Origin: Candidatus Levyibacteriota bacterium
GTDB taxonomy: Bacteria; Patescibacteriota; Microgenomatia; Levybacterales; UBA12049
Length of the DNA stretch: 64,000 nucleotides
Direction: 5' to 3'
NCBI GenBank assembly: GCA_027459725.1
Contig: DAIDHK010000002.1
Coordinates: 105,866-169,865 of the forward strand
The notes under the pieces are model-generated. The model saw only the letters and a program-made list of their open reading frames with translations. It ran no database searches and was not told where the DNA came from. Made by a program: the position numbers and the translations under genes. The first letter of the stretch is position 1; each line of letters starts with the position of its first letter. Positions 1 through 64,000 of this stretch are shown piece after piece.

Positions 1-1146
1 AAAAATGACATCTGATGTTTTTTGAATAGGCTGCTGAGTATTAGAAACTATATATCCGCTTCCAGGAGCCAAATTTTGTCCCACAGGAGTCTTTTCTACT
101 ACTGTTACTTTACCGGTTTTTGTATTCTGATTTGCCAGCCCTACTACCTGATGAGTTCTTGCATCAATAACCACTGATTGTTGAGTCAGCGTATCAGCGA
201 ATCTTTGTGCTAGAGTGTGGAAGGATAACAGAAGTAATACACTTATCACCAACACAGGCACAATCCAAACCTTTTTCTTTTGAAGTATAAGCATTAGCAC
301 AACTGCAACCAGATACACTGCATAGGATGTTCTTGACGCCGTAAGTAGTAATAAAATTAAACCTAAAATGGCTGTTATAACAAACAATATCTTCCAATAC
401 CATTTTTTTGTGCCAAAAACTAAACTACCAATTAAAGGAATTAACATAACCAAGTAAGCAGCCAAATCATAATGACCTGCAAACGTTGCCTGAATTCTCG
501 CACCAGATTGTAATATTAGGGGAATACCCTTAGCGAACTGTTCGTTCATAGTGGAATAAGCCAGAAAAACAGACGGATATCTTGCCTGACCAAATCCATA
601 TCCGATTATCAAAAGCATGGTAAATACCAATATGCCACTCATCCATGGAAGATATTTCTTGTCTCTCATCGCGGAAAATGCTAAGAAATAGACAACTAAA
701 TATTCAATATGGCGTAAGTAGAAAAGTACTGCATCGTGTGGAAAAACATTAGGAATTGTGGGGAAAATAAAGATAATTGCAACTACAGTCGAAATTAATC
801 CTACTATCCAATAAAGGACTATAGGAATGGTTAAGGGGGTCTTCCAGGTAGTCTTCTTCTTGAGAAGATAAAACAGCCACAACATAACACCAACAGCTAC
901 TGCAATATCGTCCAATCTTAAATAAACGAATGTGTTGCGTACCCCTTCTAAAGGAATCTTAGGATAAAGTGGAATAAATAAGGTAAGAAAGGCTGTATAT
1001 ATAAACAACAAATGTTTTCTAACAAAAGCAGAAAAAAGATATCCTCCGATCATTAACAAAATCAGAATAATAGGAGAATATATCTGCCATGAATCAACTG
1101 AAACATTATTTAAAAAAACATAACTTATTTCGTGCAGTAGGTTCAT
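1..1146 (-). CDS. Polytopic membrane protein, C-terminus cut by window edge; O-antigen ligase/polymerase-like (Wzy_C/WaaL-type) suspected
   Basis: ATG at 1146..1144 opens a minus-strand frame (MNLLHEISYVFLNNVSV...) that I followed without a stop to position 1. It is therefore absent from the ORF track, and the listed 194..403 ORF lies in a different frame inside it. Many hydrophobic segments. LTASRTSYAV resembles the S-R motif region of Wzy_C ligases. Hand translation, not verified over the full length. Confidence 0.45.
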   Translation of the reverse strand, partial: MNLLHEISYVFLNNVSVDSWQIYSPIILILLMIGGYLFSAFVRKHLLFIYTAFLTLFIPLYPKIPLEGVRNTFVYLRLDDIAVAVGVMLWLFYLLKKKTTWKTPLTIPIVLYWIVGLISTVVAIIFIFPTIPNVFPHDAVLFYLRHIEYLVVYFLAFSAMRDKKYLPWMSGILVFTMLLIIGYGFGQARYPSVFLAYSTMNEQFAKGIPLILQSGARIQATFAGHYDLAAYLVMLIPLIGSLVFGTKKWYWKILFVITAILGLILLLLTASRTSYAVYLVAVVLMLILQKKKVWIVPVLVISVLLLLSFHTLAQRFADTLTQQSVVIDARTHQVVGLANQNTKTGKVTVVEKTPVGQNLAPGSGYIVSNTQQPIQKTSDVIF

Positions 1147-1152
1147 ATATTT

Positions 1153-2028
1153 TTAAAATTTGATTGCTTTTTTGTAGCGGGAAACTAACTCCCGCTTCTG
1201 CAAAAGCATACCCATAAGTATAACAAAATAAGCTTTACTTAGCAGCAAGGATTTAGCAAAGTTATATTCTATACTGCTTTTATGTTTGCCGTAAAAGTAT
1301 AAAATGTTCTTATAAATATTCACTATAGCAAAAGTACGACTAGAACTACCCTGGTCCTGATGTATTATATCAACATCTGGGTAGAAAAGAACTTTATAGC
1401 CTTTTTCCTTTGCTCTAAAGCAAAATTCCATATCTTCCAGATACATAAAAATATGCTCATCAAATCCCCCCAGAGATATAAAAACATCCTTTCTAACCAT
1501 CATTAAAGCACCTTTTACCCAATCAACTTGCTTTATTTGTGAAGGACTTCTATCTATTAAACCAAATCTTTGTAAACCGAATAAAAACAATGATAAATTC
1601 CATAAATTATAAAATCTCCCGCTTGAACTTTGCAGAGTACCATCAGTATTTTTTAATTGACCTCCAAGAATCTTAACATTTTCATGGTTTTCAAGAAAGT
1701 TTAGCATTTCTTTTAATCCTTTTCTAACAAGTGTGTCATTATTTAAAAAGACTATCACTTTTCCATTTGCCTTTGTAACGCCTAAGTTATTACCGGCTCC
1801 GAATCCTCTATTTAGTTTGCTTTCTACTAATTGACAATTTGCATACTTTTTCTTTTTAATCTCTTTTTCAATCTGATTAACTGAATCATCCTGTGAAAAA
1901 TTATCTACTACAATCAATTCAAATTGATTATCTCTAAATTCATTACCGTAGATTTGATAAAGAGAATCGATACAATTCAGCGTTAACTGAGGTTTACGAA
2001 AATTAAGCGTAATAATAGAAAGTTGCAT
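1153..2028 (-). CDS. GT2-family glycosyltransferase (rhamnosyltransferase-like)
   Basis: ORF 1153..2055; start moved to ATG 2028 (MQLSIITLNF...) to avoid overlap with the upstream gene. Motifs VVDNFSQDDS, NRGFGAGNN and DMEFCFRA are typical of GT2. Confidence 0.8.
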   Translation of the reverse strand: MQLSIITLNFRKPQLTLNCIDSLYQIYGNEFRDNQFELIVVDNFSQDDSVNQIEKEIKKKKYANCQLVESKLNRGFGAGNNLGVTKANGKVIVFLNNDTLVRKGLKEMLNFLENHENVKILGGQLKNTDGTLQSSSGRFYNLWNLSLFLFGLQRFGLIDRSPSQIKQVDWVKGALMMVRKDVFISLGGFDEHIFMYLEDMEFCFRAKEKGYKVLFYPDVDIIHQDQGSSSRTFAIVNIYKNILYFYGKHKSSIEYNFAKSLLLSKAYFVILMGMLLQKRELVSRYKKAIKF

Positions 2029-2035
2029 AGAAGAT

Positions 2036-2641
2036 TTAACGAAACCAAGCAGCACGACCTAATTTGTAATGTAAGTCTTTGTTTTGTCTCTCCCCGATGA
2101 TTTTAGCAGGAACTCCTCCTACAATCGCAAAATCTGGTACATCTTTAGTAACCACAGCCCCTGCAGCTATAATCGCTCCTCGACCAATAGTCACTCCAGG
2201 TAAAATTATAACCCTTGGTCCAATAAACACATAATCTTTAATATCTACCTCCCCTTTAACTACACTATCCGCATCTGCAAAATGTTCAGCATTAATATTA
2301 TGCTCAGCATTGTAAATCATTACTTCAGAAGCAATATCCACATGATTACCGATAATTAATTTATCCCTACCATCTAGAATCGTACCTTCTCCGATAATTG
2401 TATCCTCACCTATAGTTATGTTACTAAGATTATAAAAACGAGCTAAAGTATGAATAGAAGATTCCTGGCCTATCTTCATTCCTCCTAATCGGTAGAAAAA
2501 CCTTCTAATATGATGAAAAGGTATATAGCCCACCCACATCTCCAGCATGTTACCTAACTCAATAAAAACAGCATTTAAACGATTTGTGGCTTTAGTCCGA
2601 ATCTCACTTCCTGATAATGATTTACCGGTTTTATCTTGCAT
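2036..2641 (-). CDS. Hexapeptide-repeat (left-handed beta-helix) sugar O-acetyltransferase
   Basis: Repeated [LIV]-G-x-x-x-x-I hexapeptides (IGEDTIIGEGTIL, IGNHVDIASEVMI, IGPRVIILPGVTIGRGAIIAAGAVV) followed by VPDFAIVGGVPAKIIG. Confidence 0.8.
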   Translation of the reverse strand: MQDKTGKSLSGSEIRTKATNRLNAVFIELGNMLEMWVGYIPFHHIRRFFYRLGGMKIGQESSIHTLARFYNLSNITIGEDTIIGEGTILDGRDKLIIGNHVDIASEVMIYNAEHNINAEHFADADSVVKGEVDIKDYVFIGPRVIILPGVTIGRGAIIAAGAVVTKDVPDFAIVGGVPAKIIGERQNKDLHYKLGRAAWFR

Positions 2642-2657
2642 ATTAATTTTATGATCT

Positions 2658-3791
2658 TTACTCCTTACCCCCTACTTGTTGCAAAATATCCAATGTCTGT
2701 GTAGCAGCTTTCTCCCAGCTAAATTTTAAAACCTGCTCGTGCCCCTTGGCAATCATTTTTTCTCTTAGCTTGTGATCAGTTAAAACCTTCTCAATTGTAC
2801 TCAAAATATCATCTACATTAAGAGGATCAAAATATAAAGCAGCATCGCCTCCTGCTTCAGGTAAACTACTGACATTACTTGTTATAACTGGACAATCATG
2901 TCTCATTGCTTCCAGAATAGGTAAACCAAATCCTTCATAAAGACTCGGATAAACAAACAATTGAGCATTTTTATATAATATATCCAAATCCTCATCACTA
3001 ACAAAATCTAAAAATTTTACTTCCTTCTCAACGTTAAATTTCTCTGGAGCTTCCAAAATATCTTCATATAACCAACCTTTTTTACCTACAATAATGAGCT
3101 GTAGGTCATGTTTTAAAGTTGCTTTGATCTTAGAGAATGCTTCAATTAAGCGAGATACATTTTTTCTCGGCTGGAGCGTACTAACGAATAATAAATATTT
3201 ATCTGCTAACTCATATTTACGCTGTACTTCCTGCCATTTATAAATATGCGGTTCAAGTGTTGACATGGTCTTTTTATGCCTTATACCTGGATAAATGACA
3301 ATCACCTTATCAGGGCTAAGTCCATATACCTTAAGTATATCAGATTTGCTCGCTTCGCTTATGGTAATGACCTTGGTTGCATTTTTCACAGAGTATTTAG
3401 TCCAATTTTGAAGTTGATAGAGATCCTTTTTAGCAAAATATTGTGAAAAGTGTATGAAAGCCAAATCCATAATTGATACAACGGTCGGACATAATGCAAG
3501 CCTAGGAGCATAATGTGAGGGCGTAAAAAAAACGTCAGGCTTAGACCTTTCAAGTAATAGCCGAGCCGGCAATGCAAATTGGGTCCACATTTTTTTAGGA
3601 CCAAACACTATATACTTCCAGGTGTCATTCGTTATAGGGAAATCAGAAGCAGGTTTATCTTTTAAATAGATATTAAACTTAGGTCTCGCAGACTGAATAA
3701 GAGCAAACTGATTGATTAACTCATAAGCAAATTCGCTTACTCCAACACGCCTTGTAACATTTGCCTCATTTCCATCAATTCCTATTAACAT
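2658..3791 (-). CDS. GT4 (GT-B, group-1) glycosyltransferase
   Basis: C-terminal EGFGLPILEAM motif and N-terminal MLIGIDGNEA. 377 aa. Confidence 0.85.
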   Translation of the reverse strand: MLIGIDGNEANVTRRVGVSEFAYELINQFALIQSARPKFNIYLKDKPASDFPITNDTWKYIVFGPKKMWTQFALPARLLLERSKPDVFFTPSHYAPRLALCPTVVSIMDLAFIHFSQYFAKKDLYQLQNWTKYSVKNATKVITISEASKSDILKVYGLSPDKVIVIYPGIRHKKTMSTLEPHIYKWQEVQRKYELADKYLLFVSTLQPRKNVSRLIEAFSKIKATLKHDLQLIIVGKKGWLYEDILEAPEKFNVEKEVKFLDFVSDEDLDILYKNAQLFVYPSLYEGFGLPILEAMRHDCPVITSNVSSLPEAGGDAALYFDPLNVDDILSTIEKVLTDHKLREKMIAKGHEQVLKFSWEKAATQTLDILQQVGGKE

Positions 3792-3793
3792 AT

Positions 3794-4333
3794 TTAATTA
3801 ATACCTGGATATACAACTGTTAACTTATCTTCCGCGATACCCAATAAATTCCTAGCATCTTTTTTAGTCGATTCCGAGATACAGATAAATTTACTATCCT
3901 CTTTAATGGCCCAACTTAATTTACGTTTTTGGGTTTGAACTATCTTATCATCTGTCTCATCCGGATTTGTATATACAACTAAATCATAAAGGATAGAAAT
4001 CTTTTTTGCTTTTAAACTTGGCGGTTCTGTCCAGTCTGAAGTTATAAAAACGTCTACATTTCCTATAAACCATTCCACCGGCATGATATGCAATCTATTC
4101 CAAAGTAAATCAAGCATACCTGGGGGTATCTTAAATTGTTTCAACAATACATTACTTTTCGAAATACTAACTTTAAGATTTGCCGAATGAACCGTATTTC
4201 TTAAGTTAGAAAAAAACAAAATATATTCATTGTTATTATCTTCATCGATTAAATGATTAACCAATTCTAAAAGATAATTAGCTACACCTGTATTCTTATA
4301 AACTAATTGACTAATATCAATCCCAATTTTCAT
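3794..4333 (-). CDS. Stand-alone GT4 N-terminal-domain ORF (179 aa), paralogous to the N-half of 2658..3791; possible duplication remnant
   Basis: MKIGIDISQLVYKNTGVANYLLELVNHL parallels MLIGIDGNEANVTRRVGVSEFAYELINQF. It ends ...KLTVVYPGIN, where the neighbour has VIVIYPGIRHK mid-protein. The C-terminal EX7E half is missing. Confidence 0.5.
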   Translation of the reverse strand: MKIGIDISQLVYKNTGVANYLLELVNHLIDEDNNNEYILFFSNLRNTVHSANLKVSISKSNVLLKQFKIPPGMLDLLWNRLHIMPVEWFIGNVDVFITSDWTEPPSLKAKKISILYDLVVYTNPDETDDKIVQTQKRKLSWAIKEDSKFICISESTKKDARNLLGIAEDKLTVVYPGIN

Positions 4334-4334
4334 A

Positions 4335-4556
4335 CTATTTCTCTTTCATAATCATATAAAGATGCACAATTACGGATACAAATAAGAAACCTACAGCATA
4401 TGACACGAGTCTCTCAGCAGTAAAAAAAATATGGGCTGCGAATAATGGAATACAGAAAACCAGGCTTAATAAGCCTGCATAAACCAACCAATTAGCCCTG
4501 GCTTTATATAACAGAACCAATAAAACAACTACAAAAACAATATCTTGAATCTTCAT
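4335..4556 (-). CDS. Small 2-TM membrane protein, translationally coupled to the upstream GtrB-like gene
   Basis: 73 aa and hydrophobic. Its start overlaps the stop of the 4556..5485 gene (TAATG). Confidence 0.4.
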   Translation of the reverse strand: MKIQDIVFVVVLLVLLYKARANWLVYAGLLSLVFCIPLFAAHIFFTAERLVSYAVGFLFVSVIVHLYMIMKEK

Positions 4557-5485
4557 TAAGCATCAGTAGAGAAACGCAACGGATGATGCGTAATTTCTTT
4601 GGCTGATGTGTTTATTATGAGGTCTGCCAAAAATCCAGTCAAGAAGGACTGTAGACCTGCTAATAGAAATAGCATCCCATATGTGAGGAGTGGTCTATCC
4701 CCAATTGTATAACCAATAAAATGCATAATTGACAAATAGATCAAAATGCCCAGACCTATAATAAATATGGCTCCTCCTAACATTCCAAAGAAGTGCATTG
4801 GTCTTTTGCTGTATTTATACAAAAAAAGCATCGTAAAAATATCTGGAAGATCTTTCCAGACTTTGGAAAAACCAAACTTAGATATGCCAAATTTTCTTTT
4901 GTCATGTTCTATAGCTACTTCTGTTACCTGAAAACCCTCCTGATAGGCCAGTAGTGGAATAAATCGATGAAATCCTCCGTATAATTTTAACGATTTTGCA
5001 CAATCTGATGTATATGCTTTAAGTCCACAATTGTAATCGTGTAATTGCAAACCCCAAAAATTACGAGCTAAGTAATTAAAAAACTTAGAAGATATGACTT
5101 TTCGTTGACTGTCTTTTCTTTTATAACGCCATCCACTAACCACATCCCACTTGTCTTGTTTAATTAATTTTAGCAATTTATTAATCTCACTCGGTCGGTC
5201 TTGCAAATCGGCATCCAAAGTTACTACAAACTCCCCCTTTGCTTTCTGGAAACCAAGTGTCAAAGCTTCTGCTTTACCTTGATTTTTACGAAAAGAAAAT
5301 ATTCTGATGGTTTTATCCTTTTTTGATATTTCTTTTAATAAGTTTAGAGATGAGTCAGTAGATCCATCATCGATAAAAACAATTTCACATACCTCTTTTG
5401 ATTTAAGAATTACTTTTTTCAGCTCCTTATAAAAAGGCTGCAAGCTCTCTTCTTCGTTATAAACCGGAACCACATAACTTATCAT
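4556..5485 (-). CDS. Polyprenyl-phosphate sugar synthase, GT2 with C-terminal TM pair (GtrB/ArnC/DPM1-like)
   Basis: VVPVYNEEESL, IDDGSTDSS and TLDADLQ GT2 core, plus two C-terminal TM helices (FFGMLGGAIFIIGLGILIYL; LLAGLQSFLTGFLADLII). Confidence 0.8.
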   Translation of the reverse strand: MISYVVPVYNEEESLQPFYKELKKVILKSKEVCEIVFIDDGSTDSSLNLLKEISKKDKTIRIFSFRKNQGKAEALTLGFQKAKGEFVVTLDADLQDRPSEINKLLKLIKQDKWDVVSGWRYKRKDSQRKVISSKFFNYLARNFWGLQLHDYNCGLKAYTSDCAKSLKLYGGFHRFIPLLAYQEGFQVTEVAIEHDKRKFGISKFGFSKVWKDLPDIFTMLFLYKYSKRPMHFFGMLGGAIFIIGLGILIYLSIMHFIGYTIGDRPLLTYGMLFLLAGLQSFLTGFLADLIINTSAKEITHHPLRFSTDA

Positions 5486-5554
5486 AGTCGTATTTTACCA
5501 TTCTTACAGGACAATGCCAAACGATAACAATAAAATCTGAAGCTCTGCTGAATA

Positions 5555-7642
5555 TTAACCTGGAATACGTCTTGTTTGATACGATCTAATGAATGAGTAG
5601 ATTAATAATATAATGATGGATATCAAACTGATCATACTTATGATAAGTCCTCTATCTACCCAAATTTGAGGGGTGTAATATACCATGTATTCGCCATTTC
5701 CTGAGATTATAAAACTGTTATACCGGGCATTATAAACTTTTGCATAAACGGATTGTTTATTAACTCCGATCAATTCCCAATGAGGATCATAATTCTCAGC
5801 AAAGACAAGCTTATCTCCTGGCAGACTATTGGTAATATTCACTTTATACTTTACCGGACTGATAAATTGAGATTGTATTGTTACTTTATCCGGTGACCAG
5901 AAGTGCTGTTTATATCCACTTAACTTAAATACCTTAATCTTGCCAAAGTCAGGCAAATCATGAAGCCATGAAATTTGGGCGATCTGAGCAATGGTCTGAT
6001 TATATATTGCAGCATCATACTTTCGATTATTCAGGAAAATTTCCCCTTCAGAATCATAAGGAACGATAATGTACTCAACTCCCGCCTCTTGTAACTGTTT
6101 CTCTGCCCCCACTGATTTAAGTTGATTTACGACTAGTGCAGGATTATAAACTTTATAAAAATCCTCGGCACTTATTTCAGGATGAGTATTTGAATAATAT
6201 CCAAAACGTTGGGGAACTGGCATCCATAAAGTCCTGGAATAATTATTTTGAGATGATAAATATTTCTGCAGTTTAATATAATCGTTGGGAACTGGTGTTG
6301 ATCTAAATGTACCACTCAACTGCCCCAGCAGGGCCGGCCGAATTAAAAACAACAGATACACAAATACAGCAAATAAAAATACATTTTGCAAATTAATAAA
6401 AGAAGATTTTGATTTTAATTGATATTTTAGATTTAAGATTTTTACTTTATTTTGACATTTCAGCCATTGGTACACCTGCCAGATGGTAAATGGTATAAGC
6501 ATTGAATATGAAATTGCCACTAATAAATACCATTTTGTTGGGTCACGAAACATTATGAATCCTGGAATGTGTGCAAACATCCAAAGATACACGAATCCAA
6601 ATGGATCATTGGCTCCTTTAGCAAGAAATGCCCCAATCAAAGCTAGAAGAGCAAAATAGAGGATATATAATTTTTGCTGTTTATTAATTCTCTTAAGAAA
6701 TAACAATGATGAAAATGCCAATATTGGCAACAATATAAATTCAGGTCTCATAAAATGAGTCAAACCGAATATATTTTCTGGCCAATTTGGATGAAGAAGA
6801 GAAATTGAATTTTCAATACGAGAAAAACTAAAGAACTTAACTGAGGTAAAGGAGGTATAAGCTGAACCAAACTGTTGTAGTGGATTTTGCTGATAAACTG
6901 CCATTGGTATTAACCAATAAGATTGAAGTAAAAAAACTGTAACACCTGGAACTATAGTAAATAATATAATTCTTTTTAGATAATCAAATACCCTAATTGA
7001 TTTATATTCTAAAATTTCATAACTTAAACATATAATAAAATAGAGATAAATTCCAACTAGAAGAATATAAGTAGTCCTTAGATCAAATATTAGTTCAAGA
7101 GAGACAAATAAGGAAAAGATAAGCAGATATTTTAAGTTATAATCCTCTACCATTCTGATGAAAGAATAGATAGTTAACGGAGTCAGGCTGTATGCAAGAC
7201 CAATCCCTGCAATTTGTCCTCCGGAAATTGTTAAAAGAATATATGTATTAAAAGAAAAGACTATAATACTGAACAACTTTATTATTACATTGTTAAATAC
7301 CTTATGTGTGAGTATTATGATTGAAATAAAAGACAAAAAAATAAATGGTAACCACCAAACTAATCGTTCAGAAATAGAAATATTTTTGTATAAAATAAAT
7401 CCTATCCAACCATAAACAAAATTTATCGGAGCTCCATGTAATAATCCTGTATTACTCCAACCCAGATTTATTTTATTTTCCCATGAAGCAAACGCATAAT
7501 TTTTAAAAAAATTTATTATTGATATAGGAAATGACTCATAATCACCTCCCGATATGGGATTATTAATAAATACTACTTTGTAAATTACTAAAAATAGAAT
7601 AAATACAGGAAAATAAACTATATAATTTTTAAATCTTTTCAT
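5555..7642 (-). CDS. Polytopic membrane protein with C-terminal extracytoplasmic domain (GT-C-like); paralog of the N-region of 7914..11435
   Basis: 695 aa with ~12 hydrophobic segments and then a soluble tail. ISGGDYESF...NLGWSNTGL is shared with SGEGGIQFGDY...GFSGTG of the 1173-aa neighbour. Confidence 0.55.
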   Translation of the reverse strand: MKRFKNYIVYFPVFILFLVIYKVVFINNPISGGDYESFPISIINFFKNYAFASWENKINLGWSNTGLLHGAPINFVYGWIGFILYKNISISERLVWWLPFIFLSFISIIILTHKVFNNVIIKLFSIIVFSFNTYILLTISGGQIAGIGLAYSLTPLTIYSFIRMVEDYNLKYLLIFSLFVSLELIFDLRTTYILLVGIYLYFIICLSYEILEYKSIRVFDYLKRIILFTIVPGVTVFLLQSYWLIPMAVYQQNPLQQFGSAYTSFTSVKFFSFSRIENSISLLHPNWPENIFGLTHFMRPEFILLPILAFSSLLFLKRINKQQKLYILYFALLALIGAFLAKGANDPFGFVYLWMFAHIPGFIMFRDPTKWYLLVAISYSMLIPFTIWQVYQWLKCQNKVKILNLKYQLKSKSSFINLQNVFLFAVFVYLLFLIRPALLGQLSGTFRSTPVPNDYIKLQKYLSSQNNYSRTLWMPVPQRFGYYSNTHPEISAEDFYKVYNPALVVNQLKSVGAEKQLQEAGVEYIIVPYDSEGEIFLNNRKYDAAIYNQTIAQIAQISWLHDLPDFGKIKVFKLSGYKQHFWSPDKVTIQSQFISPVKYKVNITNSLPGDKLVFAENYDPHWELIGVNKQSVYAKVYNARYNSFIISGNGEYMVYYTPQIWVDRGLIISMISLISIIILLIYSFIRSYQTRRIPG

Positions 7643-7907
7643 GACGAAAATCCTTAATAAAAGAAAATATTGCTGATATAGTCAACATTATAAAGGCAAT
7701 ATCCGCTAAATATCCTGCAATAATTTCGTTCTGGTATAGAATACCAAATGCACTTATAATGAGAAAAAATAGGGCTACTTTAATAAATAAGCCAATAATC
7801 TTTTTTACTCTAATCAATATACTTATCGCTACTAGCGTAAAGACTAACTCAAACAAATCCCAACCATATTTAGAGTAATAATAATATAATTCTATGTAAT
7901 AATGCAT
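7629..7907 (-). CDS. Small 3-TM membrane protein
   Basis: 92-aa hydrophobic ORF. It overlaps the start of 5555..7642 and sits between two large GT-C-like genes. Confidence 0.35.
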   Translation of the reverse strand: MHYYIELYYYYSKYGWDLFELVFTLVAISILIRVKKIIGLFIKVALFFLIISAFGILYQNEIIAGYLADIAFIMLTISAIFSFIKDFRHEKI

Positions 7908-7913
7908 ATATTA

Positions 7914-10900
7914 TCAGCGATTTTTCCTATATATTTTATTGATTATATACAATATTAATACTGAGGATAGTATAAATAAACTCAATTCGGAAACTTTTAT
8001 TCCAAACTCAAAATATTCTTGAGGATAAAACTCCAACATTAACATATAATTCCCTGTCTTATCTATCTTCCACGCATTAGCATAGCTGTTAACAAGTAAA
8101 TGATTGGAATCAGAAACAGGAATTTTTGTATTACCCTTGATGTAATACAAATGCCAAAGGGAATCATATGCCTCTAAAAATGCCAGATAATAAGGGGTTT
8201 TAGCATTCTTAATGTGTATGAAGTATCTTGCTGGGTTTTGTTCAGTATAAGTTACCTGAGGTTTTATTAATGGAACAGATATCGCATCATTTTTTACTAA
8301 AAAAATATCACCTAAATCAGTTCGCCTGAATGAAAGATTCTTTACTTCAATAACTGAAGGTATATCATATTCCTTGCTATAGGCTTTGTTAGCACATAGT
8401 TTTACAGATAATATATCCCTGGAATTATTACAATTATTACCCGGATATACATAAAACTCTATCTTGCCGGAATGTGATATATGCCTGGGAGAGATTTGAG
8501 TCTCATAATGATACCAATGATTTTTATTGCCCGTATAATTTAAATTAAGACTATAATGAGGTATAAGTTTATTATTCTCAGTTAAATCAGTGTCCTCGAC
8601 GAATGATAACTGGAAAGGATTTCCAGAATCTACCTTATAATCAAAGGACAGATCATAGTTACCATAAGAATCCAACTTTTTTACTTTGACAGTATATATC
8701 TTATCTAACATTCCCTTCCCCGAGTTGTTTTTTACAGTGGATATTATTAAGTTCCTCTGATTAATCAAATTTATACCCAATAACTTTTGAAGATTAATTT
8801 GATGTTCACCCTTGTTTATGTTAAACATTCCTATTGTGGTGAATTGTGTAGAAGACATGTTTACTTGAAATGGAACTTTATTGTCAATATTGCCGGTAAA
8901 TAAATCAGAATTATAATAATTAACATATCTTTTTGATGAAATGTATAAAGTATATTTACCACTCTGAGGAACACTTACATCATAAGCCTCAAATTTCTTA
9001 AGATCTACGGGCATATAAGGTTCGATTGATAATTTTTTTAGCATATTATTCAATAAATCATAAGTTGACTGGTATATGGGCTTCTTATCATTGTATAGTT
9101 TTATCATTTCAACGATATCAGACATTACATACTTTTGACGTAAAAGATCTTCCTCATAGTTATTTTGATTTACACTAGCTAGGTTTTGATTAATATATTT
9201 TAAAGACAGATTATAATCTTGTATTGCCTTATCTGATAATGCAACATTGTTGCCTTTCAATAATTTATATACTTCTACGACCCTTTTATCAGATTCATCT
9301 ATTTTATTGGCAAAATCACTATTTCCCTGAATGAAATCAATAAATGATTCTTTTGCTCGAGTAAAGAAATACATTGGCTGCCCGGGTAAATTACTTACAT
9401 AAGGAAGCTGAGATATAACATTTGTCTTATTTATACTCAGATTTGACGGTGTATATTTGACTGCCTGTAAAATAATTTGGTGACTCTGGTTTGAAACTTG
9501 CGTGAAGGATGCAGGGTGTGTGAAATATAAGTCATTTTTTTTGTAATCTGCTAAGGGTACCGAAGTAATAAAAGACTCAGGTCCTAGTGATATAATCCCT
9601 TGATTAGCAGCAAATATCTTTGGAGTTGAATATTGCGGGTTTCCCTGATAGAAAGTCAATAAACCGAATTGTGAGACTTTCTTAATATAATTTGCAGCAT
9701 TAAGCTCCTTTTCAATATCTTGGGGGTTTTGCATTTGATCTGATTTATAGTTAGTATCTCTTCGAAGCATGATATATCTTACGTCGAGTGGGGGTAATAT
9801 TTTCCATAAATCATCAGGATATAGAGAAGTTAAAGGTTCGATATCTTTAGTAAGTCCACATAAATATTGTATGCTGGTACAATACGATATAAAGGACTGA
9901 TCGAATATACCGTTTGACAATTCAACTCCTCTATATCCATATTTCCAGTCATATGTAATACCCTCACCCCCAAGTGGAAGCGCAATCACTCGAAAATCAT
10001 CAGGTTTCTGACTGTTTAACCATTTACTGGCAGTGGAATAATAGCTTGGAACCTTGACTTTATACCCTATTCTGGGATTATTACTTGGAGGTATATAGCC
10101 TTCAAAAACTCCACCAGTCCAGATCGGAATGCAGAGAATAACAAAGCATATAATGCATATTATGATAACTAATAATATTGCCTTTATAGATGAATAGTTT
10201 CTTTTTATAAAATAAAAAAGACCAAATAAACCGAAAGCAAATAGTATAGAATAAAAAGTTGGCAAAATAAGCATTATTTTTTCGAATGGATTTCTGAAAC
10301 CTTCCATGATTCTAAAATGAGTAAATAAGAAGAGAAAAATACCACCAAAGGGATCAGCAATTCCTTTAGCCGCGAAAATCGTGAATAATGAAGCTAAGAG
10401 AAAGAAATAATAATAATGTGATTTTCTCTTAATTAATAAACTACCAAATACTATTAGAGGAGGTATAAATGTAAGTATAATAATCGGCCAACTTTGATAA
10501 TAGTAATTCCATACACCTTCCATCCATATATAAAAATCATGATGCATTAGTCTAAACACGAACGATAGGTTGCCTAATGAAGAACTTAATGCTGAGAGTG
10601 TATAATAGTCATTTGAGGAATTATACGCGGTTTGGGTCAGGTAAGGGGAGTTGGGAATTACAACCAACAATGAAATTAACCACCAACTATTGACACATAT
10701 CCACATTACCATACTTACAATTAAGAACTTTAAAATAAAAAATAAAGTTTGTCTGTTCCGCTCTTCAAATAAGTAATAATAACCAGAAAAGGCAAAAATA
10801 ATACCCCAATAATTAATTATCTCAGGCATTGATGCATACGCCATGGCAAGTAAAAAGCCTGATAAAACTAGTATCACAGAATATATAAGTTTTTTGGCTT

Positions 10901-11435
10901 CTATTGCACGTATAATTATATAAAGTGTTAAAGGGTAAAGGGCATAGAAGAATAAATAAGGGGTTTGAAACCTATTTAATATCAGTACCATTGTCACCTG
11001 ATTAAAAAGATAAAAAAATGATGCTGTTATACTTAAAAATAATCTATTGGATTGATTATATTTCGCGAATACATGTTGTGCCAGATGGTAAATAGACAAA
11101 AATCCCGTCAATAACAGAATAAAGAAAGTACTTGCCTCTATAATCACGCTGGGAATGTAAAGATTATGAACAATAAATATAGTTAATATAAATGGCAAAC
11201 TAGTTTGTGTAATACCAGTGCCCGAAAAACCAATTGTACTAGGAAACCATGATTGTCCAAATAAATTTATAAGAGTCTTATAGTCTCCAAATTGTATCCC
11301 TCCTTCCCCAGACGCCATTATATACCCAGAATGAAACCATATAGTTATTAAAATAAATATTAAAAAAAAGCTTAAAATAAAGCTGGTCACATTGGGATGT
11401 TCTTTATAAAATTTAATAAATTCTGGAGCTAACAT
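7914..11435 (-). CDS. Giant (1173 aa) GT-C-like membrane protein: ~430-aa multi-TM N-domain plus ~700-aa extracytoplasmic domain
   Basis: Long ORF. The N-terminus is rich in TM helices. The C-terminal ~700 aa is hydrophilic, rich in N/Y/S/T, and ends in a single TM (FILSSVLILYIINKI). Confidence 0.6.
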   Translation of the reverse strand: MLAPEFIKFYKEHPNVTSFILSFFLIFILITIWFHSGYIMASGEGGIQFGDYKTLINLFGQSWFPSTIGFSGTGITQTSLPFILTIFIVHNLYIPSVIIEASTFFILLLTGFLSIYHLAQHVFAKYNQSNRLFLSITASFFYLFNQVTMVLILNRFQTPYLFFYALYPLTLYIIIRAIEAKKLIYSVILVLSGFLLAMAYASMPEIINYWGIIFAFSGYYYLFEERNRQTLFFILKFLIVSMVMWICVNSWWLISLLVVIPNSPYLTQTAYNSSNDYYTLSALSSSLGNLSFVFRLMHHDFYIWMEGVWNYYYQSWPIIILTFIPPLIVFGSLLIKRKSHYYYFFLLASLFTIFAAKGIADPFGGIFLFLFTHFRIMEGFRNPFEKIMLILPTFYSILFAFGLFGLFYFIKRNYSSIKAILLVIIICIICFVILCIPIWTGGVFEGYIPPSNNPRIGYKVKVPSYYSTASKWLNSQKPDDFRVIALPLGGEGITYDWKYGYRGVELSNGIFDQSFISYCTSIQYLCGLTKDIEPLTSLYPDDLWKILPPLDVRYIMLRRDTNYKSDQMQNPQDIEKELNAANYIKKVSQFGLLTFYQGNPQYSTPKIFAANQGIISLGPESFITSVPLADYKKNDLYFTHPASFTQVSNQSHQIILQAVKYTPSNLSINKTNVISQLPYVSNLPGQPMYFFTRAKESFIDFIQGNSDFANKIDESDKRVVEVYKLLKGNNVALSDKAIQDYNLSLKYINQNLASVNQNNYEEDLLRQKYVMSDIVEMIKLYNDKKPIYQSTYDLLNNMLKKLSIEPYMPVDLKKFEAYDVSVPQSGKYTLYISSKRYVNYYNSDLFTGNIDNKVPFQVNMSSTQFTTIGMFNINKGEHQINLQKLLGINLINQRNLIISTVKNNSGKGMLDKIYTVKVKKLDSYGNYDLSFDYKVDSGNPFQLSFVEDTDLTENNKLIPHYSLNLNYTGNKNHWYHYETQISPRHISHSGKIEFYVYPGNNCNNSRDILSVKLCANKAYSKEYDIPSVIEVKNLSFRRTDLGDIFLVKNDAISVPLIKPQVTYTEQNPARYFIHIKNAKTPYYLAFLEAYDSLWHLYYIKGNTKIPVSDSNHLLVNSYANAWKIDKTGNYMLMLEFYPQEYFEFGIKVSELSLFILSSVLILYIINKIYRKNR

Positions 11436-11599
11436 ATTAATAAACTGTACTACCTAATCTGATATTGGTAGTTTACTCTTCTTGTGATAGTTGAAATACA
11501 AACCCATTAGAATTTTGTTATATGTATGCCATTTGGTGAATAGTGATACTCAATTTGTATTCACAATATAATTTTTAATGAAACTAAATATATAAAATA

Positions 11600-12262
11600 T
11601 TAATCTCTAATATCTTTCATTGCAAACATATATATTGCATTTTCGGGTTTATACATTAATAATGGTTGAAATAACATTGATATCAAAAAAAGTATGTTAG
11701 AAAATATACCATATTTAACCACAACATTTTCTTCCTTATATAGAACTCTAAGTCCTTGACCAGTTACCATATATCCCTTTTCTCGTAGGTCTTTAGGATA
11801 CCATTGTGATTTATGTGCCTGATGTTGATTCCCATCATATTCTTCCTGATGCAGATATCCAATTGGCATTGCTAAAACTACTCTTTTTTTTGCAATTTTT
11901 TCCAGCTTCCTTATTAAGTCATCTCCCTCTTTCTTAGTTAAATGCTCTATAACATGAAAACAAATCACTACATCGAAAGATTTTTCTTTAAAGGGTAATT
12001 TCCTAATATCTGAATTAATCAACTTTGTATAGACATTTTTTAATTTACATTCCTTAAGATATGGATCGTAAATGTCTACACCTGTAGCTGTATATAACTT
12101 TTTATAGTTTATGATTTCCATGGGTAATCCGGTTCCACACCCAACATCTAGAATTGTCTTGAAATTGTTACCTACCATAGATCTGAGGATACCATTATAT
12201 GTAAGAGGAAAATACGATAAAAATAATTCCCATTTTCCAATCTTTTTATTAAACATGCCCAT
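11600..12262 (-). CDS. Class I SAM-dependent methyltransferase
   Basis: ILDVGCGTGLP motif I and VIEHLTKKE. Confidence 0.8.
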   Translation of the reverse strand: MGMFNKKIGKWELFLSYFPLTYNGILRSMVGNNFKTILDVGCGTGLPMEIINYKKLYTATGVDIYDPYLKECKLKNVYTKLINSDIRKLPFKEKSFDVVICFHVIEHLTKKEGDDLIRKLEKIAKKRVVLAMPIGYLHQEEYDGNQHQAHKSQWYPKDLREKGYMVTGQGLRVLYKEENVVVKYGIFSNILFLISMLFQPLLMYKPENAIYMFAMKDIRD

Positions 12263-12265
12263 AAG

Positions 12266-13306
12266 TTAGATTAATTTCGTATGAATATAGTAATTATTAT
12301 ATATATACAGTAACGATTTGCGCATTAAAATTATATCAAATAGCTGTTTATCATTGTATACACGATTTCTATTTATTAAACTTCTTTTATGAAGAATAGA
12401 TGGAAAATACAAAAATACCCATACAACTCCTTTTAGAGTTCCCGCAAGTGCAGATAATTTGTGTCTTTTTATTAATACTATAAATGATCTAGCAAATGAT
12501 ATTGTTAAACTATAAAAAAAGTAATAAATAGCATTATTCAGTTCATAATTTTTAGAGATGCTTATTAACGAATTTTTTGTTAAGTGAAAATAAATAACTT
12601 CTTCGTTGTGTTTCATATTTTCTCTCATATTTACTGATTTAGTCCAATGATAAACCACAGCTTTTGGAGCTCTTACAACTCGGTATCCTGCAATCCAGAT
12701 TCGCCAACAGAAGTCCAAATCCTCGGTCACAACTGCTTCCATTTCATCAAATCCATCTATCTTCTCAAAAATCTTTTTCTTAACAGCCAACGCAGCTGAA
12801 ATACCTACTATATCATCCTCAAAATCATATTGTCCTTTATCAATCTCCCATTGGCCAATTGGTAAACCCCATGCTGTAGCTGCCCACAACTTAACACCAA
12901 TATTCTGAAACTTATTCCTCATTTTAAAATCTAACAGTTTTGCCTGACAGGCTCCAACTCTCTCATTTGAACGTAATACTTTAATCATCTGATTTAACCA
13001 GAATTTATCTACCTCTGTATCATTATCAAGAAAAATTAATAAATCTCCACTGGCATATCTTACTGCCTTATTTCGACTTGCAGCTGCGCCTATATTTCGT
13101 TCATTTTCAATTAAATTAATTCTTTTATCTATTGCACAATATTTTTTTATGATTGTGATACTATCATCATCGGAACCATCGTCTACTAAAATTAATTCGT
13201 AATTTTTGTAATCTGAAGCTAAAACTGATTTTAAACATTTTGAAAGATATTTTTCTCCATTATAATTGGCAATAATAATAGAAACTGTTTGCTTTTTTCT
13301 ACTCAT
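12266..13306 (-). CDS. GT2-family glycosyltransferase
   Basis: VSIIIANYNGEKYL, LVDDGSDDDS and FLDNDTE. Confidence 0.8.
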   Translation of the reverse strand: MSRKKQTVSIIIANYNGEKYLSKCLKSVLASDYKNYELILVDDGSDDDSITIIKKYCAIDKRINLIENERNIGAAASRNKAVRYASGDLLIFLDNDTEVDKFWLNQMIKVLRSNERVGACQAKLLDFKMRNKFQNIGVKLWAATAWGLPIGQWEIDKGQYDFEDDIVGISAALAVKKKIFEKIDGFDEMEAVVTEDLDFCWRIWIAGYRVVRAPKAVVYHWTKSVNMRENMKHNEEVIYFHLTKNSLISISKNYELNNAIYYFFYSLTISFARSFIVLIKRHKLSALAGTLKGVVWVFLYFPSILHKRSLINRNRVYNDKQLFDIILMRKSLLYIYNNYYIHTKLI

Positions 13307-13923
13307 ATAGATTTAACAGCTATCAAGTATGCACTTATACTAGGATAATAATATTGAAATGGAGCAAGAATATATGAGAGTGTAAACCATATGGGATTTA
13401 ATTTAGGTAATTTGTGTGCCAAACCCCATGGTTTATATATAATTCCAGTTCCTTGTCCACATACTTTATAATGAAAACTCTTGAATTCATCCACTTCCCA
13501 TCCACATTTATGTACCTGAAGTGGATTATTATCTCTACCTTGAAGTGGATGATATGGGAAATAACCATTTGTGGTTCCAATTATGACTTTTTTTATAGCC
13601 AGTGATTCCATTACTTTTATAAGTTTTAATGCCTCTTTTTTTGTTAAGTGCTCTACCACCTGAGATGACAAAACTACATCGTATTTATTTCCTTGTTTTT
13701 GGAGATTCCTGACATCCCCAAGCATTACCTTTTTATAGACTCCAGTTTTTTTTGCCAAATTTAAATAGGGTTTATAAAGATCAATTCCAGTCACATCGTA
13801 TTTTTTATCGAAATTAATAGTTGCCATTGTAACTCCATCACCACATCCCACATCAAGAATAGTTTTAGCATTAGCGAGTTCTTTTCGTATAATCCAACTA
13901 TATGAAAAAGGTATAATATTCAT
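13303..13923 (-). CDS. Class I SAM-dependent methyltransferase (paralog of 11600..12262)
   Basis: ILDVGCGDGV and VVEHLTKKEA, collinear with the 220-aa MTase. Confidence 0.8.
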   Translation of the reverse strand: MNIIPFSYSWIIRKELANAKTILDVGCGDGVTMATINFDKKYDVTGIDLYKPYLNLAKKTGVYKKVMLGDVRNLQKQGNKYDVVLSSQVVEHLTKKEALKLIKVMESLAIKKVIIGTTNGYFPYHPLQGRDNNPLQVHKCGWEVDEFKSFHYKVCGQGTGIIYKPWGLAHKLPKLNPIWFTLSYILAPFQYYYPSISAYLIAVKSI

Positions 13924-13925
13924 TA

Positions 13926-14807
13926 TTATGTAGCTTTAAATCCATTTATGACTCCCTTAGAATAATTAATGATTGCACATGGAGTCTTATATTTTATTGC
14001 TAGCATTATATAATAGAAAAAATATAATGGAATAAATAAAAGAAATATTACAAATGATTGAGCGTACCTGCTCATAAAAATAATTCTATTTCTTCCAACC
14101 CAATATGCTCTATTTAAAAGTCGCTTATTGGCTAAATCTTCATCATAGGGAATATGATGATATGCAATAGCCTTGGGTGTATAAAAGGTGATAAATCCAT
14201 ACTTTTTTGCCTTAAAACAAAAATCTGTATCCTCATAGGTTGCAAAGTATATTTCATCAAAACCATCTATTTTTTTCAGTGTTTCTTTTTTAACCAAAAG
14301 AACAGCTGGAGCTACAGAAACCTGTCTCTCAATTTCATATTGGCCAGTATCTTTGCCACCATAAAATATAGTCTTACCAGTCCATAAGTTAACATCAGTT
14401 CCTGCTGACCATATAATATTCTTCTTATCCCAAAAATAAATCTTAGGGGTTACTATACCAATTTTGCTACTTGATTCAAGGCATTTTACCATTATCTCAA
14501 CCATATCTTTGTTAGCAACCATATCATGATCGAAAAAAAGTATGTAATCTCCTTTCACATACTTGATTCCTGTGTTTCTACCCCCTGTGACACCTTCATT
14601 TATATTATTCTTTATAAGATTCACTTTTTTAATTAATGATCTATGGATATAACTCATTACTGCCTTATCGGTTCCATCTGTTGATGCATTATCTACAATT
14701 ATAATTTCATGTACTGGATATGTTTGATTGAGAAGAGAAACAATCCCTTCTATTAGATATTTTTTTTGATTATAAGTTGGAATAATAACAGAAACTTTCT
14801 TATTCAT
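13926..14807 (-). CDS. GT2-family glycosyltransferase
   Basis: VSVIIPTYNQKKYL, IVDNASTDGT and FFDHDMV. Confidence 0.8.
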   Translation of the reverse strand: MNKKVSVIIPTYNQKKYLIEGIVSLLNQTYPVHEIIIVDNASTDGTDKAVMSYIHRSLIKKVNLIKNNINEGVTGGRNTGIKYVKGDYILFFDHDMVANKDMVEIMVKCLESSSKIGIVTPKIYFWDKKNIIWSAGTDVNLWTGKTIFYGGKDTGQYEIERQVSVAPAVLLVKKETLKKIDGFDEIYFATYEDTDFCFKAKKYGFITFYTPKAIAYHHIPYDEDLANKRLLNRAYWVGRNRIIFMSRYAQSFVIFLLFIPLYFFYYIMLAIKYKTPCAIINYSKGVINGFKAT

Positions 14808-15999
14808 AGAGTATTTGTAAAGCTACTTTCGCTCGTTTTTCCCAATCCCAATAGTCATTAATTAATTTTAATGCTTTTTTCTTCTCAGAAATATATAGTT
14901 TTTTTTGAGACAATAAGCGTATAACAATTAGAGCAAATTCTTTGTTGTTATGCAATGGAGATTTAAGCATGCCGATAGGATAGTATGTCTTAAGTGCTTC
15001 TAAATCGAAAGATACTCCTGGAAGTCCCCATGCCATAGCCTCTGCAGCTGCCATTCCTCCACTATCATAAATAGCTGGATGCACCACGATCCTACTTTTT
15101 GCAAAAATACTATATTTTTTAATACCATCTAAAAGGTATCCTGTAAGTATGATATTTTTTTCTAACCCGTATTTTTGTATTTTTTCTTTTACATATTCCA
15201 TAAGGGATCCATCACCAATCATAATAAGTTTTGCATTTGGTATACTCTTAACTACTATTTTCCAAATATCTATAATTTCAAGTACACCCTTTTGAGGGTG
15301 GAATCTGCCCATAAATACTGCGTCATATTCTTTTGCTACTCTTCCGATTTGATTTTGGAACTTAGCCACAATTTGCAAGTCTACACCACCTTTAATAACG
15401 ATAACTTTACTTTTTTTATGTTGATTTGGAAAACGTTTAACATCTGGTTCAGATGTAACGAATATTGTTTGAGAAAAAAAACGTAGTATCCAATATATCG
15501 GAAGTTGCATCAACCAATATATTATACCTTTTGCTGAGGGTAAACACCATTTTCCACCTTCGTTATATCCTTTAAATGGATTTGGTGCAGCTAAATAAAA
15601 TGTCCCCGCCCATATTACATTTGCATATCGTATTTTAAGAATTAACGATGGGATAACATCCATCCAGAAATCAGAAGCGCTATAGATAACACACTTTGAC
15701 GAGTTAGAAAGGGAATATGACAATGACCATAATATACCCTCCCAAACTCTAACAAAATATGAAAATGCCAATGATGACGTGTCTAATAAATCAAGATGTA
15801 AATTTACATATTTAAGATATGGTGAAGTGTTGAGATGAGTTCTATTACACATTCTAGCACCAGCTTTCCATGTAACTATATCAGTATGAATTTTCTGCAT
15901 AGCAGCATATCTAGCAAGCTCAATAAAAATTCTATCACCTCCTGATAAACCATCTCCTACAGGAGATATAGCAATTATTAATAACTTCTTATTGTTCAT
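14800..15999 (-). CDS. GT4-type (GT-B) glycosyltransferase
   Basis: 399 aa. The C-terminal half carries a GT-B nucleotide-sugar binding-like region (FMGRFHPQKGV...IMIGDGS...). Confidence 0.65.
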   Translation of the reverse strand: MNNKKLLIIAISPVGDGLSGGDRIFIELARYAAMQKIHTDIVTWKAGARMCNRTHLNTSPYLKYVNLHLDLLDTSSLAFSYFVRVWEGILWSLSYSLSNSSKCVIYSASDFWMDVIPSLILKIRYANVIWAGTFYLAAPNPFKGYNEGGKWCLPSAKGIIYWLMQLPIYWILRFFSQTIFVTSEPDVKRFPNQHKKSKVIVIKGGVDLQIVAKFQNQIGRVAKEYDAVFMGRFHPQKGVLEIIDIWKIVVKSIPNAKLIMIGDGSLMEYVKEKIQKYGLEKNIILTGYLLDGIKKYSIFAKSRIVVHPAIYDSGGMAAAEAMAWGLPGVSFDLEALKTYYPIGMLKSPLHNNKEFALIVIRLLSQKKLYISEKKKALKLINDYWDWEKRAKVALQILYE

Positions 16000-17743
16000 G
16001 TAATTTAACTTTATGTAAAATCCTGTTCTTATCGTCTATAAATGTATCATTTGACAGTAGCCTTAAATAAATAATTTTATTTTTGTCTGCTTTTTTAATT
16101 TTGTGAGTATATAACTTTAAACTTTTTCCATTAGAAATCGCAGAACCTAACTGATCTAAGTTAAGAATAATAAAGGGTAAATTATTTGTATCTGATATTC
16201 CATATGATAATCCCATATAAAATGGAAATCCGAATGTGTAAACAGATGAATTAAGCCCGGTATTATCTGTAATATAGAAAATTGTAGGATAATCTTTAGG
16301 AAGTTTTGGGATTATTTTGTGTAACGATGTAAAGATAATTGCTTGCCTTTGCTCACTACGAAATTGCAACTGTCCCCTAAAATAAATAGTATCACTAATA
16401 ATATTAGTAAATACTACAACAACTAAAAACCCAATTACAAACAATTTCAAATGTCTATTTCTCATAAGTATTGATACTATCACTATCCCAGAACTAATCA
16501 CTCCCAATACTGGAAAATATAAATATCTGTGATCAGAAGTAAAAACAGCAGTAGGATCAAAAATCCATGGCAATAGATAGTATGGCAAACTAAAGCAAAT
16601 AATAAATAAAAAAAGTATCAATATTAGTAATTTGTTTTTTTTATATAATACATAATAGACAATATTAACTACTATCCAAAGTCCGAATGCCGTAGATAAT
16701 CTTTCTTTTGAATTTGTTAAGTTAAAAAAGTATTGTACTAGTGGAATAACTGATATATTAACAAAACTCCATATTATAATATTTTTCATTGTTACTTTGT
16801 TCCATAATCCATAACCAAGACCTAATATTAAAATTATTAAAATATAGTATATTATGTGCAATTGTAAAATCATAGGAAAATATTTATGAATTTTAGAAAA
16901 TAACATATCAGGAAACAGAATATTGCCCAGATCAATGAAAGGAACATAAATGAAAGAATAGTTATGGTGTAATATAAGAGAGTAGCCGATCTTAATACCG
17001 TTTTGTATATAAGATAATACATCAGTTGTAGGACCTAAACTCCCCAATAATTTGGCAGTAATATAAATAAAAATTGATCCAATCAATTGAATTAAAGCAA
17101 GCTTTCTTTTAGTCTCTTTTTGCCAAATTATTTTAATAAAAGACAATATAACCAAGGTAAAGAAAAACCCATAGCTTCTTACAGGAATTATAAAAATAAA
17201 CAACGCATAAAATAGAAATATATATAGCTGATTTTTAAAAGTCGGTTTATCTTCTATTAAAAGTAGATAATAAAATGCTAAACCCAAAAATATAATTGCC
17301 AAGTAAGTATTCATATAGAATACCCAATCTGTCACCTGTATTCCTATAGGAGTTGTCGCGATAATTATTGTTCCAGCCCATCCCAAGAATGTAGATTTAG
17401 TAAGTTTACTTAGAGGGAAATAAAACGAAACTGAGCCAATAATTCTTAATATTAAAGAGGTAAGGAAATACCCAACTGGATTATAACCCCAAAAGAGTCT
17501 GATAAAATAAAGTATAGGATACTGAAAATTGTATGGACCCAAATAAGACCAAATCGAGAAATATGACATCTTATATCCAGTATCAAACATGTAACGAAGC
17601 ACATATAATCTCAGCCAATCATCTCCATATAAAGATAATTTCAGACTCAAACCATAACCAAATGAAGTTAATAACACAGTTAGAATAAAGCCAATAATGA
17701 ATACATGTGACTTAAAATAAGATCTTATATTCTTTTTTTTCAT
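15989..17743 (-). CDS. Polytopic membrane protein, GT-C-like (ArnT/GT39-like?)
   Basis: 584 aa with >12 hydrophobic segments. N-terminal loop LYGDDWLRLY. Confidence 0.5.
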   Translation of the reverse strand: MKKKNIRSYFKSHVFIIGFILTVLLTSFGYGLSLKLSLYGDDWLRLYVLRYMFDTGYKMSYFSIWSYLGPYNFQYPILYFIRLFWGYNPVGYFLTSLILRIIGSVSFYFPLSKLTKSTFLGWAGTIIIATTPIGIQVTDWVFYMNTYLAIIFLGLAFYYLLLIEDKPTFKNQLYIFLFYALFIFIIPVRSYGFFFTLVILSFIKIIWQKETKRKLALIQLIGSIFIYITAKLLGSLGPTTDVLSYIQNGIKIGYSLILHHNYSFIYVPFIDLGNILFPDMLFSKIHKYFPMILQLHIIYYILIILILGLGYGLWNKVTMKNIIIWSFVNISVIPLVQYFFNLTNSKERLSTAFGLWIVVNIVYYVLYKKNKLLILILFLFIICFSLPYYLLPWIFDPTAVFTSDHRYLYFPVLGVISSGIVIVSILMRNRHLKLFVIGFLVVVVFTNIISDTIYFRGQLQFRSEQRQAIIFTSLHKIIPKLPKDYPTIFYITDNTGLNSSVYTFGFPFYMGLSYGISDTNNLPFIILNLDQLGSAISNGKSLKLYTHKIKKADKNKIIYLRLLSNDTFIDDKNRILHKVKLHEQ

Positions 17744-17753
17744 TTCTTGAGAA

Positions 17754-18587
17754 CTAATTATGATTTGTCTTTCTTGATTTGATAAAAACGGATACTGAGG
17801 ATTTGTCTATTACTCCATCGTTTAATTTGTCTATTATATTAACTACTTTGAATGCTACACTAACTGATGTAATTTTTTTCTTCTTAGGTGCCACGTTAAA
17901 TTTACTCACTTCTTTTGCTAATGACGGATTCATTGAGCCTCCATACAGCATCCTAGCTGCAAAATTTAAGAGATGATGATTGAAAGGTAAAGAATAGTGA
18001 GTAACATTTTCACTTTTTTCGATTTTAAATCCTGCTTTTTTTATTTTTGATATAATTTCATCTGGATAGTATAGGCGTATATGCTGATTCCATAAGCCCG
18101 CCCAAAAACCTGACTTAATATGCTTACCGGTTGTTAGCTCTAACACTTTATTTACTGGATCCCATAGAAATGGATAATTATGATTAGGAACTGTCACTAC
18201 TAAAATTCCCCCTGGCTTGAGTACTCTATAAATCTCTTTTAATCCTTTCAGGTCATCAGGCAAGTGTTCTGCAACTTCTGTCAAAATAACTTTATTAAAT
18301 GAATTTGATTTAAAAGGTAGGTCCATTACACTACCGTGAAATATTGTTATTCCTGTTATCCCTGAAAGGTTATTTTTTGCAGAAGCCAGAGCATTTTTGT
18401 CAAAATCAATACCTGTTAATTTAAATTTGCCAAGTTCTGAAAGCAGATGTAAATAAAATCCATCTCCACAACCAGCGTCTAATATAGAATCTCCGCTCTT
18501 AAGCTCTAATTCTTCAATTATTCTTCTAGCCCTCCTTTTTAACGCCATGTCTCCTACATTTTCTAAAAGTAAATGTAATTTATTCAT
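17754..18587 (-). CDS. Class I SAM-dependent methyltransferase
   Basis: LDAGCGDGFY and GGILVVTVPN. Confidence 0.75.
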   Translation of the reverse strand: MNKLHLLLENVGDMALKRRARRIIEELELKSGDSILDAGCGDGFYLHLLSELGKFKLTGIDFDKNALASAKNNLSGITGITIFHGSVMDLPFKSNSFNKVILTEVAEHLPDDLKGLKEIYRVLKPGGILVVTVPNHNYPFLWDPVNKVLELTTGKHIKSGFWAGLWNQHIRLYYPDEIISKIKKAGFKIEKSENVTHYSLPFNHHLLNFAARMLYGGSMNPSLAKEVSKFNVAPKKKKITSVSVAFKVVNIIDKLNDGVIDKSSVSVFIKSRKTNHN

Positions 18588-19716
18588 TATAACTATTTAA
18601 AATTACCTCAATATTTTGTTTAGAATATCTTTTATTTGCATATAATTTTGCTTTTTTTGATTTATCCTCCAATTCTATCCTATGTGTATAGCAATACTCA
18701 AGTGTTTTTCTAATATTTCCTGGTGTTATATCAATAAAGTATCCAACATCTTGATTCATTGCCTCAAGAATACCCCCTCTTTTTGCGGCAATTACGGGCG
18801 TAGCACAAGAAAATGATTCGAGGATTACTCTACCAAATCCCTCTTCATGTAGAGAGGGAACAACAAGAACATCAGCAGCTGAGTAGTACAACGGTAAGTT
18901 TTCTTGGCTAACTTTTCCAATGTAGTTAACTCTCTCTTTATACTCATAACGCTTTACATCATCTTCTAAAGGTCCTGTACCTATGATTAATAACAATATT
19001 TTAGAGTTCCAAATTTTCGCTGCTTGTAATAGAGGAACAATTCCTTTTTCCTTAACTAGTCTACCTACAAAAAGAACAATAAATGTATCATTATAATTTA
19101 ACTTCTCTTTAGCATTAGCAATTTTATGAAATAATGACTGGTTTATCCAGTAAGTAAAAACATGTAATTTAACAGTTGAAATCCCTAACCGTAAAATCTC
19201 ATCTTTAGATTGATTAGAAAGACATAAGACGGCATCAGAGTTCTTGAAGACCCAACTAACAAATTTTGTATATAACCCTTTCTTTGGAAAATTATATATA
19301 CTATGTGTTGATATAATAATTCGTTTATGGAAAATCTTACCCCAAAAAACTCCAATAAAACCTGCAACTAATCCATGCGCATGTATTACTTTAGGATTAC
19401 TAATCAAAATTATAAAAGGCAATACTATAAATAATGGAAGAGATAAATATAAAAATTCTATAAATGGATACTGAATAAGAGAGTAGAAATATCCTTTTAT
19501 CCAAGGAATGCGAAGAATTGATATTCTCCCTCTTAGATTATCATCGCTCTTTATGACTTGCCAAACTTTAGCTGAGGTTAGTGTAGTTAAAGGCTGATAT
19601 GTTAAAACAATAACTTCATATCTTCTAATACTTAATTCGTTAACCAAGTCATTAAGATGTGTCTCTACGCCTCCAATATTTGGTAGATAGTGGCATGTTA
19701 ATTGTAAAATTTTCAT
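18580..19716 (-). CDS. GT4 glycosyltransferase
   Basis: MKILQLTCHYLPNIGGVETH N-terminus and a C-terminal EGFG-containing region (SLHEEGFGRVILES). Confidence 0.75.
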   Translation of the reverse strand: MKILQLTCHYLPNIGGVETHLNDLVNELSIRRYEVIVLTYQPLTTLTSAKVWQVIKSDDNLRGRISILRIPWIKGYFYSLIQYPFIEFLYLSLPLFIVLPFIILISNPKVIHAHGLVAGFIGVFWGKIFHKRIIISTHSIYNFPKKGLYTKFVSWVFKNSDAVLCLSNQSKDEILRLGISTVKLHVFTYWINQSLFHKIANAKEKLNYNDTFIVLFVGRLVKEKGIVPLLQAAKIWNSKILLLIIGTGPLEDDVKRYEYKERVNYIGKVSQENLPLYYSAADVLVVPSLHEEGFGRVILESFSCATPVIAAKRGGILEAMNQDVGYFIDITPGNIRKTLEYCYTHRIELEDKSKKAKLYANKRYSKQNIEVILNSYNE

Positions 19717-20543
19717 TGTTTTTTGATCATACCTAATAGATAACCTATGCCTCCACCTACAGTTTCTCCGGTCAACATTATAACCAGCGCTATTCCAAGT
19801 ATAGGATGCCGTAAAAACCTAGTCCATTGACTATAAAAAACGGGGCGAAGAACATATATTGTCTTTCCACTCAACGGAGAAACAGTATGTTTAGATAAAT
19901 ATCTATGAGCCTTAATTCCATAGTAATATTTTTTTTTGATGATTGAGTACAATGATGGAATATTTTCATAATGATATATCTGTGGCATAACGCGAGCAAT
20001 TCTGTAACCTTTTTTTTGAATCGTTTCAGACAAATCCCAATCCTCAGGTCCTGTTATAGTTTCATCATACCCACCGACTTCTTCAAAAGCTTTACGAGAA
20101 AAAAATCTTGCTGCGTCTGTGCTTTCATCCCCTTTAGCATTATAAAATGATCTTTCAAAGGCTTTTACTTTTTCCCAAAAGGTATTAGCTATTGATACTT
20201 CTGGGATAATAACGCCTCCAATTGTATCAGTTTTTTGTGCGATATTTACACAAGCTTCAATAACATTATTATTTAACTCCATATCTGCATCAATAAAAAC
20301 TAAAAATGTACCTTTTGAATGATGTGCTCCGTAGTTCCTTTGGGCTGAACGTTCAGGACCATAACTATATACCTTCCTTGTAAACTTAGATGCTAAAGAA
20401 AGTGTTCTATCCTTTGAGTTATTGTCTACTAAAATTGTTTCTGTGAACTTGTAGGTTTGGTTTTGAATACTGGCTAAACATCTATCAATATTTTTTTCTT
20501 CGTTCTTAGTAGTTAAAATAACTGATACGAGAGGTTTTTTCAT
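19713..20543 (-). CDS. GT2 glycosyltransferase with C-terminal TM
   Basis: VSVILTTKNEEKNI, LVDNNSKD and FIDADME, plus a hydrophobic C-terminus. Confidence 0.75.
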   Translation of the reverse strand: MKKPLVSVILTTKNEEKNIDRCLASIQNQTYKFTETILVDNNSKDRTLSLASKFTRKVYSYGPERSAQRNYGAHHSKGTFLVFIDADMELNNNVIEACVNIAQKTDTIGGVIIPEVSIANTFWEKVKAFERSFYNAKGDESTDAARFFSRKAFEEVGGYDETITGPEDWDLSETIQKKGYRIARVMPQIYHYENIPSLYSIIKKKYYYGIKAHRYLSKHTVSPLSGKTIYVLRPVFYSQWTRFLRHPILGIALVIMLTGETVGGGIGYLLGMIKKQ

Positions 20544-21646
20544 AAAGATTCGTCTTTAAAAATTAAATCCCAACTTAACCTCCCACTCCTTTGCCAATCA
20601 AATTTTTTAGAATATAATAGAGCATTTTTTTGCATATATCTGAGTTTATCAGGCTTTTTCAACAAATCAAGTACAGCCACCGCCATACTTTTTGGGTTAG
20701 GTTCAGTCAACAAACCTGTTTGCTCATGAACAATAGAATCCCGTAATCCTTCCACGTTATATCCTACTGTGGGCGTAGCTTGAGATGCAGCCTCAATTAC
20801 AGTTAATCCCCATCCCTCTTTTTTAGTGGCATTAAGCACTAACCACGCTTGCTCTAATAATTCAAATTTAGTCTTCTCATCTACAAATCCGAAATATACT
20901 ATTCGTTTCTTGTTTTTAATACTAGATTTATTTACTAGCCTTAAAAAGTCTCCTTTTTGTTGTTCCTCTCCAACTATCCATAATTTTACTTCTTGTTCTG
21001 AAATGCATATAAGGTTGAAAACCTCTAATACATCCTGTATTCCTTTATCTCTTACTAATCTTCCTAGGTACATTAATATTGGAGTACTGGTTTTAGGTAG
21101 CTTAGTTATGTCTTTGGGCACAATGACTCCATTTTCTATTAAATGAATCTTTCTTGTAGAGACATGAACATTAACTAGTTCTTTCTTAGTTGATTCTGAG
21201 ACTGTTATAAACGGAGTTTTTCTATATAAGATAAAAATAAGTGGTTCGAGCAAATAGCCAACTGACGCAATTAAAATATTTGTATTTAGAAACCATATTT
21301 TACCAGCTATTTCATGTATAACAGCTATGATTCTTCTCTTTTTTATAAATAAGGGAGTAAAAAAGGGAATAAAATGAAAGCAGTCAATCACTATATCAAA
21401 ACTGGATATTTTTCCAAAAATATAATTTATAAAGAAATGGCAATGTACTGTATATTCAGATCCTTCTCGTATAAATTTAATTCCATCTTTTATTTCGTTT
21501 TTTTTTGCACCTGGATAAGAAGAAGTATACCAACAGATACTAGCGCCTTTATTTTTCCAATATTTAGCATGCTGACTTACCATGATTTCAGCACCCCCTG
21601 CTAGGGGGTGCCAAGGATCACGCCAGTTAAGAATTAAAATTTTCAT
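20540..21646 (-). CDS. GT4 glycosyltransferase
   Basis: ORF 20540..21727. The likely start is the internal ATG at 21646 (MKILILNWRDPW...), which overlaps the upstream stop as ATGA. GT-B-like C-terminal half. Confidence 0.7.
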   Translation of the reverse strand: MKILILNWRDPWHPLAGGAEIMVSQHAKYWKNKGASICWYTSSYPGAKKNEIKDGIKFIREGSEYTVHCHFFINYIFGKISSFDIVIDCFHFIPFFTPLFIKKRRIIAVIHEIAGKIWFLNTNILIASVGYLLEPLIFILYRKTPFITVSESTKKELVNVHVSTRKIHLIENGVIVPKDITKLPKTSTPILMYLGRLVRDKGIQDVLEVFNLICISEQEVKLWIVGEEQQKGDFLRLVNKSSIKNKKRIVYFGFVDEKTKFELLEQAWLVLNATKKEGWGLTVIEAASQATPTVGYNVEGLRDSIVHEQTGLLTEPNPKSMAVAVLDLLKKPDKLRYMQKNALLYSKKFDWQRSGRLSWDLIFKDESL

Positions 21647-22389
21647 TTTTTCTGATAATAATGAACAATTTTTAAACGATAGAATACCGCTGCTGTATCC
21701 CACAACATCCAATATATAATTTTCCAAAAATTTCTTGAACTTATCGTACTTATACCAGTAAAATTAAGATGTACTGGGGATTCATAAATTCTATGATAGC
21801 CAAATCCATAAGCCACCGCTAAAACCTCAATATCGAAGGCAAATCTCTTGACTAATATTTTAGGGAAAACTTTCTGGGCAACTTCCCGTTTAAATAGTTT
21901 CATTCCTACCTGAGTATCTTTTATTTCAAATCCGAATAATATATGAGTCAAACTCCTATATCCCCAAGAAAGTATTTTACGTGTAATTGGATAATTCACG
22001 TGTGAATCAGGATGTAATTTACTTCCAATCACAATATCTGCCTTGTTTTTCTCCATTATATTTAACATAGTTTCCAATTCTTTTGGATCTAAATCCATAC
22101 CCGCGTCAATAAATCCAACAATATCTCCTTTAGCTTGCAAAATACCGTGTTTGACAGCATATCCTTTTCCGTAATTTTTTTTAAATCTTATAATTTTTAT
22201 TCTATTATCTTTTAAGCTTTTTACCCGTTTGTGAGTAGAATCAAATATTCCATCTACCACAACAATTATTTCAAATGGCATATGAAGCGCTATTAGAATG
22301 TGCATTAAACGATTTACGTCTTTCTTTATCGTTTCTTCTTGCTTATATGAGGGTACAACAATTGTAAGCTTATAAAGACGATTTGCCAT
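21643..22389 (-). CDS. DPM1-like polyprenyl-phosphate sugar synthase (soluble GT2)
   Basis: LTIVVPSYKQEETI, VVVDGIFDST and FIDAGMDLDP, about 240 aa. Paralogous to 38323, 48073 and 58059. Confidence 0.7.
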   Translation of the reverse strand: MANRLYKLTIVVPSYKQEETIKKDVNRLMHILIALHMPFEIIVVVDGIFDSTHKRVKSLKDNRIKIIRFKKNYGKGYAVKHGILQAKGDIVGFIDAGMDLDPKELETMLNIMEKNKADIVIGSKLHPDSHVNYPITRKILSWGYRSLTHILFGFEIKDTQVGMKLFKREVAQKVFPKILVKRFAFDIEVLAVAYGFGYHRIYESPVHLNFTGISTISSRNFWKIIYWMLWDTAAVFYRLKIVHYYQKK

Positions 22390-23638
22390 GTTCTGTCAAT
22401 TTTAGCTGAATAAGAAGAAAAATCAATACTATAGCCTCGACTAGTAAATTAATTGTGATTATTTGGAAAAAAGAGCGGTGGAATGAATATAGTAAAATGG
22501 CTTGCAGAATAGCTCCTAACAACAATACCATCCATACTGATGTTCTCTTTATTGATAAATATAGATTTACAGTCGTTGAAAGCATGGTATATACTACCAT
22601 CACCAAAGCATAATATCCGACCAAAGATGTAATTGCCAAATAAGCGCTTCTCCTTAAGAATAAACTAATAATAAACTGTGGATATATAGCATAAAAACTA
22701 GCTATGGCAATGGAAAAACCAGTCACCAGCATAAGAGCCAGCCAATAAGTGTTTATATATCTCTCACCTTTCTCCTGCTTTTGTACGATAATCGGAAACA
22801 TGGCCGAGGCGATAGGGCCACTAAAGAAAAAAATGACTCTTCCAAGAAAGGTTAAACCAGCATATAAACCTGCCTGATTTGCAGAAAAAAAATGTTTTAC
22901 CAGAAAAAGATCCGTAGAAATAAATGCGGTCAAGGCCACTAAGGATACTGCTGATTGCCAACTATATGATAATAAATTTGCCGGATGTATCTCATGCAAC
23001 TCTTTTGGGTGAGTACGTAAAAAACTCATTGGAATAAAAGTAAGCAGATAGGCAATCAAAAAGGCAAATAGAATTCCATATGCTACTCCCTCAAGGCCCC
23101 AACCCAGTAGAAACGCACCCAATGTGAAGCAGAATTTCATAACAGCGGACATAAAATTAATACTTGTAAGATAAAAGAATGACAGCCTCGCTTGTAAGAA
23201 TGCTTGGTTAATTACACTTAAGGATGAAACTACAATTATTAATAGTGCCAATATCAATAAAGGAGTTGAAGTAATATGAAAAAATGATTTTAAAGCAGGA
23301 AGAGACAGAGTTGATAGTATAAATAGAAGAAAAATTACAGGTAATGCAAATGAATAGATAGTTACAAAAAATCCTTTAACCTTCCCCAATTCTTGTTTCA
23401 CAAACATTCCCCCGGTATAACTGACAATAATCAAGTTTAAGAAGCTAAAAGCAAAACCAGGTAGGTTGATAAAAGCCAAAAGCAAAGCTAATACTCCATA
23501 TTGATCTAATGGGAGCCGAGAAACCATCTGCTGGTTGAAAAGAAAGTTGACCAGGTTGGCTAAAAAACTACCAAGTAAAATTATACTACTCCCGGAAATA
23601 AGAGGATTATTGTATATCCGGCTGATGTGTTGTTTCAT
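22370..23638 (-). CDS. Wzx-like (MOP superfamily) polysaccharide flippase
   Basis: 422 aa and 12-14 TM. Its general organisation matches 46635..48086. The N-terminus overlaps the upstream gene, so the true start is probably internal. Confidence 0.65.
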   Translation of the reverse strand: MKQHISRIYNNPLISGSSIILLGSFLANLVNFLFNQQMVSRLPLDQYGVLALLLAFINLPGFAFSFLNLIIVSYTGGMFVKQELGKVKGFFVTIYSFALPVIFLLFILSTLSLPALKSFFHITSTPLLILALLIIVVSSLSVINQAFLQARLSFFYLTSINFMSAVMKFCFTLGAFLLGWGLEGVAYGILFAFLIAYLLTFIPMSFLRTHPKELHEIHPANLLSYSWQSAVSLVALTAFISTDLFLVKHFFSANQAGLYAGLTFLGRVIFFFSGPIASAMFPIIVQKQEKGERYINTYWLALMLVTGFSIAIASFYAIYPQFIISLFLRRSAYLAITSLVGYYALVMVVYTMLSTTVNLYLSIKRTSVWMVLLLGAILQAILLYSFHRSFFQIITINLLVEAIVLIFLLIQLKLTEHGKSSL

Positions 23639-24692
23639 AGACTTTTTTATATACTGCTACTGTTTCCCGGGCAGTTTTCTCCCAGGAATAATTTTTTGCT
23701 TGTTGTAAACCTTTCAAAGAAAGCTGCTTTTGTAATTCGTTTGATGTAAAAACTTTCTGTATCCCTTTTATGATATCATTTTCATCCTCTCCATTGATAT
23801 ATAGACATGAGTCACCTGCTATTTCTTGTAATGATCCATTTTTAGTAGTTACAACAGGACATCCACATTGCATTGCTTCTAATACCGGTAAACCAAAACC
23901 TTCATAAAGTGACGGGAAAACAAAACAGCTAGCGAGATTATACAATTTTACTAAATCCTCAGTCGGAACGAAACCAATTTTATAAATATTTTTAATATTG
24001 TTTAGTTCTGTATTCAGCATATGTAAATCGTGATTCCAGATATTTGTCTTATCATAATTCTCTGAGGTCAAAGCCTTCCCTACCATCACAAGCGGAATAT
24101 ATGTCTTGGCAACTGCTTTTATTAGTCGTGGTAAATTCTTGTTCCACGTTACATCCCCAACATAAAGCATAAATTTTTGCGGCAAACTATATTTTTTTAG
24201 TATTTCATTTTTCTGTACTTGGTTTAAAGGCTCTTTCCTAAATACCTTGTCAGCAGCAAGGTAAACCACATGCACTTTTACTGGATCAAAACCTAATATT
24301 GAAATAATATCTTTCTTTGATGATTCAGAATCAGTAATAATAGCATCTGCTTTTTTGACTAAAAACTTTTGTGCTTGCCATTTTAAATTGCCCTTAATCC
24401 CTACAGGAAAATGCTCCTGAAAAACAACAGGAGTTAAATCATGGATAGTCACTATAAAAGGTGCTTTTTTAAATTTAGGTAAATGTACAAAAAACGGATC
24501 AAAATATGGTATGTGCAAAATATCTGCCGATTGTGGATAGTCAGACAAGTCTTCAATAAAAATATACTTATTATTTGGGAAATATTTAACTAATGACCCT
24601 TTTAGGTTTTGAACGTAAAAACCAACTCCCCTGACTTTATGTTGAGACTCTTTAGTTGAGCTAATTGGAGAGATATCCAGAGCGATGTTCAT
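23607..24692 (-). CDS. GT4 glycosyltransferase
   Basis: EGFGLPVLEAM motif. Confidence 0.8.
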   Translation of the reverse strand: MNIALDISPISSTKESQHKVRGVGFYVQNLKGSLVKYFPNNKYIFIEDLSDYPQSADILHIPYFDPFFVHLPKFKKAPFIVTIHDLTPVVFQEHFPVGIKGNLKWQAQKFLVKKADAIITDSESSKKDIISILGFDPVKVHVVYLAADKVFRKEPLNQVQKNEILKKYSLPQKFMLYVGDVTWNKNLPRLIKAVAKTYIPLVMVGKALTSENYDKTNIWNHDLHMLNTELNNIKNIYKIGFVPTEDLVKLYNLASCFVFPSLYEGFGLPVLEAMQCGCPVVTTKNGSLQEIAGDSCLYINGEDENDIIKGIQKVFTSNELQKQLSLKGLQQAKNYSWEKTARETVAVYKKVYETTHQPDIQ

Positions 24693-24699
24693 AACTAAG

Positions 24700-25668
24700 T
24701 TAGCTATTCTTTTTATGCCAATCCCAAGCAGTAGAGATTATTGTTTCCAGGTCTGAATATTCAGGTAAAAAACCTAAGATATTCTTAGATTTTGTGTTAT
24801 CAGCATAAATAGCAGGAGCATCACCGAATCTTCGAGGTTTAAAAACAATAGGCACTTGTTTATCTGTAATTTTTTCAATCGTGGAAATAACTTCTTTATT
24901 TGAATATCCATGCCCAGTTCCCAAATTAAAGCTATCGCTAGTCTTATCTCTGGCCATTTTTTGCAGTGCCAAACTATGAGCAGTTGCTAAATCTTCTACA
25001 TGTATATAGTCTCTAATACAAGTACCATCAGGGGTATCATAATCATTGCCATACAATTCAAACTCTCTTCTCTTACCTAACGCAACCTGAAGTGCAATTG
25101 GAATAATATGGGTTTCAGGATTATGATTTTCTCCCAGACTTGCATCCAATGCTGCTCCTGAAGCGTTGAAATAACGCAATATAATCGATTTTATGCCAAA
25201 TATCTTATCATACCAACCCAACATCTTCTCAAACATCAATTTAGACTCTCCGTAGACATTTTCTGTATTGAAAGGGTCAGCTTCACTAACGGGCAATTTT
25301 TTTGGTTGTCCAAATACCGTACAGCTTGAAGAGAAAACAATGGAGGGAACTTTACTTGCCACCATATACTCTAAAAGATTCAAACCCCCATTCAAATTGC
25401 TATAGAAATATTTGTAGGGATTTTGCATTGACTCTCCAACATATGCATAAGCAGCAAAATGGATAACACCATCAAATTTCTTATCTTTCAATGAATTGAA
25501 CAAAAACTCCTTATCTGTCAAATCACCAACTATAAGTGGACAATTAACGCTTTCTTTATGTCCGTAAACTAGGTTATCAAAAACAGTTACGTTATGCCCT
25601 TCTTTAAGTAGTCTTTTAACTGTAATACTTCCAATATAACCCGCTCCGCCCGTTACCAAAATATTCAT
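24700..25668 (-). CDS. galE: UDP-glucose 4-epimerase
   Basis: MNILVTGGAGYIGS Rossmann motif, the YGESK catalytic YxxxK, and length and end motifs typical of GalE. Confidence 0.9.
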   Translation of the reverse strand: MNILVTGGAGYIGSITVKRLLKEGHNVTVFDNLVYGHKESVNCPLIVGDLTDKEFLFNSLKDKKFDGVIHFAAYAYVGESMQNPYKYFYSNLNGGLNLLEYMVASKVPSIVFSSSCTVFGQPKKLPVSEADPFNTENVYGESKLMFEKMLGWYDKIFGIKSIILRYFNASGAALDASLGENHNPETHIIPIALQVALGKRREFELYGNDYDTPDGTCIRDYIHVEDLATAHSLALQKMARDKTSDSFNLGTGHGYSNKEVISTIEKITDKQVPIVFKPRRFGDAPAIYADNTKSKNILGFLPEYSDLETIISTAWDWHKKNS

Positions 25669-25674
25669 AATATC

Positions 25675-25689
25675 CTTATTGTAGCAAAT
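25675..25689 (-). promoter_or_regulatory. Extended -10 promoter element TGCTACAAT 9 nt upstream of the galE ATG
   Basis: Minus-strand ATTTGCTACAATAAG. The identical 15-mer recurs at 43300..43314 upstream of another operon head. A CTGACA -35-like hexamer lies 17 bp upstream. Confidence 0.4.
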
Positions 25690-25777
25690 ATAATTATAGA
25701 TGTCAGGATAAAGTGAGTTGGTTTAGTCCAACCTTGTATAACAATAATCTGGCTGGTAGTATATATAAATATCTGAG

Positions 25778-27268
25778 ATGAAAATAATTTACTATCTGAA
25801 ACGAAAAATAAAAAAAATAGACCATAAATTTGTTATTCCGTCTGGTTTGATAATCCTTTTCGCTGCTGCTATTAGATTCTATAACTTCCAAAATCAATGG
25901 ATTCTATGGACTGATCAGGCTTCATTTGCTCTGTTAACAAGATATGCTCTTTTTAACTTTAAACTACCCTTACTTGGTCAATTTACCTCAGCAGGTCCTT
26001 TTCAAGTTGGTGGAGAGTGGTATTGGTTTTTGATGATTGGACAGGCATTATATCCTTTCTCTTTTCTCTCACAATGGGTATGGCTAATATTACTCTATAT
26101 TCTTTTCGTTATAGTGATAATGTACTTTGCGAAACAATTAGTTGATAAAAAGTTTGCGTTGATAGTTGGTGTAATAACTGCATTTTCCCCAGCAGAAATT
26201 TATCAAGGTTTTAACCTTGAAAACCTCTCTCCAATTCCTTTTTTATCACTTTTAGCTATGGTTTTTTCTATTAGATATATACGCAAAAGTAATAGTCTAG
26301 ATTTATACTTACTTGCCTTGATTTGTGGACTAGCTCCTGCATTCCACCCTCAAGGCTTTGCTCTATTATTATTGCTCGCAACCACTTTAATACTCAAAGG
26401 TAAACCGAAATGGGTATATTTATTATGCATTCCTCTTCTCTTATTGCCGTGGCTACCTGTCTTTATCGCAGACTCTCAAAATCATTTTCATAACACTCAA
26501 AATATGATTAATTATTATTTATTCGGGCAGAATAAAATTCCACTTGATGTTTTAGGTCGAAGGTGGTCTACTTATCTTGGTGTTTTTATACCCCAATCGT
26601 GGGCATATATTGTAGGTGGATGGCCAATTTTAGCCTATTTGACCATGTTGGGAATATTATTACTAACCGTTTATAACGCTCTAAAACTCAAATTAACAAA
26701 AGAATGGTTGGTAATAATATTATCCTTCTTAATGATACTAACTCTTTTCCGATACTCACATGTCCCGCTCTTCGGTACTTATCTGCTAACCCTACACCCA
26801 TATATTATACTATTGACTGGTTATCTTATATATTTTCTGATAAACAGATATTTTCTTATAGGAATTATAAGCCTAATTATTCTAACTATTGGAAGTTTTT
26901 ACAAATATTCTAAGGGACTCGTTTCTGAAAACTACAATGCCCTTCAGGTATCTAATCTGGAAAAAGTCTTAGTAGATAAGTATCCCCACCAATCGTTTGC
27001 CATTTATGATTATCAAGATAGCGCCGTAGGTATAAGTGAAGCACTATCTCTCTACCTCTACAATGATAATAAGATTGATGATAAGGGTAAGAAAATAGGA
27101 ATAACAACCAGACAAACAGATAACTTATATAATATTTATACAGATAAAAAAGGATATACCTTAGAAGATCTCTCTGAATCAAATGATTCTAAACTAAATT
27201 CAAAAGAATGGGATTTAGTAAATCCGAGTTCAATTTATCATAAAGTGCAGGAATGGTTCAAAAATTAG
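25778..27268 (+). CDS. Polytopic membrane protein, uncharacterised GT-C-like family A (paralogs 28559 and 30021)
   Basis: 496 aa. The N-terminal loop motif TDQASF...PLLGQFTSAGPFQVGGEWYW is shared with D..RD...GP..G...FGPWYY in both paralogs. Confidence 0.6.
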   Translation: MKIIYYLKRKIKKIDHKFVIPSGLIILFAAAIRFYNFQNQWILWTDQASFALLTRYALFNFKLPLLGQFTSAGPFQVGGEWYWFLMIGQALYPFSFLSQWVWLILLYILFVIVIMYFAKQLVDKKFALIVGVITAFSPAEIYQGFNLENLSPIPFLSLLAMVFSIRYIRKSNSLDLYLLALICGLAPAFHPQGFALLLLLATTLILKGKPKWVYLLCIPLLLLPWLPVFIADSQNHFHNTQNMINYYLFGQNKIPLDVLGRRWSTYLGVFIPQSWAYIVGGWPILAYLTMLGILLLTVYNALKLKLTKEWLVIILSFLMILTLFRYSHVPLFGTYLLTLHPYIILLTGYLIYFLINRYFLIGIISLIILTIGSFYKYSKGLVSENYNALQVSNLEKVLVDKYPHQSFAIYDYQDSAVGISEALSLYLYNDNKIDDKGKKIGITTRQTDNLYNIYTDKKGYTLEDLSESNDSKLNSKEWDLVNPSSIYHKVQEWFKN

Positions 27269-27700
27269 CAAAAATGAATAGTAACTTTTCCCTGTTTGCC
27301 AAAGTAAAACAAAAAATAGTAATGAAAGTGAAGCAAACAGAGCCACGAAGGAATGCTGCATTAGAATTGTTGAACTATCTATTAACTGTGGAGAAAAAAC
27401 AGACAGGATTAACATTATTAGAAATCCCAATCTCCCGCTTTAACGAAAACCTATTAAAGACAGGACAACTAAGGTAGATACAGCACATATTCCTAATATA
27501 ATCCATGGTCCATAAAAAGTAGGGAAAATTACAAGTCCAAGCATAATTGACCATAAATAAACAGGCCCGAAAACAAAAGGCCCAGCTGAGCTGAAAGAAC
27601 CAATAAGTGGGATTGAATGTCTCATTATTGCTTCTTTAGCAATTGATAAGTCACGTCCGTTATCAACACCTATTTGAATTCAGTAAAGAAAGTTATCTAA
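27230..27700 (-). pseudogene. Frameshifted, decayed inverted copy of the N-terminal region of a family-A membrane protein
   Basis: Minus-strand fragments IGVDNGRDLSIAKEAIMRHSIPLIGSFSSAGPFVFGPVYLWSIML... (preceded by a TGA) and, in another frame, ILSVFSPQLIDSSTILMQHSFVALFASLSL. They parallel residues ~45-160 of 25778..27268. Confidence 0.45.
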
Positions 27701-27795
27701 ACGAAGATAGAGAGCAATGATTACAATAATTGTTACAAGGATATAAATCTAATTTTTCTTATGAAAAATGTAATGCCTGGATAGCCTTAGACTCT

Positions 27796-28557
27796 TCACT
27801 TCATTTTCAAATACTTTCGATATGCCATGGGAAAACGAAGTGCAGAGAATAAAGAGAAAACAAATCCCTGCCATCCGTCCATAAAACCTTTATGCCTACC
27901 ATAGGTTAGTACAAACCACCAAGCTGGTTTAAAAAACGAGTAGTTTATAAACGTAAAAAAGCTTTTACTAGTATTACTTTCTGCTAATTCATCTGCAATA
28001 CGATCAGTATATCGATTTAGTCTTAATAAATAACGTTTAAATTCAGGGTCTGAGAGATGAATCATAGGCTCTTGCAGATATCCAACTTTACCTTCAACTA
28101 TTGCCTGCTCATGAACATCTTTTAAAGCAAAATGAACCTTCCCTTTTCTATAGAGCCTTAACTGATAATCTGGATATACACCACCCTTCATTAAATAACG
28201 TCCTAAATACCAATTTTTACGCGGTATCCAATAACCATTAAATTTATTATCATCGTTTATTAGAATATCTCTAATTTCTTTTTCTAATGCAGGTGTGATT
28301 CTTTCATCTGCATCCAGATTGAGAATCCAGTCTTTTGTTGCCATATCAATTGCTTTCTGGCGATTGATTAAAAATATTGGCGGATTATCTGTAATTTTTA
28401 TTTTTGCTCCATATTTTTTTGCTATTTGTACAGTTTTGTCCTTTGATGTACCATCTACTACAATAATTTCATCGGCGATACCCTTTATAGATTCAAGACA
28501 ATCAATCAAGTTATTCTCTTCATTATATGTAGAAGTTATAAAAGAAAGTTTTTTCAT
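27796..28557 (-). CDS. GT2 glycosyltransferase (DADE-motif subgroup)
   Basis: LSFITSTYNEENNL and ILNLDADERI. Paralog of 43362..44111. Confidence 0.75.
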   Translation of the reverse strand: MKKLSFITSTYNEENNLIDCLESIKGIADEIIVVDGTSKDKTVQIAKKYGAKIKITDNPPIFLINRQKAIDMATKDWILNLDADERITPALEKEIRDILINDDNKFNGYWIPRKNWYLGRYLMKGGVYPDYQLRLYRKGKVHFALKDVHEQAIVEGKVGYLQEPMIHLSDPEFKRYLLRLNRYTDRIADELAESNTSKSFFTFINYSFFKPAWWFVLTYGRHKGFMDGWQGFVFSLFSALRFPMAYRKYLKMK

Positions 28558-28558
28558 C

Positions 28559-30019
28559 CTATTTCCTCCATCCCTCTAGTGTATCACTATAAACTATTTC
28601 AGGTGTAATTAATTTCCACCCCTGATTTTGAATATCACTCCTGCTTGTGTGTGTAAGATTTATATTAATAATGGTAGCTGTAATTTTAAGAGGACAATTA
28701 AAATCTGCCATACCTAACCTAGCGCCCGAACCAGTCAGAGATAGCCTATTAGCCTGTAGCAAAAAAAACTCAATTCCCTGTGCATAATTTTGACCTCCCT
28801 TTCCACATGCATATACTGCAATTTTTTTATCGGGATACTGATGCATAAAGTTAAATGCTATAGTCCTCATAGTCAGCTGATCAACCCTAGATCTGAGGGG
28901 AATAATATCCTGTCTAATCATAAAAAATGAAAGAATTATTAATACCAATCCTGTAATAACAAAGCCAAATTTTATATTTTTCATTTTCCAAAGGGCAATT
29001 GCGAAGAAAATGAATATAAAACTATGCAAGTAAAGATAGTAATAATAGTCTCTTTGAGCTATAACGTATCTTAAAACTAAAAAGTTTATTGCAAATGTAA
29101 GCAATAAATACATATATATATGTTTTATTTTTCTCTTAAAAATAATAATCAATAATATAACTGATACGAATAGCAGTATTATTATTCCTCCTATGTAATT
29201 AATACCGAAGATATAAGACCAGAAAGGGAGCCAGAAATGAAATAAATATAACTTCCATCCATTTGGAACATATGGATGGTGTATAGCAAAGTATTCTATC
29301 CCTTTTAAAGTTTGCCCATGACTAAGAAAATTAAAAACAATTAAAGGAATCCATGGGGGCAGGAAACCTGTAATAAAAGCTAATAATCTTTTAAGTATAT
29401 TTTTATTAACAATGACAAAAAATATGATGGGTAGAACAATTAATCCCAGCATTTGATAATGAATATTAATCCCTATGCTTAGTACAAATCCCCAGAGGAA
29501 AAACCACCAGACCGAAGGTTCTTTAGCCAGATATAACTTCACAAATAGCCATATTACAATCACTGAGTATAAAGGAATTAGATCCGGATTGCTCAATCCT
29601 TGAGTTTGGCCTGTTTCAGATGGAGAAACTGCAGCCAAAAATGCCAATAGCAGACCGAACCATTTATTTTCCAGTAATTCACCTATTTTATAAAGAAATA
29701 AACTTACCAGTACTGAAGAAATACCTACCAGATACCAAGCTGAATAATAGAACGGAAAAATTATTTGCCATATAATCATTTGATAGTAATACCAAGGACC
29801 AAATGTTATAGGAGCTATACCAGATGCAGCTCCTACTAGAGGAAAACTAAAGGTTTTAGCTCCATATAAAATTATTAAAGCGTCTCTTGTAGGATCAAAA
29901 TCAAAACCATACCGGGCAGGAGTATTATAGAAGCGAAAGAAGATTGATACGAGGAGTATCAAAACCAAAAGTAGATTCGTTAGACTAAAATATTTTTTCT
30001 CTATAGTATTTATTTTCAT
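28559..30019 (-). CDS. Polytopic membrane protein, family A paralog
   Basis: ORF 28559..30094. The probable start is the internal ATG near 30019 (MKINTIEKKYF), 1 nt after the upstream stop. N-terminal loop FDPTRDALIILYG...GPWYYYQ. Confidence 0.6.
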   Translation of the reverse strand: MKINTIEKKYFSLTNLLLVLILLVSIFFRFYNTPARYGFDFDPTRDALIILYGAKTFSFPLVGAASGIAPITFGPWYYYQMIIWQIIFPFYYSAWYLVGISSVLVSLFLYKIGELLENKWFGLLLAFLAAVSPSETGQTQGLSNPDLIPLYSVIVIWLFVKLYLAKEPSVWWFFLWGFVLSIGINIHYQMLGLIVLPIIFFVIVNKNILKRLLAFITGFLPPWIPLIVFNFLSHGQTLKGIEYFAIHHPYVPNGWKLYLFHFWLPFWSYIFGINYIGGIIILLFVSVILLIIIFKRKIKHIYMYLLLTFAINFLVLRYVIAQRDYYYYLYLHSFIFIFFAIALWKMKNIKFGFVITGLVLIILSFFMIRQDIIPLRSRVDQLTMRTIAFNFMHQYPDKKIAVYACGKGGQNYAQGIEFFLLQANRLSLTGSGARLGMADFNCPLKITATIININLTHTSRSDIQNQGWKLITPEIVYSDTLEGWRK

Positions 30020-30020
30020 A

Positions 30021-31553
30021 TCAGATCTTTCTAGTTTGAACAATGATATGACCCGGAAGGGAAACTTGTTTGATAAGCTTTCCTCGTTTTTCATGAAGAG
30101 AAAGCCATGCCTGCCTTAGTGTAGGATGCGTATTATCTGGTTCTATTATATAAAACAGCAGATGACCATTATTACTGGGTTCATAATATCGTTTCCCATA
30201 AAAAGCGAACAAGTACTCATAAGTATAAGGATGTATAGGCGGTGTATAGACATCATAGTTAAATGGTCTACCAGATGCCTGAGAATAAATATACTTAATT
30301 ACTCCAGCCTGATTGTTATAGATAGAAGGATTGTTGATAAAAAAATCGGTTTTAATAGGCCTATATGAAATTAATACTCCCAGAATATACAATATTACTA
30401 AAACTATAAACAGCTTTGTATAATTATTGCTTTTTTTTCTCAGATAACAGAAAAATTTGTATATGAACAGTAATAATACAATCTCATATACGACTGGAAC
30501 TCCTACCACAAAGTGATCCCATACATTACCCTTAAAAAATGACAGAATTATAATATAAGAGAAAAGATAAGAAAGACTAAATACAATTAGCAGGTTTTCC
30601 ACACTATTAAATTTTGTTTTAGCTTTTAAATAAACTAAACCTAAAATAATAATTATCAAAATAGTAACTGCCAAAATAAACGGCATATTAACTGTTGCTT
30701 GCCATAATTGCAACATTAGACTTACTACTTTCACAAACTGTTCCGAAATTCCCCCCGATTGACTAACAGGAGCATGATGAAAAATATAATTAAACAATGC
30801 TCTAGTCATAAGGTAGTGATGTCTAATCTCAAAAAGAATTCGAGGCAATTCTATAAGCAATAGCCCTAGAATGAAAGCAGTAACATGATGAAAATTAATT
30901 TTGTTTCTTAGATAAATTAGCATAAATATAACGATTGATATAAACTGAATTGAACCATAAACTATCTCTAGTGAGTCAAAACTAAGCGCGCTCAAGATCC
31001 CGATCAGAAACATCCAAGCTGTCTTTTTAAGAGAAGATTTCTCTTCATTAAACTTTATGATCGATACAAGAATAAGTGTCAAAATTAAAGGAGCAATATT
31101 AGGATTCCATATCTGTGAAGAAGTATCTATTAAAGAGCCTGCAATACCAAAGAAAATCATAAATAGAAGTCCAGCCCATTTACCTCCTATTTTTGTACCA
31201 AGCCAGTATGCAAGCAGAACAGTGGCAATTCCAGTTAATCCCATAACAGCATCTATTCCTTTCACACTTCCTGAAAATACTATGAAAAATGGAGTAAGCA
31301 GCCAATACCACCATGGACCATAAAAAATACCCTCCTGTCCGGTTGTTGGACCAATCAGACTAATATGATGTCCATCTACAATTTGAACAATATTAAGCAT
31401 ATCCCTGCCGATATCATAAGTGTAAGCAAAAGTACCGAAAAAAGAACTTTGCAATCTTAAGAACGAGGTGACCAACAAAATTACTATAAATAACACCCAA
31501 TATGTTTTTGTAGACTTAATGAGTGGCATACATAGGTTTAATAAAATTATCAT
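30021..31553 (-). CDS. Polytopic membrane protein, family A paralog
   Basis: 510 aa. N-terminal loop YDIGRDMLNIVQ...IGPTTGQEGIFYGPWWYW. Its N-terminus overlaps the 3' end of 31516..33258. Confidence 0.6.
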   Translation of the reverse strand: MIILLNLCMPLIKSTKTYWVLFIVILLVTSFLRLQSSFFGTFAYTYDIGRDMLNIVQIVDGHHISLIGPTTGQEGIFYGPWWYWLLTPFFIVFSGSVKGIDAVMGLTGIATVLLAYWLGTKIGGKWAGLLFMIFFGIAGSLIDTSSQIWNPNIAPLILTLILVSIIKFNEEKSSLKKTAWMFLIGILSALSFDSLEIVYGSIQFISIVIFMLIYLRNKINFHHVTAFILGLLLIELPRILFEIRHHYLMTRALFNYIFHHAPVSQSGGISEQFVKVVSLMLQLWQATVNMPFILAVTILIIIILGLVYLKAKTKFNSVENLLIVFSLSYLFSYIIILSFFKGNVWDHFVVGVPVVYEIVLLLFIYKFFCYLRKKSNNYTKLFIVLVILYILGVLISYRPIKTDFFINNPSIYNNQAGVIKYIYSQASGRPFNYDVYTPPIHPYTYEYLFAFYGKRYYEPSNNGHLLFYIIEPDNTHPTLRQAWLSLHEKRGKLIKQVSLPGHIIVQTRKI

Positions 31554-33258
31554 TAAGCAGTGTGGTAATCACACTGTTTACATCATCTTTGTTAATAAAC
31601 ATATCTATATCAAGACTATATTTACTATTCTGTATTGTGGAGGTATATCTGATATTACCCTGTTGATATTGGCTCAAGGTTATATAATTAGAGTTAAGAA
31701 AATTCATAAAATAAGAACCATATTTAGTTGGGTCAGAGCCTAATATAAAATAACCCCTCTGGAAAAATATCACTTTAGGTTTATGAGCAGATATCTCAGA
31801 GATAAAACTATTTTGTATTCTTTGCGACTTACCCATTCCAGGTATTAAAATATGATATTTAGAAGCCAGTTTGCCAGTAGCATAGTAATAATCTTGAAAA
31901 TCAAGCGGCCCCATCCAAATATAATCATTTGGCCCTGAAACGGCGTTGTTTATATTGACTGCAGGATCATAAGTATCATAGATTCTTGGTGCAGTACCCA
32001 TATACTTTCCATATGCTTTACCTAAAAATCTATCTGTCAGCATAGCAATACTAAAAAAACTATAGATTAAACATAAGCTAAGAAGACCTGAAAGTATTAT
32101 CTTTTTACCTAATGCAATTTGAAGATGAAGCTCATTATATAAAGCAGAAAGGACATATACCAGAGAAATTAAAGACATGAAAATATATACGCTTGATTGA
32201 TAATCAGTTTCTCCAGAATTAAGGGGATTAGACCTTGCATTGGAATAAATCATAAAAATTATGATAAAGACAAACAAAGAATAATTTCTTCTAAAAAAGA
32301 CATAAACCAATAATGATAGATCTACTACTGCCAATGTTATGTTTAATGGGAATGGAAAATTAAAATTCTTTACTTGCACTAACAATGTATAGAAATTACT
32401 GTAAAAATTGTATGCCATTACTATGGCAAAACGAATAGGATTAATATGACCATTATGAAGATTAGGATAATTGTATATATAATACTTTTCATTAAATATG
32501 ATTGATTGATAAATATAATCTGACAAACTTCCTGTCAAAAGCAAATAAATCATAAAGACTACATAAGGAATGGCAAGGATTATGAATAAATTCACTATTT
32601 TTTTTAAATTTAAGTTGTTACGATAATCCTGAAAATAAGCCAAAAGTAAAAAAAAGTAGATAAAGGCACAAAGATAAATGTCTGTCAGTGTATTTAAAAC
32701 TGTTAATGCATTAAAAATTGAAATAATCCAAATATCTCTAAAATTTATTTTTTCTTTATAAATATATTTGAGTAGAAAAAAAACGAAAATTGCTCCCATT
32801 AAATATCCACTTAAGCTGTCTGCAATTAGCATGTGAGCCCAAAAATATGTTGCAGCAATCCCTATTAACAAAGAAAAATACAAATAAAACTTTGTAGCAA
32901 TCACACCAAAACGCGATTTCAAATATAAATACCATAAAAAAATGAATAAACTCAAGAAAATTCCATAAACAACTCTGAATCTGACAAAAGAATGGCCACT
33001 AAAGATTTGCACAAAGGCAGAAACAAAATAAGCAACAGGGCCATGATGACTAAAAAAACCACTAAAAGGCAGAACCCCATGAAGGATATACCAACCTCCT
33101 AAGAGATTATCGAATTCATCAGGATATGTTTCGTGAAAGGCGTTGATATAAAAAAGTATTAAAGTAATCGCAAAAATTACCCACTCGAAACCTGATATTC
33201 TTATACTTTTTAATCTTATTAGAATCTTATTGTTTCCAACTTTTGTAAATAAATTCAT
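31516..33258 (-). CDS. Polytopic membrane protein (GT-C-like, family unassigned)
   Basis: 580 aa. N-terminal TM region with a PDEFDN loop, then a C-terminal hydrophilic domain of ~180 aa. Confidence 0.5.
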   Translation of the reverse strand: MNLFTKVGNNKILIRLKSIRISGFEWVIFAITLILFYINAFHETYPDEFDNLLGGWYILHGVLPFSGFFSHHGPVAYFVSAFVQIFSGHSFVRFRVVYGIFLSLFIFLWYLYLKSRFGVIATKFYLYFSLLIGIAATYFWAHMLIADSLSGYLMGAIFVFFLLKYIYKEKINFRDIWIISIFNALTVLNTLTDIYLCAFIYFFLLLAYFQDYRNNLNLKKIVNLFIILAIPYVVFMIYLLLTGSLSDYIYQSIIFNEKYYIYNYPNLHNGHINPIRFAIVMAYNFYSNFYTLLVQVKNFNFPFPLNITLAVVDLSLLVYVFFRRNYSLFVFIIIFMIYSNARSNPLNSGETDYQSSVYIFMSLISLVYVLSALYNELHLQIALGKKIILSGLLSLCLIYSFFSIAMLTDRFLGKAYGKYMGTAPRIYDTYDPAVNINNAVSGPNDYIWMGPLDFQDYYYATGKLASKYHILIPGMGKSQRIQNSFISEISAHKPKVIFFQRGYFILGSDPTKYGSYFMNFLNSNYITLSQYQQGNIRYTSTIQNSKYSLDIDMFINKDDVNSVITTLLNDNFIKPMYATH

Positions 33259-33259
33259 A

Positions 33260-34936
33260 TTAACCCTTTATGACAAAAATTGCCGGTTGATTATTTAAAT
33301 AATCAATAGTTTTCAGTATATTATCTCCTTTTGTAATTTGATTTGCTCCTATTACGTATAGATATCCTTTAACCGGCTGTTTTAATTCTCTCACACTTAT
33401 CGGTCTAAATTCAAATTTTCCAAAAGCATGGTCCTGCGTATAATGTGAACCTAGTGTTTCAGAAATGTGTTGATACCTTGAGGGAGGATATTTGAGATAA
33501 AACAAAAAGAAAATATAGGACTGATCAAGAGGGACAGCATTTGATACGATAATCTTTTTATAATTATTCTGTTGAGATTGCAGATAAGGGACTAACTTTG
33601 CGTATCCATACTGCCAATCCTGGGAATTGTAATAATTATATTGTACAAAATAGTTATCTAAATAAAATGCCACATTAAACATTAAGACTAAAATAAAAAC
33701 AGCTAGAGCAAATAAGCTTATTTTTTGTCCATACTTATTTTTAATAAATTCAAATGAGGTTAATAAACCCAGAGAAATAAAGATCTGAAAAGTTGGTAAA
33801 AAATTAAGAGTTCTGACTGCATGAGGAACCTCTATAGTTACGCTTGCAGGAACGGGAGAGAGCAAAAACCATCCGAAAATAAGCCATTTTGAACGTCTAT
33901 CTACGTTCAAATAAAATAACGAATAAATACCGATAAGCAGGAATACGAAATCAGATAGATATATTAGCCCCATCTGTGGGGCATGATGCCTGGGAGCAGT
34001 ATTATCCGGCATTAGCAGCCAATTGGGATTGAAATGCATCAGGTAATTCGAAAGAATTTGTTCCGTAAGTATAACTTTTCGGTTATCTAATAATAAGCCT
34101 AATACATCATGATTTTGTTTATCCTGCAAATTTTCCATTGGAGTCATACCAAGGAGCCAAGTAACAGGTTTAGCATAAGGATTGTAAGTGGCAAAAATAT
34201 CAGTTGCAGTCAGTCTTTCTAGAGATTTTGAGTTTGAGATAGTAAATATCACCATTGGAGCAGAAAAAATAATACCGGTAACGATCAGTGCTAAAAGAAT
34301 TTTCCGGGATTTTAGTAAGATTTGTTTGTTAAAAATAATAACCAGTAACAGAAATATAAGAGGAGAAAAGACTTTTTCACTCTGATAGATATATAGATTT
34401 AATGCTGCACAAATCACAGACAGATATAAAAACCATGTTTTTTTTAAACCTTTTAAAAAGAATAGTACCGTTAATACAACAAATGTGTCACCTAACGCTG
34501 CTTCAAAAGCTACCCGGCTGAATTGCAAACTCCAAGGAGATATTGCAAGAAAAAAACTGGATAACAAAGCTAATTTTTTTCTTTTGAATAATTCGTCAAC
34601 TAAAAAGTAAGTTGCAATAACCGCCACTACACCCATTATTGCACCTGGCAAACGTACGGCAAAAACACTTAAACCAAACATAGCAATACTTGGAATTGCA
34701 AGATATGAATATAAAGCTGGTTTATAATCACCAAAGGATTCAATTACTGGAGGTAAGAACTTTCCATATTCATCATGACCAGTCATTAGTATCGAATAAG
34801 CATTATAACCAAGAGATGCTTCATCCCAATCTGGAGAGATAGGAACATTACCCAGCTGATAAAAACGTAATAGTATTGCAATTAGAACAATAAATGAAAT
34901 CAAGTAATAATGATAATATTTTTTAAAATGTTTCAT
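33260..34936 (-). CDS. GT39-family (ArnT/PMT-like) polyprenyl-P-sugar-dependent glycosyltransferase
   Basis: PDWDEASLGYNAYSILMTGHDEYGKFLP loop-1 signature. ~11 TM plus a C-terminal periplasmic domain. Confidence 0.8.
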   Translation of the reverse strand: MKHFKKYYHYYLISFIVLIAILLRFYQLGNVPISPDWDEASLGYNAYSILMTGHDEYGKFLPPVIESFGDYKPALYSYLAIPSIAMFGLSVFAVRLPGAIMGVVAVIATYFLVDELFKRKKLALLSSFFLAISPWSLQFSRVAFEAALGDTFVVLTVLFFLKGLKKTWFLYLSVICAALNLYIYQSEKVFSPLIFLLLVIIFNKQILLKSRKILLALIVTGIIFSAPMVIFTISNSKSLERLTATDIFATYNPYAKPVTWLLGMTPMENLQDKQNHDVLGLLLDNRKVILTEQILSNYLMHFNPNWLLMPDNTAPRHHAPQMGLIYLSDFVFLLIGIYSLFYLNVDRRSKWLIFGWFLLSPVPASVTIEVPHAVRTLNFLPTFQIFISLGLLTSFEFIKNKYGQKISLFALAVFILVLMFNVAFYLDNYFVQYNYYNSQDWQYGYAKLVPYLQSQQNNYKKIIVSNAVPLDQSYIFFLFYLKYPPSRYQHISETLGSHYTQDHAFGKFEFRPISVRELKQPVKGYLYVIGANQITKGDNILKTIDYLNNQPAIFVIKG

Positions 34937-34937
34937 A

Positions 34938-36584
34938 CTAATCAGTATATGCCACTAAAGCCACACTACCGTCTAAATTATCAAATTTTTTCTGAACTTT
35001 TGCATTAGTAGGTACCTTGTCTGGTACATCAATGTATAGTACTTTTTTATTTTTATTAGGCATAGACTGTAAATTACTACCAAAATAATACTTGCCAAAA
35101 CTCTCTATAGTCACAAAGCCAAAGGCATCTCTGTGAATGACTGCCTCTTTACGATAAAGAGAAGGTGGTGTCTGCATATAGAAAAGATAATAAATATACG
35201 GCCTACCTAAAGAGTTTGTCATATCAATTTGGTTATAGCTACTCTGTACAGAACTAACATACGCCACCGTTTGTTCATATCCATATTGCCACTCCTGAGA
35301 ATATTCATAGGGGTAATGGGTAATATAACTGTGAATAAACTTAGTCATCTCAAAAAGCATTAATAATCCAAGCAAAAACAGAATGGTTTTACCACTGATA
35401 TATTTTGCAAATTTTTTATCTCTAATAAAAAGGATAAACTCTACCAGTCCATAAGCAATAATAATTTGATATGTCGGCAAGATGACTTCCGTCCTCAGAG
35501 CATGAGGGGTTTCACGAGCTGTAGAAGCTGGTATCAAACCTATTAAAATCCAGATAGGTATTATCCACCAATAATCTTTTTTTTGTCTAAATAACAAGAT
35601 CAAACCCAGTATGAGGAAAGGAATACACCAGATAAAAAGCTCTCCTGTCGTCTGGATAGAAAATTTGGGATTATAATCACCTTTAAAGAAAAGATAAGAG
35701 GGATTAAATTCATCAAGATAATGTTGTATGAATGCTTGAGTGTAAAATACTCTTCTGTTATGAATTATTTTACTCCACCAGGCGTTATGATCATTGGCTA
35801 TTTCCTGATTGCTGGTTTGAACCAGGCTGGGATCACTAAAAATATTAACCTCGTCAAATCTTATTTTTGCTTGAGGAGAAAGTAAAAAGGGCACAACAGG
35901 AGCAAGTAAAATAATACCTAATAATATCGCTAAAATCATTTGCTTTTTTCTGGTAAAAAATTTCTTCCATAAAAATAAAGCCAAAACAATAATAAAAATC
36001 GGCAAAAAAACACGCGGAGAGTTAAAAGTATAAAATGGAACTACTAAAAGTACTGCCGCTAATAAAAGCAACCACTTTCGTTCCTGCAATCCCGCCAGAA
36101 GAGCCCACATCCCGGATATTATGAAGAAAGTGGCCACATTCGCTTCAAAGGCTGCCCTTGAAAGCATAATATTCCAGGGAGAAATTGCTAAAACAAAACT
36201 TGAAAAGATGGCATACAAATATTTTTTCTTGCTGTTAGGAAATAAACGCAGGACTAGAAAATAAGTAAAAAACACCGAACCAATGCCTGCCAGAGCGGAA
36301 GGCAAACGGGTAGAAAACCTATCTAGTCCTAACACCTTGACTGGCAAAACATCCAAATATGCATAAACTGGTGGTTTGTAATCCCCAAAGGATTCAAGAT
36401 ATGTCACTGGCAAGAATTTACCAAACTCATCTTTCCCATCAATCCCGATGGTATATGCATTGTATCCCCAAGCTGCCTCATCCCAAGTCAGTTCAGGTGG
36501 ATTATTCCCTAATCCAATTATACGCAGTAGTGCTGCCACTACTGTAATAATTATTAGAATAATAATGTATCTATTTATCTTCAT
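34938..36584 (-). CDS. GT39-family glycosyltransferase (tandem paralog)
   Basis: LTWDEAAWGYNAYTIGIDGKDEFGKFLP. Confidence 0.8.
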   Translation of the reverse strand: MKINRYIIILIIITVVAALLRIIGLGNNPPELTWDEAAWGYNAYTIGIDGKDEFGKFLPVTYLESFGDYKPPVYAYLDVLPVKVLGLDRFSTRLPSALAGIGSVFFTYFLVLRLFPNSKKKYLYAIFSSFVLAISPWNIMLSRAAFEANVATFFIISGMWALLAGLQERKWLLLLAAVLLVVPFYTFNSPRVFLPIFIIVLALFLWKKFFTRKKQMILAILLGIILLAPVVPFLLSPQAKIRFDEVNIFSDPSLVQTSNQEIANDHNAWWSKIIHNRRVFYTQAFIQHYLDEFNPSYLFFKGDYNPKFSIQTTGELFIWCIPFLILGLILLFRQKKDYWWIIPIWILIGLIPASTARETPHALRTEVILPTYQIIIAYGLVEFILFIRDKKFAKYISGKTILFLLGLLMLFEMTKFIHSYITHYPYEYSQEWQYGYEQTVAYVSSVQSSYNQIDMTNSLGRPYIYYLFYMQTPPSLYRKEAVIHRDAFGFVTIESFGKYYFGSNLQSMPNKNKKVLYIDVPDKVPTNAKVQKKFDNLDGSVALVAYTD

Positions 36585-38299
36585 TGAGTATCACCAACTA
36601 TAAATACAACTTGTCCATCATGATTATATATGGTTTTCAAATAATGAAGTTGGTTTTTATCAGATGCATATTCCGCAGGAGAAAGAGCAACTAGAATATG
36701 TTTGGCACCCGCAAATTTTTGTAAATTTACGTTATCTAACTCGCTTCTTCCCTGATCTTTATCCCATTGTGTACCTCCAAATACATACTTTCCAAAGGCT
36801 GTTTTATTACCATACTTTTGATACAGTGAAGGACTATACTTTTTGTAAAACAAAAAATATATATAAGGCTGCCAATAATGTCCACTTACTATCAATTTTT
36901 GATATTTATATTCTTTAGGTATCATATATTGAGTCAACTGTTTGTAGCCATCGGCCCAGTCAGGAGCTGTGGTTTTTGCCGTCAAAACATAGTATAGATA
37001 TAGATAGTTGATAAAGAATCCGATCACAATTACTACCATAGTTATAGCGAAAACTTTTTTAAATACAGCTCGTGTGATAAGTTCATAGGTTAGGTACAAA
37101 CCTATTCCAGTTAAGATCTGAGGTAATGGAAGTATATTTAAATCTCGCAAAGCATGTGGATTAGGCGTAGAGACAGCAGCAGGTATGGGTGAGGTTAACA
37201 ACCAAAGGAAAAAAAGATATTTAAATTTTCCTTTAATTTTAAATAGTATAAAAAACAAACCAATAAAGATAAACGGGATTTCCCATAGATACAATAAGCC
37301 CATACCTCGAGGACTATGCCTACCATTGGGATCACCAGAAACAAAATAAAATTGTGGACTAAAATTAGATATATAATTCGTAAAAATCGCTTCAGGGATA
37401 ACCAGTCTTTGGTTATAGATTATTTTGTTAATTATGCCACCCCGTGCACGCAAATTTGCATCTTGTATCTGCTGTTGAGTTGAATTATTAAATACGTCCA
37501 CCTGAGCTGCTCTTGTCATTCCTTGTTTTGAGAGCATCACGGGCACAAAAGGAGCTAAAACAGCTAAAAAGATTGTTATCCCAATTATTGTTATAAAAAG
37601 TTGTTTTCTATATGTTAATTCTTTATAGAATATAATAAACATTCCTAAAAGAAGCAACGGTACAAAAACCCAAATACTACGATAAAAATAAAAATTGATA
37701 CTGAATAGGAAGATAGAGAGGAAAAAATTCCAAATTCTTTTAAGTCTAAAATACCTAAGGAATAACCAAACAGCTGCCACATTAAACACGACCGCGACAT
37801 TTGCTTCGAAACCAGCACGCGAGAACTGAATGTGCCAGGGTGAGATTGCTAACATAAAAGAACTTAAAATCCCTACCATATCACGATTTATTTTGATTTT
37901 CTTCTTAAATAATTCAAAATCATCCGAATTATTCAAATTTAATAGTTCTTTGACTAGATAAAAGGTAAGCATTACAGTAATAGTTCCTGCGAGGGCAGAA
38001 GTAAAGCGAGCTGAAAATTCATTAAGACCAAATATTGATACCGCTATAGCAGTTAGATAAATATTTCCGGAAGCTTTATAGTCATCAAATGATCTAAACA
38101 ACAGTGGAAACGGAGTACCATACTCATCTTTTCCTGTAAGAGCAATAGAGTAAGCATTATACGTAGAAGCAGCTTCGTCCCAATAGAGAGAGACGGGAAC
38201 TTTGCTGATATTGTAGAAGCGTAAAAAGGCTGCCAGTAGAACAATTAAACCTAAACTGAAAAATACTATCTGTTTTTTATTTTTTATAAATATAGTCAT
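36581..38299 (-). CDS. GT39-family glycosyltransferase (tandem paralog)
   Basis: LYWDEAASTYNAYSIALTGKDEYGTPFP. Confidence 0.8.
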   Translation of the reverse strand: MTIFIKNKKQIVFFSLGLIVLLAAFLRFYNISKVPVSLYWDEAASTYNAYSIALTGKDEYGTPFPLLFRSFDDYKASGNIYLTAIAVSIFGLNEFSARFTSALAGTITVMLTFYLVKELLNLNNSDDFELFKKKIKINRDMVGILSSFMLAISPWHIQFSRAGFEANVAVVFNVAAVWLFLRYFRLKRIWNFFLSIFLFSINFYFYRSIWVFVPLLLLGMFIIFYKELTYRKQLFITIIGITIFLAVLAPFVPVMLSKQGMTRAAQVDVFNNSTQQQIQDANLRARGGIINKIIYNQRLVIPEAIFTNYISNFSPQFYFVSGDPNGRHSPRGMGLLYLWEIPFIFIGLFFILFKIKGKFKYLFFLWLLTSPIPAAVSTPNPHALRDLNILPLPQILTGIGLYLTYELITRAVFKKVFAITMVVIVIGFFINYLYLYYVLTAKTTAPDWADGYKQLTQYMIPKEYKYQKLIVSGHYWQPYIYFLFYKKYSPSLYQKYGNKTAFGKYVFGGTQWDKDQGRSELDNVNLQKFAGAKHILVALSPAEYASDKNQLHYLKTIYNHDGQVVFIVGDTQ

Positions 38300-38322
38300 A
38301 TATTATGCATAACAGGAATTGT

Positions 38323-39033
38323 TCAATTTATAAATCTGTATTTCAAAAGCGTCCAGAGAGCTATGGGTCCTTCCTTCCATGCATGTAATTTTTTACCCTC
38401 ACTATAGTCTCGTGGTTTGGTGGTTATAGAAATTTCCTTAATTTTATATCCTAGCTTTAATAATTTAGCAGTTATTTCCGGTTCAAATGCAAAACCACGC
38501 GACTCTAATTTCATTTTTGATACTGCTGCTTTTGGGAATAACTTATAACAAGTTTCCATATCAGTTAACCACTGTCCATAGAGCATGCTTGTAAACAGAC
38601 TTAGAAATCTATTACCAAAATAATGTGAAAAGAAAAGAAGAGTACGTTCATCTTTACCAAAGTTAGGCATTCTGTTCAATCTGGTTCCATAAACTACACT
38701 ATCTTTACTATTATTAACTACTGATAATAGTTTTTTTATATCTTCAGGATTATATTCCGTATCAGCATCCTGGATTACAATATAATCACCAGTTGCGTGC
38801 TCTACTCCGGTTCTTATGGCAGCTCCTTTACCCATATTTCTCTCATGGAAATATATTTTCATGCCATTAACTTTTGCTTTTTTAATTTTTTCTTTTGAAG
38901 TATCCTTTGAACCATCATCCACAACGATTATCTCTTTTTCAAAATCATCAAGTTTCAGATCCTCTACCTTTTTAAGTACTTCAGAAATTGTTTTTTGTTC
39001 GTTATATACTGGGATAATAATTGATAATTTCAT
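38323..39033 (-). CDS. DPM1-like polyprenyl-phosphate sugar synthase (soluble GT2)
   Basis: LSIIIPVYNEQKTI, VVDDGSKDTS and IQDADTEYNP. It lies immediately upstream of the GT39 triplet. Confidence 0.75.
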   Translation of the reverse strand: MKLSIIIPVYNEQKTISEVLKKVEDLKLDDFEKEIIVVDDGSKDTSKEKIKKAKVNGMKIYFHERNMGKGAAIRTGVEHATGDYIVIQDADTEYNPEDIKKLLSVVNNSKDSVVYGTRLNRMPNFGKDERTLLFFSHYFGNRFLSLFTSMLYGQWLTDMETCYKLFPKAAVSKMKLESRGFAFEPEITAKLLKLGYKIKEISITTKPRDYSEGKKLHAWKEGPIALWTLLKYRFIN

Positions 39034-39980
39034 AGGAACTGCTGAAGTATTTGGGCATCTGTAAGTTTAAATTGTTTTTTTGCTTTAATTCGAGACTCCC
39101 TGGTCTCTGGATACCTAAGTATTGCCAATGTCAAACCCTGAAGAAATGTAACTTCTCCATGTAAAATAGAATTAATTATATGATATGGTAACCATAGTAG
39201 ATGGCTTAAGATTAAATTTGCATCAGTAACATTCTTCCAAAAAAAATGAAATTGATTACGATATGCTATTTTACTAACCGTATCTTTCTTAAACGAAGTT
39301 TTTATCGCTCCTTTTTCATGATGATGCTGGACTAAGCTTTTAGGCTCAAAAATAATTTTGTAACCAGACTTTACTGCTCGATATGATAAATCAATATCCT
39401 CCCAGTAAAATGGGTTATATAACTTATCCAAACCGTTTAACTTCACCCATATGTCTTTTCTAAAAGCTCCGCTCCCGCAACTTACCCAAAAAGTTCCCAT
39501 ACCTTTAAAAGCATCTTTAGATTCATGCATTATAAAGCCACGTTTAAAATATCCACGAGACCTACCATAGTTTCTCTCTATTCCCTCATCATCTGTAGTT
39601 TCTTCCAGGCATCCGACTGCAAAAACATTATCATCAGAAAAGTGCTTAAGAAGAGGATCTATAAAATCCTTGGCTGGAGAGACATCGGTATTTAAAAGTA
39701 CCAAGATATCTCCCGTGGCGTATGAGACAGCATTAGCTACGTTTGAAGAAAAACCCCTTTCAGAATTATTTTTAACAGCTATTAATTCGATATTATCTTC
39801 TAAAAATAAAGGCTTAAGTGATTGAAGATAATCAAGCGATCCATCATGAGAGTTGTCATCTGACACAATAATCTGTTTTTTAGAGTTTTTTACTTGATTT
39901 AAGGCCACAACAATTTTAGGTAAATTTTTCTCCAGTAAGGGTTTATTATTCAAAGCAGGTATTATTACTGATATATTCAT
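39030..39980 (-). CDS. GT2 glycosyltransferase
   Basis: ISVIIPALNNKPLL, VSDDNSHDGS and LLNTDV. Confidence 0.75.
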   Translation of the reverse strand: MNISVIIPALNNKPLLEKNLPKIVVALNQVKNSKKQIIVSDDNSHDGSLDYLQSLKPLFLEDNIELIAVKNNSERGFSSNVANAVSYATGDILVLLNTDVSPAKDFIDPLLKHFSDDNVFAVGCLEETTDDEGIERNYGRSRGYFKRGFIMHESKDAFKGMGTFWVSCGSGAFRKDIWVKLNGLDKLYNPFYWEDIDLSYRAVKSGYKIIFEPKSLVQHHHEKGAIKTSFKKDTVSKIAYRNQFHFFWKNVTDANLILSHLLWLPYHIINSILHGEVTFLQGLTLAILRYPETRESRIKAKKQFKLTDAQILQQFL

Positions 39981-39994
39981 ACTTTTAATTCACT

Positions 39995-42229
39995 TTATAA
40001 TAAGCTTATCTTGTATTCTAGCGTATGGGTGCCAGCGGGAACAAGTACTCCTCTATAATTATAATCTGTCCGGTAAATTTTAGCCTGTTTACCATCAATA
40101 TATACCTGCCATGTGGGGTAGTAACTATCGGTTAGAACAACAAATCCTGGATGTGCATTTTTAGTGATTAAAATAATTTTATTAGCGGTATAAGTCTCTA
40201 TTTTTACCTTACCTTTTAGGATATTTTGTTGTTTAAATTTAGAGTCATTAATCACTGCGTTATTTAAAAGATTAACTTGTAGTGTTGTTGATAGATCTTC
40301 ATTTTCTGTTTTTGTATTAATAACTTTACTGACCATAAAAGCTCGTGGGAATACGTTTTTATTTTGATAAACATATGTATATCCGTCATTATAAACTTTT
40401 TGTAGTCCCGGAGAGTTAAGAGTTTTATTGAGTGAAAGAATATATTTTACTCCAAGAAAGTTCCTCAAAGATGGTGTTATGGGCTCAGCAGTAAATATCC
40501 TATTAAAGGGCAATTTTGTTTGATATTTTTTATATCCAATATTCCGTGCGATTAACTGCCCATAATTTTTTAAATACAATGGATCATATCCATCTATTGA
40601 CTGCAATCCATACATTACGGAGATATCCGGAGGCATGATCATATTATTATCAGTAGTATACCTGTAGTTGCCAATATTAGACTGCAAAAATTTCAAAACA
40701 GCTGTCGATGGATATACATATACTTTATTCGTAAAAGACAAAAACTTATCTGCAAATCTTAAAAGATCAAAGGATGTGATCAAAATTAAGGCAATAACAA
40801 TTAAGAATATATATTTTTGTTTAATAAATAGATGACTTGTTAAAATAATAAATATATTCAAAGTGATTAAACCTACCGGCAGGTAAAGATTGTGTTCGGT
40901 TACACTAAGATCTGTGGCTGGAACAATATGTTTGACAAAAGTAAAAAATACCATAACTATAGTAAATAGAATCATTATTAACACAGGTAGATAAATTTTC
41001 TTACTTTTTCCATTTATAAACATTTCCATACCAAAAGCAGCAAGCATAATCAATGAAAAATCAATTAAACTATTCAATCTAGTAGGTTGAGAAGTGGAGA
41101 TAACTGGTACCGCTAGTTGGTATGGCAAGAATGAAATAACTGAGGGTAAAGCAAATAATAGTCCTACAAGTGTCCATGTAGAGAAAAATTTTACATACCA
41201 GTTTTTGATATTAGTAAATCCTAACAGAGCAAAAAATAATGGGCTAATCCCTATATATCCCACGAATTCTCCATAATTCCACACTCCCCAATAATTAAGA
41301 GTTGTGGGATTACCAAAGTAATCAGGAGCTAAATACTGAATAAGATTTTGCCATGGTATAAACCACCCTGCTTTATGCCAATCTTGTTGATCAAGAGTTC
41401 TAGCTGAAAGTGTTACAAAATGTAAAAATGGATACCATTGTATGAAAGTCAAAATAAGAAAGATGATGAATAATAAGACGAATAATGTAATTATCTTTAT
41501 TTTATTTTTATAGTGCCAAATTTTTAGTATAAAATAAGAAAAAACCATTAGTGATATGTAAAAGAACACTTGAGTATGACCGGCAAGAAAGCTCGATGTT
41601 AGTGAAAAAACGAATATTATACTCCAGATCAGACGCTTTTTATTCTGATGTATTAATATTTTTTCAATGGACAATAAAAGTACAGGCAGCCACAAAAAAG
41701 TCTGTATCACTGTGTTCCATTCATACCACGCTACAACAAAACCACAGAAACTGATAGTCAGTGAACCAAAGACCTGACTAAACAGATTGAGCTTTAAGAA
41801 TCTTAAATAAAGAAATGTAAAAAATGATAACAATACAGTTTGCAATAACACCTGAATACTCCATCCCTGTAAAAAGGGAGAAATTAAATAGATGATATTC
41901 AAAGGATAGAATACACCTGTTTGGAAATTAGCAAGAAGAGGTGTACCGGTAAAAGAATATGGATTCCACAATGGTAAGTTGCCTGAGCTTAATAGGTTAA
42001 GGCTAAGTTTTCTCCATGGATATTGTTGACGAAATGGATCAGTAATTAAAGAATTTTTGTAGGCTATACCATTTGGGTTGGTAGCTACATATATATCTCT
42101 AAAAGGGTAATAAATACCTATCATAGCATCGGCTGGGAATGGAACCTTTCCTCTAATAAGAAAAGGACTAGCAAAGATCGTAAATACTAATAATAAAAAA
42201 ACTATGGCTATTATTAAACGTTTCTTCAT
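39995..42229 (-). CDS. YfhO-like GT-C membrane glycosyltransferase
   Basis: 744 aa. N-terminal loop GKVPFPADAMIGIYYPFR...LWNPY, ~13 TM, and a C-terminal extracytoplasmic domain ending ...VPAGTHTLEYKISLL. Assigned by recalled family features, not by search. Confidence 0.5.
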   Translation of the reverse strand: MKKRLIIAIVFLLLVFTIFASPFLIRGKVPFPADAMIGIYYPFRDIYVATNPNGIAYKNSLITDPFRQQYPWRKLSLNLLSSGNLPLWNPYSFTGTPLLANFQTGVFYPLNIIYLISPFLQGWSIQVLLQTVLLSFFTFLYLRFLKLNLFSQVFGSLTISFCGFVVAWYEWNTVIQTFLWLPVLLLSIEKILIHQNKKRLIWSIIFVFSLTSSFLAGHTQVFFYISLMVFSYFILKIWHYKNKIKIITLFVLLFIIFLILTFIQWYPFLHFVTLSARTLDQQDWHKAGWFIPWQNLIQYLAPDYFGNPTTLNYWGVWNYGEFVGYIGISPLFFALLGFTNIKNWYVKFFSTWTLVGLLFALPSVISFLPYQLAVPVISTSQPTRLNSLIDFSLIMLAAFGMEMFINGKSKKIYLPVLIMILFTIVMVFFTFVKHIVPATDLSVTEHNLYLPVGLITLNIFIILTSHLFIKQKYIFLIVIALILITSFDLLRFADKFLSFTNKVYVYPSTAVLKFLQSNIGNYRYTTDNNMIMPPDISVMYGLQSIDGYDPLYLKNYGQLIARNIGYKKYQTKLPFNRIFTAEPITPSLRNFLGVKYILSLNKTLNSPGLQKVYNDGYTYVYQNKNVFPRAFMVSKVINTKTENEDLSTTLQVNLLNNAVINDSKFKQQNILKGKVKIETYTANKIILITKNAHPGFVVLTDSYYPTWQVYIDGKQAKIYRTDYNYRGVLVPAGTHTLEYKISLL

Positions 42230-43296
42230 GAATGTATTATTTTGTTTAGTGAGTCAAAAAATACTTGATAACTAAAGTTATCCGCACGTAATCGTGATTG
42301 CTTTGAAAGATAGTCATAAAGTTTTGAATCTTTAATTAAATCGTCTGTTCGCTCTATCAATTCATTGACTGTTTTCCAGGTAAGACCATAGTTATCATCT
42401 CCAACAATTTCCGGCAATCCACCAGCAGCAAACACAACGGGGACACAACCAGTACTCATAGCCTCAACTACACTTATACCAAAGTGCTCTGTTCTCTCTG
42501 GATATTGCAGAATATCTTCCCCAAAACCTGTAGCATGCCAGTAAATAGAAGCTTTATTATACAACTCAACAAGCGTTTTATAGTCTATATTCTCCAAAAT
42601 CTTTACAGGCAAGCCTTCTGCTTGTTTTTTTAAACTATTGACCAGTGTTCTATCTTCTTCGCGCATTCCCCCCGTAAGGATTAATTTCCAATCTTTATGT
42701 ATTAAATTTATCTTTTTGAATGCCTCTAGCAAAACATCCTGTTTTTTTGCATTCATATTAGCAGTAAACCTTCCAACTGAAAGGATTATCTTCTCTTTCT
42801 CAGACATTGCATAACTTAAGTTATCAACAGCCGGATAAATAACAACTGTTTTCTTCTTTCCTAATTTATTATCAATATGTTTTTTTACAAATTTAGAATT
42901 ACAAATTATTTTGTTGATAAGTCTAAGTTTTAATGAATCTGTTGGTTTTAACTTCACCCAATCGATCGGATGCTGGAACATTAAAATATTTTTTTTGGAA
43001 AAAAGAAAGGGAATACTTCCATCACTAAGATAAAATATTACATCAAACTGTTTACTTATATTATATTTGGTTAATAAACTTACTTTTGATGAGAATATGT
43101 TATTTATAAAGTTTAGATCAGATATATCTATGTTAAAACGATTCCTGGCTACACTAATAATCTCATCTTTCTCTGAAGGATTCCAGAAAAAACTAACATC
43201 ATAAGATTGTTTTTTAAAATATACAGCTGCCTGTATAAAATACCTCTCTCCACCACCCATGGTATCTAGATATGGATCAAAAAAAGCAATTTTCAC
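42226..43296 (-). CDS. GT4 glycosyltransferase (GTG start)
   Basis: Codon 1 is GTG at 43296..43294 (VKIAFFDPYL). The C-terminal half is GT-B-like (TEHFGISVVEAMSTG). Confidence 0.7.
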   Translation of the reverse strand: MKIAFFDPYLDTMGGGERYFIQAAVYFKKQSYDVSFFWNPSEKDEIISVARNRFNIDISDLNFINNIFSSKVSLLTKYNISKQFDVIFYLSDGSIPFLFSKKNILMFQHPIDWVKLKPTDSLKLRLINKIICNSKFVKKHIDNKLGKKKTVVIYPAVDNLSYAMSEKEKIILSVGRFTANMNAKKQDVLLEAFKKINLIHKDWKLILTGGMREEDRTLVNSLKKQAEGLPVKILENIDYKTLVELYNKASIYWHATGFGEDILQYPERTEHFGISVVEAMSTGCVPVVFAAGGLPEIVGDDNYGLTWKTVNELIERTDDLIKDSKLYDYLSKQSRLRADNFSYQVFFDSLNKIIHS

Positions 43297-43299
43297 CTT

Positions 43300-43314
43300 C
43301 TTATTGTAGCAAAT
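43300..43314 (-). promoter_or_regulatory. Extended -10 promoter element TGCTACAAT 6 nt upstream of the GTG start
   Basis: The 15-mer ATTTGCTACAATAAG (minus strand) is identical to the one upstream of galE. It follows a 65-bp intergenic gap. Confidence 0.35.
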
Positions 43315-43361
43315 TTGCAGTTGTTTATATAAGGAATAACTTCTTAAATCGAAGTTGATGA

Positions 43362-44111
43362 TTATTTATCTGCTTGTTGTTTCTCCCAAAGTTTGGCATA
43401 GGTTATAAATATGCTAAATGCCTGATAGATACTTTCGATCAAGCCAGCAGTACCAGCCTTATAGCCTTTCTGCTTAATATAGGAATCATAAAATGCAGTA
43501 ACGATTACCCTGAAGAATCTCCACTGTTTCATGACTGGATGATGTGCTTTCAATCTTAATTCAGCTTCAATTTCTGACCATTGATTGGTCTTGTCAACCA
43601 TAGAAGATAAAGATTGATGTGTATAGTGATTTATAAAACCATCTAGTTCGCCAGCACTTCCTTCAATATTGGCTGTCTCATGAAGTTCCCCGCTCCACCC
43701 CATAAGTTTTTCCTTTCGAAACAACCTAAGAATCTTTTCAATTTTAGGCCATTCATGGTTTCCTAAGTAATAATTTTTTCTCTTTAGCAGATAAGCTGTA
43801 TACTCAGGACGTTTTTGTGTCACCACAGAAAGTATACTTTCCTTTAACTTTGTATCTATTCTTTCATCCGCATCAATATATAATATCCATTTACCTTTAG
43901 CTTTCCTCATCCCCTCATTCCTAACCTGGGCGAAATTAGAAATATCTACTTTGAAAACCTTAGCTTTCATTTTTTCCGCAATCTCACCTGTACGATCCGA
44001 AGAGTTATTATCAATTAAAATAATCTCTTCACAAAAAGAGATGCTATCCAGACAATCTGCGATAATATTTTCCGCATTTCTAGCTATAATAATCCCCGTT
44101 AAATTGATCAT
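43362..44111 (-). CDS. GT2 glycosyltransferase (DADE-motif subgroup), paralog of 27796..28557
   Basis: LTGIIIARNAENII and ILYIDADERI. Confidence 0.75.
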   Translation of the reverse strand: MINLTGIIIARNAENIIADCLDSISFCEEIILIDNNSSDRTGEIAEKMKAKVFKVDISNFAQVRNEGMRKAKGKWILYIDADERIDTKLKESILSVVTQKRPEYTAYLLKRKNYYLGNHEWPKIEKILRLFRKEKLMGWSGELHETANIEGSAGELDGFINHYTHQSLSSMVDKTNQWSEIEAELRLKAHHPVMKQWRFFRVIVTAFYDSYIKQKGYKAGTAGLIESIYQAFSIFITYAKLWEKQQADK

Positions 44112-44113
44112 GT

Positions 44114-45742
44114 TTATGTTTTTATATAATAACCCATTTGATTAGCTTGTTTCCACTGTTGAGTTCTAATTGTATTTAAAATCGGCTTATAGATATATAA
44201 TCCGGTAATATTATTATCAAAGTAAACTGGGATATATAAGGCTTTTAAATTTACTGGAATAGATGGAGAATAAGCATGGATCTCTCCAACATATTCATAG
44301 TAGAAAGAAGGAGGATCATTTTTAAACATTGTTGTACGAGCGTTTTGAAATTGTCGAAATCCATTCATAGGAGGATAATAAAATATATAAGGGTAAGCAA
44401 CTTTTGTGCTGGTCTTCCAATATATTAGACTATCCCACGAATCAACGAATAGACTCTGGTGGGGAGAAGATAAGACATTTATCAGTTTTTGGAAACTATA
44501 GTAACGGCCATAATCTGTAGTAAAGATTGTCTGTCTATTATTATTCGACAAAATGTAAGATCCTGGAAGAAATATCAAAACAAGATTTGATAAAACAAAA
44601 ATACCAGTAACAAATAACAAGGGCGTTCTGTTTTTTGAATTATCGTAAATGTACTTAGTCAAATAAGCTGATATAGCAATACAAAGTCCGTACCATATTA
44701 CCATGTGATAAGCTTGATAATAAGATGTTCCAGGGGGTTCAATGCGTATGTTTGAAATTCCTAAAAGAAGAATTATATATATCGACGTTATATATTGTTT
44801 TTTAAAAATAAGATTTATAAAAAGATATATAAAAAATAAAGATAAAATAATCGAGAAATAACGAAGTATGTCCCAGTTTCCATAGATCAAAGTGAGAACA
44901 GGATAAAAAAAGATTTTTAATATTCCTATTCCGGCGATACCACTTTGTTGTATTTCTCCTACTGCAACTGAAGTGTAATTTACACTAATGACGTCAGTTA
45001 TATAACTTTTAACATCAGTAGTCACAAGTATAATTAATGACATAAAAATAATAAAAATTAGTGAATATACAGTCTCTTTTTTCTTTTTAACTAAAAATAG
45101 TAATACCATATACAAGACTAATGCTAATGGTACATATGGTTCCCGCATCCATAAAATAAACCAGGTAAATACACCACTTAAAAACAATTCCCCGGAACGT
45201 ATCGTCATTTTGTTATTAATTGCAGATAAGTTAAGAAGCAATAAATAAACCACTGGATAAACGATTATCCCTTCAGCTAAAAATAAATTACCGAATAAGT
45301 AGTATTTCCAAAGTTCATATATAATTACAAAAAGTAGGGCAAAATATTTAAAACGATAAATAAGCCAAGCGTCAAAACAAATACTAAAAAATAAGACAAA
45401 TAGTCTATGATCCATAACGAGCTGGTATAAGGTCGATGGTCTTAGATAAAGCTGAATTAGAGCACTTAAATAAGCCATCAACATGTTATGCTGAAAAAAT
45501 ATCTGAGAATAAAGATGTTTTCCAGATAATAGAAAATAACCAGCCATAAAATTGTTATACTCATCAATAAAACTAAATGAAACAGCGTTTTTATAATAAA
45601 GATATCCAATAAAAGTAAAAAACACAAAAGAAATTATGTAAAGAAATTGTGTGGTTAAAAATATACGTGGAAATTTTAGGACGATCGCTTTATGAGGAGG
45701 TAGCATAACTTCCTTTCCCGAATTTATGCAAATAAAAATCAA
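44114..45742 (-). CDS. Polytopic membrane protein (GT-C-like, unassigned)
   Basis: 542 aa with >12 hydrophobic segments. The start is uncertain because it overlaps the 3' end of 45690..46631. Confidence 0.45.
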   Translation of the reverse strand: MIFICINSGKEVMLPPHKAIVLKFPRIFLTTQFLYIISFVFFTFIGYLYYKNAVSFSFIDEYNNFMAGYFLLSGKHLYSQIFFQHNMLMAYLSALIQLYLRPSTLYQLVMDHRLFVLFFSICFDAWLIYRFKYFALLFVIIYELWKYYLFGNLFLAEGIIVYPVVYLLLLNLSAINNKMTIRSGELFLSGVFTWFILWMREPYVPLALVLYMVLLFLVKKKKETVYSLIFIIFMSLIILVTTDVKSYITDVISVNYTSVAVGEIQQSGIAGIGILKIFFYPVLTLIYGNWDILRYFSIILSLFFIYLFINLIFKKQYITSIYIILLLGISNIRIEPPGTSYYQAYHMVIWYGLCIAISAYLTKYIYDNSKNRTPLLFVTGIFVLSNLVLIFLPGSYILSNNNRQTIFTTDYGRYYSFQKLINVLSSPHQSLFVDSWDSLIYWKTSTKVAYPYIFYYPPMNGFRQFQNARTTMFKNDPPSFYYEYVGEIHAYSPSIPVNLKALYIPVYFDNNITGLYIYKPILNTIRTQQWKQANQMGYYIKT

Positions 45743-46631
45743 TTATCCCTCTTTTCTGCCAATATCTTCCCCAAAAAAGAATTTTTATACTCTCTCTAAA
45801 TAATGCAATTTTTGTTCGTAGACTAGCATATCTAAAACCAAATAACATTCTATTACGGCTAATAAAATAGTCTTGCAATGTTGAACCTGCTCCTCCAGAA
45901 GAACCGGCATTTTTATGCCATAATACCGCGCTTGGCCAGTATAGAATATTAATGCCTTTTTTAGTTGCCTTCATGCTGTAATCAGCATCTTCATAATACA
46001 TAAAAAACTCTGGCGGCAACATGCCTATTTTTTCTATGACGTGTTTATTTATAAACATACAGCAACCGGTAGCAATTTCTGTTTTAATAGGTTGATCGAA
46101 TTGACCCTTATCTACCTGATCTACACCACTGTTAGTGCCTATAACGTTATTCCAGTCCATTGTACCCCCAGCATACCAAAAGACTTTCCCTTTTTCTGAT
46201 TCAGTGTACAAATTTTTATGAAATTCAAAACCAGGAGCGAAATAAATCTTAGGAACTATTATACCCGCTTCATATTCAGATTCGGCAGCTTTCACCAATT
46301 CCTCAATTAAATTCTTCTCAACTATTGTGTCATTATTTAGTAGAATTACATATCTACAACCATCAACTAAGGCTTTTTGTATTCCCAAATTGTTACCGAC
46401 TGAAAAACCGGTATTTTTTTTGCTTTTTATTATTTCTTGCGAGAAAACGGATATTGGATTCTCCTCTAAAAATTTTTCTACTTCCTCAATACTTCCTGTC
46501 CGAGAATGATTATCAACAATATATACTGTTAAGTCGATGTTATTCAATTTTAAATTACTTAAAGATTTTAAACAATCAATTACGTTCTTTTCACCGTTAT
46601 AATTTATGGTAATTAAACCTATTTTTTTCAT
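45690..46631 (-). CDS. GT2 glycosyltransferase (paralog of 1153..2028)
   Basis: IGLITINYNGEKNV, IVDNHSRTGS and NTGFSVGNNLGI. Confidence 0.75.
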   Translation of the reverse strand: MKKIGLITINYNGEKNVIDCLKSLSNLKLNNIDLTVYIVDNHSRTGSIEEVEKFLEENPISVFSQEIIKSKKNTGFSVGNNLGIQKALVDGCRYVILLNNDTIVEKNLIEELVKAAESEYEAGIIVPKIYFAPGFEFHKNLYTESEKGKVFWYAGGTMDWNNVIGTNSGVDQVDKGQFDQPIKTEIATGCCMFINKHVIEKIGMLPPEFFMYYEDADYSMKATKKGINILYWPSAVLWHKNAGSSGGAGSTLQDYFISRNRMLFGFRYASLRTKIALFRESIKILFWGRYWQKRGIIDFYLHKFGKGSYATSS

Positions 46632-46634
46632 ATT

Positions 46635-48086
46635 CTATTTCTTTATTTTAAGAAACTCCAAGGTTTTTCTCAACTCCTCTTGTGAAATTATATAAAGTAT
46701 AGCAGCATATACTCCAACTGCAATGGAGGCAAACATAATAAACAGCAAAAAGTTAACTATCAACGGCTGAATAAGATATGAAAATCCCATCATCAAAGCC
46801 GCTGCTAAAAATGGTTTTATTAATGGTCTCCAAAATGAGTAAGTTACATATTGTTTCGTAAAAGGCAAAACGACTAGTAAACTTGCTGCCACGATGAATG
46901 AAGCTAATGATACACCGTTATAGCCATAATAATGAATAAATAGAGGAGTTAATATCCACGTCAAAACTGTTAAGAATACCATTGAATAAAGTGTTACCTT
47001 AACTTTACCTATAGCATTAAGGAAATTGGTCAAAGGTACCGTAATGGAAGCAAATAATATATTTAATGAAAAATAGAAAATCGAAATAACTGCTGGAATC
47101 CATTTTGTATAACCTGGAATCGGTACATAAACAATAAACGAATGTGAAAACATCATAAAACCTATAACTAACGGAAATACACAAGCAGAGATTAAGAACA
47201 AGGACTGCTCTATAATAATTTTTAGCGATTCTTTACTATGTTGAAGTCGGCTATAGGCAGGGAATGTAATCCGGACGACATTATCCATGATTAGATTAGA
47301 AGGTAAAAACGAAAGTTTCTGTGCAAATCCAATGATTCCCACATCTCCATGTGATAACACCTTTCCGATATAAAGATTCACTAAGTTATCTTTAAGCAAT
47401 GATAGCAAACTATTGGCTTGCAAAGGAATGCCAAATCCAAATAGATCTTTAATGGTCTTAAAATGAAAAGAAATCCCCAATCTCCATGGCTGGATATAGT
47501 AGATTACAAAAAGTCCTATTATGCTCCTGGCAAGGATTGCAATACTAAAACTGGTAATCCCATAATGCATAAGTGCCATAACAATCAATACTACATTGTA
47601 AACAAGATTTTCTACGATATCCGGTACGACAAGTTTATTAAAAAGCAAATGGCGCTCAAGCATCACTGTTGGTATGGTCTTTAAAGAGGAGATAAAAAAC
47701 GAGATTACTAAAGAAAAAAACAAAAGCGTCCCCTGACTATCCAAATGATAAAACCCCACTATCTTCGTAGAAAAAATAAAACATATAACCACAAGAATCA
47801 AAACTAAAAGTTGCTGAACGGTAAATGTAGCTCTATATTCCTCTAGAGTAGGTTCTTCTTTTTTTTGAATAAGCGACGCCGCCAGACCTATATCCTGAAA
47901 GTACACTAAAAACACAACTATTGATGAAGCGATGAAATAAATTCCAAAATCTTGTTTACTTAATATACTTGTTAAGACAAAGCTAGTAACGATACTTAAA
48001 ACTTTAATCAAAAAAGTACGCGAGGTTAACGCGGAAAATCCCTTTAACGACTTACTGGCAACTGCTTGTAGGTCAAAATCTTCCAT
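46635..48086 (-). CDS. Wzx-like (MOP) polysaccharide flippase
   Basis: 483 aa and ~14 TM. Its N-terminal region follows the polysaccharide-biosynthesis-protein pattern (SKQDFGIYFIASSIVVFLVYF...). Confidence 0.7.
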   Translation of the reverse strand: MEDFDLQAVASKSLKGFSALTSRTFLIKVLSIVTSFVLTSILSKQDFGIYFIASSIVVFLVYFQDIGLAASLIQKKEEPTLEEYRATFTVQQLLVLILVVICFIFSTKIVGFYHLDSQGTLLFFSLVISFFISSLKTIPTVMLERHLLFNKLVVPDIVENLVYNVVLIVMALMHYGITSFSIAILARSIIGLFVIYYIQPWRLGISFHFKTIKDLFGFGIPLQANSLLSLLKDNLVNLYIGKVLSHGDVGIIGFAQKLSFLPSNLIMDNVVRITFPAYSRLQHSKESLKIIIEQSLFLISACVFPLVIGFMMFSHSFIVYVPIPGYTKWIPAVISIFYFSLNILFASITVPLTNFLNAIGKVKVTLYSMVFLTVLTWILTPLFIHYYGYNGVSLASFIVAASLLVVLPFTKQYVTYSFWRPLIKPFLAAALMMGFSYLIQPLIVNFLLFIMFASIAVGVYAAILYIISQEELRKTLEFLKIKK

Positions 48087-48786
48087 TTTTTAAATCCCAC
48101 CAGAGAATAAGGCTCTCTAGAACCGCCCTAACAACGACAGGAACATTTGCTCCTGTAGGCTTCCCATGTAGTCTTGGATAATGCTCTACACCCACTTGTG
48201 TAATCTTTAATTTCTTTATGGTTGCTTTTGCCAATATTTCAGTTGTAATCATTGCCCCTTCTGATCTAAGTGGCATAATTGACTCCAGTGCACTTTTCCT
48301 AAACATCTTAAATCCACAATCTATATCTTTAAAATGAAAATGAAACAACATAAAATCCCAAATTTTAAGCAGATTCATTAGTAAATGTCTAGCCAACGGA
48401 TCCTTTCGAGACTTACGATAGCCAATAACCATATCAGATTTTTGTATAGCGGCTATAAATTTATCTATTTCTGTAATATCAAATTGTCCGTCGCCGTCTG
48501 TAAAAACAACAAATTCATATTTAGAATTTATGAATCCTTCTTTAAGTGAAGCACCGTATCCTCTATTTGGGTGATGCGAGATTACTTTTAATCTACCATC
48601 TTTAACTGTTAATTTTTTCGCTATATCTAGTGTTTTATCTATGGAGCCATCATCTACCATCAGAATCTCCCACTTAGTTGCCACTTTATCTGCAACTTTA
48701 ATGGCATTGTTAACAACTTCTTCAATGTTTTCTTCCTCGTTCCAAAATGGAAAAAAAATTGATAACTCAGGTAACATTTCACTCAT
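48073..48786 (-). CDS. DPM1-like polyprenyl-phosphate sugar synthase (soluble GT2)
   Basis: LSIFFPFWNEEENI, MVDDGSIDKT and FTDGDGQ. Confidence 0.75.
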   Translation of the reverse strand: MSEMLPELSIFFPFWNEEENIEEVVNNAIKVADKVATKWEILMVDDGSIDKTLDIAKKLTVKDGRLKVISHHPNRGYGASLKEGFINSKYEFVVFTDGDGQFDITEIDKFIAAIQKSDMVIGYRKSRKDPLARHLLMNLLKIWDFMLFHFHFKDIDCGFKMFRKSALESIMPLRSEGAMITTEILAKATIKKLKITQVGVEHYPRLHGKPTGANVPVVVRAVLESLILWWDLKNGRF

Positions 48787-50477
48787 AAGCTAATGAATAT
48801 TATACCAGCAAAAAGAATAATTATTCCACAGATGGACAAGATATCACTCCATATCTCTATGGGTGTTTGAGTATATGATGCATCAAGCATATGTAGACCA
48901 GAAGGAACTGATATAAGCATTCCTTTGGAAGTTGATGTGTATGGAATATTTTTCCCATCAATATATACCTTCCAGTTAGGGAATGGAGCTATGTGTATAT
49001 TTATTAACTGAGTGTTAGAAGATTCAATAGTTGCCTGCATTGAAGTAGTAGTCTGTTTATAAATCTTTAAAAGTATTTGTGATTCTGCACTAACCGGATG
49101 ATAAGATAGTGCCTCTTTACGCGATTTTGGAATACTGATAATCTGTGGCAAATATTCATATGATACTAATGAAGATTGCCAAATAAGATAACTCTCGTTA
49201 ATGTAGTTTTGATCTGTAACATTATAGTAAGTTTGAGGATTAAATAGTTTTGGATATAAAATACCACCAAGAATTAAAACAGCTCCTATGAATAAATAAT
49301 CAACTTTTAGTAATTTGAAATATTTATTTAATATTTTTTCAAGCATAAAAATACAAGATCCGCCGATTACGCTAGAAAAAAAAGATGCTAATATTAAAAA
49401 TCTCCAGGGAAACTGAAAGAATTTCATAAAGGGCAAGAGATTCCATAACCACTCAGACCAAGATAAGGTCATGTATAAAGAAAAAACTAATCCAATAAAT
49501 AAACTAGACATTAAAAAAATGTATTTCTTTAACTTTATTCTCTTAAAAAGCAAATACATAAAAATAACAAAAGATAGAAGACCCAATACCAAATGTAGCT
49601 TTCCTACTCTAAAAGAAAGACCATCAATACACCCTGGAATTGATCCGCCAAACCCCCAGGGGCTATCCCACAACTGCGAAATACATACAAATTGAGTGTG
49701 ATAGTCCGACCCTCCCAGAGTATCAGACTTAACATTGGTCAGATTCATTTCTGCTAAAGAGGGTAACCAATAAAATGCTGCTATTAAAATTGATGTGAGT
49801 ATTACCAGGATAAGATAAAAGGCTGTTTTATGATCCTGTTTAGAAAAACTTTGAAAAATGAGTAATACAGCTGCAATTAATATAATGGGAGTAACCATGA
49901 GTGCGGTTAAATTATGCGTTAAGATCAAAGCAGAGTATGATAAGGCACTGAAGACGACAAATCTCCATTTATGAGTTTTGTAAAGTTCGATTAGAAAATA
50001 AAATATAAAAGGAATAAGTGCATATGCGAATGACTCTGCCATATCTCCTCTAACGTATATATCCAAAGCATGATAAGGTGCATAAACATACAATAACCCC
50101 GCTACCAGTCCAGCATAGTTATTAAATATTTTTTTCACTAACAAATACATACCCAATCCTGACATTAAAATTCCCAAGCCGACAACAACTTTAACAGAGA
50201 CAATTGCTGATAACCCACCCAAATATAGGATGCTTGAGATATAGTAAATTAGGGGAGAATAAAAATTAAAGAAAGGATAACCATATCCAAAACCCAAATC
50301 TTGAGACCAGCGTACCGGAAACATACCATCACTTAAAGCCTTAGCCATCTCGTATACCCTCTGGACTTGTCCATTATCATGAATAGGGAAAAATCCTTGA
50401 TGGAATAAAGGCAACATAGCTCCTAGTGATAAAACAAAAAGGAATAAAACAGAGTAAAGATTCTTTGTTATTTTCAT
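48783..50477 (-). CDS. Polytopic membrane protein, GT-C-like family B (paralog of 50474..52129)
   Basis: N-terminal loop GFFPIHDNGQVQRVYEMAKALSDGMFPVRW...FGYGYPFFNFY. C-terminal extracytoplasmic domain with a terminal TM. Confidence 0.55.
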   Translation of the reverse strand: MKITKNLYSVLFLFVLSLGAMLPLFHQGFFPIHDNGQVQRVYEMAKALSDGMFPVRWSQDLGFGYGYPFFNFYSPLIYYISSILYLGGLSAIVSVKVVVGLGILMSGLGMYLLVKKIFNNYAGLVAGLLYVYAPYHALDIYVRGDMAESFAYALIPFIFYFLIELYKTHKWRFVVFSALSYSALILTHNLTALMVTPIILIAAVLLIFQSFSKQDHKTAFYLILVILTSILIAAFYWLPSLAEMNLTNVKSDTLGGSDYHTQFVCISQLWDSPWGFGGSIPGCIDGLSFRVGKLHLVLGLLSFVIFMYLLFKRIKLKKYIFLMSSLFIGLVFSLYMTLSWSEWLWNLLPFMKFFQFPWRFLILASFFSSVIGGSCIFMLEKILNKYFKLLKVDYLFIGAVLILGGILYPKLFNPQTYYNVTDQNYINESYLIWQSSLVSYEYLPQIISIPKSRKEALSYHPVSAESQILLKIYKQTTTSMQATIESSNTQLINIHIAPFPNWKVYIDGKNIPYTSTSKGMLISVPSGLHMLDASYTQTPIEIWSDILSICGIIILFAGIIFISL

Positions 50478-52129
50478 TTAAAAAATAGTCTTTTGATAAA
50501 GAATATAATAATAAAGATAAACGAGATCAAACTAATTATATCTGCTCCCAAACGAAGAGGGGTTTCTGTAAATAACCCATTAATTGTATGTATACCAGTA
50601 GGAACTTCAACCTGCATTACCCCTTTTGGATTATTATAAGAGATTTTTACAGGATTACCGTCGATTTTTACTGACCACCCCGGATAATAAATAATATTGA
50701 TCTGTAAAGTAAAAGGTTTTGTTGAGTTGGAGACTACTGTAAATTTTCTTGAATTATAAAATTGATTGGTTAAAAAAGACTTGCTATTCAGGGCAACAAA
50801 TTTAATAGCCGGTCTTTGCAGTGGTTTTTCTTTTACCCAAAGAGGCATATACTCACTTGAGGATGTAGTTGTTGCGTCATTAGTCAAATAGAAAGCATCT
50901 CCCCTGTTAACATAACTTTGAGGATGAGCGTAAGGAAGAACATATAAAATAGTAATTACTCCTAATACAAAAAAGAAATAGTTAAACCTCTTTATCGTGA
51001 ATAGTTTAGATGACAAAATAGCAAGCAAAAAGCCTATGACACCCAAAAGTGTCCAGGGATAGTTAATTTCTTTAAATAACGGCGTATGTATCCAAACAAT
51101 ATTTGTAAAAGGAAAAAGTAATAAAATATATAGAAGCAGTAATATAGTAAAAGCTATCAGGCTCTTATCAATTAAAGCATCCTTAGCAATATGCTTTCTA
51201 AAAAAGAACATTGCGCCAATTAATAACATTATTATTATTACTTGTGGCAGACCCAGTTGAAAAGTAAACTGATCCGTGTTTGGGGGTATACCATATCCCC
51301 ATGAAGGAATAAATAATTGCCACCAATGAACATAATTTATGGCCCTATCCGCAATTGGTGTAACAGCTAATGCAATAAGGTTTTTTTCAGATAAAGCTGG
51401 TATCCAAAAAAATGCAGATAACCCAAATCCCAGAATTAAGGTAATGATATATTGTAATGATAGTTTTAATTTGTTTTTTCCTGATACCCATATCGAACAA
51501 CCAATAAACAATAATATTACCGGTAAAAACTCCACAGCCATTATATTATGTGACATGACCAGGCTGGCTATAAAAATAGAAGCGAAAGATACATATATAA
51601 AATTCTTTGATTTGTGAATCTTAAGTAGAAAATAAATGATAAAGGGGAAAATAGCAAAAGATATAGACTCTCCAATGGATCCTCTAACAAACAGGTCAAC
51701 CAAACGATATGGATAAAAAACGTAAATAACAGCTGATATAATCCCCGCTGACGTATTCTTCCACATTTCCCTGACAAGCAAGTACATTCCCCATAATGAT
51801 AATGGGACGGTAATAGCAAAAAGCAGCTTTATAGAATCAACAAAGTTTATTCTGAAAAGGTGTAGCACAAAACCAATGTAATATGGTAATGGATAAGCGA
51901 ATTCAAATAATGGATAGCCATAACCAAAATTTAAATTAGCGCTATATCTGGCAGGGAACTGTAGGTCTTTCAGTTCCCTATACATATCAGTCAACCGAAC
52001 AACAGCCCATTCCCCATCATGGGTCGGAAAATATCCACTATGAAGATAAGGCAAAATCAAGGGTATACTTAACAAGACAAATAATAGTCCTATCCATACT
52101 TTGCGATGATTTGCAAACATCTTTTTCAT
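50474..52129 (-). CDS. Polytopic membrane protein, GT-C-like family B
   Basis: GYFPTHDGEWAVVRLTDMYRELKDLQFPARY...FGYGYPLFEFAY, collinear with 48783..50477. Confidence 0.55.
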   Translation of the reverse strand: MKKMFANHRKVWIGLLFVLLSIPLILPYLHSGYFPTHDGEWAVVRLTDMYRELKDLQFPARYSANLNFGYGYPLFEFAYPLPYYIGFVLHLFRINFVDSIKLLFAITVPLSLWGMYLLVREMWKNTSAGIISAVIYVFYPYRLVDLFVRGSIGESISFAIFPFIIYFLLKIHKSKNFIYVSFASIFIASLVMSHNIMAVEFLPVILLFIGCSIWVSGKNKLKLSLQYIITLILGFGLSAFFWIPALSEKNLIALAVTPIADRAINYVHWWQLFIPSWGYGIPPNTDQFTFQLGLPQVIIIMLLIGAMFFFRKHIAKDALIDKSLIAFTILLLLYILLLFPFTNIVWIHTPLFKEINYPWTLLGVIGFLLAILSSKLFTIKRFNYFFFVLGVITILYVLPYAHPQSYVNRGDAFYLTNDATTTSSSEYMPLWVKEKPLQRPAIKFVALNSKSFLTNQFYNSRKFTVVSNSTKPFTLQINIIYYPGWSVKIDGNPVKISYNNPKGVMQVEVPTGIHTINGLFTETPLRLGADIISLISFIFIIIFFIKRLFFK

Positions 52130-52132
52130 ATA

Positions 52133-53836
52133 TTACTTCAATGAAATAACACTCACTACTGGTTTAGTATAAGGGTATTGTGCAAGTGTATTTTGCAAAG
52201 AAAGTACGACAGGTTTTGTAGGATCATAAAATATTTTTATGGAGTGTGCATCTGCAGGAACATCAGCACTGGCAGCCACTAATAAGGTGTTTTTGTCTGC
52301 TAAATCTTTAGACCAGTTAATTTTACGAAATTGATATTTCCCAATGCTTTTAACTGATGTGAAAAGACTGTCTGGTTGATAAACTACACTCTTTTGGAAG
52401 CTCAAAGGAGGATACTTTTGATAAAATGCCAGAGATGTATAAATGTAAGGCGTATCTGAGTCAATTACAATCTGTGAATAATTTGGCGCAAGTGACTTTA
52501 AATATAATGAAAGTGGTTTATCCGTTAGTCTCCATTCATCTGCATAAAACTTAGGAAATCTATAATAGTATGACGCCTGAAAATAGAAAAAAGAATAAAA
52601 AATTATAATTGAAATTATAACAGTAAATATCTTAAAGTATGTTTTGTTGGTTCTCTTTAAAAAACTGATTAATTCATAACAGCCGTATGCTGAGAAGAAT
52701 GTCATCGGTATTACAATAGGATAACTTCGAGTACCATGAGGCACTACTGAACTAAATCCAACTATTAAAATTAAGATTGTCCCCCATGATAAGAAAATCA
52801 TTGCCGTTTTGGTAATCCTCTTTGAAAGAAAGTATATACCAGCTACGATAAACAACAAATCTATGGGATAAAAAGCACCCACATTTCCAACTCCTACATC
52901 TCCATTCGCAGATCCTAAAGAATAGAAGAAAAAAGAGGTTGAAAAAGAGTTTACTAGATTTCTACCGTATTCCCAGATTAATAAGAAGAAACTATTAAAA
53001 AATAATGCTGATAAGAAATGGGGCAGCGGTGTCATATAGCTTCTCATCTCCACCATAGCTGCCTTAGCGTTACCTCCAAGTAATGTGACATTAGTTTCAT
53101 TATGGAATCCTGAAGCTTTAAAGAAAGTAAAAATAAAGGGTGTAATTAATGCAAAAAAAACAACTCCTAATAATATTATTTTTTTCAAACCAAGTTCACT
53201 AAATTGTTTTTTGTATATAAAAACCAGCGACAATAAAAGTAAAGGCGCATGAAATCTTGTAATGTTATATGAATATAATGCTACTACAATAGCAATTAAT
53301 GCTAGTAAATAAAATATAAATTTTTTCTTTTCAGTTGCAAGTACAAAAAACAAAGTCCCCAAAACTTCAAAACAAACCGCCATATTTACCTCAAGGGCAA
53401 CACGTGAAAAGAAAAGATTCCAGGGATTTATTGTCAGGAATAAAGCTCCTACCAAAGCTAGCCATTCATTTTTTGTTAATAATTTGAGTAGAAAATAAAA
53501 AGCAAAGATTGTAATTACACCAGCCAAAGCTGAGGGCAATCGTACTGCAAAAGCATTCTCTCCAAAAATACTTTCACTTATAACCGTAGTGTAAATATAA
53601 GCTGGCAACTTGTAATCGTTAAATGATTTAAAATATAGAGGATATTTTACTCCATGTTCATCTCTACCTGTTTGTAAAATTGAAAACGCATTAAATCCAA
53701 TCGCAGTCTCATCCTGATTCATACCAGCAGGAATAGCGGATAATTTATAGAATCTCAAAAAAATGGCTGCAACAAGAATTAATAAAAATAAACCGAGAGA
53801 TATTTTTTTTTGATATTGAGATATAAACGGAAACAT
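52133..53836 (-). CDS. GT39-family (ArnT/PMT-like) glycosyltransferase
   Basis: MNQDETAIGFNAFSILQTGRDEHGVKYP. Confidence 0.8.
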   Translation of the reverse strand: MFPFISQYQKKISLGLFLLILVAAIFLRFYKLSAIPAGMNQDETAIGFNAFSILQTGRDEHGVKYPLYFKSFNDYKLPAYIYTTVISESIFGENAFAVRLPSALAGVITIFAFYFLLKLLTKNEWLALVGALFLTINPWNLFFSRVALEVNMAVCFEVLGTLFFVLATEKKKFIFYLLALIAIVVALYSYNITRFHAPLLLLSLVFIYKKQFSELGLKKIILLGVVFFALITPFIFTFFKASGFHNETNVTLLGGNAKAAMVEMRSYMTPLPHFLSALFFNSFFLLIWEYGRNLVNSFSTSFFFYSLGSANGDVGVGNVGAFYPIDLLFIVAGIYFLSKRITKTAMIFLSWGTILILIVGFSSVVPHGTRSYPIVIPMTFFSAYGCYELISFLKRTNKTYFKIFTVIISIIIFYSFFYFQASYYYRFPKFYADEWRLTDKPLSLYLKSLAPNYSQIVIDSDTPYIYTSLAFYQKYPPLSFQKSVVYQPDSLFTSVKSIGKYQFRKINWSKDLADKNTLLVAASADVPADAHSIKIFYDPTKPVVLSLQNTLAQYPYTKPVVSVISLK

Positions 53837-53841
53837 ACTTT

Positions 53842-55383
53842 CTATGGTAAGACCTTATATAAGGTTGCATGTACTTTACCATCATTTTTAGTAATGCTAT
53901 ATACTGGTGTAACCGGCCAATCTGCTGGGGCCACACCTGTAGTGGGACAGTTCGGACACGGCTCATAGAAATAAACATAGGTCGGCATTTTTTTAGCCAT
54001 TAATGCAAGATCGTTCGGAATATTCGCCTGAATCGGCCAATATGCCTTAGTTGTAACGTTTGGATCGTTATAAAAATACATTTCAAAAGCAAATGGCATC
54101 AGACCAAAAGTACCTTGTGTAGCTACAAAAATATGTTGATTCATTGATTCATTTTTTAAATATTGAATTGACTCTTTTACACCCCAACCTGCCGGCCAAT
54201 CTAATACATACTGATTTTTGTCAGCTTGCGGAATCGGAGCATTCACAGGATCTGTAATAAAATAAATACTTACATAAAATGTCGGAAGAATTGCAATAAT
54301 AGTCAATACTAACAAATATTTTGAAAAATATTTTTCTTTAGATTTTATTAGTATTGTTGCACTACGCCAGATCCCATATGCCGCAATTGGCAATAAAACG
54401 ACTGTCATAAATAGTATGTATCGGGGAAAAATAACTTTGCCAAACATAGCATCAAAAACGAAAGGGGCAGCAAAATAAACTAGCAAGACTAATTTCTCGC
54501 GCCAAAATGATATAGATATTAAACCTACTAGTAAAAATACCATATAACTAACATTGAAATACTCCACAAACCACAAGATTAATGATTGTATATTACCGGT
54601 AAATAATTGATATTTCCAAAGTAGTGTGTGACTCAGCCAATCTTTTAAAGGATATATAAACACTGTATCTTTTAACCCAATAGTGCCATATAAAGGAGAT
54701 AATCTAAGAATAGAATACATCATCATACCTATCAAGACGGAGATCAAACCATAACCTATAGCTCTTAATATTTTATTCTTAATACCTTTCTGACTAAAAT
54801 CGAAGATAATAAACATAAACGGCATAAGAGCCATACTTATGAAAGCTCCTGCTTTTGTCAGGGCTCCACATCCTAAAATAAATCCTAGATTATAGCTGTT
54901 TTTTAAATTAACTTTACGAAATAAGATGAGGGAAAAATACAATGCCCAAACATACCACATGGCAGATAGACTGTCTTCTATGGCTAAACGATCATGTAAT
55001 AATGCAAGCGGGTAAAAAATATATAAAAGAGAACTTATAAGAGCAATCTTTGTATTTTTAAAAAATCCATAACCTAGGAAACCAACCCCAATCATACCAA
55101 AAAATCCACTGAGAACAGAAGATAACCTACCAGCTAAAAGCGGATCTTGTATAACCTTTAGAAATAGCATCATGATCCATGTCTGCATCGGAGGTTTACC
55201 ATCAGTCAAAGAGATAAATCTCCAACTTGAATCATGCAAAGCTACCTGAGCCCACCGAATATAGATAGCTTCGTCGGTAAAAATAGGTAATTTAGTCAAA
55301 AATAGTAGCCTTGTTACAAAGTATGCAATAACCAGCAAAAAACCGACAAGGATATTGTACCTGTGCTTCAAAACTAATCGCAT
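53842..55383 (-). CDS. GT39-like membrane glycosyltransferase (divergent)
   Basis: LPIFTDEAIYIRWAQ loop and ~12 TM. Confidence 0.6.
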   Translation of the reverse strand: MRLVLKHRYNILVGFLLVIAYFVTRLLFLTKLPIFTDEAIYIRWAQVALHDSSWRFISLTDGKPPMQTWIMMLFLKVIQDPLLAGRLSSVLSGFFGMIGVGFLGYGFFKNTKIALISSLLYIFYPLALLHDRLAIEDSLSAMWYVWALYFSLILFRKVNLKNSYNLGFILGCGALTKAGAFISMALMPFMFIIFDFSQKGIKNKILRAIGYGLISVLIGMMMYSILRLSPLYGTIGLKDTVFIYPLKDWLSHTLLWKYQLFTGNIQSLILWFVEYFNVSYMVFLLVGLISISFWREKLVLLVYFAAPFVFDAMFGKVIFPRYILFMTVVLLPIAAYGIWRSATILIKSKEKYFSKYLLVLTIIAILPTFYVSIYFITDPVNAPIPQADKNQYVLDWPAGWGVKESIQYLKNESMNQHIFVATQGTFGLMPFAFEMYFYNDPNVTTKAYWPIQANIPNDLALMAKKMPTYVYFYEPCPNCPTTGVAPADWPVTPVYSITKNDGKVHATLYKVLP

Positions 55384-55432
55384 AGTTTGATTATAAATTT
55401 AAACAACAATATTAGCAAATGAGATAATTCTT

Positions 55433-55460
55433 TTGCATTTTTGTATTCTTGAGTTAGAAT
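55433..55460 (+). promoter_or_regulatory. Sigma70-like promoter (TTGCAT-16-TAGAAT) ending 6 nt before the ATG at 55467; leaderless candidate
   Basis: TTGCAT at 55433..55438 and TAGAAT at 55455..55460. No SD between the -10 and the ATG. Confidence 0.35.
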
Positions 55461-55466
55461 ATAAGC

Positions 55467-56804
55467 ATGACCTCAACAAAAAATAACACATTAAAACATA
55501 AACGTTTATTATTTAACTATATCTATAAAGAAATTTCTAACCATAAATTAGAAGTCCTAACTTTTATAATCTTTCTTATTGTATTCATCTTTCTAAGATC
55601 ATACCAGTTAGAAGCAAGAATGTCCTTTAACTTTGACCAGGTAAACGGAGCCTGGGCAGCCAAGGATGCACTAGTTGATCATCACTGGCCATTAACTGGT
55701 CCAGTCGCTAAGCAAAACTCGGGTTTTTCTATGGCACCTTTATATTATTATATTTTGATTCCATTTTATTTTATTTTTAACTTACATCCCATCGCCTCGG
55801 GGGTTGCTGCTATTTTTATCAGTACCTTAACCTTTTTGTGTTTATTTTTTGTTGTTAAAAATCTATTCAATACTAAAATAGCTTTCATTGCAGCCGGTAT
55901 AGATCTTGTATCAGTATATATTATTAATTCCGATAAAATTGATTGGAATGCTGGAATAACCGTGATCACTTCTACATTGACGTTCTTTCTCCTGTACAAA
56001 ATACTAACTGGAAAAGTGAAAATGATAATTCCTTTATCTTTAGTCTTAGGTCTTTCGTTAAGCGGAGATTTTACAAATATTTTCTATTTCTTTATTGTTT
56101 TACTATCTCTTCCTTTCTTCCCCAGAAAAAGACAGGTTCTATTCTATTCCCTGCTGGGTATAGCAATAATTATTCTGATGATAAGTCCAGTTATTATAAA
56201 TGAAATGACAATGCATAGAAGTCAAGGGACTAATCTACTAACTTATATGGGAACTTATTATCATGGTTTTCACCTAACCCGATTCTTACAGCTTAGAAGA
56301 GATGCTTTTATTGAGTTTGTGATGATTTTTGGCAACAATATTGTGAGCTATTTTGATTTTCTTCTTCCTTTACTATTTATATTTCTTTATGTACGTCAGC
56401 ACAAGAACAAAGAAGCAATCATTTTTTCAATACTTGTCGTTCTCTGGTTTTTTATTCCATGGCTAGTTTTTACAGCTTATAGCGGAGAAATAAGCAACTA
56501 TTATTTTTATATGACCCGTCCTGTTATCTTAATGATGCTAGCATATTTCACTTATAGACTTCTATTTACTCAGCAATTAATTATAATAATATTCGTAGTT
56601 ATTTTTTGGGGATATTTTTCTTACTCTAACTTAATAACTTTTTTTCAAGAGAATCCGGGAAATGATTTTCTTAATGCCAAACATTTGATTACACCTGAGG
56701 TTCAGGCACATAATACTAGCGTGAGACATATTTACTCAACTCCAGAAGCATATCTGCAATTTTATTATGAGGACTATAAAAACTTTAACTTAAATGATAA
56801 TTAA
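55467..56804 (+). CDS. Polytopic membrane protein (GT-C-like, unassigned)
   Basis: 445 aa with 12+ TM. Loop FDQVNGAWAAKDALVDHHWPLTGP. Confidence 0.5.
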   Translation: MTSTKNNTLKHKRLLFNYIYKEISNHKLEVLTFIIFLIVFIFLRSYQLEARMSFNFDQVNGAWAAKDALVDHHWPLTGPVAKQNSGFSMAPLYYYILIPFYFIFNLHPIASGVAAIFISTLTFLCLFFVVKNLFNTKIAFIAAGIDLVSVYIINSDKIDWNAGITVITSTLTFFLLYKILTGKVKMIIPLSLVLGLSLSGDFTNIFYFFIVLLSLPFFPRKRQVLFYSLLGIAIIILMISPVIINEMTMHRSQGTNLLTYMGTYYHGFHLTRFLQLRRDAFIEFVMIFGNNIVSYFDFLLPLLFIFLYVRQHKNKEAIIFSILVVLWFFIPWLVFTAYSGEISNYYFYMTRPVILMMLAYFTYRLLFTQQLIIIIFVVIFWGYFSYSNLITFFQENPGNDFLNAKHLITPEVQAHNTSVRHIYSTPEAYLQFYYEDYKNFNLNDN

Positions 56805-58072
56805 GGCTTCACAACTGCATTGTATATCTGTTTGAGAGAATATAGACCACCAATCACACTTGCTGCAATCATTATATACATATATGCTAGTTCCTGATCG
56901 ATAAACCAAAATGAGCTCCATAAGCCAGTAAAAAGATAAGGTAAATATGTTAATTGGGCAAGAAAAGTAAGCAATACAATAAACCCTTTAAGATATTTAT
57001 TTTGCAGTAATGGTAGAAAAGTCACTACATACATCAGATACCACGGCTGAAACTCTGTACGGAAAATAGCCAATGTTATAGCACCTATCATGAATATCAC
57101 CATCATATTGAGAAGATAAAAAGGAATAGAGTCTTTCCCTTTTTTTTGTATAAAGTAAATCCAAATAAAAATGGGTAACAATACTATAGTAGCGTATTTA
57201 ATTAAAGCTGATGCTATTAGTAATAACACAGCCCACCAAAACCTTTTATTTATAAGCAGATAAAATCCAAATACTGCAAAAAACATCATAACGATATCAT
57301 TATGACTGGAGACTAGTGACTCAAGAACTACTAAAGGATTCAAAGCAAATAATACTATCCCTAAGCTTTTTTTTGACTGATAAAGTTTATCAAGAATTTT
57401 GTATAAATAGAAAACAGTACCAAGATAAGCGGATGTCATCAGAATCTTAAACAAATAAAAAGTAAGTATAAAAATATGCATTCCCACAAATGAAAAAGGT
57501 AATGTTATTAACAACCACAATGGTCCATATGCCTGTGCATATGTTCTATTTGTCCAGCGCATGAATCCAAGCATAGGATCATGGGGATAATCTTGAGCCT
57601 TGTGTAAATATGGATTTTGGTGATAGTACGTTAAGATTCGTGCGTCAAAGATATAATTAAATAAATCATAAGACAACATGTTATATGAAAAGGTGAGAAT
57701 AATTGCTGTCAGCCCTATCAAAGTTACTATCAAAGGAAATGATATTTTTCTTAGATGTATTATTCTTAATGTATATAAATACAAAGAAAAGAAAACTATT
57801 ACCATTAGACAAAATAAAAAAGTAGATAAAGGGCGATTAAAATAACCTATATATTGAAATTGTCTCTCAATAGCATATAACCAAGGAACTCTACTAATAA
57901 CCAAACCCAAATCAGCCTGAGTGTAACTTAAAAGTAAGAGCAATATTAGGAATATTCCCCAAGAAGTTGCTACAATTTTTTCTATTTTTGTTCCTTCTTT
58001 ATAAACAAATTTCAAATTGCTAACGAATAATTTAAAGGGAGATAGAAACTTTTTCACATTATTTATAAACAC
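56801..58072 (-). CDS. Polytopic membrane protein (GT-C-like, unassigned)
   Basis: 423 aa and highly hydrophobic. Its start overlaps the end of the DPM1-like gene 58059..58832. Confidence 0.5.
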   Translation of the reverse strand: MFINNVKKFLSPFKLFVSNLKFVYKEGTKIEKIVATSWGIFLILLLLLSYTQADLGLVISRVPWLYAIERQFQYIGYFNRPLSTFLFCLMVIVFFSLYLYTLRIIHLRKISFPLIVTLIGLTAIILTFSYNMLSYDLFNYIFDARILTYYHQNPYLHKAQDYPHDPMLGFMRWTNRTYAQAYGPLWLLITLPFSFVGMHIFILTFYLFKILMTSAYLGTVFYLYKILDKLYQSKKSLGIVLFALNPLVVLESLVSSHNDIVMMFFAVFGFYLLINKRFWWAVLLLIASALIKYATIVLLPIFIWIYFIQKKGKDSIPFYLLNMMVIFMIGAITLAIFRTEFQPWYLMYVVTFLPLLQNKYLKGFIVLLTFLAQLTYLPYLFTGLWSSFWFIDQELAYMYIMIAASVIGGLYSLKQIYNAVVKP

Positions 58073-58832
58073 CAGAGATAATGTTCTTTTTTATTGCAAG
58101 CAAGTCGATAAATCCGGCTATTGAACTGCGTAAAGGGCTTACTCTTCTTGTCTCGACATGTAACCAACGAACAGGTATTTCTTTTATATTGTACCCCAAC
58201 TGTTTGGCTAAATAAAGAATTTCCATATCCATACCTGCTGAAACATTTGCCCCTGAGACATTTTTAAAGCCATGATGAATTTCTGAAAACTTTGTGAAAA
58301 GTCTCTGAGCACTCTTGTGGGTGAACATTTTGAAGCCGCATTGGGTATCGACAATTTCTGGTAGACCGATCAGCATTTTACGCAGCACTACTGCTGCTAT
58401 TGAAACAAATTTTCGAGTCCAGGGCGCACCTTGACGTTGATTACTTCGAGACCCAATCACTATATCATAACCATCTTTGGTAAAAGGGAAAAATTTACTT
58501 ACTTCTTCAATAGGAGTGGCCTGATCCATATCAGAAAATAAAATATTTTCTCCTTTGGCGGCTAAGACCCCTGTCGTAACCGCTCCGGCTTTCCCACTAT
58601 GTTGATTCTTAATCAGAGAGAAATTATCGTTTTGTTTAATAAAATCTTCTATGAACTCAACGCTTCCATCATGGGATCCATCATCGACTACAACGACTTC
58701 ATAATAGTACTTGGTTCTATCTAGAAAATGTTGTACTTTGTCGAGAACACCTTTTTGTAGGTTAGCCATTTCATCGTAACATGGAATTACAACTGATAAA
58801 TATATTTTCCCGTTCACAGAGAAATTATACAA
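58059..58832 (-). CDS. DPM1-like polyprenyl-phosphate sugar synthase (soluble GT2)
   Basis: LSVVIPCYDEMANL, VVDDGSHDGS and FSDMDQA. The ORF-track start is TTG at 58832, but that TTG lies inside a -10 box, so the real start is probably GTG at 58817. Confidence 0.7.
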   Translation of the reverse strand: MYNFSVNGKIYLSVVIPCYDEMANLQKGVLDKVQHFLDRTKYYYEVVVVDDGSHDGSVEFIEDFIKQNDNFSLIKNQHSGKAGAVTTGVLAAKGENILFSDMDQATPIEEVSKFFPFTKDGYDIVIGSRSNQRQGAPWTRKFVSIAAVVLRKMLIGLPEIVDTQCGFKMFTHKSAQRLFTKFSEIHHGFKNVSGANVSAGMDMEILYLAKQLGYNIKEIPVRWLHVETRRVSPLRSSIAGFIDLLAIKKNIISGVYK

Positions 58833-58852
58833 GAAACATTCTCATCTGTCAT
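58824..58852 (-). promoter_or_regulatory. Sigma70-like promoter ATGACA-17-(TG)TATAAT, 7 nt upstream of the GTG start; leaderless candidate
   Basis: Minus strand reads catgacaGATGAGAATGTTTCTTGTATAATttctctGTG. The -10 lies at plus 58824..58829, TG at 58830..58831 and the -35 at 58847..58852. Confidence 0.45.
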
Positions 58853-58902
58853 GCTTCCTTTCCAACAACCGACCTAATTCTTACATTAATTTAAGCTTCT
58901 GA

Positions 58903-58931
58903 TTGCCCAAACCTAACAATTAAGATAAAAT
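58903..58931 (+). promoter_or_regulatory. Candidate tRNA promoter TTGCCC-17-TAAAAT
   Basis: TTGCCC at 58903..58908 and TAAAAT at 58926..58931, ending 18 nt before the mature tRNA 5' end at 58950. Confidence 0.35.
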
Positions 58932-58949
58932 ATGCATGCGAAGAAAGAT

Positions 58950-59022
58950 GGCCCCATCGTCTAGTGGTCTAGGACAGTGGATTCTCATTCCACTAACTGG
59001 GATTCGAATTCCCATGGGGTCA
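58950..59022 (+). tRNA. tRNA-Glu (anticodon CUC)
   Basis: Folded by hand. Acceptor GGCCCCA/TGGGGTC with one G-U, U8, D-arm GTCT/AGTGGTCTA/GGAC, anticodon stem GTGGA/TCCAC, loop TTCTCAT with U33 and A37, variable TAAC, T-arm TGGGA/TTCGAAT/TCCCA, discriminator A. CCA is not encoded. Confidence 0.8.
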
Positions 59023-59096
59023 CACCAATATTTAGCCTCAAGCACAGATTTTGTTTCGTGACTTATTTATGCCTGCACCCACTTCAATTCGAACAC
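59015..59096. repeat. Repeat copy 1: last 8 nt of tRNA-Glu plus ~75 bp downstream flank
   Basis: gggtcacaccaatatttagcctcaa...gtttcgtgacttatttatgcctgcacccacttcaattcgaacac. It recurs at 61982..62059 (first 25 nt 21/25 identical) and partially at 60610..60668 (44-nt core 34/44 identical). Confidence 0.55.
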
Positions 59097-59268
59097 TTTT
59101 CTTTGATATTCTAATATTTACTATTTTTAAGATTCTTACTCCAAATAATTAGCTGATTTTATTGAATTTCACATATGCTAGCCACAAAAATATACTAGGT
59201 ATGCTCATATATATAAATTATCCATTGACATTAGTGATTTAAAGAGATTTACTTGTTGTAATTTATTA

Positions 59269-59294
59269 ATTACATATATACGTATATATGTAAT
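59269..59294. promoter_or_regulatory. Perfect 26-bp palindrome ATTACATATATAC|GTATATATGTAAT; putative operator overlapping the promoter of 59310..60497
   Basis: Read directly and exactly self-complementary. It ends 16 nt before the ATG. A TATAGT -10-like hexamer (59297..59302) lies 7 nt before the ATG. Confidence 0.45.
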
Positions 59295-59309
59295 AATATA
59301 GTTACATGT

Positions 59310-60497
59310 ATGAAATATAGACTACTTTTTTACGAATTACAAAAGTACATCGAACATAAGAATGCACTTGTTATTACAGGTATGCGTCAGGTTGGAAAAA
59401 CAACTTTAATGAGGCAACTATTTGAAGATATTGGAGACAAACCTAAGCTATGGTTCGATTTTGAAAACCCACTTGATCAAATAATGTTTGAAGATATTGA
59501 ATATAACAATATATATAAGCGTCTTGAAGATAAAGTTTCTTCTAAGGGTAATCGCTTGTATGTTTTCATAGACGAAATTCAGAATCTACCAGAAATTACT
59601 AAAGTTATAAAATATCTTATTGACCATTATAATGTTAAATTTATAGTAACTGGATCCTCTAGCTACTATCTTAAAAATCTGTTTCCTGAATCCTTAAGTG
59701 GTAGAAAATTTCTATATGTATTACCACCTTTAACATTTAAAGAATATCTCTATTTTAAAGATATCATTAATTTGGAAGAAGCACATAGCAACAAAATACA
59801 TGATGTATTACATAAGACTGATATATTACTATTTAAAAAATATGAGGTTGCATATGAACAATATCTTGAATACGGTGGCTTCCCAGAAGTAGTACTCACA
59901 CAAGATAATCAGACAAAAAATTTGGTATTAAGAAATATATTTGCCTCCTTCTTCGAAAAAGATATAAAACTACTTTCTGACTATGCTGATATTCGTCAGC
60001 TTAGAGACTTGATATTATTGCTTGTTCCTCGTGTTGGATCAATGATTGATATTTCTAAAATTGCAGTAGAATTGAATGTTGATAGACCAAAAGTCTATAG
60101 TTTTTTAGAGTTTTTACAGGGTACTTTTATGATTAAACTCTTACCTAAATTTTCTCACAATATAGATAGATCTGTCGCTGGCGGGAAAAAAATATATTTT
60201 ACCGATACTGGATTATTACAAGCTATAGGCAAAGTTAATGAAGGACAACTATTGGAAAATGCCGTGATAAATCAGCTTTCTATATATGGTGAATTAAGCT
60301 TCTATAACAAAAGAAATACCGCAAAAATAGATATTATATTGAATAAAGAGATTGCATTTGAAGTTAAGCTTTCGGGAACAAGAAATGATTTAAAAAAATT
60401 GAAAGAATTAGCATTAGATCTAAAAATCGAAAAGTATTATGTATTATCAAAAAAGTTTACAGATGAAAAATGTATTATCCCACCTGTCAATATTTAA
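59310..60497 (+). CDS. AAA-family ATPase of the AAA_14/DUF4143 type
   Basis: Walker A GMRQVGKTT and Walker B LYVFIDEIQ. ~395 aa with the C-terminal region typical of this family. Confidence 0.7.
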   Translation: MKYRLLFYELQKYIEHKNALVITGMRQVGKTTLMRQLFEDIGDKPKLWFDFENPLDQIMFEDIEYNNIYKRLEDKVSSKGNRLYVFIDEIQNLPEITKVIKYLIDHYNVKFIVTGSSSYYLKNLFPESLSGRKFLYVLPPLTFKEYLYFKDIINLEEAHSNKIHDVLHKTDILLFKKYEVAYEQYLEYGGFPEVVLTQDNQTKNLVLRNIFASFFEKDIKLLSDYADIRQLRDLILLLVPRVGSMIDISKIAVELNVDRPKVYSFLEFLQGTFMIKLLPKFSHNIDRSVAGGKKIYFTDTGLLQAIGKVNEGQLLENAVINQLSIYGELSFYNKRNTAKIDIILNKEIAFEVKLSGTRNDLKKLKELALDLKIEKYYVLSKKFTDEKCIIPPVNI

Positions 60498-60609
60498 ACA
60501 TACTACAAAACTTCTAGCTCAAATTTATCCAGATCTTGGTGCAATTTAATCAGTCTGAAACTAAAAGTGTTCCTACTATGAACCAGCAGGCTCACATGTT
60601 CTTTTATCA

Positions 60610-60668
60610 TCAGGCACAAAATAAGTTTCGTGCCCATTTTATCCTTTCGCCCACTGTAATTCGAACAC
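60610..60668. repeat. Repeat copy 2 (partial, ~77% identity to the core of copy 1)
   Basis: gcacaaaataaGTTTCGTGcccATTTTATcCTttCgCCCACTgtAATTCGAACAC aligned to 59043..59096. Confidence 0.45.
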
Positions 60669-60725
60669 AGACTCAATATATTAATACTTGATATAATAAA
60701 CTTAGCAGTATAAGCTAAATTTAAG

Positions 60726-61040
60726 ATGTCAAATGATAGGAAAATACTTTTTCGAGTAGTTGGAGGATTATTCTTCCTCGTAGGATTATTAACTTTTGAT
60801 GGCTCAGCATTAGTTCCAGGATTTAAACCTTCAATGGAGCAAACGGTAATGGGAGTAGTTTTCTTAGCGCTTGGACTATATTTAATTTTCTTATCCAATA
60901 AAAAATTTGCAAATAAAGAGTGGTCTAAGCCCATGGTGAATGGAGCACGAACAAAGATCTATGTTATAGGTGGGATTTTATTACTTCTAGTTCTCGCATT
61001 TGTTGGTTTCTTTGTATTCATGCTCGCAACCAGCCATTAA
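60726..61040 (+). CDS. Small membrane protein (3 predicted TM)
   Basis: 104-aa ORF with three hydrophobic stretches. The antisense ORF 60503..60934 is considered spurious. Confidence 0.4.
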   Translation: MSNDRKILFRVVGGLFFLVGLLTFDGSALVPGFKPSMEQTVMGVVFLALGLYLIFLSNKKFANKEWSKPMVNGARTKIYVIGGILLLLVLAFVGFFVFMLATSH

Positions 61041-61232
61041 TATCCCCTATTTCTCTTCTTAATCCATTTTGTATAATTCTTCTCTAAAATCAAAGTCTAT
61101 TTCTTTCAGTTTTTTATATAGTCGATAAAATTCAGCTAAAACAGTGTTCCACCTATGAATAAGTTGGCTCACCGAAGGGAACATGACTATCCGAACATTG
61201 CATAATATCTTAATCTATCAATGTGGCAAATT

Positions 61233-61646
61233 TTAATAAAAAGGATTGATTGCAGAAACCTCAGAAAATAATTGTAAATCTTTCGTATTATCAGTTGCTA
61301 TTTTTACAATACTATTACTTATCGCTGTAGCCACTAAGTAAGCGTCAATAATTTGATTTGAAGTGATTTTATATTTTTTTATTAGCTCCAACGCAATACG
61401 ATGTGTTCTATAATCAGGAACAATAATATTAGAAGCGAGTAAAATGCTATCAATGGCGACTATTGCATCATTAATTCCCATTGGATTTGAAAATTTAGAA
61501 TGAGTTAGTACTCGTAGTGTTTCAAATATATTTTGATGGGCAATCTCTAATTGTCCTCTATTTTTTTGAAGAAATTCTTGTGCTTTCTCATGCTTTGGAG
61601 AGGATGAATTAATCGAATAGACTAATATATTTGAATCGATGAGCAT
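61233..61646 (-). CDS. vapC: PIN-domain toxin (VapC family)
   Basis: MLIDSNILVYS...D... acidic-residue pattern of the PIN fold. 137 aa, directly downstream of a small antitoxin-like gene. Confidence 0.7.
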   Translation of the reverse strand: MLIDSNILVYSINSSSPKHEKAQEFLQKNRGQLEIAHQNIFETLRVLTHSKFSNPMGINDAIVAIDSILLASNIIVPDYRTHRIALELIKKYKITSNQIIDAYLVATAISNSIVKIATDNTKDLQLFSEVSAINPFY

Positions 61647-61648
61647 GG

Positions 61649-61885
61649 TTATTTTGGTTCTGAATAATAATCAGCTCGTTTTAGATTATCCAATGGGACG
61701 CCTAAATCATGCGTCTTAAAAACTATCTTTTTTGCTTGCTTTTGAGCATCATGTTCCAAATATTGTGCTAAAGCATCATTAAAGATATCTTGTAGTGTTA
61801 TATGCATATTAAGAGCTTTTTGTTCAGCTATTCTTTTTAAGTTTTCATTTATTCGTAAGCTTGTCCGTACTAACATATCACTCAT
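61649..61885 (-). CDS. Type II antitoxin (VapB-like), paired with the PIN toxin
   Basis: 78-aa ORF ending 2 nt before the vapC start. Charged and partly helical; it matches the TA operon arrangement. Confidence 0.55.
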   Translation of the reverse strand: MSDMLVRTSLRINENLKRIAEQKALNMHITLQDIFNDALAQYLEHDAQKQAKKIVFKTHDLGVPLDNLKRADYYSEPK

Positions 61886-61981
61886 TATGCCATATATATG
61901 TCAATATGTCAATGATCATTATCATATACATTCAATAAATGATCTAGCCAAGCGAATGTCGATTCGAACTGTGATGCCTTC

Positions 61982-62059
61982 GGGTCACATCTATATCTAG
62001 CCTCAAATCATAAAACATCTTCGTGCGTAATTTACTATTCAGCCAGAAGGAATTCGAAC
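61982..62059. repeat. Repeat copy 3: degenerate copy of the tRNA-Glu 3' end plus downstream flank
   Basis: gggtcacatctatatctagcctcaa...ttcgtgcgtaatttac...aattcgaact. It is preceded at 61948..61981 by a T-arm-like tcgattcgaa fragment. Confidence 0.5.
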
Positions 62060-62416
62060 TCGAAGTATTGGAGGTAGTGAATAAATGTGCTCCTCTAGTA
62101 TATTCTCCTTTAGGATCTCCCGAATAGTTTATTGCATGTAAGCCTTGACCTATAAGATTACGTAAATTCTCTGGTGTTATTTAGGTTTTCCTTTTCTTGC
62201 AGCCTGCTCTGCAGCAGCTATATCATATATCTAATCAATACTCCCCATTATCGAAGCGACTTTGCTTAGATCATGCTCTGGCCCTAAATCAACCAAATCG
62301 GCTTTAACTTCTGTGTTCTATCTCATTATAAAATCCAATTTTACCACAAATATTATTGTAAAACTAAGTAAAAATTTTTATTGATCTTTTTAAGTATTAT
62401 AGGGTATAATACACAA

Positions 62417-62953
62417 ATGTTTGAAAGACTAAAAGAAGTAATAACGGGAAGAAACCGAAGACAAATAACACCACCACTTCAGGATCATACCTCAACCGTA
62501 GCTGGTGTAGACTCCTTATTTACAACTTCTGCTGAACAGGTAAGAAGACTTAACAATATTAATCTTGACCTTAAGACAGAGCCGCTTTATGATAATCTAT
62601 CTTTACTTATTCAATCCCCTGAAGAACCATGTAAATATTATATTAGAAGAGTTAGTCTTAATAACCATGAAACGGTAACCGAGGTGATTCCATACAACTT
62701 GGGATTAATCCAGAATGCAACAATTAAACGAAATCATCTTTTAACAACTTTAGCTGCCCTAATAAAATGTGAAACATCTGCGGCAAAACAAGATACTACA
62801 AAAAAAGAACTATTACCAGGAACGGTGGCAATTGTAAGTTATCAACCAGATATGCGTTCATTACCCACGATAGATGAAATTGCAATACTCGCTGGTAAAA
62901 GATATCTAGAAATAAAAACAGAATATGATCAGAAACGAATGTTAAATAACTAA
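62417..62953 (+). CDS. Hypothetical protein
   Basis: The ORF track starts at TTG 62381. The first ATG at 62417 (MFERLKEV...) is preferred, with a TATAAT at 62404..62409 7 nt upstream. No recognisable family. Confidence 0.45.
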   Translation: MFERLKEVITGRNRRQITPPLQDHTSTVAGVDSLFTTSAEQVRRLNNINLDLKTEPLYDNLSLLIQSPEEPCKYYIRRVSLNNHETVTEVIPYNLGLIQNATIKRNHLLTTLAALIKCETSAAKQDTTKKELLPGTVAIVSYQPDMRSLPTIDEIAILAGKRYLEIKTEYDQKRMLNN

Positions 62954-62959
62954 TCTTAA

Positions 62960-63560
62960 TAGGAGATTCTTTAATTAATCTTTTGATTATCAATCGTACC
63001 ACCCCATTCAACAGCAGTAAAACCATGTCTAATTGGAATTGTTGCTTTGACGTTTCGCAGGGAGATACCCGTTGGAACACTTTCAGGTTTGAAATAAAAC
63101 AATGTTGGATTTTTCTCCACCATAGCACCAGGGTTTCCATAATACATATAGATTGTGTGGGTGCTAGTGTTAGCAGGTATTGTATTTACTCCCACCCATA
63201 CTTTAGTGGTTGTAGTATTACAGGAATAACTTGTTGATGTGTCGATATAATATGGTAATTAATTATTGGTAACTTTAGATGTGAACCGCAGATTAGCACA
63301 ATTACTCTGCATCTTCCCCGCTGATATTAAACTACAGGTATAGATAGTATATTGTTGATCAATATTGTTAATACCTATACCGCTGGAGCTAATTCGCACT
63401 GTAATCGGTTGTCTATAGCCCCAATTGCTGTTATACTACGCGGCTTGTGCCGGCTTTATATTCAGCATTACAGTTATAAACCAAACCACAGCTAAGAGAA
63501 GTACTGAACCTGTTATTAAATAAAAATACCTTCCTCGCTTCTTGAATCTGAATATCCCCT
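62960..63560 (-). pseudogene. Decayed minus-strand gene remnant (multiple frames and stops), including the 74-aa ORF 62971..63195
   Basis: Reverse-strand translation gives ...TIYMYYGNPGAMVEKNPTLFYFKPESVPTGISLRNVKATIPIRHGF... flanked by out-of-frame and stop-interrupted fragments. Confidence 0.25.
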
Positions 63561-63660
63561 TCAATTTAGGCAAATTATAACAATATATAAATAAGAAGAG
63601 TTTGTGAAGTAAAATACCTTTTATTGAAAATCTTAAAATAAACTTAGTTGAGTTTGAAAT

Positions 63661-64000
63661 GTTAACATTTATCTGTTATACAAGAGATGATAAGCCTATG
63701 GTTAAAAAAAGTTTGTCAAAAAATACAGATTTTTCGGTTTTTGATAATTGTCCTGAAGGATTTTACGCCATCAACACTAAATGGCAGTATATATACATAA
63801 ATGAAAAAGGTGCTCAACTCGCACAAAAAACAATATCAGAGATGCTATATAAAACGCCTCAAAGTTTATTTTCAGACCCACGCTCCTTAGAATTTGGTCA
63901 AACATTAAAAAAAGTTATGAGAGATAGAAAACCCCGTAATATTGAAGCTTTCTATCCTAAATATAATAAGTGGTACGAAAATATAATTTTCCCAATTCCT
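63661..64000 (+). CDS. PAS-domain protein, partial (runs off the window end)
   Basis: MLTFICYTRDDKPMVKKSLSKNTDFSVFDNCPEGFYAINTKWQYIYINEKGAQLAQKTISEMLYKTPQSLFSDPRSLEFGQTLKKVMRDRKPRNIEAFYPKYNKWYENIIFPIP. A PAS-like pattern (F..D....I...N.A.....G......L.G) with no stop in the window. Confidence 0.5.

Follow-up and report, generated by a model that had tools for sequence, protein, structure and literature searches.

What lies behind the roughly 3 kb of accessory genes found directly 3' of a tRNA-Glu gene in the genome of an uncultured Levyibacteriota bacterium, a member of the CPR? A tRNA 3' end followed by imperfect copies of itself raises the question of whether these genes were integrated there and, if so, whether they came in one event or in several. 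We analysed the locus within a 64-kb stretch of DNA, referred to as the window, and compared it with the corresponding loci of related genomes. A long glycosylation gene cluster ends at the islet.

Repeat units downstream of tRNA-Glu

The 3' end of the tRNA-Glu gene, together with about 75 nt of flank, forms a unit (A) that is repeated downstream as units B and C and, in part, as unit D (Table 1). These repeats had been noted in the preliminary description of the locus, and both profile searches and shuffled alignments show that they are real. In single-sequence nhmmer searches, unit A retrieves B at 60588-60668 (E 5.6e-6) and C at 61962-62059 (E 1e-3), and unit B used as the query returns 59015-59096 (E 3.8e-6); the similarity between B and C is weak (E 0.012-0.06). 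Local alignment scores measured against 500 shuffles are significant for both A-B (z = 13.3) and A-C (z = 9.5). The left part of B is matched by D with z = 7.8; the right part of D has no significant similarity to any unit and was dismissed as a unit remnant. A search of the 64 kb with a three-copy profile gives no places beyond A, B and C.

Table 1 Features of the tRNA-Glu locus, in window coordinates.
Feature	Position	Strand	Description and evidence
tRNA-Glu(CTC)	58950-59023	+	Intact; islet anchor; ARAGORN; Rfam RF00005 tRNA, 57 bits
Unit A	59000-59097	+	Last 24 nt of tRNA (T-loop to 3' end) and 74-nt flank ending AATTCGAACAC; nhmmer, alignments
ATPase promoter/operator region	59225-59306	+	-35 TTGACA at 59225-59230; two 18-bp palindromes TGTAAT-N6-RTTACA at 59257-59274 and 59289-59306
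ATPase, AAA_14 + DUF4143 (PD-(D/E)XK)	59310-60497	+	395 aa; Pfam E 2e-32 and 7e-24
Unit B	60566-60671	+	Full-length; left arm (GTGTTCCTACTATGAA...GGCTCAC) and flank-like right part; nhmmer, alignments
104-aa protein gene	60726-61040	+	Three hydrophobic segments; ORF, hydropathy profile
Unit D	61140-61172	+	Partial; left arm plus GGCTCAC alone; 79% identical to left part of B
vapC, PIN-domain toxin	61233-61646	-	137 aa; Pfam PIN PF01850, E 3.9e-13, 50.5 bits (cutoff 23.6 bits)
vapB, putative antitoxin	61649-61885	-	78 aa; ORF; terminates 2 nt upstream of vapC
Unit C	61959-62063	+	Full-length, most diverged; left arm, CGGGTCACA and flank ending GAATTCGAAC; nhmmer, alignments
Truncated pseudogene	62079-62332	-	First ~90 codons of a 298-aa orphan gene; two in-frame stops, one frameshift; tblastn

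The displaced tRNA ends are poor copies, with ungapped identity to the tRNA over about 8-13 nt only. Between A and C, an alignment that admits a 5-nt indel reaches back to the T-loop GATTCGAA (59001), whereas an ungapped one includes the final ~13 nt of the tRNA. At the other side, every full copy ends sharply after ATTCGAAC(AC). A left-arm motif (TTCNNACTNTGA) is common to B, C and D and absent from the tRNA and from A; the right-hand flank is common to A, B and C; and the core of the junction units reads GG(G/C)TCAC(A). The termini carry short inverted sequences, GTGTTC on the left and GAACAC on the right of B, and ATTCGAA at both ends of A and C, so that by inspection a unit extends from GTGTTC/GATTCGAA to TTCGAACAC. 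Identity in the flank is 68% for A-B and 56% for A-C.

Gene modules between the units

The units delimit three compact modules: the AAA_14/DUF4143 ATPase, the 104-aa protein with its three hydrophobic segments, and vapBC. Each consists of a single gene or one toxin-antitoxin pair, measures 0.5-1.5 kb and is separated from the neighbouring units by gaps of 33-212 nt. This is the gene content that had been read from the sequence before, including a small membrane protein, and the palindrome described ahead of the ATPase is likewise present as an inverted repeat at 59257-59306.

The ATPase matches the PADLOC candidate single-gene defence system PDC-S01 (COG1373) with E 1.8e-58 over residues 7-347. 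The match extends over the full length of four PDC-S01 models, and the two-domain architecture is identical. Experimental validation of most PDC candidates is still pending, and defence activity is unproven for this family (PMC12988326); the islet ATPase is a candidate by sequence match. We found 3929 homologues, the best 120 of which share 63-78% identity and come from several Patescibacteria phyla. Their surroundings are variable and rich in toxin-antitoxin genes, and in two cases the gene sits directly against the 3' end of a tRNA-Arg. In three other loci (L014, L015 and L009) both palindromes are found, at positions -53 and -21 relative to the ATG, and four more (L011, L008, L016 and L017) have a single copy. 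At eight other ATPase loci the DNA homology is limited to the segment from the operator to the stop codon, and none of them has a unit; the ATPase gene thus moves without the units.

The 104-aa protein gives only sub-threshold matches in Pfam. The vapBC pair resembles type II VapBC systems in its PIN-domain toxin, in the small same-strand gene 2 nt upstream and in the strong promoter-like site that precedes the pair (61912-61884; promoter scan 11/12). It differs from them in that VapC scores 60.4 bits against NCBIfam TIGR00028, under the cutoff of 73.6 bits, and in that the putative VapB matches no curated family above threshold, the similarities to DUF6290 and RelB/DinJ being weak (E about 0.05). 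The nearest solved structure to VapC is M. tuberculosis VapC43 (PDB, E 4e-4).

No recombinase was detected alongside these modules. Pfam and NCBIfam searches of all ORFs and six-frame fragments in 59025-62420 detect no recombinase domain, and a CPR Xer-type tyrosine recombinase used as a tblastn query has no match in the 64-kb window, in agreement with the earlier view that no integrase survives. Base composition does not mark the islet as foreign. A shift in codon and amino-acid usage had been proposed to begin at the tRNA; we find a weak shift in GC3, with values of 0.19-0.21 for the ATPase, vapC and vapB genes against 0.258 +/- 0.029 for 45 upstream ORFs, and 0.286 for the membrane protein gene. 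An equally low value (0.204) is found for the conserved native gene on the right side of the islet, so that composition is not diagnostic and the islet is not separable from native DNA. Searches of phage and plasmid collections with the islet DNA yield no match.

Related genomes and the right edge of the islet

The Levyibacteriota MAG DAIDHL010000005.1 (L001/L003) aligns with window positions 52764-59024 at 75% DNA identity. Synteny returns at 62082, where 62082-62411 aligns at 69% (blastn), and a histidine-kinase gene further right is syntenic as well. Between these blocks L001 has 729 bp in place of the 3058 bp of the window, and the segment is thus absent from the same tRNA-Glu locus of a relative, as the preliminary description had anticipated for an integrated element. 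The sequence that follows the tRNA in L001 has no significant similarity to the units, and we dismissed the idea that it is a diverged unit. Given the synteny on both sides, the difference in length and this dissimilar flank, the L001 site looks unoccupied or differently occupied. The unit flank is absent from both L001 and a further locus (L007), although the tRNA is present in both.

A third lineage (L004-L006) has an identical tRNA followed by one homologous unit. The right end of the unit, at 59096, is also the exact point where similarity to the window stops, and beyond it a different promoter and ORF start are found. In three independent assemblies of this lineage the contig ends no more than 105 nt from the unit, which is what a site that varies between strains would be expected to produce. 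Neither here nor in L001 do we see the identical segment standing at this place without repeats. L001 and L004 both have a tRNA-Glu with 100% identity to that of the window. The flank of the L004 unit is 68% identical to that of A, 74% to B and 62% to C, and no unit copies were found among the 18 fetched loci other than those of L004-L006. Neither of two degenerate unit patterns matches anything in IMG/VR, nor does the tRNA 3' end; a metagenome scan returned nothing for the full tRNA and, for the 25-nt tRNA 3' end, only an unrelated phage-like tRNA array (L002). The window and the two other lineages compared are about equidistant (72-76% nucleotide identity), which fits a gain of the unit flank as well as a loss.

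The stretch to the right of unit C (62060-62416) had been suspected to hold the decayed remains of an integrase. Its stop-to-stop pieces match nothing in Pfam or NCBIfam, and it aligns instead with an orphan gene of L001 that does not encode a recombinase. With the 298-aa L001 protein as tblastn query, residues 6-56, interrupted by two in-frame stops, and residues 57-90, reached through a frameshift, align on 62332-62079, and residues 91-298 are missing from the window. The gene is intact in L001 (ORF 6368-7264). Its product belongs to no Pfam family and has no other homologue among 5.8 billion proteins, and its use as an anchor for further relatives gave no additional loci.

We take 62079-62332 to be native DNA that marks the right edge of the rearrangement. 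About 20 nt after unit C the sequence of the neighbouring gene is reached, at its codon 90; the native tRNA flank of the L001 type is missing, as is the attR that precise excision would require to restore an empty site. Since the pseudogene is a frameshifted stump of a gene that is intact in L001, a deletion appears to have taken the true right end of the islet together with about 200 codons of this neighbour, and no clean empty site can be reconstructed. Nor is C a simple attR: its flank is like those of A and B and unlike the native flank in L001. A pseudo-core (GTTATGAAC in L001), considered by inspection at the deletion junction, was rejected, as the pieces are shifted by 2 nt relative to each other and too little alike. 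The earlier proposal of an element integrated at the tRNA 3' end therefore stands in part. The indel at the tRNA end and an insertion hotspot at the 3' end of tRNA-Glu are supported, and a clean insertion is not.

Origin of the array

According to the reading that we favour, 59025-62081 is probably what erosion has left of several site-specific integrations at the tRNA-Glu 3' end, a fossil tandem array. The integrating elements would have been related, each with a copy of the tRNA 3' end in its attachment site. Unit A would be the current attL-type junction, in which an element contributed the tRNA 3' end and an arm to the body of the host tRNA. Units B and C would be junctions of adjacent elements, composed of the right arm of one, the core and the left arm of the next, B being an attP-like junction between two modules and C the last junction ahead of the deletion scar; this would account for both the left arm common to B, C and D and the right flank common to A, B and C. 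D would retain left arm and core only. Each element would have been reduced to one compact intact module with its own promoter-like signals, while the recombinase gene or genes and everything to the right of C, including the true attR and about 200 codons of the orphan gene, were lost; the stump of that gene would have decayed after the deletion. We infer that the junctions were made by a recombinase, and likewise the order of events and the present immobility of the array. In favour of this history, the repeats are significant and confined to the locus within the 64 kb, and the PDC-S01-matching ATPase and PIN-domain VapC are typical island cargo. Against it, modules of 0.5-1.5 kb are far smaller than typical integrative elements, neither an integrase nor a fragment of one was found, the tRNA copies are degenerate, and there is no compositional signal of foreign origin.

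The ~100-nt units could alternatively be recombination sites of a live, cassette-like array, where a recombinase encoded elsewhere in the genome would insert, shuffle and excise single-gene modules at a site linked to tRNA-Glu, as in integron arrays and pdif modules. The tight bracketing of one-gene or one-toxin-antitoxin modules, the sharp unit ends with their short inverted termini, the L004 lineage with its tRNA and unit followed by other sequence, and the retention of 55-74% identity between units that have no coding role are all consistent with such an array, which we nevertheless regard as unlikely. As single-stranded DNA the units fold no better than shuffled sequences on either strand (z -2.0 to +0.7), RNAalifold predicts no pairs and thus no consensus structure or covariation, and the tRNA is the sole Rfam match at E <= 1; on these grounds we dismissed attC-like hairpins and structured RNA. 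Moreover, D lacks half of the site, C is badly diverged, no recombinase was found in the window, and the ATPase occurs at eight other loci without a unit. CALINs, which are integron cassette arrays lacking an integrase, and the pdif modules of Acinetobacter are strings of single-gene or toxin-antitoxin modules between sites of ~60-140 bp with short inverted ends. The islet shares this layout; however, its sites are homologous to the tRNA 3' end and flank, the core motifs differ by inspection, and no IntI- or Xer-type gene was detected in the window. The integron attC core (RYYYAAC ... GTTRRRY, with IntI) is not found: the order of GTT and AAC is, by inspection, the reverse of that in the R''/R' cores, and no tyrosine recombinase was detected in the window.

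It is quite unlikely that the 3 kb arrived once as a composite with internal repeats, or that the tRNA flank was later duplicated locally, in which case the units would be no evidence of multiple integrations. The array has been seen in one occupied state only, and the age and divergence of the repeats (55-68% identity) prevent any dating of their origin, which suits either scenario. The modules between the units are, however, mutually unrelated, and simple copying of the tRNA flank would not produce the left arm that B, C and D share and A lacks. A recent in-place duplication of A is further opposed by the identity values, B being closer to the L004 unit (74%) than to A (68%); with the L004 unit no closer to A than to B, a pool of related att arms seems to fit better. 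We consider it very unlikely that the units are ordinary cis-acting sequences, terminators or promoter-proximal elements conserved for expression, and that the L001 indel reflects illegitimate recombination unrelated to the tRNA. By eye, a T-rich run preceded by a short hairpin (GGCAC...GTGCC in B) can be seen in A, B and the L004 unit, but C has lost the hairpin, a terminator scan finds no site within any unit, and neither a conserved structure nor an Rfam family other than the tRNA was detected. A terminator would not need the copy of the tRNA's own 3' end that the units carry, and the tRNA does without a unit in L001 and L007.

For integration into tRNA and tmRNA genes, Williams reportedly distinguished sublocation classes in 2002. 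The fossil tandem array that we propose is similar in kind to the tRNA and tmRNA genomic islands of the Islander collection, tandem arrays included (PMC4383910), in that an intact tDNA (here tRNA-Glu) marks one boundary and is followed in direct orientation by displaced copies of its 3' end, accessory genes make up the cargo, and a close relative with synteny on either side (L001) does not have the segment. Unit C, which aligns with 59001-59095, is the displaced fragment at the other boundary, although its tRNA part is short and imperfect. The locus differs from Islander islands in its modules of only 0.5-1.5 kb, its short and degenerate displaced fragments and its right end deleted into the neighbouring gene, and Islander's own filter would reject it as it has no integrase. 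In the tandem islands at ssrA of Dehalococcoides, the tDNA 3' end is repeated downstream several times in the same orientation, about 85 bp are conserved around each, an upstream motif does not align with the tDNA, and some members have no integration genes and are termed 'cis-mobilizable' (PMC3146451). B, C and D show a comparable pattern in their left-arm motif, which is absent from the tRNA. In contrast, the ssrA islands measure many kilobases, and many have a serine-recombinase module beside attL (PMC3146451); our locus has no remaining recombinase module, and its target is tRNA-Glu in a CPR bacterium.

Structures of this kind are already well known from other bacteria, and what the present case in a CPR genome adds is chiefly description, unless the units turn out to be recombination sites that still work. 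We attach little probability to the idea that they are the working sites of a tRNA-linked CPR cassette system, with the recombinase encoded elsewhere and single defence or toxin-antitoxin genes exchanged after tRNA-Glu; if true, tiny CPR genomes would own an integron-like, tRNA-anchored slot for accessory genes. The identification of the supposed decayed integrase as a truncated orphan gene corrects one inference about the locus. The islet offers a small, concrete example of hotspot erosion, in which the recombinase is lost, elements shrink to single genes and a deletion reaches into a neighbour, and it indicates that even a small Levyibacteriota genome keeps a variable accessory slot at a tRNA, holding a candidate defence ATPase and a toxin-antitoxin pair.

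Repeat units and gene content downstream of tRNA-Glu

The long minus-strand run of glycosylation genes closes with a GT2 gene (58059-58832). It is followed by tRNA-Glu and by an islet of about 3 kb, in which three compact modules are bracketed by four copies of a repeat unit (A-D) made up of the tRNA 3' end and its flank, in the order A / ATPase / B / membrane protein / D / vapCB / C. A preliminary description had reported three repeat copies with an ATPase, a small membrane protein and vapBC between them. Searches with nhmmer and local alignment against shuffled sequence show these copies to be genuine and correctly placed, and the same genes were recovered, the antitoxin being putative.

Features of the islet and of the tRNA gene preceding it
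Feature	Window position	Strand	Remarks
tRNA-Glu, anticodon CTC	58950-59023	+	Rfam 57 bits
Unit A, full extent	59000-59097
AAA_14 + DUF4143 ATPase	59310-60497	+
Unit B, full extent	60566-60671
104-aa protein	60726-61040	+	three hydrophobic segments
Unit D, fourth, partial copy	61140-61172		79% identity to left part of B, z = 7.8
PIN/VapC gene	61233-61646	minus
78-aa gene, putative vapB	61649-61885	minus	ends 2 nt upstream of vapC
Unit C, full extent	61959-62063

In single-sequence nhmmer searches, 59015-59096 matches 60588-60668 (E 4-6e-6) and 59001-59095 matches 61962-62059 (E 1-2e-3); similarity between B and C is weak (E 0.01-0.06). Local alignment scores stand well above those of 500 shuffles (z = 13.3 for A-B, 9.5 for A-C), and a profile of the three copies found no others elsewhere in the 64 kb. 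The mutual similarity of the full copies ends abruptly after ATTCGAAC(AC), and the right part of D has no significant similarity to any unit. Upstream of GG(G/C)TCAC, copies B, C and D have a left-arm motif in common, TTCNNACTNTGA, which is absent from the tRNA. The units fold no better than shuffled sequence, have no consensus structure and match no Rfam family.

A promoter-like site precedes the putative vapB (61884-61925; TTGACA-17-CATAAT with an extended TG). Its -10 hexamer overlaps the annotated ATG, so that the mRNA may lack a leader or begin at the second ATG. The direct repeat ATATGTCAAT/ATGTCAAT, which overlaps the -35 element, could be the antitoxin's operator.

GC3 of the ATPase gene, vapC and vapB is 0.19-0.21, about 2 SD below that of the upstream genes. 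The native 190-aa gene to the right of the islet has the same GC3 and that of the membrane protein gene is higher. The compositional shift previously noted at the tRNA is therefore a sign of where the glycosylation cluster stops, not of foreign DNA.

The locus in related lineages and decay at its right end

Scanning for exact matches to the tRNA turned up one related genome, a Candidatus Levyibacteriota MAG (loci L001 and L003). L001 aligns to 52764-59024 of the window at 75% identity and to 62082-62411 at 69%, with 729 bp between these flanks compared to 3058 bp in the window. Its tRNA is separated by about 100 nt from an intact 298-aa gene (6368-7264, minus strand), whose 3' end faces the tRNA. 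No similarity to the units was found in the post-tRNA flank of L001 or of the more distant L007. A third lineage (L004-L006), reached via its GT2 protein (89% aa identity), carries a tRNA identical to that of the window, followed by a homologous unit. Identity of this unit is 73% to A, 68% to B and 66% to C; the corresponding values for the flank alone are 68%, 74% and 62%. Similarity to the window stops exactly at the right end of the unit (59096), beyond which the third lineage continues with another promoter-like sequence and the start of a different ORF. Its three independent assemblies, two from ENA and one from Logan (L004 1-385, L005 1-385, L006 1-247), stop at most 105 nt past the unit, one of them inside it, a shared break of the kind expected from a repeat or from heterogeneity among strains at this point. 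The window and the two comparison lineages are about equidistant (72-76% nt identity).

The 298-aa protein belongs to no Pfam family, and among 5.8 billion sequences it has no homologue other than a pseudogene in the window. By tblastn, its residues 6-56 match 62332-62180 with two in-frame stops, residues 57-90 match 62219-62079 in another frame, and residues 91-298 have no counterpart in the window. The decayed stretch at 62060-62416, earlier suspected to be integrase remains, is thus the remnant of a native orphan gene and not of an integrase. The remainder of this gene was lost in a deletion whose end lies no more than about 20 nt from unit C, which is at odds with a clean insertion at the tRNA.

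Further right, the 190-aa gene (62381-62953) is a diverged counterpart of a 186-aa gene in L001 (32% identity), and the N-terminus of a histidine kinase (63704-63997) matches the kinase of L003, with synteny continuing rightwards. This 190-aa/186-aa gene is the divergently transcribed neighbour of the 298-aa gene, and its 32% identity between the two genomes compares with 88% for GT2 across the tRNA. Judged from these alignments, evolution is unusually fast in the genes right of the tRNA. A second pseudogene (62971-63573, minus strand), a signal-anchor and DUF2341-domain ORF (Pfam E 1.6e-12) broken by in-frame TAG and TAA codons, occupies about 560 bp missing in L001/L003 between the 186-aa gene and the histidine kinase. 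Gene flux and decay mark everything from the tRNA to about 63600.

Nine consecutive tRNA genes stand beside a 550-aa ORF on an unrelated metagenome contig of 5.6 kb (L002, 227-2351), an arrangement that resembles a phage tRNA array. They include a tRNA-Glu(CTC) whose T-arm and acceptor 3' strand are the same as in the window's tRNA.

The ATPase gene and its putative operator

The ATPase is a candidate defence protein, with a match to the PADLOC family PDC-S01 (E 1.8e-58). Described as an ATPase that carries a fused PD-(D/E)XK domain, the family is very common, and most candidates of this kind still lack experimental validation (PMC12988326; PMC3424549). The palindrome seen earlier before the gene is genuine: at 59257-59306 lies an inverted repeat built from two 18-bp palindromic sites of the form TGTAAT-N6-RTTACA, at positions -53 and -21 relative to the ATG, and a TTGACA at 59225 precedes them (whole region 59225-59306). 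Both sites recur at equal positions before homologues in L014 (1000-1084), L015 (575-658) and L009 (5915-6000), while L011, L008, L016 and L017 have one copy each. In several CPR lineages the consensus before PDC-S01-type ATPase genes is TGTAAK-N6-MTTACA, with a centre-to-centre spacing of 32 bp; in their coding sequences, the directly compared homologues (L014-L017) are only 68-72% identical to the window. These data support a conserved putative operator and suggest tight, possibly auto-, repression of a very common candidate defence gene.

In eight other contexts the ATPase gene occurs without the units. The gene seems to move as a single-gene unit that lacks recognisable repeats at its flanks, since DNA homology to the window extends there only from operator to stop codon. 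The closest homologues (77-78% aa identity; L014 2272-2409, L015 1846-1929) stop 9-61 nt short of the 3' end of a tRNA-Arg(CCG) in convergent orientation. In L017 (4653-7865), the homologue is a lone insert in a type IV pilus cluster, flanked by pilC-like and pilin-like genes.

Origin of the islet

On balance, we favour a tandem accretion of related tDNA-targeting elements as the origin of the islet. This reading draws on the intact tRNA, the copies of its 3' end repeated downstream in direct orientation, each within about 100 nt of conserved context, the differing occupancy among three related lineages, cargo of island type, and the left-arm motif common to the internal copies only. A would then be an attL-type junction, B and C would join adjacent elements and D would be a half junction, while sequence right of C, including the true attR, would have been lost by deletion. 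Tandem accretion has been described for the Dehalococcoides ssrA islands (PMC3146451; for tDNA islands see also Islander, PMC4383910). About 85 bp are conserved around each direct repeat in those islands, compared to about 100 nt here; upstream of the repeat lies a motif that cannot be aligned to ssrA, much as the left arm is absent from our tRNA; and some array members carry no integration genes (PMC3146451), as no recombinase was found here. The main weaknesses are this lack of a recombinase in the islet, with no match in the window to a CPR Xer-type query, the very small modules, the poor quality of the displaced tRNA ends as copies, and the restriction to two comparison lineages. Of the integrated element proposed initially, the integration hotspot is retained; the integrase remnant and the clean insertion are not.

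One-gene modules and sharply bounded units would also be accounted for by a live cassette-like array on which a recombinase encoded elsewhere acts in trans. We regard this as unlikely, as the units failed the structure tests, D and C are damaged, and the ATPase gene travels without units elsewhere. Acquisition of the islet as one composite segment, or in-place duplication of the tRNA flank, is a poor fit to a unit B that is closer to the third lineage's unit than to A, and we give it little credence. That the units are purely regulatory is more doubtful still, with no support from a terminator scan or the structure tests. The locus is a small, decayed example, in a CPR genome, of an already known locus type.
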